The position numbers and the translations under genes are program-made. This document shows positions 1 through 54,009 of a stretch of 54,009 nucleotides of DNA, one piece after another. The number at the start of each line of letters is the position of its first letter. Positions within the stretch are counted from its first letter, which is position 1. The notes beneath the pieces were generated by a model that had not been told where the DNA came from, searched no databases, and was given only the letters and a program-made list of their open reading frames with translations. Source of the stretch: Bacteroidales bacterium (GTDB lineage Bacteria > Bacteroidota > Bacteroidia > Bacteroidales > DASVHX01); NCBI GenBank assembly GCA_038246075.1, contig JBBRRV010000004.1:1-54009 (forward strand), given 5' to 3'.

Positions 1-546
1 ATTGTATGCAAAAGGAAGTTGATACGTCAGGAAGTCGGCAGGATCGAATCCGCGGGATATCCATCCACCAGGTGTAAACTCCATGGTCGCATTCTGGAGA
101 TTGATGAGGACCTTGTCAGGATTTTTAGGAGGAGCAGGCAGATAGGCATCGCTAAGGAATTGCTTGAGCAGCTTATCTTTAAATTCATAAAACCGCACGT
201 CATAATCAGGAAAACTCATTTTAACGGATGCTCTGCCGAGAAAATGTTTCATGTCCTCATTATCGAGCTGCTGCCAGAAAGCACCATTGTACACATAGGT
301 ATAGTCATAGACCTTAGCCAGGTTCCAATGCCTAATGGCAGCAAACTCAAGTAAATGCTTTACAACAGCAACTATGATATGCTTCTGCCGTGTTTCGACA
401 TCTTCGGGAAGTTCCAGGAAATCACGAATTATGATAGGCGCGATTTCATCAAGCAGGCTGTTTAGGACATCGAGATGGTTTTTGCGACCTTCGAAGGCAG
501 CAAGCTTGGCGGGGGTGATGATGAGTGATTTCTTTATTTGATCCAT
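1..546 (-). CDS. Phage/plasmid P4-family primase (D5_N-type), N-terminal part, truncated by window edge; absent from ORF track
   Basis: Manual translation from ATG at 546 is open to base 1: MDQIKKSLII...YVYNGAFWQQL...VLINLQNATMEF...FDPADFLTYQLPFAYN, typical D5_N motifs. Confidence 0.8.
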   Translation of the reverse strand, partial: MDQIKKSLIITPAKLAAFEGRKNHLDVLNSLLDEIAPIIIRDFLELPEDVETRQKHIIVAVVKHLLEFAAIRHWNLAKVYDYTYVYNGAFWQQLDNEDMKHFLGRASVKMSFPDYDVRFYEFKDKLLKQFLSDAYLPAPPKNPDKVLINLQNATMEFTPGGWISRGFDPADFLTYQLPFAYN

Positions 547-725
547 AAGGCTTCCTCCTCCTTTGCTGTGAGATACAATTGAATCATGTTCCTTACACCG
601 AAATGTTGCCGAATTATACGAAGATATTCGGAGGTGTCAGTCGTAGCTTTGTTGTTGTCATTTAGTTTATCGAAGGGGCTGTTACTGTGAGAGGTGGTGG
701 CCCCGGGTGCTTTTATGGGTTTCAT
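534..725 (-). CDS. Small hypothetical protein of the element
   Basis: 63 aa; overlaps the excisionase stop (ATGA) and the primase start, implying translational coupling. Confidence 0.5.
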   Translation of the reverse strand: MKPIKAPGATTSHSNSPFDKLNDNNKATTDTSEYLRIIRQHFGVRNMIQLYLTAKEEEALWIK

Positions 726-1072
726 TTGGCGCCTCCTCTCTTCATAAGGGTAGGACGGGAATTTTCGGCGATTTCCTGGCGTGTTAAACGACGACCGTCC
801 TCAAGCCATTTTATAAGGATGGCTTTGGAAAAATAAACGCGCTTCTGGCGCTTCATACATGGAATTTCCTTACGGCAGATGAGTCCGTAAATTGTTTGGG
901 TAGCTAACCCAAGAAATTGGGCAGCTTCGGGGACGGTGAGGAATTTGTCGGGTTGGTCTGACTGTGGATCAAGATCATCTTTTTGTTGAAGAAATTGTTT
1001 TATCCAGTTTACATCTTTCCGGAGGTCAGATACCTCGGAAGGGAGATCATTGAAAGAGGGGATTTTTTCCAT
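722..1072 (-). CDS. Excisionase-like helix-turn-helix protein (HTH_17/AlpA-like)
   Basis: FLTVPEAAQFLGLATQTIYGLICRKEIPCMKRQKRVYFSK..L.KWL is the typical Bacteroidota xis HTH pattern. Confidence 0.88.
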   Translation of the reverse strand: MEKIPSFNDLPSEVSDLRKDVNWIKQFLQQKDDLDPQSDQPDKFLTVPEAAQFLGLATQTIYGLICRKEIPCMKRQKRVYFSKAILIKWLEDGRRLTRQEIAENSRPTLMKRGGAK

Positions 1073-1193
1073 AACTTATTTTACTTGGTTTATGGTGTCC
1101 AAGATAGATCGGGGCAGTATCACAAAACAAATAGAAAATAAATTATAATTAGCTAAATATCAATAATATAAGAAATTATTGATAAAGAAATAA

Positions 1194-1230
1194 TATCACA
1201 AATATCACTAGTGACTATCACAAATATCAC
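1194..1230. promoter_or_regulatory. Direct repeats upstream of the excisionase operon
   Basis: TATCACAAATATCAC at 1194-1208 and 1216-1230 (22-bp period); another TATCACAAA at 1118-1126. Confidence 0.6.
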
Positions 1231-1245
1231 AAGTAATAGATATTG

Positions 1246-3408
1246 CTATTCTTTTTTAGATCGATTTCGTGCACATGTTATTTGATTGCGCACATTCCTT
1301 GGTGGACCGATTTTTAAATTATCGCAATTTAAGTTTTGTGATACTAGTATAATCTCAATCACAAGCTTTGTTCTAAATTTAAATTTTTCCATTATTGATA
1401 GGATAGCATCGTAGAAGGGTTCATTCAAATTTATCTGAAACATGACTGTGTTCCCAGGTATCTCAGATGAGTTGAGTAAAGCCAAAAAACAAGCCTTCAG
1501 GTAATCTCTAAACGAATGGTCAATACAATAAACAATTTTTTTATGTTTTCCAGAAGGATATTTAGCAATTGTGAGTGGATCTAACGTATCAAATATAAAC
1601 TGTTCATTAGTGACACGCTCGGATTCAATTTCAGGGGAAAGAATATTTGGAATGCCAGAATCAGACCCAACAATTGGTATTGAGTCCATAAGTACCGGTT
1701 GAAGAGTAATAAAAATTTCCGTTTTTAAGAAATGAGCGATTTCTTGACAGAAACCCTTTAGATGTATATCACTTAAATATGTATCCAAGTTATAGTTGTA
1801 ATCATCGGGATTGAATTTAACACCAACTTTATTGCGTGTGCTTGGCAAGATAAAGTATATGATGAATTGATAGGATGAGAGAATAGAGGGGCAGCTTTCA
1901 AGAATTACGTTCACCTTATTATATATATTTTCCAAAATTGGGAACAATTCATTTTTGGGGAGTAGCTCTCTATACTTGATCTCCCTTGTTTTTGTTATAA
2001 AGTTTGAAGGTACTAATGCAGGCGAGGAGGATTTAACATAGAATTCCTGTTTGAAATCTGCTGATAATTCAAGATCTTGTCTACTTTGCGAGTCTAACGG
2101 GTCTGGAAATTCAAATAATTTAGTTTTAGCAAATTTTAGATATCCCTCAACATCCTGAATAAAATTGATATATTCAGAAATCAGAAAATCTTTTGATAAA
2201 TCCGAGGGATGGTTCGATACAACCGGTTTTACTTCTTTTATTAATACAGATGGATTTGATTTGGTTTCATCGCGTGGAACAGCATTTATAGAGGATTTTA
2301 TTTTTTTTATTTTTTCAGGGAATAAGACAGATTTGAGAAATTCATGAATATTTGATGCTCTTACGGCCAAGTCATTGCTAGACAGACACTCAAATTCTTC
2401 AGGATATATAGAATCACCGGGAAAATAAATGATTGAGCCCTTGACGTAATCAATATAAAGCGTAATCGTCCTGTCCCAGGTTGTATATTGTATGTGTTTG
2501 GAAAAAAGTTCGTTAATAGCGATGGTTGTTTCAAAAAGTGGCCTGAGAAGTGCCTTAGGCCCCTTAAGCGATTTAGAACCCTTGACTAATGAAGAAATAT
2601 TCTGTTTGAATGTTACCAAGTCCAAAAAGTTATGAGAACGGCTGAAGGCATATTCAAACTGCGTATTCCGGATTTCAGAAATACCGAGACTATCGGCAAG
2701 GGGATAATCAATATCCGGATTTAGTTGGAGTTCAAAGATTTTTCTTACAAAATCAATAAAGGCTTCTGTTTTTATGGGATATGATATAGTTTCTGATGTG
2801 GAAATTTCTGAATGTAGATTATGATAATTGTGACCATTCATATTTTCGTTGGCATTCGTAAATTCCTGTATGCCAAGTCTATCCTCAAGTATTGTTTTAA
2901 TATGCGTTGAATACTTGACAAAATCAAAATTTGAGTAATCGTGAAAATCCGAATCAATCGAATCCTCCAGAAAATTACCCCATTCTAAATTTACATGATT
3001 AAATTGCAGAATTAATTTATGATTAGGTTTGCGAATTATCTGATCATTAGATAGTTCACTGATATAGTTTGCCAAGGAATAAATTTTATTGAACATTAAT
3101 TTAAGGTTGTCTATTGGCACACCTTGATTAAGCATATTTATAATCCTGTGCTCACAGGTACTGAAATCTAATATGTCTTTATCGATTTTAAGCTGATAAG
3201 AAAATATAGTTCCTTTTTTGTACTCGATTAGGAAACCTTGCTTTTTTAAATATTCTGATTTTGGGAAAAACTGAACATCTATATAAATGCGAATGAATTT
3301 TAAATAAAATTCAATTGCTTTGATAAAATGAGAATCATCAAGTTGAATAAAGGGCTTCAGGCTGTGATTCTGACCCGGGACATCTGACAAGACAACAATA
3401 TCATCCAT
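1246..3408 (-). CDS. Hypothetical 720-aa element protein with three internal ~150-aa repeats
   Basis: Long AT-rich ORF between integrase and excisionase; no recognised family. Confidence 0.8.
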   Translation of the reverse strand: MDDIVVLSDVPGQNHSLKPFIQLDDSHFIKAIEFYLKFIRIYIDVQFFPKSEYLKKQGFLIEYKKGTIFSYQLKIDKDILDFSTCEHRIINMLNQGVPIDNLKLMFNKIYSLANYISELSNDQIIRKPNHKLILQFNHVNLEWGNFLEDSIDSDFHDYSNFDFVKYSTHIKTILEDRLGIQEFTNANENMNGHNYHNLHSEISTSETISYPIKTEAFIDFVRKIFELQLNPDIDYPLADSLGISEIRNTQFEYAFSRSHNFLDLVTFKQNISSLVKGSKSLKGPKALLRPLFETTIAINELFSKHIQYTTWDRTITLYIDYVKGSIIYFPGDSIYPEEFECLSSNDLAVRASNIHEFLKSVLFPEKIKKIKSSINAVPRDETKSNPSVLIKEVKPVVSNHPSDLSKDFLISEYINFIQDVEGYLKFAKTKLFEFPDPLDSQSRQDLELSADFKQEFYVKSSSPALVPSNFITKTREIKYRELLPKNELFPILENIYNKVNVILESCPSILSSYQFIIYFILPSTRNKVGVKFNPDDYNYNLDTYLSDIHLKGFCQEIAHFLKTEIFITLQPVLMDSIPIVGSDSGIPNILSPEIESERVTNEQFIFDTLDPLTIAKYPSGKHKKIVYCIDHSFRDYLKACFLALLNSSEIPGNTVMFQINLNEPFYDAILSIMEKFKFRTKLVIEIILVSQNLNCDNLKIGPPRNVRNQITCARNRSKKE

Positions 3409-3452
3409 GATTAAATGGCATTAATGAACAGCTAATGTAAGGCATTTAATAA

Positions 3453-4715
3453 TCATTTGAATTTGAGCAGATTCAGAGCCATCTTCTTTTTCGTGTCCAT
3501 TTCGAAGCTGGCCAGGTAGTTTTCGGTGGTTGCCAGGTCGCTATGGCCAAGACTCTCACTAATAAACTCTGTGGAAGCACCGGAGCGTTTCATAACGGAA
3601 GCAAAACTGTGACGTGCAGTATAGGTGGTAACATCCATTTTGATTTTTGCTGCATTAGCAATACGCTTTACATATTTATTAGTTGTTTTGGTTGCTTGCT
3701 GAACGAGTTTCCTTTCCTCTCCTGGCGTTACTCTTTCGTGTAGTATCGGGAAGATAAATGTTTCTTCAGTTAAAGGCTTGTTACCCCAGGTTTTGATGAT
3801 AGCCAGAATTTCGGGTGTGAGTGGAACAACAATCTTCTTTTGATTATTACGCTGAAGACGGATTGTCTTTGAACGGCTAAAGGTTATGGATTCGCGATCC
3901 ATATTTTTGTACTTCAAGCGTGCAATATCCTTCATATTAATACCATTACACAGGTAACTGAATACCCAGAGATCACGGGCACGCTGCTCAGAACTGCCCT
4001 TTTCAAGTTTAAGGTTGTAGATTTTACCGACTTCGGCAACAGTGAGCGCCTTTTTAACATTCTGCCCGGTGGGTATTTCAAATTTATACCTGCCAAATGG
4101 ATATTCTTCCTGTTTCAATAAACCAGCAACAATTGCTTTATTAAGGATAGTCCGGAGATTTCGGCAATATATGCCGATTGTTGCATCAGCTACTCCATTC
4201 TGCCTCATCCAAGATTCCCATAGTTTTAAAAATGAGACGTTAATGTCGCTGAATGTGAGAGATTGTATGTTTATAGACTTCGTATAATTCTGAAGAGAAG
4301 TGAGTGCACATTTATAAAGACTGGATGTGCCAACACTACCCAGTTTTGTAAGTTCAGCCATGTAAGATTCAAAAGCTGAGAACAAGGCCTTGTTCTCAAC
4401 GCTAGGGCTAAAGCAATTTTTCTCGAATGCTTCAAAAGAAAATACCTGAAGGTCGGTAATTACTTGCCTGGCATCCGTCTCTACCTGGTTGATTAGGAAC
4501 TTATAATCAGAGAATGGTTTCCGTGGCTTATCGAGTTTCGTTTTAGCAAATTCCACTTCTGACATGGCTGCCGGAACACCTGGAATAATGATGGTGTAAA
4601 ATTGTTGTTTCCTTTTATGGGTAATCATCAATTTTAATTTGTAGATTTGCTTAATGTTAGGCCAACGGGTTTCGAGGATAACATAAGCAGTGGCGGGGGT
4701 TTGGTTCTTTTCCAT
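3453..4715 (-). CDS. Tyrosine recombinase/integrase (Bacteroidota type with arm-binding and SAM-like domains)
   Basis: C-terminal TTYTARHSFA and LGHSDLATTENY motifs, RSKT lysine; ARDLWVFSYLCNGIN box I. Confidence 0.95.
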   Translation of the reverse strand: MEKNQTPATAYVILETRWPNIKQIYKLKLMITHKRKQQFYTIIIPGVPAAMSEVEFAKTKLDKPRKPFSDYKFLINQVETDARQVITDLQVFSFEAFEKNCFSPSVENKALFSAFESYMAELTKLGSVGTSSLYKCALTSLQNYTKSINIQSLTFSDINVSFLKLWESWMRQNGVADATIGIYCRNLRTILNKAIVAGLLKQEEYPFGRYKFEIPTGQNVKKALTVAEVGKIYNLKLEKGSSEQRARDLWVFSYLCNGINMKDIARLKYKNMDRESITFSRSKTIRLQRNNQKKIVVPLTPEILAIIKTWGNKPLTEETFIFPILHERVTPGEERKLVQQATKTTNKYVKRIANAAKIKMDVTTYTARHSFASVMKRSGASTEFISESLGHSDLATTENYLASFEMDTKKKMALNLLKFK

Positions 4716-4727
4716 GTTATCATATTT

Positions 4728-4750
4728 ACAACATACAATTCAACATACAA
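4728..4750. repeat. Tandem direct repeat CAACATACAA x2, possible integrase arm-type sites
   Basis: acaacatacaattcaacatacaaat between the integrase start and the att core. Confidence 0.4.
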
Positions 4751-4858
4751 ATATAGTCAAAAAGCGAATATAAAGATAAAAAATGAAAAAATAGATTTAC
4801 GTAAAATATTGATATACTGAAAGATGAAATAAATGAATAAGCAATGATATGAAAAAAA

Positions 4859-4907
4859 ATCAGCTTCCCAAGCTGAGGGTCGAGGGTTCGAATCCCTTTT
4901 TCCGCTC
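4859..4907 (+). pseudogene. 3' fragment of tRNA-Gly(CCC) = attachment site
   Basis: TCAGC-TTCCCAA-GCTGA anticodon arm, GAGGG-TTCGAAT-CCCTT T-arm, TTTCCGC-T acceptor 3' strand; no D-arm or 5' acceptor strand upstream (A-rich sequence instead). Confidence 0.88.
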
Positions 4908-4916
4908 CTGATAATC

Positions 4917-4952
4917 AGAGACTTACAGATTAATATCTGTAAGTCTCTTTTT
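4917..4952 (+). terminator. Hairpin/terminator after tRNA fragment
   Basis: AGAGACTTACAGAT-TAAT-ATCTGTAAGTCTCT perfect 14-bp stem followed by a T run. Confidence 0.7.
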
Positions 4953-5186
4953 ATTTTCACCAAAAATTACACCACAAAATATCGATTTAAACAGATTATT
5001 TACAATTTTTATCATTTTTCAGAAAAGAATTTGATCGTGAATTTATATAAATGCAATATCTGTGCAAGTTTTTCTTCTTTCACCGCGGGTTGAGGAAATG
5101 GTTGGGGGAGAGTGGGCTGTTGTGGGACATACTGCTGGGTATGTGTCACAAAATCACAGTTGTTATCATGGCCGACATATTTAACT

Positions 5187-6017
5187 TCAGCTTATTGCAA
5201 GAAAGTCGGGATTGAGCAGGGATTTCTTATTATAGCTTAACGGAATACCTTTTTTGGCTTCCACAACCTTGCCGCCGGTCTGTTCGATTATGGCATGGCC
5301 TGCTGCGGTATCCCATTCCATCGTTGGTCCAAACCGGGGATACACCTGGCAGGATCCATCCGCCACGGCACATAGTTTGAGTGAACTTCCCTGTGTGACA
5401 ATGTGTAATTGGGGATGCAGTTTTTTTTGCTTTTCAATAAATTTTTTAGTTTCAGCATTCATCTGCGAGCGGCTGGCCTGAATCACAAACTGCTTTTTAT
5501 CGCTGAATAAGGGTAGTTTTTTTGATCCTGCAATGATGTCAGCGACAGATAACACCGGCTTATCTTCATGCAGGTCAATACGCGTGTAAAATGATCCTAA
5601 CGCAGACATACCGAAATACAAGACTCCTGTCGCCGGGGCATACACTACACCTAACACAGGTTTTTGTTCTAATATGAGGGCTATATTAACCGTAAATTCA
5701 TCACTGCGGCGTACAAATTCCTTGGTGCCATCAAGCGGATCAACCATCCAGAGCATTTTCCAGAACTGCCTTCGGGCATAGTCTTCGCTTGCAGATTCTT
5801 CGCTGATCACCGGAATTCCTGTTGCAGCAAGGTGTTTATGGATAATTTTATCCGCAGTTGTATCGGCGAGTGTTAGTGGACTCAGGTCACGCTTGTATTT
5901 TATTTCAAAATTGGTATTGTATATTTTCATGATGGCCTCGCCGGCTGAAAAGGCTGCTTCCAGTGCAATACTTAATAAATCATTGTTTGGATATACAGGC
6001 GCATCATTTACTTGCAT
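5187..6017 (-). CDS. cysQ: 3'(2'),5'-bisphosphate nucleotidase
   Basis: SPLTLAD, ISEE, WMVDPLDGTKEF, GSSLK, YPRFGPTMEWDTAAG motifs. Confidence 0.95.
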   Translation of the reverse strand: MQVNDAPVYPNNDLLSIALEAAFSAGEAIMKIYNTNFEIKYKRDLSPLTLADTTADKIIHKHLAATGIPVISEESASEDYARRQFWKMLWMVDPLDGTKEFVRRSDEFTVNIALILEQKPVLGVVYAPATGVLYFGMSALGSFYTRIDLHEDKPVLSVADIIAGSKKLPLFSDKKQFVIQASRSQMNAETKKFIEKQKKLHPQLHIVTQGSSLKLCAVADGSCQVYPRFGPTMEWDTAAGHAIIEQTGGKVVEAKKGIPLSYNKKSLLNPDFLAIS

Positions 6018-6021
6018 CAGT

Positions 6022-8172
6022 CTAATTTTTTTTTAAAGCAATGGAAGTGTAATGTCCCCACTTTGAGATAATGTTGCGGATGTCGTCGATGACGATCGGT
6101 TTACTGATGTAGTCGTCCATGCCGCAGTCCAGGCATTCCTGTTCAGCACCACTCATCGTGTTAGCCGTCATAGCAATGATAAGTGGCTGAGGTTTGCTTT
6201 TTTGGGCACGTATGGTTGATGTTGTTTCATATCCATCCATCAGGGGCATCTGCATATCCATCATGATCAGATCGTATTTCGTTTTATCGATGCACTCCAG
6301 TACTTCAATTCCGTCAGATGCCAGATCAACTGCGTAGCCGATAATCTTAAAGACCTTTAGCATAATGCGCTGGTTGACTACATTGTCATCTGCTACCAAT
6401 ATCCGCATGGGATAGATGCTGGACAGCTTTTTATCTGCGATGGCATCATTACATTTTAATTCAACTTTGGGCAAAGCAGGATGAAACATAAAAATTTTAC
6501 CAATAACTTCAACGAGATCTGAGAGTTTTACGGGGCTGGTGACTGTATATTCAACCGGGCTGGTATTTTCATGTGTGTGCTGGACGAAACCCGAAGGTGT
6601 TATCATTAAGAGAGGAGCGGAATTGCCATTGTTGTTATCACGCAATGCAGTTATGATATGAGGCTCAGTTTCATCCATTTTTTGCTTGCTGATAACCAGC
6701 AGATCTATGGAGTTGCTTTTTACCTTTTGCTTTGCCTCTTCCAGGTCGCTGATGCACACAGGGTTCATTCCCCAATGCCTGAACTGTCTGGCCATAAAAT
6801 GGGCGGAAGTGACTTCCGAGAGTGCAATGAGTACATTCTTGGCGGGAAGAGCTGAATCCGGGAAGTGTACCACATTTTTGCCTTCCTGATGTTCAGCAAC
6901 TTTTGAGTGAAAGGAGAAATGAAAGGTAGATCCTTCGCCCTGCATGCTTTCTGCTATAATTCCGCCCTGCATCAAGCCTGCCAGGCGTGCCGAAATGATC
7001 AGGCCAAGTGCAGAACTGTTGTAAGTACTGGCAGTTGACGAATCTGAATGATTAAGATGGCCAGATAAATCTTCAAGCTGGCTTGCCGACATGCCGTTGC
7101 CTGTATCCTTCACACTGATGCAGATATCCATGTCCTTGCCTTTATCCGTTACCCGTTCAACAGTCACTACAATTTCGCCCGAATCCGTAAACTTGATGGC
7201 ATTACCGATCAGGTTGATCAAAACCTGCTTCACGCGGGCCTTATCGCCCAGAATGTTTGTATTTAAGGTTGGATCAATAAAATAATGAATACCCAGTTTT
7301 TTTTCATACGCGCTGTGCGAAAGCAATTCGACTACATCTTCCATGAGCAGTCTGAGGTCATAGGTATTTTCCTCAATAATTAATTTTCCGGATTCAATTT
7401 TAGAATAATCGAGCATGTCACTCAAAGTAGCCATCATGGTTTCATTGCATGTCTCCAAAATGTGAACATACTGATGCTGGCTGGGTGTGAGATTTGTCTG
7501 GGCGAGCAATTCGGTCATTCCAATTACACCGTTCATCGGCGTGCGGATTTTATGGCTCAGCGATGTCATGAAATCAAATTTGGCCCGGTTGGCATCCTTG
7601 GCAATGTGTAAGGCGTCTGCCAGTACCTCACTGTTCTTTTGCTGATGAAGTGCGCCACCAAGTATAACACTTAGATTTTTAAGATTTTTTTCCGAATTTT
7701 TGTCCCAGCCAGTCAATTGATTTTGCTGCACCAGTAAAAGAGCTCCCCAAAAAACATTCGTGGCAAAAACCGGAATTACCAGCATTTGCATCTTGTATAG
7801 CGGATGGTCAGCATGGCGCATGGTTGTCAGCAGGTTCCCTGCAATTTCCTTTACCGTATTACCCTTGGACAGTTGATCAATATGACGCTCCAGGTTCAGA
7901 TCCTCGGTGAATTCATTGATGGCATCGGATTGATCCGAAATCTTCGTAAAGTCGGAATGTGCAAACAACTTAAATTCGGTGGATCCGTTACTGTCTTTTT
8001 TCTTAAATCCGAAAAGCAATAGATGATCTATTTCGAAGGTCTGAGAAATCTTGTCCAGGACAATCTCCAGCGCGCTTCCAAAATCGCTGCCGTTTAGCAG
8101 TATCGCGGTGGATTCTGTTATTGACGTCAATTCTTTATTTCGTTTTAGAAGCTCCTTGTCAGTTGGAATCAT
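6022..8172 (-). CDS. Hybrid sensor histidine kinase/response regulator (GAF-like, HisKA, HATPase, degenerate REC, REC)
   Basis: SHKIRTPMNGVIG, QVLINLIGNAIKFT, DTGNGM; C-terminal VADDN...DMQMPLMDG...SKP receiver. Confidence 0.92.
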   Translation of the reverse strand: MIPTDKELLKRNKELTSITESTAILLNGSDFGSALEIVLDKISQTFEIDHLLLFGFKKKDSNGSTEFKLFAHSDFTKISDQSDAINEFTEDLNLERHIDQLSKGNTVKEIAGNLLTTMRHADHPLYKMQMLVIPVFATNVFWGALLLVQQNQLTGWDKNSEKNLKNLSVILGGALHQQKNSEVLADALHIAKDANRAKFDFMTSLSHKIRTPMNGVIGMTELLAQTNLTPSQHQYVHILETCNETMMATLSDMLDYSKIESGKLIIEENTYDLRLLMEDVVELLSHSAYEKKLGIHYFIDPTLNTNILGDKARVKQVLINLIGNAIKFTDSGEIVVTVERVTDKGKDMDICISVKDTGNGMSASQLEDLSGHLNHSDSSTASTYNSSALGLIISARLAGLMQGGIIAESMQGEGSTFHFSFHSKVAEHQEGKNVVHFPDSALPAKNVLIALSEVTSAHFMARQFRHWGMNPVCISDLEEAKQKVKSNSIDLLVISKQKMDETEPHIITALRDNNNGNSAPLLMITPSGFVQHTHENTSPVEYTVTSPVKLSDLVEVIGKIFMFHPALPKVELKCNDAIADKKLSSIYPMRILVADDNVVNQRIMLKVFKIIGYAVDLASDGIEVLECIDKTKYDLIMMDMQMPLMDGYETTSTIRAQKSKPQPLIIAMTANTMSGAEQECLDCGMDDYISKPIVIDDIRNIISKWGHYTSIALKKN

Positions 8173-8591
8173 TGTAGTGGTTGGTATTAAGCATGGGTTG
8201 AGTTGTCTGTAAATCGGAAAGTATATCGATAATGATCCGCTATTTAATTGTACAATATTGTTGCAATGTGTTTAGCTTAGATTTCCTGTCGATAATTTGT
8301 ATTTAACTGAATTTAATATATATACGAATATTATTTTATTTCATGATCCGGATACTTACTATGCCTGTTCATGCAAAAAATAAATCTGCTATTTATTATT
8401 AATGGTTTCTTATCCAATAGGTAATATTGGCAGCTATTTCAATGCAATTAATTTGTTTTTTGACGCCGGTTGCAGAATCATAAACCGGGGAGTCGGCAAA
8501 GCCAGAATCGCTATGCTCATTATGCGGGCACACGCAAAAGCGCCGGGCCAGCATAAATAAAAATTTACTGTCAATGGCAGGAGAGAAGCCT

Positions 8592-10616
8592 TTATTTCCG
8601 CCTCTCGGCGAGTTCTTTCAAGGCATGCATTTCGTCGCGCAGGCGCGCGGCCTCATAAAAGTCAAGTTCTTTGGCCGCCTTTTCCATAGATCGGCGAGTC
8701 TGGGCGATCAATTTCTGCAACTGGTCGGCCGACATATAATTTACGACAGGATCGGCAGCTACATCAATATTTGGATTTTCGACATAAGGTTTAGGCCCCT
8801 TACCCAGGGAGTTGGCAACAGAAGTCTGGCCCATAATAGATTCCAGGCTTTTGCTGATTTGGGTCGGTGTGATGTTATTGGCCAGGTTATAGGCTGCCTG
8901 TTTCTCGCGTTTGCGGGTTGTTTCGTCGATGGTGCGCTGCATGGAAGATGTTACCTTGTCAGCATACATGATCACACGGCTGTTCAGGTTGCGGGCAGCC
9001 CGGCCTGCGGTTTGGGTAAGCGACCGCTCTGATCGCAGAAAGCCTTCCTTGTCGGCATCCAGGATGGCCACAAGCGATACTTCCGGCAGATCGAGGCCTT
9101 CGCGCAGCAGGTTAACACCAACGAGCACATCAAACTTGCCCAGTCGCAGGTCGCGCAGGATTTCAACGCGTTCAAGGGTGTCGACATCTGAATGGATATA
9201 CCGGCACTTGATATTAAGCCGCCCCATATACTTGGTGAGTTCTTCGGCCATGCGTTTGGTAAGCGTTGTGACTAATGTGCGCTCATTTAACTTAACCCTT
9301 TTGTCAATCTCATCAAGCAGGTCGTCGACCTGGTTCAGGCTGGGGCGCACTTCTATCAACGGTTCGAGTAAGCCTGTTGGCCGGATGAGTTGTTCAACAA
9401 TAATTCCTTCGGATTGCATTAACTCATAATCGGCAGGCGTAGCGCTGGCATATATGACCTGGTCCGTCATGACTTCAAATTCTTCGAATTTCAAGGGCCT
9501 GTTATCAATGGCTGATGGCAGCCTGAAACCATATTCCACAAGGGTGGTCTTGCGTGAGCGGTCGCCGCCATACATGGCCCTTACCTGTGGAATGGTAACA
9601 TGACTCTCGTCAATCACCATAAGGAAATCTTTTGGGAAATAATCGAGCAGGCAGAAGGGACGAGAGCCGGCAGCGCGTCCGTCGAAATAACGTGAATAAT
9701 TTTCGATCCCTGAGCAATAACCCAGTTCGCGCATCATCTCCATGTCATAGGTTACCCGATCCTCTAGCCGCTTTGCCTCCAGACCTTTTCCCGTTTCCCT
9801 GAAATAGTCCACCTGCTTCATCAGGTCATCCTGAATCTCGTAAATAGCACTTTTCATCTTATCCTTTGAGGTAACGAAAATGTTTGCCGGATAGATGGAC
9901 AGGTTATCAACAGTGTCAATGCGGCTTCCGCTTACAGGGTCAAAAGATTCAATCGCTTCTACATCGTCACCATAAAAAATAATGCGATACGCAATATCGG
10001 CATACGCCGGGAATACATCAACCGAATCTCCTTTTACCCGGAATGTTCCGCGTGAGAATTCAATATCGTTCCGTGAATAAAGACTTTCTACAAGTGAGTA
10101 TAGGAATTTACTTCTGCTAATGCGCTCTCCTGTAATAATGCGGATAACACTGCTGGCAAAATCTGCCGGATTACCGATGCCATAGATGCATGAAACAGAT
10201 GAAACCACAATGACATCACGGCGGCCGGAAAGCAATGCAGACGAAGCACTGAGCCGCAGTTTTTCAATTTCTTCATTTATTGACAGGTCCTTTTCGATAT
10301 AGGTATTTGTGGAGGGAATAAATGCTTCCGGTTGGTAATAGTCATAATAGGAAACAAAGTATTCCACTGAATTTTCAGGAAAGAACTGTTTGAATTCGCC
10401 GTAAAGTTGCGCAGCCAGTGTTTTATTGTGGCTCAGGATAAGCGTTGGACGTTGTACCTGGGCAATGACATTGGCTATGGTGAAGGTTTTTCCCGATCCG
10501 GTTACGCCAAGCAGGGTTTGCGCCTGTTCGCCCCTTTGCAGTCCTTCAACCAACTGTCGGATAGCATCCGGCTGGTCGCCGGTAGGATAGAAATCGGAAA
10601 TAAGCTTGAACTGCAT
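8592..10616 (-). CDS. uvrB: Excinuclease ABC subunit B
   Basis: PTGDQP, GVTGSGKT, YFVSYYDYYQPEA, DESH, C-terminal UVR domain. Confidence 0.99.
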   Translation of the reverse strand: MQFKLISDFYPTGDQPDAIRQLVEGLQRGEQAQTLLGVTGSGKTFTIANVIAQVQRPTLILSHNKTLAAQLYGEFKQFFPENSVEYFVSYYDYYQPEAFIPSTNTYIEKDLSINEEIEKLRLSASSALLSGRRDVIVVSSVSCIYGIGNPADFASSVIRIITGERISRSKFLYSLVESLYSRNDIEFSRGTFRVKGDSVDVFPAYADIAYRIIFYGDDVEAIESFDPVSGSRIDTVDNLSIYPANIFVTSKDKMKSAIYEIQDDLMKQVDYFRETGKGLEAKRLEDRVTYDMEMMRELGYCSGIENYSRYFDGRAAGSRPFCLLDYFPKDFLMVIDESHVTIPQVRAMYGGDRSRKTTLVEYGFRLPSAIDNRPLKFEEFEVMTDQVIYASATPADYELMQSEGIIVEQLIRPTGLLEPLIEVRPSLNQVDDLLDEIDKRVKLNERTLVTTLTKRMAEELTKYMGRLNIKCRYIHSDVDTLERVEILRDLRLGKFDVLVGVNLLREGLDLPEVSLVAILDADKEGFLRSERSLTQTAGRAARNLNSRVIMYADKVTSSMQRTIDETTRKREKQAAYNLANNITPTQISKSLESIMGQTSVANSLGKGPKPYVENPNIDVAADPVVNYMSADQLQKLIAQTRRSMEKAAKELDFYEAARLRDEMHALKELAERRK

Positions 10617-10675
10617 TTCATCGGGATTATATCCTGCAAAAATAACGATTTTGTCAGGAAGAATAGCTGAAGGCT

Positions 10676-10876
10676 TTACGCTAGGAGGATAAAATCATGA
10701 ACCCTTCCAACTTCACCAGTTTCCAGCCGCACTTTAATTCCGCGCGAATGGTTTGGTGAGCTGGTGAGGATATCCCTGACAACCCCTTCTGTTAACTGGC
10801 CGCTTCGCTGGTCTTTTTTGAGTATTATGCGAACCCGCAATCCGGGCTTAATATCTGAGCGTTTTGTACCATCCAT
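10676..10876 (-). CDS. YwbE-family small protein
   Basis: IKPGLRVRIILKKDQRSGQLTEGVVRDILT...H.RGIKVRLETGEVGRV. Confidence 0.88.
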   Translation of the reverse strand: MDGTKRSDIKPGLRVRIILKKDQRSGQLTEGVVRDILTSSPNHSRGIKVRLETGEVGRVHDFILLA

Positions 10877-10886
10877 AATCTTAAAC

Positions 10887-12008
10887 CTATTTATTGATAA
10901 CTTTTTGCTTATAAATCATCTTGACAACCACAGGTAGATGGTCTGAAAGACCTGTATTCACGGTATTGTGATCTTTGAAGACAAAACAAGGACTGGCCAT
11001 CACATAATCGATGCGCAGCGGAATGGAACTCTCTCCGTATGTCCGTCCGAAGCCTTTTCCACGCGAAACAAAGCTGTCGGTCAGTCCATGCCTGATCGTA
11101 TGTATGGCATAGGATTGCGGCGTGTCATTATGATCGCCGCAAACGATAACAGGATACGGGCTTTGGGCGATGCTGGCGCTGAGTATATCCGACTGGTTTG
11201 CCCTGATGATGAAAGCTGATTTTAACCTTTTCAAGATATGGACTGAGCGCCTGGGGATACCGCGTTTACCGCTCTCTGAAATACCATGCGTTGTGAGCAA
11301 TTCCTTTCCTTCATACAACTTGGTGGAGGCCAGGTGGATAGAATATACTCTTATCGTATCACTCCTGATCAGCAAATCGGCGAAGATGGCAAATGAATTT
11401 CCCTTCATGAGAACTTCTCCGCTACCTACCACAGGATAGGATGAAAGCAAACCAGCATCAGATAATTTGTACTTTTTGTCCGTATGATCTGATCCGGGGA
11501 AATAGTATTTCATCCCAAGTTCATGCGCCAGCTCAGGCAGCAAAGTGCTGCCATCCGGATTAAAGAAAGGCAAATCCTGCAGGCAGACGATCCGGGGTTT
11601 TGTATCCTGCAGGAATCTGAATATTTTTTTCTGAACAGCATTTTTTCGAACTCCATCGGGCAATCCACTGAAATCATGCACGTTGAATGAAACAAGGGTT
11701 ATATCGTTTTGCCTTTGCGAAGCAGGATTGTTATTCCATTGCCAATGCCGGCATAGCGGATTTATTCCAGCAAGAATGGTCACCAGAGAAAGCAAGGCAT
11801 ACCGTGGTCGTAATAATAGCCATAGCATTGATACAGCCAGGTTTGCAGTAACGATGATCGGAAATCCTAATCCAAAAAATGCAACAGGCCAGCAAACAAC
11901 AGGACTAAGATACGGTGCAAGGTAAGCCAGCAGTAAACTAAATACAAGGACGATATTACCCACCAGTAGCAGGAAAATAAGCGATTTCTTATTGAACAGC
12001 ATTTGCAT
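10887..12008 (-). CDS. Membrane-anchored endonuclease/exonuclease/phosphatase family protein
   Basis: N-terminal TM helices; SFNV, CLQD, HLAS, CGDHNDTP, RIDY, SDH motifs. Confidence 0.9.
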   Translation of the reverse strand: MQMLFNKKSLIFLLLVGNIVLVFSLLLAYLAPYLSPVVCWPVAFFGLGFPIIVTANLAVSMLWLLLRPRYALLSLVTILAGINPLCRHWQWNNNPASQRQNDITLVSFNVHDFSGLPDGVRKNAVQKKIFRFLQDTKPRIVCLQDLPFFNPDGSTLLPELAHELGMKYYFPGSDHTDKKYKLSDAGLLSSYPVVGSGEVLMKGNSFAIFADLLIRSDTIRVYSIHLASTKLYEGKELLTTHGISESGKRGIPRRSVHILKRLKSAFIIRANQSDILSASIAQSPYPVIVCGDHNDTPQSYAIHTIRHGLTDSFVSRGKGFGRTYGESSIPLRIDYVMASPCFVFKDHNTVNTGLSDHLPVVVKMIYKQKVINK

Positions 12009-12028
12009 ACAGCGCGTAATTGGTTAGT

Positions 12029-13192
12029 CTAACGGGGATGATTCCGCATCAGCAGAGTGGTTACAGGGTAATGATCGGAATATTCAGCCTTGATGGTGCG
12101 GAACTGATAAGCCGAAAATGCTGTATCATGAAAAATATAGTCTATCCTGTAAGCCGGAAGTATACCGCTGTATGATTTCCCTATTCCAATACCTGCATCA
12201 ACAAAGGAATCTTTTAGTTTTTGGGCCACCTTATGGTAGGCATAGGAAGAAGGCGTATCGTTAAAATCGCCGCAAAGGATCACAGGGTAAGGTGATTTTT
12301 CAATCTCTGTTCTCACGGCCCTTACTTGCTCAGCTCTCTTGCTGTATGCCGTTCGCATTTTTCCGAATATCTTTAGCGATCCCTTACTTATACTGTGGTT
12401 CTCGGTCTTGTTGGCGGCAAGGTCTGAAACAAACAGATAATCCTCACGACCAAGGCGTATTGACTCAAGATGTGTATTGATCACCCGCACTGTATCTGCT
12501 CCGATGAGCACATCGGAATAGATGCAGAAATTATATTCTGAAGTATGGCTTGTAACGGCCTTGTTATTGATGATCGGAAAACGGCTGAAAATGGCAATGC
12601 CAAATGGTGTCATGCCCTTTTTATTCCTGATGTACGACACATGGTAATACTTCGCCTGCTGAAAAGTGAGTAACGTATCCATTACTTTAAAATGACGCTT
12701 GTCACCCTTGTAAAATTCCTGAAAACAGATTATATCAGGCGCTTCGGCATTTATCAGATCAAATATTTTATCGCGGGTTACCCTTGATTTACTGTCCTTC
12801 CAATTGTACAGATCGAATAAGCGCACATTATAGGACATTACCTTAATTTTAGGGTGCTTATGCGCTAGATCCTCATGGCTGTTAAATCTGATGTGCGTAA
12901 GAAGATGCGGCCATCCAAGCGCAATTGCCAGCAGCGAAACAATGAAATATTTCCGGACGAGGATAACCCAGAAAATCACAAACAACAGGTTAATAATGAC
13001 CAGGATAGGGTAGGCCAGCCCGATAAAGGCAACAGGCCAGAAAACATCGGGGGGTACATATGCAGCAAGATAGGAAATCAGCAGCGGAATGACTGCCAAT
13101 GTATTCAGCAATAAAAACAGTTTGACAGGAATGGAGACTTTGCGCATTTTCCTGACTCCCGCCGATTTGTTTTTTTGCTTCTGTTTCTCCAT
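12029..13192 (-). CDS. Membrane-anchored endonuclease/exonuclease/phosphatase family protein
   Basis: N-terminal TM helices; SYNV, CFQE, HLES, CGDFNDTP, RIDYIF, SDHYP motifs. Confidence 0.92.
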   Translation of the reverse strand: MEKQKQKNKSAGVRKMRKVSIPVKLFLLLNTLAVIPLLISYLAAYVPPDVFWPVAFIGLAYPILVIINLLFVIFWVILVRKYFIVSLLAIALGWPHLLTHIRFNSHEDLAHKHPKIKVMSYNVRLFDLYNWKDSKSRVTRDKIFDLINAEAPDIICFQEFYKGDKRHFKVMDTLLTFQQAKYYHVSYIRNKKGMTPFGIAIFSRFPIINNKAVTSHTSEYNFCIYSDVLIGADTVRVINTHLESIRLGREDYLFVSDLAANKTENHSISKGSLKIFGKMRTAYSKRAEQVRAVRTEIEKSPYPVILCGDFNDTPSSYAYHKVAQKLKDSFVDAGIGIGKSYSGILPAYRIDYIFHDTAFSAYQFRTIKAEYSDHYPVTTLLMRNHPR

Positions 13193-13222
13193 AATGAATT
13201 GTAACTTCCCTTAGAGAAAGGC

Positions 13223-14161
13223 TTAAGACTTATTGCTTGTTTTGAAAAGAAATTCTTTTTCTTCTTTGGTCAGGCTAGAATAACCGGATCGTGAGATCTT
13301 TTCAAGGATGATATCGATCTGTTTTTGTTTTTCCGCACGTTGCTGATTGTAGGTATAATCATTCACGGGTTTCGGCGAAACATGAACCTTCTTAAACCGC
13401 GTACGATGTGGATTATTTCCTGGTATCAGGGCGGAAAGCCATTTCAGTGAAAATAGTTTTGCAGGATCAATGCCTTTCTTCAGCATCATGGCATAGGAAA
13501 GACCCCACATAGCACCGCCAAGGTGTGCAAATTGCCCTCCGGCATTGCCTGAGCGGAGCATTGCAACATCCAGGATTACGGATGCTATCGCTATATATTT
13601 GATTTTTACCGGCCCAAGGAAAATGAGGTTGATCGTGTAATCGGGAACAAAAGCCGACACACATACAACGATGGCCAATACAGAAGCCGATGCTCCTAAT
13701 GCCACGGATACTGGAAGAACCTGCTGAAAAACCGGGAATATATTATAGGCAAGGATGAAGATGAAAGCTCCTGTAAGCCCGCCCAGAATGTATGTCGAAA
13801 CCATTTGCCTGTCTGAAAGAAATTCAAGGAAGATCTGACCAAACCAATAGAACCAAAGCATATTGAACAGGATATGCATGAACTCAACATGCAAAAACAT
13901 GTAAGTAAATATAGTATATGGTTTCAGGACTAACACATCGAGGCTGGCCGGAACAGCTAACCAGCTAACCAAAGCATCCACCCATGGCGTATAGCCCATT
14001 GCCGTCGCCGGTGCACCCTCCGTATTGAAAAGAAAAGCCAGCAGCTGAACAAGAAATAAAATCAGCCATACTGCCAGGTTGATACCTATGAGGTAGAGCA
14101 ATGCTGACCGGCTGCGCAGGAATGATGCAAATGGGTTGACAAAAGTCTGATTCTGATACAT
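13223..14161 (-). CDS. Rhomboid intramembrane serine protease with C-terminal DUF6576-like tail
   Basis: TYMFLH, HILFNM, GASA, AHLGG; tail IDIILEKISRSGYSSLTKEEKEFLF. Confidence 0.93.
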   Translation of the reverse strand: MYQNQTFVNPFASFLRSRSALLYLIGINLAVWLILFLVQLLAFLFNTEGAPATAMGYTPWVDALVSWLAVPASLDVLVLKPYTIFTYMFLHVEFMHILFNMLWFYWFGQIFLEFLSDRQMVSTYILGGLTGAFIFILAYNIFPVFQQVLPVSVALGASASVLAIVVCVSAFVPDYTINLIFLGPVKIKYIAIASVILDVAMLRSGNAGGQFAHLGGAMWGLSYAMMLKKGIDPAKLFSLKWLSALIPGNNPHRTRFKKVHVSPKPVNDYTYNQQRAEKQKQIDIILEKISRSGYSSLTKEEKEFLFKTSNKS

Positions 14162-14167
14162 ATTTGT

Positions 14168-14920
14168 TTAATAAGAATTCTGATCAGGATGTTTCTTCCA
14201 GTAGACAATCATAAAATACCCGAACAACATGCCACCGAGGTGTGCAAAATGAGCCACATTACTTCCTGTATAATATACGCCCGAAAACAACTCTATGGCG
14301 CCGTAAATGACTACGAACCATTTGGCTTTCATGGGAATAAAAAAGTAAATATATATCAATGAATTGGGAAACATCATTCCAAAGGCAAGCAACAATCCAA
14401 AGACCGCTCCCGAGGCCCCGATGGTGGTCAGATTGTATAATGCATTAAGCTTGCCCATCAAAGGATCGCCGAAGTTTTGGTTGTTCTGATAGATCTGGTA
14501 ACCAGTTTCACGAACCTGGGCAATCTGCTCGGGGGTTAAACTCAATTCTGCATAATAAACCTGAACATAAATGACCAATAACTGGATCAGCGCAGCGCCG
14601 ATGCCGGTTACCATATAATAAATTAAAAACCGCTTTGGGCCCCAGTAATTTTCCAGCACATTTCCAAACATCCATAACGCAAACATGTTGAAAAGGATAT
14701 GCGAAAAATTCCCATGCATGAACATATAGGTTACAAGCTGATAAGGCTGGAATGCATCGGACCGGAAGTAATGCAGCCCCAGTATTTCCGTTAGATCAAC
14801 ATTGAAAATTCTGCCGAATGTATTGGTGGCCAGGAAAAACAATCCATTCAGGATCAGTAGATTTTTAACGACCGGTGGAAGAACCCTGAAACCTGTGGGC
14901 TGAAATTGTCCGTTATTCAT
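14168..14920 (-). CDS. Rhomboid intramembrane serine protease
   Basis: TYMFMHG, HILFNMFALWMFG, GASGAVFG, AHFAHLGG; ATG at 14920 preferred over TTG at 14926. Confidence 0.94.
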   Translation of the reverse strand: MNNGQFQPTGFRVLPPVVKNLLILNGLFFLATNTFGRIFNVDLTEILGLHYFRSDAFQPYQLVTYMFMHGNFSHILFNMFALWMFGNVLENYWGPKRFLIYYMVTGIGAALIQLLVIYVQVYYAELSLTPEQIAQVRETGYQIYQNNQNFGDPLMGKLNALYNLTTIGASGAVFGLLLAFGMMFPNSLIYIYFFIPMKAKWFVVIYGAIELFSGVYYTGSNVAHFAHLGGMLFGYFMIVYWKKHPDQNSY

Positions 14921-14946
14921 AGTCAATTATAGATTAAAAAATATTA

Positions 14947-16797
14947 TTATTTGAACCTGCGTTCCAGTTCCTCAAAGGATATGATCCTGAGTGCAGGACT
15001 TCCATCAGGTGCAGCGTCGGGAATGCGGCAAGCAAAGAGTTCACCGAGTATCGTCTGCATCTCCTGGGGTTGCAGTGGCTTCCCTGCGCGTATGGCCAGG
15101 TTATTCGCCAAAGCACGAGCTAAATTAACCTTTTTATCAATGTTAAGTTCAGTGCGGTTGGTCTTGAAATTTTCGATCACCTTCTCCAGTAGCTTTCCAG
15201 GATCTTCATCCGGGAAGTCGGCAGGAACACCGTTGACAACAAATGAGTTTTGTCCAAAATCGGTCAGATCGAAGCCCAGGAGCCTGATATCATCCTGCAA
15301 TTCTGTGATAATGCCCGCATCGGTAGCCGAAAAATGCACTGTTTGCGGGAAAAGACTCTGTTGTGTACCTACATGTGTTTGCTCAAAGCGCGACATAAAT
15401 TTTTCAAACAGGATCCGTTGGTGGGCTTTATGCTGATCCACGATCACCAATCCCGATTTTACGTTTGATAATATATATTTATTCTGAAGCTGAATGAGCG
15501 GCCGCCAACCTTCGCCGTTTGCCTTGGCTTCAAAGTCGGCTTCAACCAGTTGGGGCGGAAGGGGAAACGTGTCATCAAATTGTCTGCTGGGTTGCATGGG
15601 AGCCTGTGAACTGGCAGAGGGGTAAAGTTTTTCCCAATTCTCCGGAGTGTTGCCCGGGCGGGTAGGTCCGCCCTGTAAAGGCACCGATCGCTGATCAAAA
15701 GGATTGTAGTCAGGATCTACCTTAATAGATGGCGCTATGATGGGACGGTTAGCCGGGAAATTCACTTCCATGCTGGTTTCCGTCTCAAAATCAATGGTGG
15801 CAGATATGCTGAACTTTCCAAGTGCATGGCGGATCGCTGCCCTCAACGAAGCATAAATGATCTGCGAATTCTGGAAATTGACTTCTGTCTTGGTTGGGTG
15901 AATGTTGATATCAATTGTTTGCGGGTCAACTCCGATATATAGAAAGTACATAGGGAAAGAACCGACCGGAACAAGTTCCTGGTAAGCATTTTCAACCGAA
16001 TGATGCAGATAGGGATGTCGGATAAACCGGTTGTTGGCAAAGAAATATTGTTCCCCCCTTGTCTTGCGCGCATATTCAGGTTTACAAACAAATCCGGAAA
16101 TGGTTACCTGGTCGGTTGTGAGTTCGACCGGAACTAATTTTTCACTCAGTGTTGGACCAAAAAGCGCCAGAATACGCTGTTTCAGATTGGAACTGTCGAG
16201 TTGAAAAACCAGTTTAGAATCCTGATGCAGTGAGAATTCAATTTCGGGATTCACCAAAGCTACACGTTCGAATTCCTCGATGATATGCCGCAATTCCACG
16301 TTATTGGATTTTAAGAAATAGCGGCGGGCAGGCACATTGAAGAACAAATTTTTAACCGATACGGTTGTTCCTACCGGACATGAACAAGGCGATTGTGACT
16401 TTATCCGGGAGCCTTCGATTTCCAGACAGGTGCCCAATTCCGACTCTTCCTTCCGCGATTTTAGTTCTACATGGGCTATTGCTGCAATCGATGCCAGCGC
16501 TTCGCCCCTGAAACCCAGGGTATGGATGGCAAACAGATCTTTGGCTTCTTTGATCTTGGAAGTGGCATGTCGTTCAAAACTCATGCGGGCATCCGTTTCG
16601 GACATGCCGGAACCGTTATCGGTAACTTGTATGAGTGCTTTCCCTGATTCTTTTACGATAAGCCTGATGATGGAGGCACCAGAATCTATTGCATTTTCAA
16701 GCAATTCCTTTACCGCTGAAGCTGGGCGCTGTATCACCTCGCCGGCAGCTATCTGGTTGGCTACCGAGTCAGGCAACAACCTGATTACATCTGGCAT
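14947..16797 (-). CDS. mutL: DNA mismatch repair endonuclease MutL
   Basis: ANQIAAGEVIQRPASAVKELLENAID, GFRGEAL, DQHKAHQRILFE endonuclease motif. Confidence 0.98.
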   Translation of the reverse strand: MPDVIRLLPDSVANQIAAGEVIQRPASAVKELLENAIDSGASIIRLIVKESGKALIQVTDNGSGMSETDARMSFERHATSKIKEAKDLFAIHTLGFRGEALASIAAIAHVELKSRKEESELGTCLEIEGSRIKSQSPCSCPVGTTVSVKNLFFNVPARRYFLKSNNVELRHIIEEFERVALVNPEIEFSLHQDSKLVFQLDSSNLKQRILALFGPTLSEKLVPVELTTDQVTISGFVCKPEYARKTRGEQYFFANNRFIRHPYLHHSVENAYQELVPVGSFPMYFLYIGVDPQTIDINIHPTKTEVNFQNSQIIYASLRAAIRHALGKFSISATIDFETETSMEVNFPANRPIIAPSIKVDPDYNPFDQRSVPLQGGPTRPGNTPENWEKLYPSASSQAPMQPSRQFDDTFPLPPQLVEADFEAKANGEGWRPLIQLQNKYILSNVKSGLVIVDQHKAHQRILFEKFMSRFEQTHVGTQQSLFPQTVHFSATDAGIITELQDDIRLLGFDLTDFGQNSFVVNGVPADFPDEDPGKLLEKVIENFKTNRTELNIDKKVNLARALANNLAIRAGKPLQPQEMQTILGELFACRIPDAAPDGSPALRIISFEELERRFK

Positions 16798-16994
16798 AGG
16801 TTAAAAGATAAGGAAGATATGAATAAGTAATTTCAGAATTGTCCGGGCCAGACTGTTTTGAATCCAGGAATTCTCTGCAGGCATGGCTTTATACAACAAA
16901 GGTATCGATAAATTCGGCTTCATGGTTGGCCTTAGTCTTCAAACGATCAACAAACCATCCGATACCATAAAATTAAAGATGCGAATTATAAAAC

Positions 16995-17024
16995 AAAAAA
17001 CTCCGTCGGACAACGGAGTTTTTT
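16995..17024 (-). terminator. Intrinsic terminator (bidirectional form)
   Basis: AAAAAACTCCGT-CGGACA-ACGGAGTTTTTT. Confidence 0.85.
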
Positions 17025-17045
17025 CAATTGAATTTTATTTAGAAA

Positions 17046-17573
17046 CTACGAACGTGCCAATTGTGGAAACTTTTGGGTGATAAAATAAAATCCTCCAAAG
17101 AACACAGTATTGTAAACAAGGTCACCTAAAATGCCATTGTTGAGAAAAGGCAGCCCGGCAGCATAACATTCAATGAGCCCGACTATATTCATTGGGTAAG
17201 GCATCATACCAGATTGCCATGCAGCAAAATTGGTGACCAGGAAAAACAGCAGCGACGAAACCAGGGATGCAGATAATACGGTGAATACGCCTATGCGCTT
17301 GCGCAGCAGGAATCCAATACCGACGATAAGTGCGAAACTCAGGTAAACGGCCAGCATCGTCTGGTGAAAGCCCAGAAATAAGTCGCTGAGTAGCATCGCC
17401 GCCAATGGAATAATAAATGCAAGGTGTTTGCGGCCAATGTACGTTCCTCCGAAAAGGGCAATAGCAGCTATGGGTGTGAAATTAGGCCAGTGTGGGATAA
17501 GCCTCACAAAAGCTGCCGTGAAAATTACGGTGAAAATAAGAAGAAACCTTGGGGTTACTAATGTTTTGCTCAT
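17046..17573 (-). CDS. DUF6580-type putative transport membrane protein (S-component-like)
   Basis: RLIPHWPNFTPIAAIALFGG, SSLLFFLVTNF, CYAAGLPF..N.I.GDL; start moved to MSKT because a TAAATTTG promoter lies at ~17606-17613 on -. Confidence 0.8.
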   Translation of the reverse strand: MSKTLVTPRFLLIFTVIFTAAFVRLIPHWPNFTPIAAIALFGGTYIGRKHLAFIIPLAAMLLSDLFLGFHQTMLAVYLSFALIVGIGFLLRKRIGVFTVLSASLVSSLLFFLVTNFAAWQSGMMPYPMNIVGLIECYAAGLPFLNNGILGDLVYNTVFFGGFYFITQKFPQLARS

Positions 17574-17805
17574 TGTATGCAGATTAAATATTTTATAATT
17601 ACGATGCAAATTTATGAAATTCAGATATACTTTTGTCAACAATATGTTGAAATATGAACAGGGTTACGAACAACTCTTTCCATGGTCACGATCACAATTC
17701 AATTTCCTCGTTAAATAACGTTTAAGCTTCCAAATTGTTTGCACTAACAAGAGGGCTTGTATTAATGCTATTTTTGCAAATATAATCTTAAAATATCTTC
17801 CCGCG

Positions 17806-19449
17806 ATGTTCAAAAAACTTTCGGTTTCCGTATTTATTTTGTCATTAATGTTAAGTTCCATGGTTGTTTCCGCTAAAATCAAGGTCGATCTGATTGTTCG
17901 TAATGCTATGATCTGCACAGTTGATGCAGCATTTTCAATGTGCAATTGTTTTGCGGTGGCCCAGGGCCGCTTTGTAGCCGTGGGCAGCGAAACCGATATT
18001 ATGAACCGTTATGATGCTCCGGAGGTTATAGATGCCAAAGGGAAATTTATCTACCCGGGATTGATCGATGCACACGCGCATTTTTATGGATATGCTCAGG
18101 GGCTAAACTATGCGGATCTTTCAATGGCCACCTCTGAAGCACAATTGCTTGAAATTCTTCAGCAACATGCCCGGCTGCATCCATCTGCATGGCTGGTGGG
18201 CAGGGGATGGGATCAGAATAAATGGCCTGAAAAGCAATTTCCGGATAATGCCAGGCTCAATCAATTGTTCCCGGATACACCGGTTGTGCTCACTCGCATA
18301 GATGGCCATGCCGTTTTGGCCAATAATGAAGCTATCAGGCGGGCGGGAATTGTTAATCCCACAGATATTAAGCAGGGAGAAGCTTTGCTGAAAAATGGCC
18401 ACTTCTCAGGAATCTTCCTCGAAAACACTGCTGACAAGCTTCGCCAGGCTATTCCAGTGCCCTCTGGTAACGAACTGGACCTGTTGCTTGGCCGCGCAGA
18501 AGCCAATTGTTTCAGCGTTGGCCTTACCACGGTTGCGGATGCCGGTCTGGATAAAACGACCATTCTGCACATCGATACCCTTCAGCGGAAAGGCAGCATG
18601 AAGCTTCGCATCTACGCCATGTTAAATCCTTCTGCTGAAAATTTACAGTATTTTCTAAAACAGGGGCCTTATATAACCGATCATCTGTCGGTACGTTCTG
18701 TAAAGTTATATGCCGACGGAGCCCTGGGATCAAGAGGAGCATGCCTGCTGCAACCATACGCTGATGCTCCTGATAATTCAGGGATGATCGTGACCTCTCC
18801 AGATACGCTGTTGCGTATATGCCGGCTGGCATATGATAATGGTTTCCAGGTAAATACGCATGCCATCGGCGATTCAGCTGTTCGTTTAATGCTGCACATG
18901 TATGCCGGCATACTTAACGGAAAAAATGACCGGAGATGGAGGATTGAACATGCCCAGGTTGTGGCAGGGGAGGACCTGCATCTTTTTGGTGAAAACAATA
19001 TCATACCTTCAATTCAGGCTACGCATGCCACATCGGATATGTACTGGGCAGCTGAAAGATTAGGCGCTGTGCGCGTAAAAACCGCCTATGCCTATGAGTT
19101 GCTGAAAGCACAAAATGGCTGGATTCCAAACGGAACCGATTTTCCGATAGAACAAATCAATCCATTGCTGAGTTTTTATGCTGCTACTTTCAGAATCGAC
19201 AGCAAAGGATATCCCGAAGGTGGATTTCAGTCCGAAAATGCACTTTCGAGGGAAGATGCGCTCCGGAGTATTACCATTTGGCCTGCCAGGGCTGCTTTTG
19301 AAGAAACCACGAAGGGTAGCATTGAAACAGGTAAACTTGCCGATTTTATTTTGTTAGATATTGACCTGATGAAGGCCCCTGCAAAAAGTATTCTAAATGC
19401 CCGGGTCGATGCTGTTTATTCAGGGGGAACATGTGTATTCACCCGCTGA
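17806..19449 (+). CDS. Secreted amidohydrolase (YtcJ/Amidohydro_3 family)
   Basis: Signal peptide; PGLIDAHAH, KLYADGALGSRGA, HAIGD, RIEHAQ, GTDFP. Confidence 0.92.
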   Translation: MFKKLSVSVFILSLMLSSMVVSAKIKVDLIVRNAMICTVDAAFSMCNCFAVAQGRFVAVGSETDIMNRYDAPEVIDAKGKFIYPGLIDAHAHFYGYAQGLNYADLSMATSEAQLLEILQQHARLHPSAWLVGRGWDQNKWPEKQFPDNARLNQLFPDTPVVLTRIDGHAVLANNEAIRRAGIVNPTDIKQGEALLKNGHFSGIFLENTADKLRQAIPVPSGNELDLLLGRAEANCFSVGLTTVADAGLDKTTILHIDTLQRKGSMKLRIYAMLNPSAENLQYFLKQGPYITDHLSVRSVKLYADGALGSRGACLLQPYADAPDNSGMIVTSPDTLLRICRLAYDNGFQVNTHAIGDSAVRLMLHMYAGILNGKNDRRWRIEHAQVVAGEDLHLFGENNIIPSIQATHATSDMYWAAERLGAVRVKTAYAYELLKAQNGWIPNGTDFPIEQINPLLSFYAATFRIDSKGYPEGGFQSENALSREDALRSITIWPARAAFEETTKGSIETGKLADFILLDIDLMKAPAKSILNARVDAVYSGGTCVFTR

Positions 19450-19541
19450 TACCTGCCAAAGACTTATCTTTGCCCTGCAATAAACGCTGACTGATGATAC
19501 AAAAGCGTTACTTATCAGTTCTATCATAAAAAAATATAAAA

Positions 19542-19946
19542 ATGAAACACACCGTTGAAGTGAATTGGCTGGATAACCTGGCTTTTGAGGCTAATGTTGA
19601 CAATCATAAGATTATTCTGGATACTGCTGAGACCGATCGGGGACCACGTCCCAAGGCGCTTACACTGGCTGCTGTGGCCGGGTGCTCGGGGATGGATGTC
19701 GTTTCAATCCTGGCCAAAATGCGCGTTGTGCCTGATGTCTTTGGCATGACGGTTACCGGAGACCTTACCGAGGAGCATCCCAAAATATATCACACGATAA
19801 CAATTGTCTACCGTTTTAAAGGCAAAGATTTACCGATGGACAAGCTGGAAAAAGCAGTTAATTTATCTCAGGAACGCTATTGCGGCGTGAGCGCCATGCT
19901 GGGAAAAGCAGCAAAAATTGTTACAAAAATTGTAATAGAGGAATAG
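19542..19946 (+). CDS. OsmC/YhfA family protein
   Basis: GPRPK...AGCSGMDVVSIL, LSQERYCGVSAML. Confidence 0.92.
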   Translation: MKHTVEVNWLDNLAFEANVDNHKIILDTAETDRGPRPKALTLAAVAGCSGMDVVSILAKMRVVPDVFGMTVTGDLTEEHPKIYHTITIVYRFKGKDLPMDKLEKAVNLSQERYCGVSAMLGKAAKIVTKIVIEE

Positions 19947-19953
19947 GCTGCTA

Positions 19954-20619
19954 TTACTTTACTGAATCGGGAATCCCTGAGAGCGGGATTGATTGGAGCA
20001 GTTCGGTAAATTCGCTCAGGATCATGGCTGTTGCACCCCAGATAATGACTTCACCAAAAACATAACAGGGGACTTCGAAAGTTGTACCATCACTCAGGAT
20101 AACCTTCCTGATTGTGGAGGTTTTTTTATCAAGCAAATCCTCCAGGTTAATTTCAATCAAAGCTTCGACTTCTCCGGGATCTGCCATAAAATCGGGCCTG
20201 CTGTCAGCCAGCCCGATGAAAGGGTAAACGATATAATTGCTTGGGGGGATATATAGGGGAGAAAGTGCGCCGATAAGGCGGATTTTTGATGATTCAACGC
20301 CAATTTCCTCATGCGTTTCGCGAAGTGCAGTTGCTGCCATGTCCGGGTCTGTGGTTTCCCATTTGCCTCCGGGCAAGCTTATCTGACCGCCATGAACACC
20401 ATTGTATGATGGCCTGAGCATGACAACTGTCTTTAATGCATGATCATGAGGGTATATAAGGATCAGCACACTGCTTTTAATGGCCCCGGGGTTAAGCAAG
20501 CCTTTCCGGATATCGTTTTCACGGTGGGCTGGTGCCATCAGCAACTGTCTGTCCACACCGGGTAATCCATCTGCCAGGCGTTGTGAAAGTAGTTTTGAAA
20601 AGGTCAACCAGTGTTGCAT
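19954..20619 (-). CDS. NUDIX hydrolase, CoA pyrophosphatase-like
   Basis: HGGQISLPGGK...TALRETHEEIG NUDIX box; IWGATAMIL. Confidence 0.92.
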   Translation of the reverse strand: MQHWLTFSKLLSQRLADGLPGVDRQLLMAPAHRENDIRKGLLNPGAIKSSVLILIYPHDHALKTVVMLRPSYNGVHGGQISLPGGKWETTDPDMAATALRETHEEIGVESSKIRLIGALSPLYIPPSNYIVYPFIGLADSRPDFMADPGEVEALIEINLEDLLDKKTSTIRKVILSDGTTFEVPCYVFGEVIIWGATAMILSEFTELLQSIPLSGIPDSVK

Positions 20620-20735
20620 AGGAACCAGCGGTATTTGGATTTTTATTTTTTTTGGCTTAAATTTACAGCTTAGATATCAAATACGCCGGAAATCTGTTTT
20701 TATTTTATTGCTTCATCATTTAAAAGGAGGTATTT

Positions 20736-21008
20736 GTGATTAAAGAAAAAAAGAACGTTTCGAAGCAGGATAGCGTTCAGAAAGCGCCAACAAATCAGCT
20801 GATCCTTTATAATGACGATTATCACACCTTCGATTTTGTCATAGAATCGCTCATGGAAGTATGCGGCCATGATGCCATAACTGCCGAGCAATGCACGATG
20901 ATTATCCATTACAAAGGCAAGTGTGATGTAAAATCGGGAAGCCAGGAAATCTTAAGTCCTTTGCGCAATGAACTGGATCATCGTGGGCTGATCGCAACAA
21001 TAGAATAA
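20736..21008 (+). CDS. clpS: ATP-dependent Clp protease adaptor ClpS
   Basis: LILYNDDYHTFDFVIESL, AEQC.MIIHYKGKC; GTG start. Confidence 0.92.
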   Translation: MIKEKKNVSKQDSVQKAPTNQLILYNDDYHTFDFVIESLMEVCGHDAITAEQCTMIIHYKGKCDVKSGSQEILSPLRNELDHRGLIATIE

Positions 21009-21290
21009 GTAAATGGCTAAAGTTCACTTTCCTATCATGAAGGTCATAGATTGATAATGCGGCCAACAAATTTTAAATTTCTAACCTCCCGGTATCTTCC
21101 ACATTAATTATTGACAGCGTTTTAGCAGGATTGCATGGCTAAATTCCCGAAAATGTGTGAAATATGTAATTCTTTTTAAAAATTATGTAATTCTTAACAC
21201 TTAGTCTATGCCTAATTTAGCCGCTTCAAAATACCTGATTGTACCTGAAAATGCTAAGTAAATATATAATCACCAGTAATTTTAATTAAC

Positions 21291-22085
21291 ATGAAAACAA
21301 AAGTAGTCTCCTTGATTTTATTGTCGTTTGTTATTTTTTCATGTTCAACTGTGCCGATTACCGGTCGCAGGCAGGCACACATACTTCCGCAGAGTATGAT
21401 GACCAGCATGAGCCTGACTAACTACCAGGATTTTTTAAAGACAAACCATCCGGTATCCACTAATGATGCAAACGCCCGCCTTGTGCAAAAAGTTGGACAA
21501 AAGATAAGCGCCGCCGTGGTGCGTTATATGAATGCGAACAATTATGCCGACCGTGTTGCAGGTTTTAATTGGGAATTCAACCTGGTCAACGGTAAAGATG
21601 TTAATGCCTGGTGTATGCCTGGCGGAAAAGTTGTTGTTTATAGCGGTTTGCTGCCTTATTCCAAGGACGAATCCGGACTGGCAGTGGTTATGGGTCACGA
21701 AATTGCGCATGCCGTTGCCCAGCATGGAAACGAACGCATGAGCCAGCAATTGGTCATACAGGCGGCAGGCATGTCGCTGGATTTGTTTATGCAACAAAAA
21801 CCTCAGCAGACCCACGATATATTTATGGCAGCTTTTGGCGCTGGCTCGCAATTAGGCGAATTGGCTTATTCCCGCAGTCATGAAAGCGAAGCTGATAAAT
21901 TGGGCCTGGTTTTTATGGCCATGGCAGGTTACGATCCTGCCAGGGCACTAAGTTTCTGGGACGATATGAAAACAGCAGGAGGAGCAAAACCACCCGTATT
22001 CCTGAGTACCCATCCGAGCGACGATCAGCGCATCAGTGACATTAAGGCTTATATACCTCAGGCCCGCAAATACGCCGGAAAGTAA
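21291..22085 (+). CDS. M48 family metallopeptidase lipoprotein
   Basis: Lipobox FSC; NAWCMPGGKVVVYSG, GHEIAHA (HExxH), ESEAD, LSTHP. Confidence 0.95.
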   Translation: MKTKVVSLILLSFVIFSCSTVPITGRRQAHILPQSMMTSMSLTNYQDFLKTNHPVSTNDANARLVQKVGQKISAAVVRYMNANNYADRVAGFNWEFNLVNGKDVNAWCMPGGKVVVYSGLLPYSKDESGLAVVMGHEIAHAVAQHGNERMSQQLVIQAAGMSLDLFMQQKPQQTHDIFMAAFGAGSQLGELAYSRSHESEADKLGLVFMAMAGYDPARALSFWDDMKTAGGAKPPVFLSTHPSDDQRISDIKAYIPQARKYAGK

Positions 22086-22110
22086 CTTAACTTTATGTGA
22101 GACAAAAAGT

Positions 22111-22140
22111 AAAGCTCCGGTTTCAACCGGGGCTTTTTTT
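22111..22140 (+). terminator. Intrinsic terminator
   Basis: AAAGCTCCGGT-TTCA-ACCGGGGCTTT followed by T run. Confidence 0.85.
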
Positions 22141-22202
22141 GCTTTACAGGAATACCCGGAATCACATCTCAAATACCTAAATTTGCAAAAGGAAACTTTA
22201 CT

Positions 22203-24401
22203 ATGCCAACAGAAATAAGTATACAATACCGGAATGAAATAATAAATCATTATCGCATGTTGATGGGTTCCTGCTGTCACATTGATAATAAACATGATAT
22301 TAAACTCATACGTTCGGCATTTGAACTTTTACTTGAGGCACATAAGGACTTACGCCGTGAAACCGGCGAACCACATCTTTTTCATGCAACTGCAGTAGCC
22401 ATGATCGTTGCAGGCGAAATGGGCCTGACAACGGTTAGCATTGTATCGGCATTACTGCATGATATTCTGAGGGATAGCTCACTTACGGCTGCAGAACTGG
22501 AGCAAAAATTCGGCAAAAAAGTTGCTTCAATTTTACGAAAGGTAAACCGTATTTCATCGCTCCGCATGGACAAGGTATCCATGAATGCTGGAAATTTCAT
22601 CCATTTGCTGCTTTCTCTTTCCGATGATGTTACCGTCATTCTGATCAGGCTGGCTGACCGGCTGCATTTCATGCGTATTCTGGGCAGTCTTTCGCCGGAA
22701 ACCCAGCTACAGATATCTTCCGAAACTTCAAACCTTTATGCGCCCATTGCACACAGGCTGGGCTTGTATAAAATAAAAACTGAACTCGAAGAACTTTCAA
22801 TGCAATATGCCCAGCCCAGCATCTATACATCAATTTCCAAAAAGATAGAACAAAGCCGTGAAAGTCAGGATGAGTATATAAAGCAATTTGTTCAACCTGT
22901 ACGTGCTGAACTTAAAGCACAGGGATTTGATGTGGAAATTAAAGCACGTACCAAATCAATTTCATCGATATGGGCTAAAATGCGAAAGCAAAAAGTTGAT
23001 TTCGATCAGGTATATGATTTGTTTGCAGTACGAATTATCTCAAACAGCCTTCCTGACCATGAAAAGGATGATTGCTGGAAGATTTACAGTCTGGTTACGA
23101 ACATTTATCAGCCCAACCCAACACGCTTGCGCGACTGGGTATCTGTCCCGAAAACCAATGGCTATGAATCATTGCATACCACAGTAAAAGGATTGAATGA
23201 TAAATGGGTTGAAGTTCAGATCCGCACAAAACGCATGGACGAACTCGCCGAAGGAGGTCATGCTGCGCATTGGAAATACAAAGAGATGAAAGGTGAGCAG
23301 GAAATGGATTCATGGCTTAAACAGATGCGGAATGTTCTTGAAAATCCGCTTCCTGGTGAAAGAGAATCTGATACTTCAGCTCAAATGGACCTGTATACGG
23401 AAACCATTTTTGTATTTACGCCCCAGGGCGACCTGCGAAAGCTAAAAGCAGGGGCTACTGTGCTGGATTTTGCTTTTGAAATTCATTCGGATGTTGGATC
23501 AAGATGCACAGGCGCTAAAGTAAATAATACCTATGTCCCGCTGAAATACCTGCTTAAAACCGGTGACCAGGTTGAAGTAATTACCTCAAAAGCGCAGCAC
23601 CCAAGTCTGGATTGGCTCAATTTTGTAACAACATCAAAGGCTGTCAGCAAGATCAAACGTTATCTGAAGGAAGCTGAGTTCGCACAGGCTGATTTCGGGA
23701 AAGATATACTGCGCAGGAAACTCAGCCAGCTTAAGCTTAATTATACCGACGAAACGATCAACAAAATAGTTGCACATTTTAAATTGGGCAGTCCGCTCGA
23801 ACTTTTTCAGGCCATAGCTACGGAAAAGGCAGATATTTCACGCTTACGCGAAATACTTTTCCCACCCTCAAGACCAACAGATCTGCTGCTTACTGAGAAA
23901 CCATTTACCCGGCCGCTGCCTGCTCAAAAAATGGCTGCCACGCATGAAGGTACTGCCATTATTATCAATGACAACCAGGAACTTGCCGGATTTAAATTTG
24001 CCAAATGTTGTAATCCGGTGCAGGGTGATGATATCTTTGGCTTTATTACTGTAGGCGAAGGAATAAAAATTCACCGTGCTGATTGCCCGAATGCCAGGCA
24101 GATGCAAACTTATTACAGCTACAGGATTGTTGAAGCCCGATGGAGCATAGCTACCGATGAAGCCTCCTTTCTGGTTGAAATACAGGTAACAGGCAACGAC
24201 CAGCTTGGCATCGTAAGTTCAATATCGCAAACAATTTCCGACGATCTGAAAGTAAATATGCGCAGTATCCGCTTCGATTCAGCAAATGGTAAATTCAGTG
24301 GCCGCATAACACTTTTTGTAACAGATAAAATTCACCTGGATAACTTATTGCGCAGGCTCAGTAAAATTAAAGGCGTTGTAAAAGCTGGCAGGATCAGTTA
24401 A
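22203..24401 (+). CDS. Long RelA/SpoT homolog, (p)ppGpp synthetase with degenerate HD domain
   Basis: YAPIAHRLGL, YDLFAVR, NGYESLHTTV, EVQIRT, AAHWKYK, TGS (FTPQG...DFAFEIHS), AKCCNP, ACT domain. Confidence 0.95.
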   Translation: MPTEISIQYRNEIINHYRMLMGSCCHIDNKHDIKLIRSAFELLLEAHKDLRRETGEPHLFHATAVAMIVAGEMGLTTVSIVSALLHDILRDSSLTAAELEQKFGKKVASILRKVNRISSLRMDKVSMNAGNFIHLLLSLSDDVTVILIRLADRLHFMRILGSLSPETQLQISSETSNLYAPIAHRLGLYKIKTELEELSMQYAQPSIYTSISKKIEQSRESQDEYIKQFVQPVRAELKAQGFDVEIKARTKSISSIWAKMRKQKVDFDQVYDLFAVRIISNSLPDHEKDDCWKIYSLVTNIYQPNPTRLRDWVSVPKTNGYESLHTTVKGLNDKWVEVQIRTKRMDELAEGGHAAHWKYKEMKGEQEMDSWLKQMRNVLENPLPGERESDTSAQMDLYTETIFVFTPQGDLRKLKAGATVLDFAFEIHSDVGSRCTGAKVNNTYVPLKYLLKTGDQVEVITSKAQHPSLDWLNFVTTSKAVSKIKRYLKEAEFAQADFGKDILRRKLSQLKLNYTDETINKIVAHFKLGSPLELFQAIATEKADISRLREILFPPSRPTDLLLTEKPFTRPLPAQKMAATHEGTAIIINDNQELAGFKFAKCCNPVQGDDIFGFITVGEGIKIHRADCPNARQMQTYYSYRIVEARWSIATDEASFLVEIQVTGNDQLGIVSSISQTISDDLKVNMRSIRFDSANGKFSGRITLFVTDKIHLDNLLRRLSKIKGVVKAGRIS

Positions 24402-24433
24402 CGCAAGATCATTTTGCCAATTATCTTCAAACG

Positions 24434-24961
24434 ATGACAACCCCAGGGTATATTAATTCGGGCAATAAACTTGATGAAGGGAAAACCTATCTTTTCGGGG
24501 TACTTGGCCTGGTTATGCTTCAGGATGAAAGAGCTTATCTGATTCTTGAAGATCCTTATCATATTAAGCATTTGTTGCCCTCATGGCTTTATACAAACTA
24601 CAACATTGAACAGGGACAGACCATTAAATGCCTTGTAGATAAAATCAATTGCACAGGACGCGTTTACCTTGAACCTGAACATCCGGTTTATTCCATTGGT
24701 TGTGTTTACATTTTTCCACTTCGGTCTGTTCAAAAGCATGAACAGCGAAAGAAGTGTAAACTCACCCTGACCGATACCTTCGAAAACGAAATCGAGGTGG
24801 AATGCCTTGAGGAATTTGTTGAAGCATTGAACAGTCTTGATTTTGTTAGTTGCACTGTCATGCGCATCCGCAAAGGAAAACCTGTTTTGGCGCTGGAAAA
24901 ACAGTTTAAGGAACAATTAAAAAATAGGTTAACATCCCGTCATGCAGGATCTGTAGATTAA
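24434..24961 (+). CDS. Hypothetical protein with two OB/S1-like beta repeats
   Basis: Internal duplication GKTYLF..V / GCVYIF..L and IKCLVDKI..GRVYL / VSCTVMRI.KGKPVL. Confidence 0.7.
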   Translation: MTTPGYINSGNKLDEGKTYLFGVLGLVMLQDERAYLILEDPYHIKHLLPSWLYTNYNIEQGQTIKCLVDKINCTGRVYLEPEHPVYSIGCVYIFPLRSVQKHEQRKKCKLTLTDTFENEIEVECLEEFVEALNSLDFVSCTVMRIRKGKPVLALEKQFKEQLKNRLTSRHAGSVD

Positions 24962-25033
24962 CTTCAGCTAAAGTTATGAACAATTGTTGATAACTTATGT
25001 GTATGATTTGTTTATTCTTTTAGTTGAAAAAAC

Positions 25034-25065
25034 TTGCAAACAGGGGAGCGGATGTTGTATATTTA
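25034..25065 (+). promoter_or_regulatory. Bacteroidota sigma-A-like promoter for the candidate ncRNA
   Basis: TTG (25034-36), 21-nt spacer, TATATTTA (25058-65; consensus TAnnTTTG with one mismatch). Confidence 0.6.
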
Positions 25066-25070
25066 ATTCA

Positions 25071-25376
25071 CCAAGTAAGCGATAAAAAGTTGGCAAACAG
25101 GGTGGCTGAGAAAAGTTGAAATTTGCAAAAACGTAAACCGATTAGCAGTCATAATCCCGGATCGAAATCCCGAAAGGGAAAAACAGAAAGGATGAATCTG
25201 GAGCAGGGTAATGCAAAAAGCACCTTAAAAGGCAGAAGGCAAAACCTGGGAAAGGGAGGTTAGCAATAACCTCCACAATCCAAAACTTAATAACAGTAGC
25301 TTGGCACTCCATGCAGGCTAAGGCATGCAGAAAGTGGATAGGAGTTCTTTCGACAAGAAAGAACTCCTATTTGTTT
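25071..25376 (+). ncRNA. Candidate large multi-branched structured ncRNA, family unrecognised
   Basis: No ORF >=60 aa; nested helices with GAAA and GCAA tetraloops; 5'/3' closing stem; own promoter and terminator. Confidence 0.7.
25338..25376 (+). terminator. Intrinsic terminator closing the candidate ncRNA
   Basis: ATAGGAGTTCTTTC-GACAA-GAAAGAACTCCTAT perfect 14-bp stem + TTGTTT. Confidence 0.8.
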
Positions 25377-25500
25377 GTATATGCATCATAACCTTATACA
25401 GCTGGCAAGATGACAGGATTTTCTGGTTAGGGTTGGATAGGAACTGACTAAAAGATTGAACAACAATTACGGATATACAATTGAAGAGGGCATGGTTGGC

Positions 25501-25541
25501 CGCAACAAAAAAAGGAGCTGAAGGCTCCTTTTTTTGTTGCG
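25501..25541 (-). terminator. Strong bidirectional intrinsic terminator
   Basis: CGCAACAAAAAAAGGAGC-TGAAG-GCTCCTTTTTTTGTTGCG, 18-bp perfect inverted repeat. Confidence 0.88.
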
Positions 25542-25614
25542 TTTTTTAATTAATTAATTTTTGATGCGTTTTTTAATCAATCAAATTAGTAGTGTAGTAC
25601 TGGTGCTTATATTC
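25506..25614 (-). ncRNA. Candidate ~110-nt sRNA with duplicated A-rich motif
   Basis: Minus-strand TAATTTAG (25627-25620) and TTG 18 nt upstream; two TT(G/A)ATT(G/A)ATTAAAAAACGCA copies; terminator at 25501-25541. Confidence 0.45.
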
Positions 25615-25747
25615 TGCCGCTAAATTACATGATAGTTGGAATGTACAATAGCTTCAATCGTTAAAAAATGTTAATTGGCTGTAATTAGTATAACTGAGCT
25701 GCCTGTGGAGGATGATAAAAGTTGGTGATGATGGAACTTGGTTCATT

Positions 25748-26050
25748 TCAATCCTCCTTATCTATCTCAGGCTCTTCCTCCTCAATATTTTCTTCCGATT
25801 CTTTCATGCTGCTGGTATCATCGAAAATATCCTCATCTTCCTTAGCGCTCTTCTGATCAATCTTAACGGGCACCTTTACCAGATAACTTGCCTGATCTGT
25901 GTCTACTGTAACAGCATAGAAAAAACTATCGTTACCTGTTTTCACCTTCATAACAAAATTGTTATAGCCAAGCGGATATTTCAAACGCAAAGCTTCAACC
26001 GCATCCGGAGGTAAGTTATTGAGGTTTATGATTATGCGTTTCTTCTCCAT
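25748..26050 (-). CDS. Conserved-looking Bacteroidota small protein with acidic C-terminal tail
   Basis: KRIII...L..KYP.GY...F.AV.V.T...YLVKV core then D/E-rich tail. Confidence 0.82.
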   Translation of the reverse strand: MEKKRIIINLNNLPPDAVEALRLKYPLGYNNFVMKVKTGNDSFFYAVTVDTDQASYLVKVPVKIDQKSAKEDEDIFDDTSSMKESEENIEEEEPEIDKED

Positions 26051-26145
26051 GTGATTTTAGTGGTTGCGATATGAGAGTGCAATATTACGCAACAATAATA
26101 AAAAACAAAAGTTCTGTTTATAATTTTAACTATTATTAATAGCAA

Positions 26146-28167
26146 CTATTCAACTTTTCCCATTTTCAATACCAGCGCCGTTCTGCTAGTCAGGTATATT
26201 CTGAGACGATTGGTTGCTGAAGCATGGTGAAGATATGTCGGATATTCCATTGTATCATTTATGCGGCCTAAGCCACCAAAGACTTTATTATCCGTATTTA
26301 GCACGATGTGATAGGTTCCACCCTGGTTTACCGTAAATTCATAATTGGGGATAGATTCAGTGACGTGGAAGTTGAAGACGAAAATAAATGATCCCCGCTC
26401 AAAAATGACGGTTTTATTTGCTTCATCCAAATTAAGCTGTCTGGCAAAATTGTTCGAAAGAAATTTTTCAGATTTTGCCAAACCAATCATGGCCCGGTCA
26501 AATGCAGCCAGCTTGCTGAAATATAATAGCGGGTTATCTACCAGCGACCATTGTCTGCGTGCAAATTTGAAACTCCAGTCGTTGCCCGCCCTGGGAAAAT
26601 CAATCCATTCCGGATGGCCAAATTCATTACCCATAAAATTAAGGTAGGCCTGGCCGCCAAGCGACAAAGTGAAGAGGCGGATCATTTTATGTAATGCGAT
26701 TCCGCGGTCAATTACAGGCGTAGAATCTATGGCGCGCATATGATGATACATCTCGGCATCCATCAGCCTGAAAGCGATTGTTTTATCGCCTACAAGCGCC
26801 TGGTCGTGAGACTCGCAATAAGCAACCGTCTTCACATACGGAAGTCTGTCGTTCAGTACTTTCCACATTTCAGCCATATTCCAGTTTTCATCGGGAATTT
26901 CCTTTAAGAGTTTGATCCAGAAGTCAGGTATTCCCATCCCGAGCCTGTAATCGAATCCGATACCGCCTTCATTCTCAGCAATAGTTAAACCTGGCATCCC
27001 CGTGACATCTTCGGCGATGGTGAGTATATTCTTGCTGATCTTGTGAGAAAGATAATTTGCCAGTTGCAGGTAAGTTATAGCGTCCCATTCTACGCCATCC
27101 GTAAAATATTTCTCCTGTGTATCAATTTTTTCGTCACCATGATGAAAATACAACATGGAGCCGACACCATCAAAACGGAAACCATCGAAATGGAATTCGT
27201 TGAGCCAGTAGGAAATGTTGGAAAGCAGAAACTGTAATACTTCCGTCTTGCCATAATCAAAGAGCATAGAATCCCACAAAACGTGCTCGCCTCTTGGTCC
27301 GGCATGAAAATACTGAGCATCAGTTCCGTCGAAGAGCCTTAATCCCTCCTGAAGATTTTTCACCGTATGTGAATGCACAATATCAAGGATAACGGCAATG
27401 CCCAGTTGGTGAGCTGTCATCACTAATGTTTTAAGCTCTTCCGGAGTGCCAAACCGAGAGGAAGGTGCAAAGAAGTTTGCCACATGGTAACCGAAGGAGC
27501 CATAGTAGGGATGCTCCTGGATGGCCATGAGTTGAATGGCATTGTATCCGGCTTTTTGAATGCGTGGCAGGATATTTTCGGTAAACTCGGTATATGTGCC
27601 GATGCCTTCTTTTTCCTGGGCCATTCCCACATGGCATTCGTAGATAAAGAGATTGTCCTTATCAGCTAGCTTGTAATGATCATTTTTCCAGTCAAAAGGA
27701 TCGGGGGCCCATGCCTGGGCCGAGAAGTTCTTGGTATCCTCATCCTGCACAGCCCGCCGGATGTAAGCTGGTATTCGCAACTGTTCACCAATCTGGCTCT
27801 GAACGACGACTTTTATTTTGTCGCCATGTTTAAGTTCATCGCCGGCAAGTTCAATTTCCCAGATTCCACCGTCGATACGCCTGAGTGGGTGCGAATATTT
27901 ATTCCAGGCATTAAAGTCCCCGGTAAGGAACAAGGCATCAGCTCCCGGCGCCCATTCCCTGTATGTCCAGCTATGCTTGCTTTTATGATAATTAACGCCG
28001 AAGTATTCATAAGCTTTTGCAAACTGAAGTATGCTGCCAGCCTGATTTTCAATATGCTGCAGTTTATTTCTAAACCGCTCGTAACGCTGATAAATGGCAT
28101 TTTCACTGGGTTCCAGCCAGGGATCGATGGTCACTAACTTAAGGCGATGGTGTGCTTGATCTGACAT
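26146..28167 (-). CDS. glgB: 1,4-alpha-glucan branching enzyme (GH13, eukaryote-like subfamily)
   Basis: YREWAPGA, IYECHVGM, EHPYYGSFGYHV, DGFRFDGV, IAED, ESHDQALVGDKT, LNFMGNEFGHPEWIDFPR. Confidence 0.95.
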   Translation of the reverse strand: MSDQAHHRLKLVTIDPWLEPSENAIYQRYERFRNKLQHIENQAGSILQFAKAYEYFGVNYHKSKHSWTYREWAPGADALFLTGDFNAWNKYSHPLRRIDGGIWEIELAGDELKHGDKIKVVVQSQIGEQLRIPAYIRRAVQDEDTKNFSAQAWAPDPFDWKNDHYKLADKDNLFIYECHVGMAQEKEGIGTYTEFTENILPRIQKAGYNAIQLMAIQEHPYYGSFGYHVANFFAPSSRFGTPEELKTLVMTAHQLGIAVILDIVHSHTVKNLQEGLRLFDGTDAQYFHAGPRGEHVLWDSMLFDYGKTEVLQFLLSNISYWLNEFHFDGFRFDGVGSMLYFHHGDEKIDTQEKYFTDGVEWDAITYLQLANYLSHKISKNILTIAEDVTGMPGLTIAENEGGIGFDYRLGMGIPDFWIKLLKEIPDENWNMAEMWKVLNDRLPYVKTVAYCESHDQALVGDKTIAFRLMDAEMYHHMRAIDSTPVIDRGIALHKMIRLFTLSLGGQAYLNFMGNEFGHPEWIDFPRAGNDWSFKFARRQWSLVDNPLLYFSKLAAFDRAMIGLAKSEKFLSNNFARQLNLDEANKTVIFERGSFIFVFNFHVTESIPNYEFTVNQGGTYHIVLNTDNKVFGGLGRINDTMEYPTYLHHASATNRLRIYLTSRTALVLKMGKVE

Positions 28168-28509
28168 TTGAAAAGGAGTTTATTCACAAACTTAGCTAAT
28201 TTTATTCAAAGCATTACAATCCGTTCAGATTCTGATCACCGTGATCCTGATCTGGTGGACAGTAGGTTTCCAATAGGGTAGGGGCAATCAATTTAGAATT
28301 CACAATTGGATGAACATCCATGCAACAATTATGAAGCTATTGCGTTGGTTTCATTGTTATCAATACCTTCGGCAAAGTGTCCTTTTATGGTATGAATATT
28401 GCTTGTCATATACTGCAATTGTATTTTTAAAAAACAAATTAAGCAAAACAGTTACATATATAACATTTAACATGTATTATTAAAATTATGAACATTTAAT
28501 TCAATAATT

Positions 28510-28989
28510 ATGAAAAAGTTCCTTAATACAGCGCTGCTGCTGGCGTTCATTGCAACATTTACCGGTTGTGCAAAAGACAACGGCCCCAGTGGAAATGCAG
28601 ATTTAGCTAGTTTTAATTATACCATCCGGGCAAACCAATGGCTGATGGATGGTACTGCCGGAACGCCTGGTTATCAGTATTACAGCAGGTTTGAAGTGCC
28701 GGAAATCACGCAGCGTGTAATGGATTTAGGTACCGTAATGGTTTACAAACAAGATAACAGCCTGTTTTATCCTTTGCCGGTGAGCACGAGCTATGCCGGT
28801 TACGTAAGCACCATTCAATATAATGTATATCTTGGCATGATAGAGATATTCATTGAAGATACTGATTTCTTAACAGATCCGCCTGTAGAAATGAATTTTA
28901 AAGTTGTCGTCTTTAATCAGCTCAAATCTTTGCCTGTATCACTTGATATCAAAAATTACAAACAGGTTGAAGCCTACATGGGCAAGTAA
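28510..28989 (+). CDS. Hypothetical lipoprotein
   Basis: MKKF...FTGC lipobox; own terminator. Confidence 0.85.
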   Translation: MKKFLNTALLLAFIATFTGCAKDNGPSGNADLASFNYTIRANQWLMDGTAGTPGYQYYSRFEVPEITQRVMDLGTVMVYKQDNSLFYPLPVSTSYAGYVSTIQYNVYLGMIEIFIEDTDFLTDPPVEMNFKVVVFNQLKSLPVSLDIKNYKQVEAYMGK

Positions 28990-29023
28990 CGATTGCAGGC
29001 TTACCATTGCGTTCAGGCTATTG

Positions 29024-29052
29024 AAAGTCCCGGTATTTTACCGGGACTTTTT
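29024..29052 (+). terminator. Intrinsic terminator
   Basis: AAAGTCCCGGTA-TTT-TACCGGGACTTT-TT. Confidence 0.85.
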
Positions 29053-29143
29053 ATGCTTTTGAATGTCATATAATTAATATTATGTTAAGTAGCATTTTCA
29101 GGCTAATGCCAAAACATTGCTTTCACCCTTGTGCTTATTTATA

Positions 29144-29292
29144 GTTCAACCCCTGCGGGCTGATGGTACATGACCTTCAAAGACCGTGGGTTTCACCCAC
29201 GGTCTTTGATATTCCGGAATTAGGTGGTTGAGCGAAGTCGAAACCACCATGCAAAAGACCCTTCGGCTACCCTCCGGCCTGGCTCAGTGGCC
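29144..29292. repeat. Cluster of REP-like palindromic elements
   Basis: TCAAAGACCGTGGG-TTTCA-CCCACGGTCTTTGA (29177-29209); GGTGGTTGAGCGAAGTCGAAACCACC (29223-29248); degenerate inverted copy CCCTTCGGCT...GCTCAG (~29259-29288). Confidence 0.65.
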
Positions 29293-29447
29293 TGAATCAA
29301 AGTACTTCAGCGCGCTTGGGTACTTCATAAAACCCTTGCTTCCCTCCTATCATTTATGGTGACATATATTCTCCTGTAGCCGGATGATTTATAGGTGAAT
29401 TATTGTTGCACAGGCAATGCTTGTAAGAGGTCAGACAAATGAGCAAT

Positions 29448-29488
29448 AAAGCAAAAGGGGGAAAACTGCGCTTTCCCCCTTTTGCTTT
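29448..29488 (-). terminator. Intrinsic terminator of the gyrA-TPR unit
   Basis: AAAGCAAAAGGGGGAAA-7nt-TTTCCCCCTTTTGCTTT. Confidence 0.8.
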
Positions 29489-29541
29489 TATTTTATGATT
29501 ATGCTATGAACGGCAAATACGCCGGGTCATTAAAGTGCAAC

Positions 29542-30717
29542 TTACTTGTTTTGCATCTTGGCATTCACTTCTTTAAGCTTATCGAACATCTGAAGCCTGG
29601 TATAAACTTCCTTCAACGAAACCATGGCATTCATATCATCAGGATGCATTCTGCTGGCTGTCTCAAGGTATGGCAGCGCCAGTTTCAGGTGATCATTACC
29701 ATCAACAACCATGGCATCGTATCGCTTATCTCCCAAAGGAAGTTTGTTGGCGATATTGATGATATCTCCGCCTTTATTAAAGTACAAAGCTCCCAGGTTA
29801 AAGATGGCATCAAAATAATTTGAATCGAGTTTGATAGCGTCTTTATAAGCTACTGTTGCTTTATCAAAATAAGTTTGTTTTTCTTCCTGTGTTTTGGTGG
29901 AATCAGAGCGAAGCATATCATAAGTTACACCTATCGCAAACACGATGGATTTGTTACCTGGATCTTTTTCGCGCGCCAGACTGAGACTTTCCAGTGCTTT
30001 GGTTGGATTCTTTTGCTGCAGGTAAAGATTCGATTGTGAAATGATCAGATTGAAATCATTAGGATAAATTACTCTTCCTTCCTTGAGGATGGCTTCAGAT
30101 TTTTCAATCTCCTTTTGTTCGCTGTATATATTGGCAAGAGAACTGTACAACAAAGGGTTTTTAACCTTAAGTTTAATAAGTTGTTCGTAATAAGGTATGG
30201 CTTTTGAAAATTGCTTGGCACCTTCGAAACTCAGCGCAGCACCATATAAAGCCATGGTATCTGTGTTGTTCAGTGACTGACTTACAGCAATGGCTTTTTC
30301 GAATGTTTCGCCTGACTTTTCAAAATCAGATGCCTGGAAAAGTATAGCACCTGCGTTGTAGAGTTGTTCACTGATGGTAAGCATGCTTACCATGATCTGA
30401 GGCTGTAACTCTTTTTTAACATCCAATTCAGTTGCTTTCTTGTAAGAATCATAAGCAATCTTCAATGCATCAGGTGAAAGGCTTTTAAATTCAGGTTTAA
30501 CACTGCGGTGAATATCCAGGTAGATATTGCCCCTGTACAACCATGTCTTGGCATCGCTCATTGTAGATGGATCAAGAATGGCAGGCTCGATGGCTTCCTT
30601 TGCTTTATCGAGTTGGCCATCATTCCAGTAGCTATAAGCCTTTCTTTGATTTGATTTTTGTGCATTTACTACGCCAAATGCCATTATCATGGTGAGTAGA
30701 ATCAGAATTTTTTTCAT
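29542..30717 (-). CDS. Secreted tetratricopeptide repeat protein
   Basis: Signal peptide; repeated TPR helices (AKTWLYRGNIY, AIFNLGALYFN); typical gyrA neighbour in Bacteroidota. Confidence 0.9.
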   Translation of the reverse strand: MKKILILLTMIMAFGVVNAQKSNQRKAYSYWNDGQLDKAKEAIEPAILDPSTMSDAKTWLYRGNIYLDIHRSVKPEFKSLSPDALKIAYDSYKKATELDVKKELQPQIMVSMLTISEQLYNAGAILFQASDFEKSGETFEKAIAVSQSLNNTDTMALYGAALSFEGAKQFSKAIPYYEQLIKLKVKNPLLYSSLANIYSEQKEIEKSEAILKEGRVIYPNDFNLIISQSNLYLQQKNPTKALESLSLAREKDPGNKSIVFAIGVTYDMLRSDSTKTQEEKQTYFDKATVAYKDAIKLDSNYFDAIFNLGALYFNKGGDIINIANKLPLGDKRYDAMVVDGNDHLKLALPYLETASRMHPDDMNAMVSLKEVYTRLQMFDKLKEVNAKMQNK

Positions 30718-30826
30718 TTTAAGTTGATTTGGATTAAAGGTTTATAAATGATTGTTTTCGTGCATGCAATATCGCAATATGATGTAGTAAGCAAAATTCG
30801 TGCAAATATATAAAGATTGATTAAAT

Positions 30827-33415
30827 CTATTCAATATCTGTAACATCTTTTACGTCAGTATCATCAATCATTTGCCCGCCAGCATCATTATCTGCATTTT
30901 CATCGCCATTTTCAGCTGCATTTTCGAGCAAAATATCTGCATCCTCGTTCATCTCTTCCAATTCCAGTTCAACTTCCACTTTGGCTACAGCAGCAATCGC
31001 ATCATCATCCCGGAGGTTAATGAGCCTGACCCCTTGTGTGGCACGCCCCATGACTCTCAGGTCGGCCACGCCCAGTCTGATAATTAATCCGGATTTATTG
31101 ATAATCATCAGATCGTCGTTATCGGTTACGTTCTTGATAGATATGAGACTGCCTGTTTTTTCGGTTACATTAAGCGTCTTCACGCCTTTTCCGCCCCTGT
31201 TGGTCACGCGGTAATCCTCCAGTTTTGAACGTTTTCCATATCCATTTTCAGAAACTACCAGAATATCGAAATTGTCACTGTCAAGGCAAATCATTCCTAC
31301 TACTTCATCGTCCTTACCTGATAAACTAATACCGCGAACCCCTGTGGCATTGCGGCCCATCGGGCGGACTTTTATCTCATTGAAGCGGATGGCCCTGCCT
31401 GATTTCAAAGCCATGATCATCTCGCTTGCTCCATTGGTGAGCCTTGCTTCAAGCAAGGTATCGTCGTCCTTAATATTAATGGCGTTGATCCCGTTCAGTC
31501 GTGGTCGTGAATAAGCATCAAGCGATGTTTTCTTTATAGTGCCTTTTTTGGTGCAAAGAATGATAAAGGTATTTTTGAGATATTCCTCGTCCTTGAGATC
31601 CTTCACATTGATGATAGCCCTTATTTTATCATCCGGCTCAATGTTGATCATGTTTTGGATGGCTCTTCCTTTGGATACTTTACTCCCTTCAGGGATTTCA
31701 AATACCCTGAGCCAGAAGCACTTACCTTTTTCAGTGAAAAAGAGCATATAATTATGCATGGATGCGATATACAAGTGTTCCAGGAAGTCTTCGTCGCGGA
31801 TATCGGATCCTCTTGCACCACGCCCTCCCCTGTTCTGTTTGCGGTATTCGCTGAGTATGGTTCGCTTGATGTATCCCATATGCGAAATGGTGATCACTAC
31901 GTTTTCATCTGCAATGGTATCTTCAATTTTGAAATCCTTGGCCGAATAAATGATATCGGTGCGGGGTTCATCACCATATTTTTCTTTGATCTCCTTCAGC
32001 TCGTCTTTGATAATCTCCATTCTCATGTTCTCATCACCAAGAATGGCCTGATAGTGTTCGATCATTTTCAGCAGCGCATCATATTCTTCACGTATTTTAT
32101 CCCTCTCAAGACCTGTAAGGCGCTGCAAACGCATATCAAGAATGGCTTTTGCCTGGATATCGCTCAGCGCGAATTTATCCATTAAACCTGTCCTGGCTTC
32201 ATCAGGTGTTTTGGATGCCCGGATAAGTGAAATGACTTCATCAAGGTGATCAAGTGCAATAAGCAGTCCTTCAAGTACATGCGCGCGTTTTAGCGCTTCA
32301 TTAAGATCGTATCGTGTTCTGCGTATGACTACTTCGTGGCGATGTTCAACGAAATGCAGGATGAGTTGCTTCAGATTTAACATCTGAGGGCGTCCTTTAA
32401 CCAGAGCAATGTTATTTACGCTGAATGAACTCTGCAGCGCTGTCATCTGGTAAAGTTTATTCAGCACTACATTGGTGATGGCATCTCTTTTCAATTCATA
32501 TACGATGCGCATACCATTACGGTCTGATTCGTCGCGGATATCGGAAATGCCTTCGATTTTCTTATCATTGATGAGATCGGCAGTTTTTTTTATCATTTCC
32601 GCCTTGTTCACCTGGTAAGGAATGGAAATGGCAATAATACTTTCCCTGCCGTTGTCTTCAGTTTCAATTTTTGTTTCGCCGCGTACAACAATTCTTCCAC
32701 GACCTGTTTCAAAAGCATCCCTCACACCATCATATCCATAGATAACGCCTCCGGTGGGGAAATCCGGAGCTTTAATAAATTTCATCAGCTCTGGTATGGT
32801 GATGTCGCGGTTATCTATATAAGCAATGATTCCGTCTACCACTTCGGCAAGGTTGTGGGGAGGCATATTGGTGGCCATCCCGACAGCTATTCCGGAGGCT
32901 CCGTTGATGAGCAGGTTAGGTATACGGCCCGGAAGTACTGTGGGTTCCGTTAAGGAATCATCGAAGTTATTCCTGAAATCTACTGTGTCTTTTTCAATAT
33001 CGTCAAGCAGTTCTTCAGCAATCTTACGCAGCCGGGCTTCAGTATAACGCATTGCAGCAGGGCTGTCGCCGTCAATAGACCCAAAGTTTCCCTGTCCGTC
33101 CACCAATGGGTAGCGCAAGGACCATTCCTGGGCCATACGTACCATCGCGTCATAAACAGACTGGTCACCGTGTGGGTGATATTTACCCAGAACTTCTCCA
33201 ACGATCCTGGCTGATTTTTTATATGATCTGTTCGAAAGTACACCCAAATCAAGCATTCCGTATAGTACCCTGCGGTGAACAGGTTTTAATCCATCGCGGA
33301 TATCTGGCAGTGCACGAGCAACGATTACCGACATTGAATAATCAATGTAAGCAGCCTTCATTTGGTTTTCAATATTTACCCTAACAATTTTCTCACCTTC
33401 CTGGTTTGTTTCCAT
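30827..33415 (-). CDS. gyrA: DNA gyrase subunit A
   Basis: [31 protein letters not shown], GyrA-box QNRGGRG, beta-pinwheel repeats, acidic tail. Confidence 0.99.
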
Positions 33416-33720
33416 CAGCTAAATCAATCAGTATTAGTTAATTATATTCTTCAAATAATCGTACACGAAAGTAAACAATTTTAGCTTACCATGGTTCTTT
33501 TAGTAGGTCTAAATAGCCCTTTGTTACGAACAATGAACTGTTGAAAATTGTTGTTATGAAATGGCCCAATTGATGCCATTGCAAGTAATTTTGAAGCAGT
33601 GGTGACAATATCTGTTGATGTGGTAATTTTATACTACTTATTGAGTAATTTTATACCACTGAAATTTATTATGCCTTTGGGGGATTAGCAAGGGTTTTTG
33701 ATAATTATATTTATACATAA

Positions 33721-36297
33721 ATGGAAGCAAAATTCTCGCAAAGAGTAAAAGATGTTCTTGCTTATAGCCGTGAAGAAGCATTGCGGCTGGGCAATGAATA
33801 TATTGGAGTAGAACACTTGTTATTAGGGATCATTCGCGAGGGCGAAGGAATGGCTATTCAGATATTGAAATATCTGGGTGTTGATCTGATGGAAGTCCGC
33901 AAGTCAATTGAAACTGCTATTGCCAGCTATGCGCACCGCGAAAAGGAAGTTGAAAATCTGCCACTTGTTAAACAGGCTGAACGCGCATTAAAATTAACCT
34001 ACCTTGAAGCAAAATTGTTTAATAATGACCTCATCGGGACTGAGCATTTGCTGCTTGCTATCCTTAAAGATGAGGAAAACCTTGTAAGTAGAACTTTTAT
34101 GAAATATGGTGTAGATTACGATTCTGTAAAAGAAGAAGTAAAATCAATTATCTCCAATGGTCAGATGGGATCTGCGGGTTCCGAAGAACCAAAGGATGAA
34201 ATGCCCGGAGGTATGCAGGATGACGACCCTGACGAAGGATCCAAAGGCTATGGTGGCACTACCAAGAAGGTAACAGATCCGAAATCGCGGACACCTGTCC
34301 TTGATAATTTTGGCCGCGACCTTACCAAAGCCGCCGAGGAAGACCGTCTTGATCCTATTGTGGGCCGGGAAAAGGAACTCGAACGTATTTCGCAGATACT
34401 TAGCCGCCGTAAGAAAAACAATCCAATCCTTATAGGTGAACCTGGTGTAGGTAAATCAGCCATTGCTGAGGGACTTGCATTGCGGATCGTGCAGCGGAAA
34501 GTATCGCGTGCACTCTTTAATAAGCGCATCTTCACACTCGATCTTGCCTCACTCGTGGCCGGGACCAAATACCGCGGGCAGTTTGAGGAGCGTATGAAAG
34601 CCGTGCTGAACGAGCTTGAGAAAAACCGTGATATCATTCTTTTTATTGATGAAATCCATACCATTGTGGGTGCCGGAAATGCCTCGGGCTCGCTGGATGC
34701 TTCCAACATGTTTAAACCTGCTCTTGCCAGGGGCGAAATACAATGCATCGGGGCCACCACGTTGGATGAGTATCGTCAGTATATCGAAAAGGACGGAGCG
34801 CTGGAACGCCGTTTCCAGAAAATCATTGTGGATCCTACTTCGCCGGAAGAAACTGCTGAAATTCTCAACAACATCAAGGAGAAATATGAAGATCACCATC
34901 TGGTTAAATATTCCCCTGAAGCTATTGAAGCCTGTGTTTATCTTACTAACCGCTATATAACTGACCGCTATCTTCCTGACAAAGCCATTGATGCGCTGGA
35001 TGAGGCCGGTGCACGTGTTCATATCACCAATCTTCATGTTCCGATTGAAATTATCAATATCGAGAACCTGATTGAGGATGTGAAACAGAAGAAACTTAAA
35101 GCCATCAGCAGTCAAAAATTTGAAGAGGCCGCCAAGTTTCGCGATAATGAGCGGAAACTCCAGGGGCAGCTTGACACCGAAAAGCAACGCTGGGAAGATG
35201 AGTCGAAAATTCACCGCGAAATTGTCACTGCAGAAAACGTTGCCGAAGTGGTTGCTATGATGACCGGTGTTCCTGTTCAACGCATTGCCCAGAACGAAAG
35301 CGACCGACTGTTAAACATGGAAGTCGAACTTGCAGGGTCAGTTGTCGGACAGACAGATGCAATCAGCAAAGTGGTGAAAGCCATTCGCCGTAACCGCGCC
35401 GGACTCAAGGACCCGAACAAACCTATCGGAACATTTATTTTCCTGGGACCAACCGGGGTTGGTAAGACACACCTCGCAAAAGTCCTTGCAAAATATTTAT
35501 TCGACTCGGAAGAAGCACTCATCCGCATTGACATGAGTGAGTACATGGAAAAGTTTGCCGTCTCCCGCCTTGTAGGAGCTCCTCCCGGTTATGTTGGATA
35601 CGAAGAAGGCGGCCAGCTTACCGAAAAAGTGCGCCGCAGGCCATATTCTATTGTGCTGCTGGATGAAATTGAAAAAGCGCATCCTGATATTTTCCATATC
35701 CTGCTGCAGGTTCTTGATGACGGGCAGCTTACTGACAGTCTTGGCCGTCGCGTTGACTTCAAGAATACGATCGTCATCATGACTTCAAACATCGGGTCGC
35801 GTGAACTCAAAGATTTTGGTGCCGGTGTTGGTTTTAATACCTCTGCCAAGCAATCGTCATGGTCCTCCAACGCACAGAGTGTGATCGAAAATGCGCTTAA
35901 AAAATCCTTTGCACCTGAATTCCTCAACAGGATCGACGATGTCGTTATTTTTGAATCGCTCGAACGCGAATCCATCCACAAAATTATTGATATAGAATTG
36001 CGAAACCTCTTCCACAGGGTGGAGAAGATGGGCTACAAGATGGAGATATCCGAAAAAGCAAAGGACTTTATTGTGGAAAAAGGCTGGGATGCGCAGTTCG
36101 GAGCACGTCCGCTAAAACGCGCCATCCAGAAATATGTGGAAGATACGCTTGCAGAAGAGATCATCAGGGCCAACCTGAAAGAAGGCGCCTTGCTGATGAT
36201 AGATTTTGACCAGGAAGCCTATGCAATGACCGTTAAATCAATCGAAGTTGTGCAGGATACAGTGTCAGATCCACCTGCCGCTGAAACCACGGAATAA
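33721..36297 (+). CDS. clpC: ATP-dependent Clp protease ATP-binding subunit ClpC
   Basis: Clp-N repeats, GEPGVGKS and GPTGVGKT Walker A motifs, UVR-type middle domain, VGF ClpP-docking loop. Confidence 0.96.
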   Translation: MEAKFSQRVKDVLAYSREEALRLGNEYIGVEHLLLGIIREGEGMAIQILKYLGVDLMEVRKSIETAIASYAHREKEVENLPLVKQAERALKLTYLEAKLFNNDLIGTEHLLLAILKDEENLVSRTFMKYGVDYDSVKEEVKSIISNGQMGSAGSEEPKDEMPGGMQDDDPDEGSKGYGGTTKKVTDPKSRTPVLDNFGRDLTKAAEEDRLDPIVGREKELERISQILSRRKKNNPILIGEPGVGKSAIAEGLALRIVQRKVSRALFNKRIFTLDLASLVAGTKYRGQFEERMKAVLNELEKNRDIILFIDEIHTIVGAGNASGSLDASNMFKPALARGEIQCIGATTLDEYRQYIEKDGALERRFQKIIVDPTSPEETAEILNNIKEKYEDHHLVKYSPEAIEACVYLTNRYITDRYLPDKAIDALDEAGARVHITNLHVPIEIINIENLIEDVKQKKLKAISSQKFEEAAKFRDNERKLQGQLDTEKQRWEDESKIHREIVTAENVAEVVAMMTGVPVQRIAQNESDRLLNMEVELAGSVVGQTDAISKVVKAIRRNRAGLKDPNKPIGTFIFLGPTGVGKTHLAKVLAKYLFDSEEALIRIDMSEYMEKFAVSRLVGAPPGYVGYEEGGQLTEKVRRRPYSIVLLDEIEKAHPDIFHILLQVLDDGQLTDSLGRRVDFKNTIVIMTSNIGSRELKDFGAGVGFNTSAKQSSWSSNAQSVIENALKKSFAPEFLNRIDDVVIFESLERESIHKIIDIELRNLFHRVEKMGYKMEISEKAKDFIVEKGWDAQFGARPLKRAIQKYVEDTLAEEIIRANLKEGALLMIDFDQEAYAMTVKSIEVVQDTVSDPPAAETTE

Positions 36298-36314
36298 GAT
36301 TTATAAACCTGAAC

Positions 36315-36344
36315 AAAAAAAGAGCCTCACGGCTCTTTTTTTTT
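36315..36344. terminator. Bidirectional terminator between clpC and the acyl-CoA dehydrogenase
   Basis: AAAAAAAGAGCC-TCAC-GGCTCTTTTTTTTT. Confidence 0.88.
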
Positions 36345-36377
36345 GATTAGACTGAAAGGTTATGCTGCGCTTTGCAA

Positions 36378-38081
36378 CTAGCGTTTAAAGTCGCTCAGAT
36401 CCTTTGGCTGGAAATTATTGATAAAACTCACAGCCTGGATATTTTCGGCTCTTCCTTTGCGGATGAAAATATCTGCAGAAGTTGTATATAGGTCGTTCCT
36501 GTTGGCATCGTATAGCAAGAGGTAACCAATCAGCACATTGCTGGCCATTTCAACAAGGCGGCGGGCATGAAAGTCGAGGAATTCATTGTCGTTGAATTCC
36601 ATTACTCTTTCAACTGTTTTGGCAAACTGCTCTGTCATTTTACTGAGCGAATTGCCCAGGTGATCCAGTTCGGGTTTAATGGCCAATTTACCACGCTCAC
36701 GCATCGCCTTGAGATAGGCTCCGTTGCCAACCCCACGAATGGCGGCTACAACCTGCAGTTGCGAAGTTCCTTCATAGATGGTTGTTATGCGTGCATCGCG
36801 AAAAATTCTCTCGATGGGAAAATCTTTCATGTAACCGGTGCCACCAAAAATCTGGATAGCATCATAGGCAATCTGATTGCAGGACTCGCTGGAATAAAGT
36901 TTGAGCATCGGCGTGAAAACATCTGCCAGTTTCTGGTAATACTTTGCTTCTTCGCGTTCTTCAGGTTCGAGTTTGCGTTCCTTTTGCGTAAAAGAATATG
37001 CCTTGTACATATCAACGTATCTGGCAGTTTCGTATAGCAAAGTGCGGATGGCATCAATCTTTACTTTCATGTTGGTGAGCAATTCGTAAACGGCAGGATA
37101 CTGAATGATCGGTTTGCCAAATTGCTCACGTTCTGTAGCATATTTATATGCCTCGCGGTACGCTGCTTCAGCTATACCAACGGACTGGGCTCCCACGCCA
37201 AGACGTGCTGAATTCATCAGGGACATGACGTATTTGATGAGCCCCATTTTCGTATCGCCAATGAGTTTTGCCGGTGCATTGCGGAAAACCAATTCGCAGG
37301 TTGGTGATCCTTTGATTCCGAGCTTGTTTTCAATGCGGCGAACCTTCATCGCATTTGCAGTACGGTCGTATACAAAGAGTGATAGTCCGCGTGCATCGGA
37401 AGTTCCTTCCTCGGAGCGGGCCAACACAAGTGAAATATCAGCATCACCATTTGTAATGAAGCGTTTCACGCCATTCAGAAGCCACAGATCCTGCTGGGCA
37501 TCATAGGTTGCTTTGAGTTGTACAGCCTGAAGATCTGAACCTGCGTCAGGTTCGGTAAGATCCATGGCTGCTGTAGCGCCTTTATTGAAGCGTGGAAGAA
37601 ATTCATTTTTTATTTCATCTGAAGCGAATTCATGGAGTGTTTCAGCACAGTCCTGTAAACCCCAGATGTTTGCAAATCCGGCATCGGCGCGCGAAATAAC
37701 TTCACCCGACATGGCATAAGGAACGATAGGGAAGTTAAGTCCGTCGTATTCCCTTGGCAGTGACATGCCCACCATACCTGCTTTTACAAGTGCATTGTGG
37801 TTTTCCTTTGTTCCGCGGGCATAAACCACTTCGTTGTTCAGCAGTGTCGGCCCTTCCTTATCAACTGATTCAGCGTTTGGCGCAACGATTTCACCACTGA
37901 TCTCGCCGATGATCTCCATAACTTTGTCGTAGTTATCCAGGGCATCTTCGTAATCAAGCGGTGCGAAATCGTATTTCTCCTTTTCGCTATAGTTTGACTC
38001 TTTCAGCCTTACTATTTTCTCCATCAGGGGATGGGTAAGGTGAAACTTGAGATTGGGGTTATCGGTATAGAAGTTTTCCAT
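36378..38081 (-). CDS. Acyl-CoA dehydrogenase (ETF-coupled)
   Basis: MDLTEPDAGSD, LNGVKRFITNG, KLGIKGSPT, QIFGGTGY, IYEGTSQLQ. Confidence 0.95.
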   Translation of the reverse strand: MENFYTDNPNLKFHLTHPLMEKIVRLKESNYSEKEKYDFAPLDYEDALDNYDKVMEIIGEISGEIVAPNAESVDKEGPTLLNNEVVYARGTKENHNALVKAGMVGMSLPREYDGLNFPIVPYAMSGEVISRADAGFANIWGLQDCAETLHEFASDEIKNEFLPRFNKGATAAMDLTEPDAGSDLQAVQLKATYDAQQDLWLLNGVKRFITNGDADISLVLARSEEGTSDARGLSLFVYDRTANAMKVRRIENKLGIKGSPTCELVFRNAPAKLIGDTKMGLIKYVMSLMNSARLGVGAQSVGIAEAAYREAYKYATEREQFGKPIIQYPAVYELLTNMKVKIDAIRTLLYETARYVDMYKAYSFTQKERKLEPEEREEAKYYQKLADVFTPMLKLYSSESCNQIAYDAIQIFGGTGYMKDFPIERIFRDARITTIYEGTSQLQVVAAIRGVGNGAYLKAMRERGKLAIKPELDHLGNSLSKMTEQFAKTVERVMEFNDNEFLDFHARRLVEMASNVLIGYLLLYDANRNDLYTTSADIFIRKGRAENIQAVSFINNFQPKDLSDFKR

Positions 38082-38095
38082 GATAATCGGTTGCT

Positions 38096-39118
38096 TTACT
38101 TCGAGTTTTTCTTGTAGTACTTGATCATTTTAGGGATTACATCCGCAACATTGCCAATAATGGCAAAGTCGGCGATATGATTCAGTGGTGCGTTAATATC
38201 GGTGTTGATCGAAATGATCTGAGCCGATTGGTCCATGCCAGCCCTGTGCTGAACGGCTCCGGATATTCCGCAGGCGATATAGAGCTTGGGTCTGACGGTA
38301 ATACCTGTCTGGCCCACCTGCCGCTCGTGTTCCACAAAGCCGGCGTCAACAGCGGCACGTGAGGCACCTACTTCTGCGCCAAGCACATCGGCGAGTTCAT
38401 AGAGGAGTCTGAAGTTTTCGCGTGAACCAACACCATATCCGCCCGAAATGATCACCTGGGCATTTTTGATATCGATTTTGCTCTTCTCCATGTGACGCTC
38501 AATGATGGTAATTGCAAAATCATCATCCTTCAGAATGGATTTGGCATCAATCTTATTGAGCTTTCCCTTGAATGCGGCAGCGAACACTTCCTTTTTCATG
38601 ACCCCTTCGCGAACTGTGGCCATCTGTGGTCGCGTTTCAGGATTGATGATCGTGGCGATAATGTTACCTCCGAATGCAGGTCTTATCTGATACAGTAAGT
38701 TTTTATATTCAGTCTGTGTCTTGTTTTCGAAATGGTCGCCAATTTCAAGACTTGTACAATCAGCTGTAAGTCCGCAACGCAATGCCGATGCAATGCGTGG
38801 TGCCAGATCGCGGCCAATGCTGGTAGCGCCAAAGACTGCGATCTCCGGCTTTTCTTTTTTAAATATATGGAGCAGAATGGATGCGTGCGGCAGTGTTGTA
38901 TAAGGGAATAGCCTTTCGTCATCGGCATAGTGGATCACATCAACGCCATAAGGGAAAATCTGAGCTTCCAGGTCTTTTATGCCGGAGCCAATGACCACGG
39001 CTTCCAGTTTTACTTTCAGATCGCCTGCGAGTTTTTTACCTTTCGACAGCAGTTCGAGGCTGACATCGGCTATTGTTCCTTCTTCGGTTACTTCGCAATA
39101 AACAAAAATATTGTTCAC
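38096..39118 (-). CDS. etfA: Electron transfer flavoprotein alpha subunit
   Basis: [44 protein letters not shown]; GTG start. Confidence 0.95.
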
Positions 39119-39160
39119 GTTTGTGTTAGATTAGTCGGGGGTTATAAATAGATTTGCTTT

Positions 39161-40033
39161 TTAGCCGATTACGTGGCTATTGATCAGATCCTGCATCAGT
39201 GCATCAATTTCTTTATCATCACTGCTGATCACTTTGGAATCCTTGTGCTGGAAAACAACATTTTCGATCTTTTTAACTTTGGTAGGCGAGCCTGACAGGC
39301 CGAGCATATCGGTCACTGCATTAAGATCGTCGGCAGTCCATTCATCAATCATGAGGTATGGTCTGTTAACATAAAGATCCGTATAGTCTTTTGTTTCGTT
39401 CTGAAGTTCGGTCACCGTGCGGGCGTGCTTGTATTTCATGAGCAGTTTCGAGATCCGCTGGCGGCAAACCGGGGCAGAGCTATGAACTGTAACAGCTACC
39501 GGCAAGGTGCATTTTACCACTTCCACTCCCCTTTCGAGCCTGCGTCTGATGGTTACGGATTGCTGATCTACCGAAATAATTTCTTCAGCATATGTTATTT
39601 GGGGGATACCCAGTTTTTCAGCTGTTTGCGGACCAACCTGGGCAGTATCTCCATCAATGGCCTGCCTTCCGGAAATGACCATGTGAAATGGTGCAAGTTT
39701 CTTAACAGCCAGCGATAGCGCATATGAAGTTGCAAGGGTGTCTGACCCGGCAAACTTACGATCGGTGATCAGGTAGCCTCTGTCGGCCCCCCTGTATAGC
39801 GATTCGCGGATGATTTCTGCAGCACGGAATGGACCCATGGTCAAAACAATCACTTCTGCATCAGGCATTTTATCCTTAATGCACAGGGCTTGTTCCAAAG
39901 CATGCAAATCTTCAGGATTAAAAATTGCAGGTAACGCCGCCCTGTTTACAGTGCCATCAGCTTTCATGGCATCCTTTCCTATATTCCGTGTATCTGGAAC
40001 CTGCTTGGCAAGTACTATTATTCTAAAACTCAT
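39161..40033 (-). CDS. etfB: Electron transfer flavoprotein beta subunit
   Basis: KQVPD, NPEDLHALEQAL, AGSDTLATS, GRQAIDGDTAQVGP, GLSGSPTKV; ATG at 40033. Confidence 0.95.
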   Translation of the reverse strand: MSFRIIVLAKQVPDTRNIGKDAMKADGTVNRAALPAIFNPEDLHALEQALCIKDKMPDAEVIVLTMGPFRAAEIIRESLYRGADRGYLITDRKFAGSDTLATSYALSLAVKKLAPFHMVISGRQAIDGDTAQVGPQTAEKLGIPQITYAEEIISVDQQSVTIRRRLERGVEVVKCTLPVAVTVHSSAPVCRQRISKLLMKYKHARTVTELQNETKDYTDLYVNRPYLMIDEWTADDLNAVTDMLGLSGSPTKVKKIENVVFQHKDSKVISSDDKEIDALMQDLINSHVIG

Positions 40034-40296
40034 AATTATCAAATAGGTGTTTAACTTGAAAAAGAAACATCTAACAATTAAATATATTTATCTGTGGAAG
40101 GTGATCGGGTGCAAAAATACTATTTTAGGGGCAATACGCAAAAAAAATAGCAGAATGCTTGCCCTTTGATTGTTGCCTTGCAGCTGGCATTTATATCCCG
40201 GCCCCGTGACAGCGGCCTCTAGAAGATAGAACCATTGCTAATATTAGCTGGAAAACAAGGGCAGCTGAATCGATGTGATCGTTTCGCTCAAAAGTA

Positions 40297-41157
40297 TCAT
40301 GCAGTGGTGTCTCTTGGCTTTTCGTCACATTGCTTGCAATCAAGACTTTTATTATACATTTCCATAGCTCTGAAGCTCATGCCCATGCTTGAAAATCCGC
40401 CATCGTTGAAGAGATTCTGCATCGTAACTTTACGCGTAAGGTCAGAAAAGAGTGTGATACAATAATCAGCGCATTCCTCAGCCGTTGCATTGCCCAGTGG
40501 CGCCATACGTTCCGTGAAATCCATTAATCCATCAATACCTTTAACACCGCTTCCTGCTGTGGTTAAGGTTGGTGATTGTGAGATGGTGTTAATTCTGATC
40601 TTCTTTTCCCTGCCATAGATGTAACCGAAACTTCGGGCTATCGACTCAAGGGCAGCTTTGGCATCAGCCATGTCATTGTATTCAAAAAGTGTGCGTTGTG
40701 CAGCGATGTATGAAAGCGCGACAACCGACCCCCATTCATTTAGTGCATCCATCTTTTTTGCCACCTGCAGCACTTTATGGAATGAAATAGCAGAAATATC
40801 AAGTGTTTTCGAAAAATATTCATAGTTAATATTGTCATATGGAACCTTTTTGCGCACATTGGGCGACATTCCGATGGAATGAAGAATGAAGTCGAATTTT
40901 CCGCCAAAATGCTCCATCGTTTTATGCACAAGATTCTCCAGGTCAGGCACACTGGTAGCGTCAGCGGGAATTACCAATGAATTGCAGGCTTTTGCCAGTT
41001 CATCAATTTCACCCATCCTGATTGAAACCGCTGTATTGGTCAGGGTAAATTCAGCACCTTCGGCATGAGCTCTTTCGGCTACTTTCCATGCGATCGATTT
41101 ATTGTTGAGCGCACCGAAAATGATTCCTCGTTTTCCTTTGAGAAGATTATAGGACAT
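40297..41157 (-). CDS. fabI: Enoyl-ACP reductase
   Basis: GIIFGALNNKSIAW, HSIGMS, YNDMADAK (Y-x6-K), NTISQSPT. Confidence 0.93.
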   Translation of the reverse strand: MSYNLLKGKRGIIFGALNNKSIAWKVAERAHAEGAEFTLTNTAVSIRMGEIDELAKACNSLVIPADATSVPDLENLVHKTMEHFGGKFDFILHSIGMSPNVRKKVPYDNINYEYFSKTLDISAISFHKVLQVAKKMDALNEWGSVVALSYIAAQRTLFEYNDMADAKAALESIARSFGYIYGREKKIRINTISQSPTLTTAGSGVKGIDGLMDFTERMAPLGNATAEECADYCITLFSDLTRKVTMQNLFNDGGFSSMGMSFRAMEMYNKSLDCKQCDEKPRDTTA

Positions 41158-41185
41158 AATATAAAGTTTTAAGTTAGACTATAAA

Positions 41186-42841
41186 TTAGTTTGAAAGCAG
41201 TTCCTTGGCTGTAGCCTTAGCTGCTTCTGTAATTGTTTCGTTACTCAGCATGCGTGCAACTTCATCGACTCTTTCGTCGTTGTTAAGCATTTTCAGACTG
41301 GAAATGGTGAGGTCCTTTTCAGTTGCTTTATAGGCCAGGTAGTGATGATGAGCCTTGCCGGCGATCTGGGGCAGATGCGTAATAGCGATAACCTGCATGG
41401 TACGCGACATGCTTTGCATGATTGCACCAACTTTCCCTGCTATTTCACCGGAGACGCCATTGTCAATTTCATCGAAGATCACCGTAGGTAATAAACCCTT
41501 TTGGTTTAGCAGCGATTTTAATGCCAGCATTAACCGTGAAAGTTCCCCGCCGGAAGCCACTTTGCCGACTTCGCGCATTTCCCCACCTTTATTGGCATTA
41601 AACAGGATTTCAATGCGGTCTGCTCCCTGTGGCATAAGTTGAGCAGATGACTGCAGGTCGATATGCAGGCGGGCGTCGGGCAGTGCAAGAGACGAAAGTA
41701 AGGCATGCATCTCTTTTTCTATCAGTGGCTTTGCAAGATGCCTGTTTTTGGATAATTCTGCAGCCAAAACTTTTAAGCTATTTTCAGTTTCGCCAATGTT
41801 GTGGGTAAGTTCCTCAATATGGGAAGCTATTGAAGCAATCCCCAGCAATCGGTCAGAGAGAGATTGCTGAAGGGCGATAAGTTCTCCTATACTTTTAACG
41901 TGATGCTTTTGTTCAAGGTGATACAAAAGGTTGATCCGCTCGCGAAACTGGTTTGCCCGTTCTTCATCAAAATGGATGTGTGCTTCTAGTTGTTCCAGTT
42001 CATTTGAGATATCTTTTATTTCGATCAGGCAGCTTTCGAAACGTTGCTGAAGTTCATTTGCTGAAGGATGGAAACGCGCAGCCTGGGTCAAGATCGTGTT
42101 GACATCCGAAATCCGGCTGACGAGAGGATCTTCACCAGCGGCAAGGTTTTGGGATGCACTGAATAATTTCGACTTTATTTCTTCAGCGTGGTCAAGAACT
42201 TTTAGTTCCTGTTCTATCGACTCCTGCTCCCCTTCGGTCAGCCTGGCGGATTCCAGTTCAAGATATTGAAATGTAATGTAATCGCGATCGGCCGCTGCCT
42301 TATTTTCCCGCATCACATATTCTTCCAGCTGCTGTTGTCGCTGTTTATATGCCAGGAACAAGCCTGTATATTTATGAAGCAAAGCCTGGTGCCCGGCCAT
42401 ATTATCCACCACTGCCATCTGGAAGCCCGAATCGCTGAGCGCAAGTGTCTGGTGTTGTGAGTGAATGTCTACCAGCCTGTCTCCGATTTCTTTGACAAGG
42501 GAAAGCGAAACAGGTGTATCATTTAAAAATGCCCTGGATTTGCCCTGTGCATTTATTTCTCGCCTGAATGTGCTTTGTGCTTCAAAGTCGATATCGTTTG
42601 CTTCAAACAAAGGCTCCAGCCCATAGCCGGTTATTCTGAAGGTGCCCTCGATAATGCATTTACGCGATTTATCCATCAAAACCTGGGTATCGGCACGCTG
42701 CCCCAGAATGAGACCAAGCGCACCAATCAGTATCGATTTCCCTGCACCGGTTTCCCCTGTGATGGCTGAAAAACCATCAGCAAAACTGATATCAAGTTTC
42801 CTGATCAGCACAAAATTTTCTATGGATAATTGTAACAGCAT
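41186..42841 (-). CDS. recN: DNA repair protein RecN
   Basis: TGETGAGKS, DIHSQHQ, ASGGELSR, IFDEID, ITHLPQIA. Confidence 0.97.
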   Translation of the reverse strand: MLLQLSIENFVLIRKLDISFADGFSAITGETGAGKSILIGALGLILGQRADTQVLMDKSRKCIIEGTFRITGYGLEPLFEANDIDFEAQSTFRREINAQGKSRAFLNDTPVSLSLVKEIGDRLVDIHSQHQTLALSDSGFQMAVVDNMAGHQALLHKYTGLFLAYKQRQQQLEEYVMRENKAAADRDYITFQYLELESARLTEGEQESIEQELKVLDHAEEIKSKLFSASQNLAAGEDPLVSRISDVNTILTQAARFHPSANELQQRFESCLIEIKDISNELEQLEAHIHFDEERANQFRERINLLYHLEQKHHVKSIGELIALQQSLSDRLLGIASIASHIEELTHNIGETENSLKVLAAELSKNRHLAKPLIEKEMHALLSSLALPDARLHIDLQSSAQLMPQGADRIEILFNANKGGEMREVGKVASGGELSRLMLALKSLLNQKGLLPTVIFDEIDNGVSGEIAGKVGAIMQSMSRTMQVIAITHLPQIAGKAHHHYLAYKATEKDLTISSLKMLNNDERVDEVARMLSNETITEAAKATAKELLSN

Positions 42842-42904
42842 GTAAACAGCCTTAATTTATCTGAAACAAAATAAATGTATAAGATCAAGCAGGAAAATGC
42901 AGCA

Positions 42905-43804
42905 CTATTTGTTTTCCATTATCTTCTGATACTTAGCCCCGTTGGCCGGATCAATTTCTTTCAGGACGCCGATCACCTTTGCCTTATCGGTGGGGGCGGC
43001 CTGGGTATACAGATTGATGATCTCGTCGCGTTTGGCATCCAGCATGAGCTGAAGCAGGAAAAGACCGGGGCGCTCCCTGTTTACTTTCCGGAAAAGTTCA
43101 ATGCAATCCGAAACTGAACTGCGACCAAGTTCCATGTTTTCCGACATGACATCAAGCCCCAGCCTGTGATAGTCGTATAATCCTTCACGGATCCCGCTGT
43201 ACGCCGGATTTTGCAGGTTTTCGACAAGCCAGTAGCGGTTTTTCTGGCTTTCATAGGCTTTCCAGCCCTTTTCGGGCGCATTCTGAGCCGTATTTACTAT
43301 GGCCTGAGCCTTATCATAAAAGGATGTTCCGCCGAACTTGGAATACGTATCGGCATCGAGCCCCAAAAATATATTGATATAGTATGCTAACGTTGATGTC
43401 AGGTTTGAAGTATATGCATCAGGCGTGAAGTCGAGGTTTTGGAATTCTATATAATTGAAATCGAAATCCTTATCGACGTAATTTAATATGTTGGTGTTGT
43501 AAGATGTTTTATAAACCGGGCGTTGAAGCACCAGGTTTAGTTTAGCCTTGAACATGTCAGTTGATACACGCTCACTGATGGTGATCAGGATGGTACATTC
43601 AATTCGTTCCTCAGGCTTGTATGCCATGTTGGTCCATTTGCGGTTGTTTACAAATTCGTAGATCGCCTGCTGAAGTGTTTCGTAAATTTTTTTTTCTGTA
43701 CCTTCTACCTGTAATGATGAAACCTGCACAGAGCAGTTGAATTCCTGGGCGGGGAGTGCCAGTGATGACAAAGAAAGGAAAAGCAATAGGGCATATCTGT
43801 GCAT
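42905..43804 (-). CDS. porD: Type IX secretion system protein PorD (DUF4835)
   Basis: Signal peptide + QEFNC.V, F.N...WT, ERIEC, Y.YHRLGLD; conserved position between coaBC and recN; MHRY start avoids overlap with coaBC. Confidence 0.85.
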   Translation of the reverse strand: MHRYALLLFLSLSSLALPAQEFNCSVQVSSLQVEGTEKKIYETLQQAIYEFVNNRKWTNMAYKPEERIECTILITISERVSTDMFKAKLNLVLQRPVYKTSYNTNILNYVDKDFDFNYIEFQNLDFTPDAYTSNLTSTLAYYINIFLGLDADTYSKFGGTSFYDKAQAIVNTAQNAPEKGWKAYESQKNRYWLVENLQNPAYSGIREGLYDYHRLGLDVMSENMELGRSSVSDCIELFRKVNRERPGLFLLQLMLDAKRDEIINLYTQAAPTDKAKVIGVLKEIDPANGAKYQKIMENK

Positions 43805-43809
43805 GCTGA

Positions 43810-45015
43810 TTATTTTTGAACGCAACTGAAAATAGCATCGAGGATATCACTTGCAGCCTGCTGTTTGCTTTTAAGCGGAAATTCCAGTTTTTTACCGGTT
43901 TTTAAAAAGATGGTTATTTTGTTGGTATCATAGCCAAAACCTGTTCCCTGGGCGGTTGGAGAATTTAGGATAATGAGGTCAAGGTTCTTTTTTCCGAGTT
44001 TTTCCAGGGCATTTTGTTCTTCGTTTTGGGTTTCGAGTGCAAAACCAGCCAGAATCTGCTGATCTGTCTTACGCCGGCCAAGGTCTTTGAGGATATCAAT
44101 GGTTGGCTCAAGATCGATTGTGAGCACATTTTCACTTTTTTTAATTTTCTGGTCCGCCGATTTAACGGGTCTGTAATCAGCAACTGCAGCAGCCATGATG
44201 GTAATGTCAGCTTTATCGAAATGGGCATTACAGGCTTTTGCCATTTCCCCGGCAGTAATTACATCTATTCTTTCGATGCCCTGGTGATCGGTAACAAGCG
44301 CCGTTGGCCCTGTTACCAATGTAACGCTGGCACCCCTGCGGCAGGCTTCCGCTGCAAGTGCAAAACCCATTTTCCCGCTTGAGTGATTTCCTATATAACG
44401 CACAGGATCAATTGCTTCGTAAGTGGGGCCTGCAGTTATGAGTACATGCGTGCCTTGAAGTGTTACGGACTGGGAAAAATAATCTATCAGCGCCTGAAGC
44501 ATGGCCTCTGGTTCTTCAAGGCGGCCTGCCCCGGTAAGACCACTAGCCAGTTCTCCTACCTGAGGAGCAATCTGAATATTTCCGAATGATTGCAGGCGAG
44601 CGATATTGGCTTGTGTTGCCGGGTGCATGAACATATCCACATCCATGGCGGGTGCGAAAAAAACCGGACATCTGGCTGCCAGGTAAATGGCTGTCAAAAG
44701 ATTGTCTGTCAGTCCGTTTGCCATTTTCGCCAGGGTATTGGCTGAAGCCGGCGCTATAAGATAGATGTCAGCCCAGTTTCCCCAGTCGATATGGCTATAC
44801 CAGGTGCCATCCGCACTGTTGAATGGGATAGTGAGTACAGGACTATGCGTGAGTGTTGAGATTGTCAGCGGTGTCACAAAGTCAGCCGATGAAGGTGTCA
44901 TTACCACCTTTACTTCAGCACCTTCTTTTACCAGTAACCTGATAAGAAATGGAATTTTATAGGCTGCAATGCTTCCGGTGATTCCAATAAGTATCTTTTT
45001 TCCGATCAGGTGCAT
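43810..45015 (-). CDS. coaBC: Bifunctional phosphopantothenoylcysteine decarboxylase/phosphopantothenate-cysteine ligase
   Basis: GITGSIAAYK, APASANTLAK, APAMD, TAGPTYEAIDPVRYIGNHSSGKMG, AAVADY, GFALET. Confidence 0.98.
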   Translation of the reverse strand: MHLIGKKILIGITGSIAAYKIPFLIRLLVKEGAEVKVVMTPSSADFVTPLTISTLTHSPVLTIPFNSADGTWYSHIDWGNWADIYLIAPASANTLAKMANGLTDNLLTAIYLAARCPVFFAPAMDVDMFMHPATQANIARLQSFGNIQIAPQVGELASGLTGAGRLEEPEAMLQALIDYFSQSVTLQGTHVLITAGPTYEAIDPVRYIGNHSSGKMGFALAAEACRRGASVTLVTGPTALVTDHQGIERIDVITAGEMAKACNAHFDKADITIMAAAVADYRPVKSADQKIKKSENVLTIDLEPTIDILKDLGRRKTDQQILAGFALETQNEEQNALEKLGKKNLDLIILNSPTAQGTGFGYDTNKITIFLKTGKKLEFPLKSKQQAASDILDAIFSCVQK

Positions 45016-45042
45016 AGTGCGCGTCGTAAGTAGATGTGTTCC

Positions 45043-45375
45043 TTATTGTGCCTGCGAATCCTTCAAAGGATTCCGGAAAGTGATTTGTTCGTTCAGAAAT
45101 TCACTGGTGGCAATAAGTGTAGGTTTGGGCAAATGCTCATAGTATTTTGCTATTTCGATCTGTTCCCTGTTTTCGAATACCTCTTCCAGGTTATCAGTCG
45201 GAGAAGCAAATTCTTCAATTTTGCTGTTTAACTCCTCTTTCATGTCATGAGCAATCTGGTTGGCCCTTTTGGCCAGGATCGAAACCGTTTCGTATATATT
45301 ACCGGTCGGGCTGTTCAGGTCGGCCATGTTCCGCGTTACAGCGGTAGTGTCAATTTTCAGTTTTTTGTAATCCAT
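45043..45375 (-). CDS. rpoZ: RNA polymerase omega subunit (Bacteroidota type)
   Basis: TGNIYETVSILAKRANQI, LEEVFENREQIEI.KYYE.LPKPT; between bamD and coaBC. Confidence 0.9.
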   Translation of the reverse strand: MDYKKLKIDTTAVTRNMADLNSPTGNIYETVSILAKRANQIAHDMKEELNSKIEEFASPTDNLEEVFENREQIEIAKYYEHLPKPTLIATSEFLNEQITFRNPLKDSQAQ

Positions 45376-45400
45376 AGTATAGTTGTGCTAATTTAAAATC

Positions 45401-46195
45401 CTAATTTTTAAGTTCTTTTTGTGCAGTTTTCTGCATGTTGCGGGCTTCTTTCATCCGTTCTGATTTTGGGAAAGAAGCAGCCAGGTCGTCGTAGGCTTCA
45501 ACAGTAGCCGTAAATCGCTCTTTTCGCTTGGTAGCAATGCTTTTGCTGGCAAACTCATAGTTTGATTTCAGGATATAAAATAAAACCTCCTCACGTTTTT
45601 GCGAATCGGGATAGTCTTTCACCAGATTCTTAAATATTTGAATAGAAGCCTTATAGTCCTCCATTTTATAATATAACATACCAATATCAAAATCCTTCTT
45701 TTCGAGTTTGGAGCGCAACTCATCCATCAGTTGATTTGCTTTGGCAACTTTTTCGCTTTTTGGGTATTTATTAATAAAAAGCTGTAGTTCCTTGAGCGCG
45801 TCGTAGGTACTGGTTTGGTCCAGGCTACTGCGCGGTGATTCCTGATAGCTGCAATATGCACCCATGTAGGCACATTCCTCTGCAAAAGGACTGTTGGGAT
45901 AGGCGGTTGCAAAACGCTTAAAATGATAATTTCCCATCAGGTAGTCATCCTGGTTGTAATAACAGTAAGCGTAATAGTATGCAATTTTTTCTGCTTTATC
46001 AGTACCCTTGAAGAAAGGCGTAATCTGATCAAAAAGCTGAAGTGCATGGTAATAATCCTTGGCTTCATAGTAGCCAACGGCTTTTGCGTACTTCATGTCG
46101 TTATCTGAGCTCTTCAATAGTTTTTGAAAACTACTGCAAGAGGTCAAAACAAATAAAGAAACGAGTATAAATGGAAGAATAATCTTTCGAATCAT
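45401..46195 (-). CDS. bamD: Outer membrane protein assembly factor BamD
   Basis: Lipobox LTSC; TPR helices, SPRSSLDQTST, YPDS; operon context. Confidence 0.92.
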   Translation of the reverse strand: MIRKIILPFILVSLFVLTSCSSFQKLLKSSDNDMKYAKAVGYYEAKDYYHALQLFDQITPFFKGTDKAEKIAYYYAYCYYNQDDYLMGNYHFKRFATAYPNSPFAEECAYMGAYCSYQESPRSSLDQTSTYDALKELQLFINKYPKSEKVAKANQLMDELRSKLEKKDFDIGMLYYKMEDYKASIQIFKNLVKDYPDSQKREEVLFYILKSNYEFASKSIATKRKERFTATVEAYDDLAASFPKSERMKEARNMQKTAQKELKN

Positions 46196-46266
46196 GGTGC
46201 AAAATTACAACTTTGTCGGCAATAATGAAACGAAGTTAGTAAAGTATTATTATATAAGCAATTCGA

Positions 46267-47571
46267 TCAATTACCGAGTGCTTTCTTATAGGCAGCCAGG
46301 CACCGTGTGCGTGCAAAACTATGATCTACAATTGGATCTGTATATTGAACGCTTCCTGACTCAGGAACCCATCTCCGGATATAGTCCAATTTGGGATCGA
46401 ACCGAATTGTTTGTGCCTGGGGACTGAATATCCGGAAATATGGCGCGGCATCACAGCCTGAGCCTGCTGCCCATTGCCAGTTTCCATTATTTGAGGCCAG
46501 TTCAAAATCGAGCAGTTTGCCGGCAAAATAGGCCTCACCCCATCGCCAATCGATCAGCAGATGCTTGGTGAGGAAGCTTGCAGTGACCATGCGAACCCGG
46601 TTATGCATAAAACCTGTCTCGTTCAGTTCTCGCATTCCAGCATCAACCAAAGGATATCCTGTATTTCCTTCGCACCATTTATAGAAATTCTTTTCATCAT
46701 TAAGCCATTCAATGCGGTCGTAAGGGGTTTTAAATGCCGAATCCTGCGCATATGGGAAATGAAAGAGAATCTGTATAAAAAACTCACGCCAGATCAACTC
46801 GTTGAGCCATGTTGCATTCAACTGATATGCCAGACGGACGATTTGCCTTATACTGACTGTGCCGAAGCGCAGGTGAAGGCCAAGATGTGATGTACTATCC
46901 AGGGAAGGGATATCCCGGAATTCATGGTAATGGCGGATGATCTGTTGATCAGGAACTGATGTTGGAAAAGTAAAGGCCACATGCCGGAAGCCTAACCGCT
47001 CCAGGCCAATACCGGCTATCGGCGCACAAGATTGCAGGTTGATAAGGAGCGTTTCCGACGGGAAAGAGACTTGCAGATGTTGCATGTATTTTTCCATCCA
47101 TTTCCTGCTATAAGGTGTAAAAACAGTATAAGGGAGGTTGTCAGGTTTTACGACTTCTGATTTTTCAAAAATAACATGGTCCTTAAAAGTGCGGAACTTC
47201 CCTCCTGCCGCTAAGAGAATTTTTTCCACTTCGTGGTCTCTTTCAATTCCATAGGGTTCGTAATCTGCATTGGCATAAACCGTGTCAATAGCAAAGTCTT
47301 GAACGAGTGAAGCGAAAATATCTTCGGGCCGGCCATAAAACTGGTGCAATGATGATCCCCGCAACTGGAAGCTGAGATTGAGCTTTTCAACTTCCCCGTG
47401 CATGAAATTCACACGCAGATCATCCGGATTTGAAAGCAGTGAAAGGATATTAGTATCGAAAATAAATATGGGCATTACACGCAGCCCCGAGGTTAGCGCA
47501 TGATAAAGCGCACAGTTGTCCTCCAGTCTCAGGTCGCGACGGAACCAGTGGACGGAAATCTTTTCTTGCAT
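46267..47571 (-). CDS. phrB: Deoxyribodipyrimidine (CPD) photolyase
   Basis: WFRRDLRLEDN, VFTPY, HLRFGTVS, ELIWREF, GYPLVDAGMREL, MHNRVRM, NNGNWQWAAG. Confidence 0.95.
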   Translation of the reverse strand: MQEKISVHWFRRDLRLEDNCALYHALTSGLRVMPIFIFDTNILSLLSNPDDLRVNFMHGEVEKLNLSFQLRGSSLHQFYGRPEDIFASLVQDFAIDTVYANADYEPYGIERDHEVEKILLAAGGKFRTFKDHVIFEKSEVVKPDNLPYTVFTPYSRKWMEKYMQHLQVSFPSETLLINLQSCAPIAGIGLERLGFRHVAFTFPTSVPDQQIIRHYHEFRDIPSLDSTSHLGLHLRFGTVSIRQIVRLAYQLNATWLNELIWREFFIQILFHFPYAQDSAFKTPYDRIEWLNDEKNFYKWCEGNTGYPLVDAGMRELNETGFMHNRVRMVTASFLTKHLLIDWRWGEAYFAGKLLDFELASNNGNWQWAAGSGCDAAPYFRIFSPQAQTIRFDPKLDYIRRWVPESGSVQYTDPIVDHSFARTRCLAAYKKALGN

Positions 47572-47797
47572 CTGGTCTATCCGTTAGTCACCTTGATGGT
47601 CATTAGGCTATGTATATGAACAAGCCTATAAATATAAAGTTCACGCTTGAATGTGAAGATAATCCTTTTGGGAGTGCACTTCCCTTGATTTGCCGACAGT
47701 TGGTTTGTAAATATTTATGCATTCCTGATAGTTTGCTGGTAGATAATTTTTAGTTTTGCAGGCGTTTAGCACAAAAATTAACTAAAATATATACACT

Positions 47798-49048
47798 GTG
47801 GATATTTTTGAAAAACGAGTAGCAAACCTGGGCCCTCTGGGAATGTATGGGTCACAGGGTGACGGCTATTTCATGTTCCCTAAGCTTGAAGGCGAAATCG
47901 GAAACAAGATGATGTTTAAGGGTAAGGAGCGTTTGGTATGGAGTCTGAATAATTACCTTGGCCTTGCCAACCACCCGGAAGTTCGCAAAGCGGATGCAGA
48001 AGCAGCCCGTGATTGGGGAATGGCTTATCCGATGGGTGCCCGTATGATGTCCGGCCAGACCATTTACCATGAACAACTGGAGCGGGAACTGGCAGCTTTT
48101 GAAAATAAAGAGGATTCGTTCCTGTTGAACTTCGGTTACCAGGGAATGATTTCCATCATCGATTCGCTGTTGGATCGGAATGACGTGGCTGTTTACGATT
48201 CCGAGGCACACGCCTGCATTATCGATGGATTAAGATTACACATGGGCAAACGGTATGTTTTCCCACACAACAATATGGCAAATCTCCGCAAGGGGCTGGA
48301 GCGCGCCAGGAAACTTACTGCCATCAGTGGCGGTGGAATACTTGTTATTACCGAGGGCGTGTATGGCATGTCGGGCGATCAGGGTAAACTGAAGGAAATT
48401 ATTGAGCTTAAAAAAGAGTTTGATTTCAGATTACTTGTGGACGATGCACATGGTTTTGGAACAATGGGTGCAACGGGTGCCGGTACATCTGAAGCACAGG
48501 GCGTTCAGGATGGCGTTGATGTCTATTTTGGCACATTCGCAAAAGCCATGGCTGGTATAGGCGCTTTTGTAGCCGGAGATAAGGATATCATTGATTTCTT
48601 AAAGCATAACATGCGGTCACAAATATATGCGAAATCATTGCCCATGCCCATGGTCATCGGAGCGTTGAAACGCCTCGACCTGATCCGTACCCAACCACAA
48701 CTTAAAAAGCAGTTGTGGACCATCGTAGACGCATTACAAAGCGGGTTGAAAGAGAAAGGCCTTGATATCGGCAGTACTGCATCAGCTGTTACACCTGTAT
48801 TTTTACAGGGAGGTATTCCCGAAGCTGCCCAGCTTACGATCGATTTACGTGAAAATTACAATATATTCTGTTCAATCGTTACCTACCCGGTTGTGCCCAA
48901 GGGTGTTATTATGCTCCGGCTGATTCCTACGGCTGACCATAAGCTCGAGGATGTTACCTATACGATAAAAGCATTTACTGATATCAAAGCGAACCTGGCT
49001 TCCGGAAAGTATTCCTCAGGCATATTTCCTGATTTTTCTAAATTATAG
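47798..49048 (+). CDS. sulA: PLP-dependent alpha-oxoamine synthase, likely cysteate acyltransferase of sulfonolipid (capnine) synthesis
   Basis: FPKLEGEIG, WSLNNYLGLANHPEVRKAD, PMGARMMSG, DDAHG, TFAK (PLP Lys), RSQIYAKSLP; closely matches my recollection of Alistipes SulA/Flavobacterium Fjoh_2419; GTG start. Confidence 0.8.
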   Translation: MDIFEKRVANLGPLGMYGSQGDGYFMFPKLEGEIGNKMMFKGKERLVWSLNNYLGLANHPEVRKADAEAARDWGMAYPMGARMMSGQTIYHEQLERELAAFENKEDSFLLNFGYQGMISIIDSLLDRNDVAVYDSEAHACIIDGLRLHMGKRYVFPHNNMANLRKGLERARKLTAISGGGILVITEGVYGMSGDQGKLKEIIELKKEFDFRLLVDDAHGFGTMGATGAGTSEAQGVQDGVDVYFGTFAKAMAGIGAFVAGDKDIIDFLKHNMRSQIYAKSLPMPMVIGALKRLDLIRTQPQLKKQLWTIVDALQSGLKEKGLDIGSTASAVTPVFLQGGIPEAAQLTIDLRENYNIFCSIVTYPVVPKGVIMLRLIPTADHKLEDVTYTIKAFTDIKANLASGKYSSGIFPDFSKL

Positions 49049-49070
49049 AACTAAGTGTAGTTTTATAAAT

Positions 49071-49102
49071 AAGCCCTGGCAACATAAGCCAGGGCTTTTT
49101 TT
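49071..49102 (+). terminator. Intrinsic terminator
   Basis: AAGCCCTGGC-AACATAA-GCCAGGGCTT-TTTTT. Confidence 0.85.
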
Positions 49103-49144
49103 AGGTTAGCCTGGTTGCTTGGAGATACGGAAAGGCTGGAAAAT

Positions 49145-49465
49145 CTAAAGAATTGGCATGGAAGGATCAACATCTTTAGCCCATTGATAAATTCCACCTT
49201 CAAGGATATAAATATTTTTACGCTTTGCTTTCTCGCGCATGTAAATGTATACCTGTTCGCTTTTCATACCGAACTGGCAGTAAATAACCACTAATCCTTC
49301 AGAGGGGAACATGTCAAGACTGTTGGGAATAGAAATCTGAGGTACTGAAATTGCACCGGTAATATGGCATTCAGCATATTTTTCAGTCAGGCGGGTATCG
49401 ATTATGCATACTTCCTCTCCTTGTTTTATTTTTGCTTGCAGATCTTCCGGAGTTATATAATGCAT
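49145..49465 (-). CDS. Rhodanese-like domain protein
   Basis: IIDTR, HITGA, active-site loop YCQFGMKS, LEGGIYQW. Confidence 0.9.
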   Translation of the reverse strand: MHYITPEDLQAKIKQGEEVCIIDTRLTEKYAECHITGAISVPQISIPNSLDMFPSEGLVVIYCQFGMKSEQVYIYMREKAKRKNIYILEGGIYQWAKDVDPSMPIL

Positions 49466-49558
49466 AATAGCTGAAATTGATGTTTTATTGCATTGTTGTT
49501 GAACGCATAGGTAGTAAAAATACAGAATATTTATTGCGTTACCAATTTCCTTAAAAAC

Positions 49559-49586
49559 AAAAAAGGAGTGTTGCCACTCCTTTTTT
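49559..49586 (-). terminator. Intrinsic terminator of the small lipoprotein gene
   Basis: AAAAAAGGAGTG-TTGC-CACTCCTTTTTT. Confidence 0.85.
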
Positions 49587-49607
49587 GCTTAAGAATTAGT
49601 CGGTGGA

Positions 49608-49850
49608 CTATTTCTTTACTTTGATAAGGCCTTTTGCAATTGAATCTGCGTGAGCAGTTACTTTTGCAACTGAGTCAGCCATTTTAACTGAATCTGTAAG
49701 CCTCTGAGCGTCCATCTGGACTTTGTTCAGTGAGTCGGCGATACGAGTAGAATCAGCCTTAGCTTGTTCAGCTTTCTTTTCGGCGCTGGGTCCGCATGCT
49801 ACGAATGAAACCATTCCAGCAACTACTAATAATGCAAATAATTTTTTCAT
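49608..49850 (-). CDS. Small lipoprotein rich in D-S-x motifs
   Basis: MKKLF...FVAC lipobox; TACCTTTG promoter upstream on -; own terminator. Confidence 0.88.
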   Translation of the reverse strand: MKKLFALLVVAGMVSFVACGPSAEKKAEQAKADSTRIADSLNKVQMDAQRLTDSVKMADSVAKVTAHADSIAKGLIKVKK

Positions 49851-50289
49851 GTTGTGTTATTAATTAAAAAACTCGGCAAAGGTATGTTTTTCTTTAATGT
49901 AAAAAAAAAATAATCTGTTTATTATTTTTTCAAGAAATATTAAGTCATTTAATTGATTCATATTAAGAATGTTATGTATTTTGTATTTTTAACCCTGCGC
50001 GCAAAATTAGCTTAAAGAATGCGATTTTTTTCATTATCTGCTCATATAGGGCCATAAAACAAGTAATTTAATCAGCTTTATAGCTGTTTTTTTTAAGGTC
50101 AGATGGAATATGCCATGATTAGGAATATTATTATCTCGATTGGTATTTTTACAAGCATGGCTAGTTCATCTTTGCCTGCCTCAAAAAGTGTATCTTCGAA
50201 AATTAGCGTAATTTTGAACTGGCCAATCTGTATCCCGAAGATTGTTAGCCTTTATTCTTTTGTTTGGCATTCATAGTTTAACATAGTAT

Positions 50290-52425
50290 ATGTTTTTCAA
50301 ATCATTTACGTTTCCTTCTTTACCACTGACTAACCCTGTGCTTATCTTCACGCTGGTGTTGCTGATCGTTCTCCTGGCGCCGATTATTTTCAAAAAAATC
50401 CGCATTCCCGGCATCATAGGGTTGATCGTTGCCGGAATCCTGGCCGGTCCGCATGGTTTTGGACTGCTCGACGATAACAGTGGAATAAAATTATTTTCCA
50501 CCACAGGAATGTTATACCTCATGTTCCTGGTGGGACTGGAACTTGATTTAAAAGATTTTAAAAAGAACCAGGACCGCACAATTGTATTTGGCGCACTTAC
50601 TTTTTTTATTCCACTTGGAATTGGATTCGTCACTTCCTTTTATGTGCTTCATTATTCAGTGATATCTTCCCTCCTGCTGGCCAGCATGTTCTCCACGCAT
50701 ACGCTCATCTCCTATCCTATTGCCAGCCGGCTGGGGATCACCCGTAACGAGGCAGTAACCATCACCATCGGCGGGACCATTATCACCGACACCGCTGTGC
50801 TGCTTCTACTGTCCATGATCTCCGCTTCTACGAAAGGGGAACTGGATATTTTGTTCTGGGTCCGGATGGCAACACTTTTAATCTTCTTTGTCACCATCAT
50901 ATTATGGGGTGTTCCCCGCATCAGCAGATGGTTTTTACGACACCTTGAAAGTGATAGTGGTTCGCAATATATTTATGTTATTACAATTGTATTCCTCTCA
51001 GGCATACTGGCGCAAATAGCAGGCATTGAACCCATTATCGGTGCATTTTTGGCTGGGTTAGCACTCAACCGGCTTATTCCGCGTAGTTCCGCCCTCATGA
51101 ACCGAATTGCGTTTATCGGAAACACTTTTTTTATACCGATTTTTTTGCTCAGTGTTGGGATGCTGGTTGATTATAAAATACTCTTTCAGGGTACTAAAGC
51201 GTTGATATTTTCAGGCATCCTGATTTTTGTGGCCCTCAGCAGCAAATATGCTGCTGCCTGGCTAACTCAGAAAATATTCGGCTACTCACGCGTTGAACGT
51301 AACGTCATGTTCGGATTGAGTGTGTCACGTGCAGCAGCCATCATTGCCGTATTACTCGTAGGGTATAATCTTAAACTTTTGGATATCAGTGCGTTTAACG
51401 GAACTATCCTGATCATTCTCGTGTCGTGCCTTGTAAGTACTTTTACGACCGAATACTACGGGCGTAAACTTGCCGTAACCGAATCGCAAACGCTGCCAGG
51501 TCTTGATGCTGGATCCGAAAAGATCCTGGTCCCTGTATCCAATCCGGATACCATAGAAAGTCTTGTTGATTTTGCACTTTTGGTGAAGGAGCCATTTCTG
51601 CATGAACCTATTTATATGCTTACCGTCGTGCCGGATGACGAGAGAGCAAGGGAACAAATCGTGAGAAACAATAAAATGTATGAATCAGCCATCATTCATG
51701 CATCAGCAACGGATACCGCGTTGCAGCTCGTTTCGCGTGTCGACTTAAATATTACTAATGGGATTACCAGGGCAATCAAAGAGCTCATGATTTCAAAAGT
51801 GATTGTAGGCTGGAATGGTAAATCTTCAACTACAGAATATTTCTTTGGCAGCCTGCTTGACAACCTGATTGCCAAAACGGAGCAAATGATCATAGTGGTT
51901 AAGATTGATAAACCAATAAGATCGATACGGCGATTGATCGTTACTGTTCCTCCGAATGCCGAATGGGAGATTGGCTGGTCATCATGGGTAACAACAATAC
52001 TGAGAATTTCGCGGCAAATAAATTCCGGTATCCTATTTTGTGGTGCAGCCGTTACATTGAAAAAGCTTGCCGCCCTCATGAGCGATCTAAAGCCGGGTGC
52101 TGACATTTCCTATCGTGAGACTGACTATCACAATAACCTGGAAGACCTGCAGGCAGATGTTCAGCTGGGAGATATGCTGGTATTTATTAACGCAAGGCAT
52201 CGCACCTTATCGTATAATCCGCATCTCGAAAAAATTCCGAAGATGCTTTCACACAATTTCCAGCAGCATTGTTTTATTATTATTTATCCCGAGCAAAAGT
52301 CAAATGGTAATGAAAACCTGAGTTCGCGGCTTGAAGGCATGGACATTTCGCCGATAACTGAAAATATCGACAGGTTTTCCCATCTGCAAAAAATTATCGG
52401 ACAGTTATTACATAAAAAAAATTGA
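50290..52425 (+). CDS. Cation:proton antiporter (CPA2-like) with C-terminal USP-like domains
   Basis: ~12 TM helices, FLVGLELD, GGTIITD, GAFLAGL; KILVPVSNP USP-like domain. Confidence 0.92.
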   Translation: MFFKSFTFPSLPLTNPVLIFTLVLLIVLLAPIIFKKIRIPGIIGLIVAGILAGPHGFGLLDDNSGIKLFSTTGMLYLMFLVGLELDLKDFKKNQDRTIVFGALTFFIPLGIGFVTSFYVLHYSVISSLLLASMFSTHTLISYPIASRLGITRNEAVTITIGGTIITDTAVLLLLSMISASTKGELDILFWVRMATLLIFFVTIILWGVPRISRWFLRHLESDSGSQYIYVITIVFLSGILAQIAGIEPIIGAFLAGLALNRLIPRSSALMNRIAFIGNTFFIPIFLLSVGMLVDYKILFQGTKALIFSGILIFVALSSKYAAAWLTQKIFGYSRVERNVMFGLSVSRAAAIIAVLLVGYNLKLLDISAFNGTILIILVSCLVSTFTTEYYGRKLAVTESQTLPGLDAGSEKILVPVSNPDTIESLVDFALLVKEPFLHEPIYMLTVVPDDERAREQIVRNNKMYESAIIHASATDTALQLVSRVDLNITNGITRAIKELMISKVIVGWNGKSSTTEYFFGSLLDNLIAKTEQMIIVVKIDKPIRSIRRLIVTVPPNAEWEIGWSSWVTTILRISRQINSGILFCGAAVTLKKLAALMSDLKPGADISYRETDYHNNLEDLQADVQLGDMLVFINARHRTLSYNPHLEKIPKMLSHNFQQHCFIIIYPEQKSNGNENLSSRLEGMDISPITENIDRFSHLQKIIGQLLHKKN

Positions 52426-52464
52426 CTTTAGCGCTTTATTGAGCTTCAGACAGAAATATAGAAT

Positions 52465-53739
52465 ATGGCAGCGCACCCACCCCTGGCCGAACAACTAAGG
52501 CCGAACACCCTGGATAAATATATCGGGCAGCAGCATCTAACCGGCCCTGATGCTATATTACGCAAAGCAATAGCATCAGGAAACATCCCTTCGATGATAC
52601 TTTGGGGGCCTCCGGGTGTCGGGAAGACCACATTGGCTTTTATTATCTCCAACACACTCAATCGACCATTCTATACTTTAAGTGCCATTAATTCGGGTGT
52701 GAAGGAAGTGCGTGAGGTTATAGAGATGGCCCGCACACAGGAAGGAAGTGCAATCCTGTTTATCGATGAAATTCACCGTTTCAGCAAATCGCAGCAGGAT
52801 TCACTGCTTGGCGCGGTGGAGAAAGGCATCGTTACACTAATTGGTGCTACTACTGAAAATCCTTCGTTCGAAGTCATCTCGCCATTGCTCTCGCGCTGCC
52901 AGGTTTATATCCTGAAGAATCTTTCGCGTACCGACCTGGAGTTGATACTGGCACATTCAGTTGAAGTGCTCAGGGTTCAGCACGGGGCAATCATCGACAT
53001 TGCCGAAAATGAAGCTTTAATCCGCATTTCAGGCGGCGATGCGCGTAAGCTCATCAACGCCATTGAACTTATTGTCCAATCGGCACATAAACCAGGCAAA
53101 ACGCTTACGGTCACAAATAAGCTGGTCATGGATGTTATTCAGCAAAACCTGGCGATGTATGATAAAGGCGGCGAGATGCATTACGATGTTATTTCCGCTT
53201 TTATCAAGTCCCTTAGGGGAAGTGACCCTAACGCGGCTGTATATTGGCTGGCCCGGATGATAAATGGCGGCGAAGATCTGCTGTTTATTGCGCGGCGCAT
53301 GGTTATTCTGGCTTCTGAGGACATCGGCAACGCCAATCCGAATGCGCTCTTGCTTGCTAACACCTGTTTTGAGGCCGTTAATAAAATTGGTTACCCCGAA
53401 AGCCGGATTATCCTGTCGCAAACAGCTATATACCTGGCCTGCTCTCCAAAAAGCAATGCTTCCTATATGGCTATTGAGCGCGCCATGGAACAGGCTAACA
53501 AGGAAGGTGACCTTCCTGTACCCCTGCATATCCGTAACGCTCCTACCCGCCTTATGAAGGACATCGGATATGGTAAAGATTATAAATATGCACATCATTT
53601 TGATCAGAATTTCGTAGATCAGGAATTTTTGCCACAGCAGCTAAAAGGGACTAAATTTTACGATCCCCAGGATAATCCGCGTGAGAATGAATACCGGGAG
53701 AAACTTCGAAGGTTCTGGAAGGATAAGTACGGTTATTAG
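52465..53739 (+). CDS. rarA: Replication-associated recombination protein A (MgsA)
   Basis: PLAEQLRP, WGPPGVGKTT, FIDEIHRF, GATTENPSF, ISAFIKSLRGSD, ASEDIGNA, VPLHIRNAPT. Confidence 0.97.
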   Translation: MAAHPPLAEQLRPNTLDKYIGQQHLTGPDAILRKAIASGNIPSMILWGPPGVGKTTLAFIISNTLNRPFYTLSAINSGVKEVREVIEMARTQEGSAILFIDEIHRFSKSQQDSLLGAVEKGIVTLIGATTENPSFEVISPLLSRCQVYILKNLSRTDLELILAHSVEVLRVQHGAIIDIAENEALIRISGGDARKLINAIELIVQSAHKPGKTLTVTNKLVMDVIQQNLAMYDKGGEMHYDVISAFIKSLRGSDPNAAVYWLARMINGGEDLLFIARRMVILASEDIGNANPNALLLANTCFEAVNKIGYPESRIILSQTAIYLACSPKSNASYMAIERAMEQANKEGDLPVPLHIRNAPTRLMKDIGYGKDYKYAHHFDQNFVDQEFLPQQLKGTKFYDPQDNPRENEYREKLRRFWKDKYGY

Positions 53740-53780
53740 TCTTATTTAATATTGGCGTTTGTTATTTTCAGAAACTAACT

Positions 53781-54009
53781 TGAAATACATTGAAATACAT
53801 TGAAATACATTGAAGTAAATTGAAGTAGGTTGAAGTAGATTGAAGTAGGTTGAAGTAGGTTGAAGTAAATTGAAGTAAATTGAAGTAAATTGAAGTAGAT
53901 TGAAGTAGGTTGAAGCAGATTGATGAGATTGATGAGATTGATATACATTGAAATACATAGAAGTAAATTGAAGTAAATTGAAGTAGATTGATGAGATTGA
54001 TATACATTG
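53781..54009. repeat. Degenerate 10-bp tandem repeat array (TGAARTAVRT), running off the right edge
   Basis: ~23 consecutive units: TGAAATACAT, TGAAGTAAAT, TGAAGTAGGT, TGAAGTAGAT, plus three 9-bp TGATGAGAT variants. Confidence 0.95.

What the first reader, a model, noticed from the sequence alone, without database searches (positions are those of the whole stretch)
25071..25376. Candidate novel ~300-nt multi-branched structured ncRNA with its own promoter and terminator
Seen in sequence: a gene-free, purine-rich stretch starts right after a TTG-21nt-TATATTTA promoter and ends in a 14-bp terminator. By eye it folds into fully nested helices. P1 is CCAAGU 25071-76/GCUUGG 25299-304, P2 is AAGUUGG 25087-93/CC..AACUU 25280-88, and P3 is CAGG 25098-101/CCUG 25245-48. 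Inside is a long arm: GUGGCUG 25102-08/CAGUCAU 25146-52, AGUUG 25114-18/CGAUU 25139-43 and UUUGC 25122-26/GUAAA 25133-37. Next is CCGGAU 25157-62/AUCUGG 25196-201 enclosing UCCC-GAAA-GGGA, then AGGGU 25205-09/ACCUU 25222-26, and GGAGGUUA-GCAA-UAACCUCC 25255-74. A 3' CACU/AGUG + CAUGC/GCAUG hairpin follows. The many G-U pairs and two GNRA loops work only on +, and the junctions are A-rich. Established knowledge: these are hallmarks of large tertiary-folded RNAs. I see no signature of RNase P, tmRNA, SRP, 6S or a common riboswitch, and no gene follows it. Inference: a stand-alone structured RNA, possibly an undescribed class.
Basis: partly seen in the sequence, partly recalled or inferred. Interest (0 to 1): 0.85.

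Follow-up and report, generated by a model that had tools for sequence, protein, structure and literature searches.

The report
This gene-free stretch encodes a stand-alone, transcribed, folded RNA; related copies occur in many environmental Bacteroidia, match no catalogued RNA family, and have no known job.

Summary
The promoter, every listed helix and the 14-bp terminator are in the sequence as described. The stretch is a real RNA gene. I collected 66 distinct homologues by their conserved 5' and 3' ends. Their end-closing helix P1 forms in 386 of 396 cells, against 346.8±3.8 in shuffles (0 of 2000 reach it). The 3' hairpin and terminator covary. A 21-member subgroup shows 37 compensated pairs against 16.1±2.5 in shuffles.

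Metatranscriptome contigs from 4 of 4 runs laid (four studies) cover only 25082-25339, and the flanks are bare.

Nothing in Rfam 15 matches the window or 14 homologue loci. Seven paper searches found no description.

A model of the 3' module hits 35 of 151 genomes of the order and 23 of 151 of the class. The core is 225-556 nt long; the window's 234 nt is the second shortest.

Conserved parts are a palindrome 87 nt upstream, a Bacteroidota-type promoter, P1, a strongly conserved internal loop and P2.

Function is unknown. My best guess is a regulated protein-binding or scaffold RNA.

The parts
24974..24993 (.). Conserved upstream palindrome TTATGAACAATTGTTGATAA, a likely operator or activator site.
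   Evidence: One search places it here. It is one of two matches to the degenerate consensus with 0 mismatches in the 3.9-Mb genome; present with <=3 mismatches in 53 of 64 family members that have >=130 nt of upstream sequence. Its centre lies a median of 87 nt (range 85-98) before the RNA start.
25033..25065 (+). Bacteroidota-type promoter: CTTG (-33) at 25033-36, 21-nt spacer, TATATTTA (-7 box, TAnnTTTR) at 25058-65.
   Evidence: the top 12 octamers listed at -13..-6 (62 of the 64 members examined) all read TAnnTTT[G/A]. The consensus TAnnTTTG is recalled; the unusual sigma factor of Bacteroidetes is described in a passage of PMC7366714.
25071..25304 (+). RNA core, 234 nt, closed by P1.
   Evidence: Family cores are 225-556 nt.
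25071..25076 (+). P1 5' strand, CCAAGU (pairs with 25299-25304).
   Evidence: 386 of 396 cells paired in 66 sequences, and all six pairs form in 56 of 66. Pairs 4, 5 and 6 switch between A-U, G-C and G-U. Shuffles give 346.8±3.8; 0 of 2000 reach the observed value.
25077..25086 (+). 5' strand of the conserved internal loop, AAGCGAUAAA (family consensus GAGCGAUAAAA).
   Evidence: GAGCGATAA in 35 of 66, AAGCGATAA in 12 and GAGAGATAA in 9. GAUA is kept in all 66.
25087..25093 (+). P2 5' strand, AAGUUGG (pairs with 25280-25288).
   Evidence: Sequence differs but stays complementary in G001 (GAUCU/AGAUC), in family f4 (UGGUG/CGCCA versus CGGUG/CACCG) and in other members (GGCUG/CAGCC, GACU/AGUC). 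The statistical support is weak (p=0.013).
25098..25101 (+). P3 5' strand, CAGG (pairs with CCUG at 25245-25248).
   Evidence: 4/4 in the window and 3/4 in G001. Family f4 has CAGG/CCUG in two members and CAGA/UCUG in one, from reading the sequences. A competing local pairing uses 25245-46.
25168..25179 (+). P5a hairpin, UCCC-GAAA-GGGA.
   Evidence: The stem is invariant in G001 and the loop changes from GAAA to GCAA (still GNRA).
25255..25274 (+). P7 hairpin, GGAGGUUA-GCAA-UAACCUCC.
   Evidence: 6/8 pairs kept in G001; the GUUAGCNAU core recurs in 6 of 71 RNAs, including members of another order (L095, L127, L129, L131).
25280..25288 (+). P2 3' strand, CCAAAACUU.
25289..25298 (+). 3' strand of the conserved internal loop, AAUAACAGUA.
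   Evidence: AATAACCGTA in 25 of 66, AATAACAGTA in 22 and AATAACTGTA in 4.
25299..25304 (+). P1 3' strand, GCUUGG.
25305..25336 (+). 3' hairpin (CACU/AGUG outer stem, inner stem, loop).
   Evidence: helices 1 and 2: all 14 pairs show changes on both sides across 55 sequences. Only 60-81% of cells pair on the MAFFT alignment, which is imperfect here; 37 of 66 fold with z<-2.
25338..25376 (+). Intrinsic terminator: 14-bp stem, GACAA loop, U-rich tail.
   Evidence: helix 3: 90.5% of cells paired, and 14 of 14 pairs have changes on both sides. Not listed by the simple scan.

Best explanation
WHAT IT IS (about 0.9)
This is the gene of a stand-alone, non-coding, structured RNA. It is about 300 nt as transcribed: a 234-nt core, a 3' hairpin and a terminator. 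It is read on the + strand from a Bacteroidota-type promoter that starts at about 25070.

It is one of the shortest members of an RNA family found across class Bacteroidia. Most members are in environmental Bacteroidales whose records are labelled Lentimicrobiaceae, Prolixibacteraceae, Mariniphaga or Draconibacterium. The family has no Rfam model, and I found no description in print (undescribed: about 0.6).

SHOWN
- The family shares five features: a palindrome centred 87 nt upstream; the promoter; a 6-bp helix P1 that joins the two ends of the core; a strongly conserved, roughly 10x10-nt internal loop (GAGCGAUAAAA opposite AAUAACAGUA); and a short helix P2.
- Inside this shell the body varies from about 140 to 460 nt. 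It is made of hairpins, many capped by GNRA or UNCG loops and joined by A-rich linkers.
- Whole modules of about 170 nt come and go between near relatives.

HOW IT WORKS (inferred, about 0.3)
- The invariant stalk (P1, internal loop, P2) is a docking platform for a protein or complex. Its AGUA/GA arrangement next to P1 looks like a sarcin-ricin or loop-E S-turn.
- The variable hairpin array is a scaffold.
- The amount of RNA is set by a dimeric transcription factor bound at the upstream palindrome.
- It would then act as a regulated ribonucleoprotein scaffold or protein-titrating RNA.

The single confidence figure of 0.6 blends these: identity as a real structured RNA family is near 0.9, and the proposed mechanism is near 0.3.
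For: NOT CODING
- The MAFFT alignment with G001 places four single-base gaps in the window row, three of them inside the core (A2).
- No Pfam hit or conserved ORF lies here.

CONSERVED AGAINST ITS FLANKS (window versus G001)
- Core 69% identical and 3' part 75%.
- Flanks 48-52%.

FAMILY
- The 5' and 3' modules pair up in all but 2 of the loci that carry a 5' module; both exceptions are cut by the locus end.
- This gives 66 distinct RNAs.

COVARIATION
- P1: 386 of 396 cells paired, 0 of 2000 shuffles as high.
- 3' module: 281 compensated cells versus 110±11 in shuffles, 0 of 500 as high; slid controls give 68-148.
- 21 Prolixibacteraceae-type members: 97.2% of cells paired. 37 pairs are compensated versus 16.1±2.5 in shuffles (0 of 500); slid controls give 8-24.

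EXPRESSION
- RNA-library contigs of 180-262 nt in 4 of 4 runs laid. The full-length pieces carry 8-12 differences over 223-258 aligned bases (about 95-97% identical); the shorter pieces are mostly under 90%.
- They cover 25082-25339 only, at depths from 5.6 to 1838.
- Nothing lies on 24960-25064 or 25359-25560.
- Adapter letters abut 25083.

NOT A KNOWN RNA
- Rfam; housekeeping RNAs found elsewhere.

DISTRIBUTION
- Order: 35 of 151 genomes.
- Class: 23 of 151. 5 of 5 loci read there have the 5' motif and a matching P1.
- Phylum sample: 5 of 151, mostly weak.

REGULATION
- The palindrome is present in 53 of 64 members at a fixed distance.

TERTIARY-FOLD HINTS
- CGCAAG occurs 48 times against 4.4 expected.
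- The body is 60% purine.
Against: - Function rests on anatomy alone. No partner protein, target or phenotype is known.
- No gene neighbour is conserved beyond subgroups.
- The S-turn reading is a recalled motif. It is not tested, and family f4 lacks the AGUA.
- The interior is poorly conserved between subfamilies. P2 has a competing local pairing in the 21-member group, and its matched-versus-mismatched test is weak (p=0.013).
- The core's folding z-score is modest (-2.83).
- RNA contigs cannot show strand, ends or level. They come from relatives about 95-97% identical, not from this organism. They begin 11-13 nt after the predicted start, so P1's 5' strand is not seen in them.
- The module HMMs were seeded from sequences first picked for a perfect P1, which is a mild circularity.
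- 'Undescribed' rests on Rfam 15 and on searches of an incomplete paper library.
Confidence: 0.6

Rival explanations
1. RNA-only 'ornate' machine. The RNA folds, and perhaps oligomerises, through tetraloop-receptor and A-minor contacts. It acts without a dedicated protein, as a ribozyme or a cage-like assembly, in the manner reported for ROOL, GOLLD and OLE.
For: - Strong excess of C-GCAA-G and other GNRA or UNCG-capped hairpins, A-rich linkers and a purine-rich body.
- Many covarying helices in the large members.
- Size up to 556 nt of core.
- Abundant in RNA libraries.
- The abstract of PMC12286853, seen in the listing, reports homo-oligomers for such RNAs.
Against: - The interior, where a catalytic or assembly core would sit, is the least conserved part.
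- The shortest members keep only about 140 nt of it.
- Modules of about 170 nt are dispensable.
- No Rfam match to ROOL, GOLLD, OLE or raiA.
Confidence: 0.2
2. CsrB/RsmZ-like sponge. An array of repeated hairpin sites soaks up many copies of one RNA-binding protein, and transcription is driven from an upstream activating palindrome.
For: The architecture runs parallel to the recalled Gac/Rsm layout.
- A palindrome lies about 87 nt upstream.
- The hairpin body varies in length.
- Modules are gained and lost.
- Tandem gene copies occur in 3 loci (L075, L104, L115).
Against: - No CsrA gene in the window's own genome G000, which is 95% complete.
- No loop motif repeats many times per RNA. CCGGA, the top 5-mer, occurs about 2.3 times per RNA that carries it (91 occurrences in 39 of 49 RNAs). 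The top 6-mer, CGCAAG, reads as a tetraloop with its closing pair.
- The best conserved part is a single stalk, not the repeats.
Confidence: 0.12
3. Trans-acting base-pairing sRNA. The conserved single-stranded loop sequences are seeds that pair with mRNAs.
For: - It is independently transcribed and has a terminator.
- Two invariant 10-nt stretches exist.
- Bacteroides has many such sRNAs (passage of PMC7366714).
Against: - It is far longer than typical seed-type sRNAs.
- The invariant stretches face each other in one internal loop between covarying helices, rather than lying in an open 5' region.
- Conservation across a whole class with non-conserved gene neighbourhoods is unusual for seed-target pairs.
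Confidence: 0.1
4. A divergent 6S-type RNA that binds RNA polymerase holoenzyme.
For: - No 6S model hits G000 (RF00013, RF01685, RF01693).
- It is abundant and its ends are paired.
Against: - Bacteroidales-1 is regarded as the 6S homologue of Bacteroidales (passage of preprint 10.1101/2024.04.05.588293).
- The genome G079 has a Bacteroidales-1 match (56.8 bits, E 3e-8, just under the 60-bit cut-off) as well as two copies of this RNA elsewhere. That was 1 of 5 carrier genomes tested.
- The body is a multi-hairpin array, not a rod with a central bubble.
- Core length varies 2.5-fold.
Confidence: 0.05
5. Not an RNA gene at all: a conserved DNA element, a small protein gene, or a 3' UTR of the upstream ORF.
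For: - The palindrome and promoter are DNA-level signals.
- Short ORFs of 46 and 56 aa overlap the region.
Against: - Compensatory changes keep helices.
- Single-base gaps in the alignment with G001 break any reading frame.
- Upstream genes differ between lineages.
- RNA contigs end at the unit's borders.
Confidence: 0.03

Closest known systems
CsrB / RsmY / RsmZ protein-sponge sRNAs (Gac/Rsm systems; recalled)
   Same: A stand-alone sRNA gene with a conserved palindrome some 70-90 nt upstream of the start, a body of many hairpins whose number varies between species, several gene copies in some genomes, and an intrinsic terminator.
   Different: No CsrA in the window's own genome G000. No GGA-type motif repeated in the loops. 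The conserved element is one terminal stalk. It occurs in a different phylum and has no sequence or Rfam similarity.
Large 'ornate' orphan RNAs: OLE, ROOL, GOLLD, raiA (Rfam; PMC12286853 abstract seen in the listing)
   Same: A large, highly structured non-coding RNA with covarying helices, GNRA loops and A-rich junctions. Function unknown at discovery, and abundant.
   Different: No match to their Rfam models. Different phylum. Much more length variation, and the conserved part is confined to the closing stalk.
6S RNA, including Bacteroidales-1 (RF01693)
   Same: An abundant housekeeping-like RNA whose 5' and 3' ends pair.
   Different: Coexists with a Bacteroidales-1 match in G079. Branched, not rod-shaped with a bubble. 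Core of 225-556 nt.
Y RNAs / YrlA bound by Ro60 (Rsr)
   Same: The stem formed by the two ends carries a conserved internal loop, as in the Ro-binding stem (recalled).
   Different: No TROVE/Ro60 gene in G000. No tRNA-like module. No Rfam match.

Membership tests
Any Rfam 15 family (4227 models) | Score at or above the family's gathering cut-off. | tested here: not met
   - the only match in the window is a tRNA-like hit at 4841-4906.
- at E<=10, matches touching 25071-25376 score <=19.2 bits against cut-offs of 45-78.
- 14 homologue loci at E<=0.01 give only a tRNA and a plastid-UTR echo of that tRNA.
6S RNA (RF00013, 6S-Flavo RF01685, Bacteroidales-1 RF01693) | Match to a 6S covariance model. 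| tested here: not met
   Searches (region; whole genome) give no match. The controls were silent for RF01685, and RF00013 does not ring in B. thetaiotaomicron, so sensitivity is limited.
6S RNA | A rod-like helix with a large central bubble, of constant length (about 180-200 nt). | tested here: not met
   The RNAalifold consensus of 21 members is a chain of hairpins. Cores are 225-556 nt.
6S RNA | It is the only 6S-type RNA of its genome, binds RNA polymerase and templates product RNAs. | tested here: inconclusive
   G079 carries a near-cut-off Bacteroidales-1 match as well. The other 4 of 5 carriers gave none. Polymerase binding and product RNAs are not testable here.
CsrB/Rsm sponge sRNAs | A CsrA/RsmA protein encoded in the genome. 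| tested here: not met
   PF02599 has no match in G000 (95% complete). The control rang in 3 genomes.
CsrB/Rsm sponge sRNAs | Many copies per RNA of one loop motif (GGA). | tested here: not met
   the enriched words read as tetraloops with their closing pairs (CGCAAG, CTTCGG) or occur about twice per RNA (CCGGA).
Y RNA / YrlA | A Ro60 (TROVE) gene in the genome, usually nearby. | tested here: not met
   PF05731 has no match in G000. The control rang in D. radiodurans and B. thetaiotaomicron.
RNase P, tmRNA, SRP RNA | It is the genome's copy of that RNA. | tested here: not met
   All three are found elsewhere in G000 above their cut-offs: contig C19, contig C203 and contig C36.
Riboswitch or other cis leader | Lies upstream of, and is co-transcribed with, a regulated gene. 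| tested here: not met
   A terminator is followed by a convergent gene. Downstream genes differ between lineages.
Sarcin-ricin / loop-E S-turn motif (local motif, recalled consensus AGUA/GAA) | AGUA immediately 5' of a helix strand, with the partner strand followed by GA. | tested here: inconclusive
   - Sequence fits in most members. The trinucleotide GUA sits at motif positions 8-10, directly before P1', in 61 of 66.
- The 5' strand continues GAG or AAG in 62 of 66.
- The position before GUA is A in only 27 of 66.
- Family f4 (3 sequences) lacks the motif.
- Geometry is not testable here.

The most novel reading that the evidence does not exclude
This would be a previously unrecognised, class-wide RNA of Bacteroidia. 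It would be as abundant in environmental RNA libraries as the classic housekeeping RNAs. Its invariant S-turn stalk would recruit a still unknown protein or complex, and its modular hairpin body would be free to expand. Its level would be set by a dedicated factor at a fixed -87 palindrome. That amounts to a new ribonucleoprotein or RNA-only assembly with a physiological role specific to this phylum, which lacks Hfq, ProQ and CsrA (their absence from the phylum is recalled; only CsrA was tested, and only in G000).
Probability: 0.35. Interest if true: 0.9.

Novelty: categorically new. Interest (0 to 1): 0.78.

Why it matters
Bacteroidia are major degraders in guts, sediments, sludge and fresh water, yet their RNA biology is thin and they lack the usual RNA chaperones.

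An RNA family found in about a quarter of the families sampled in the order, and visible in metatranscriptomes from four habitats, would be a new entry in the short list of large orphan bacterial RNAs. It also offers practical handles:
- a minimal 225-234-nt natural form for structure work;
- larger forms with removable modules;
- an invariant stalk to use as bait for partners;
- a conserved operator that points to its regulator.

A covariance model would also clean up 'intergenic' reads in environmental RNA data.

Tried and rejected
SEARCHES THAT FOUND LITTLE OR NOTHING
- BLASTN-type search of 41 relatives found the RNA only in the window's own genome G000 and in G001, 2 of 41. Sequence similarity fades beyond the genus, so I switched to motif, HMM and CM searches.
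- The pattern with <=2 mismatches hit 35 of 401 genomes, but the reversed control pattern hit 14 by my count. Of the 30 loci read, 19 had the family's other features and 11 were chance.
- The metagenome pattern scan gave only 4 loci, one identical to G001. It yielded no new close relative to test the window's inner helices.
- Paper searches found no description: plus passages read.

ANALYSES THAT DID NOT HELP
- Neighbour-gene clustering found only subgroup-level synteny: an NRAMP-like gene upstream in 15 loci (my reading of its sequence, not tested) and a large downstream convergent ORF in 15 (not annotated).
- Presence of the 100-aa neighbour protein (74 of 201 genomes) overlaps RNA presence only loosely. 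This is a hand tally and is not used.
- P2 duplex test: matched pairs -7.8 versus mismatched -7.0 kcal/mol, p=0.013. This is weak because the P2 sequence is itself fairly conserved.
- Alignment A6 used wrong coordinates for four loci and was discarded.
- RNAalifold on the 3' modules found only the terminator, so I wrote the hairpin pairs by hand.
- I did not try a whole-core covariance model, because the tool's stated timings made calibration of about 240 positions unlikely to be accepted.
- The second 0-mismatch consensus palindrome in G000 (contig C38:4089) is not followed by a recognisable homologue.
- The lack of RNA contigs over 25065-25081 and 25340-25376 is not evidence about the ends.

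TOOLS AND FILES NOT AVAILABLE
- The supplements that hold the Bacteroidales-1 and 6S details of PMC2864571 and PMC7366714 could not be seen.
Full report
WHAT THE SEQUENCE SHOWS

- TTG (25034-36), 21 nt and TATATTTA (25058-65) precede CCAAGU at 25071.
- All ten core helices are fully complementary in the window.
- The GAAA and GCAA loops are there.
- A 3' hairpin (25305-36) and a 14-bp hairpin with a U-rich tail (25338-76) close the unit.
- The core is 66% purine.

Folding energy is well below shuffles for the whole 306 nt: z = -6.15 on + and -4.11 on -. For the 234-nt core alone it is only moderately so: z = -2.83 on + and -1.5 on -. That is no better than the minimum free energies of shuffled sequences. 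Thermodynamics alone would therefore not carry the claim.

CONTEXT

The window is ordinary chromosome. The gene order is:
- relA/spoT (22203-24401, +);
- a 175-aa ORF (+);
- the RNA;
- a convergent 100-aa ORF (25748-26050, -);
- a glycogen-branching-type enzyme (-);
- gyrA (-).

The unit is single-copy in the genome.

NOT A KNOWN RNA
- Rfam 15 gives nothing here at gathering level.
- At E<=10 it gives only sub-threshold noise.
- Fourteen homologue loci give nothing either.
- RNase P RNA, SRP RNA and tmRNA are found elsewhere in the genome.
- No 6S model hits the genome.

Bacteroidales-1 is taken as the 6S homologue of Bacteroidales (passage of preprint 10.1101/2024.04.05.588293; Ryan et al. 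passage). One carrier genome, G079, has a near-cut-off Bacteroidales-1 match at a different place from its two copies of this RNA. That was 1 of 5 carriers tested. CsrA and Ro60 genes are not found in the window's own genome G000.

HOMOLOGUES
- A sister species, G001, has the same unit in the same gene order. The RNA is 69-75% identical while the flanks are at 48-52%, and the neighbouring proteins are 57-74% identical.
- Weak nhmmer hits next to the 100-aa gene in another family, f4, showed what is really conserved:
  - an upstream palindrome and the promoter;
  - the 5' words CAYCARNNGAGCGAUAAAAGG;
  - the 3' words AAUAACNGUA followed by the complement of the 5' end;
  - a hairpin and a GGGAAC...GUUCCC terminator.
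- A pattern search of 401 genomes of the order and exact scans of the species collection (52 loci) and of metagenomes (4 loci) followed.
- HMMs of the two end modules then gave 66 distinct RNAs.
- Record titles name Prolixibacteraceae, Lentimicrobiaceae, Mariniphaga, Draconibacterium and unclassified Bacteroidales. G001's record is labelled Lentimicrobiaceae.

STRUCTURE SUPPORTED BY COMPARISON

I anchored P1 on the invariant words, not on complementarity.
- It is paired in 386 of 396 cells. All six pairs form in 56 of 66 sequences.
- A-U, G-C and G-U exchange at three positions.
- Shuffles give 346.8±3.8, and 0 of 2000 reach the observed value.

The 3' hairpin and terminator show 281 compensated cells against 110±11 in shuffles. 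Slid controls give 68-148.

Twenty-one Prolixibacteraceae-type members align well.
- They give 120 consensus pairs with 97.2% of cells paired.
- 37 pairs are compensated, against 16.1±2.5 in shuffles (0 of 500) and 8-24 when slid.
- Three of them lack a clean module of about 170 nt.

Core length runs from 225 to 556 nt. The window's 234 nt is the second shortest.

- P1, P2 and P3 hold.
  - P2 changes sequence but stays complementary in G001, in f4 and elsewhere.
  - P3 is CAGG/CCUG in f1 and in two f4 members, and CAGA/UCUG in the third.
- P5a is invariant.
- The core of P7 is kept in G001 and recurs in another order.
- P4a keeps 5 of 7 pairs in G001. One natural variant turns its G-U into G-C: 25149 U>C.
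- P4b, P4c, P5 and P6 keep only 2 of 5 or 2 of 6 pairs in G001. RNAalifold prefers other local pairings there.

The inner fold of the small form is therefore open.

EXPRESSION
- Fifteen RNA runs from many studies share a small part of the stretch.
- In the four runs laid (sediment, ice, sludge and fresh water, from four studies), short contigs cover 25082-25339 and nothing else of the 601 nt laid. The full-length ones are about 95-97% identical.
- Depths range from 5.6 to 1838.
- Several contigs start at 25082-84, one of them directly after adapter letters.
- The contigs end before the terminator stem.

Contigs cannot give strand or true ends, and these come from close relatives. They do show that this unit, and not its flanks, is present in RNA libraries.

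DISTRIBUTION

A covariance model of the 3' module gave these counts:
- 35 of 151 genomes sampled across the order, about one per family;
- 23 of 151 across the class. All 5 loci I read there also have the 5' words and a complementary P1;
- 5 of 151 in a phylum-wide sample, mostly weak.

Three loci carry tandem copies.

REGULATION

The palindrome TTATnAACAAyTGTTnATAA occurs with <=3 mismatches in 53 of 64 members. Its centre lies a median of 87 nt before the RNA start. G000 has only one other 0-mismatch consensus copy.

HOW IT MAY WORK

The only parts held constant across a bacterial class are the end-closing stalk, with its large internal loop, and the upstream operator. The body is a changeable array of capped hairpins.

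That pattern fits a regulated RNA whose stalk is recognised by a partner and whose body is scaffold. I put this at about 0.3.

An RNA-only ornate assembly, a CsrB-like sponge, a base-pairing sRNA and a 6S-like RNA are the rivals. The last is the least likely.

NOVELTY

No Rfam model matches, and no paper in seven searches describes it. The paper library is incomplete and supplements were closed. I rate 'undescribed' at about 0.6.

Noticed in passing
window 1-4906: A low-GC stretch (32-37% against 42-49% elsewhere). It holds a tyrosine integrase (3453-4715, -), an HTH_17 protein (722-1072, -) and a 720-aa ORF with no Pfam hit. It ends at a tRNA-like remnant at 4841-4906 (30.1 bits, T-arm and acceptor only), which ARAGORN does not call. 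It looks like an integrated element beside a tRNA-derived attachment remnant.
   Followed up: partly
window 25501-25541: A 19-bp hairpin with A-runs and T-runs on either side. It is probably the two-way terminator of the convergent 100-aa gene, and it lies about 125 nt beyond the RNA's own terminator.
   Followed up: no
G000 contig C38, about 4089-4108 (outside the window): The only other 0-mismatch consensus copy of the upstream palindrome in the genome. A promoter-like TATATTGC and a gene with a signal-peptide-like start lie about 285 nt downstream. No RNA homologue is seen there. It may be a second target of the same regulator.
   Followed up: partly
window 24434-24961: The 175-aa ORF upstream of the RNA has no Pfam hit. 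Only its first 96 residues match the 100-aa counterpart in G001, at 57% identity. The C-terminal 80 residues may be lineage-specific or an over-called extension.
   Followed up: no
L075 (4564-5861), L104 (509-1803), L115 (4740-5997): Two tandem, diverged copies of the RNA gene about 700 nt apart, each with its own 5' and 3' modules.
   Followed up: partly
L076:7283-7662, L099:5123-5511, L110:2270-2658: Three Prolixibacteraceae-type members lack one contiguous block of about 170 nt (alignment columns about 146-330) that their close relatives have. It is a natural module deletion or insertion.
   Followed up: partly
window 25088-25092 and 25114-25118: The word AGUUG occurs twice, so the partner strands CGAUU and AACU could pair with either copy. 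In the Prolixibacteraceae group GGCUG is likewise duplicated, and RNAalifold chooses the local partner. Alternative conformers are possible.
   Followed up: no
window 25083: In run X12, Illumina adapter letters abut position 25083 in an RNA contig, and contigs of two studies begin at 25082-84. This may be a processed 5' end, or the usual loss of the first 10 or so nt in cDNA libraries.
   Followed up: no
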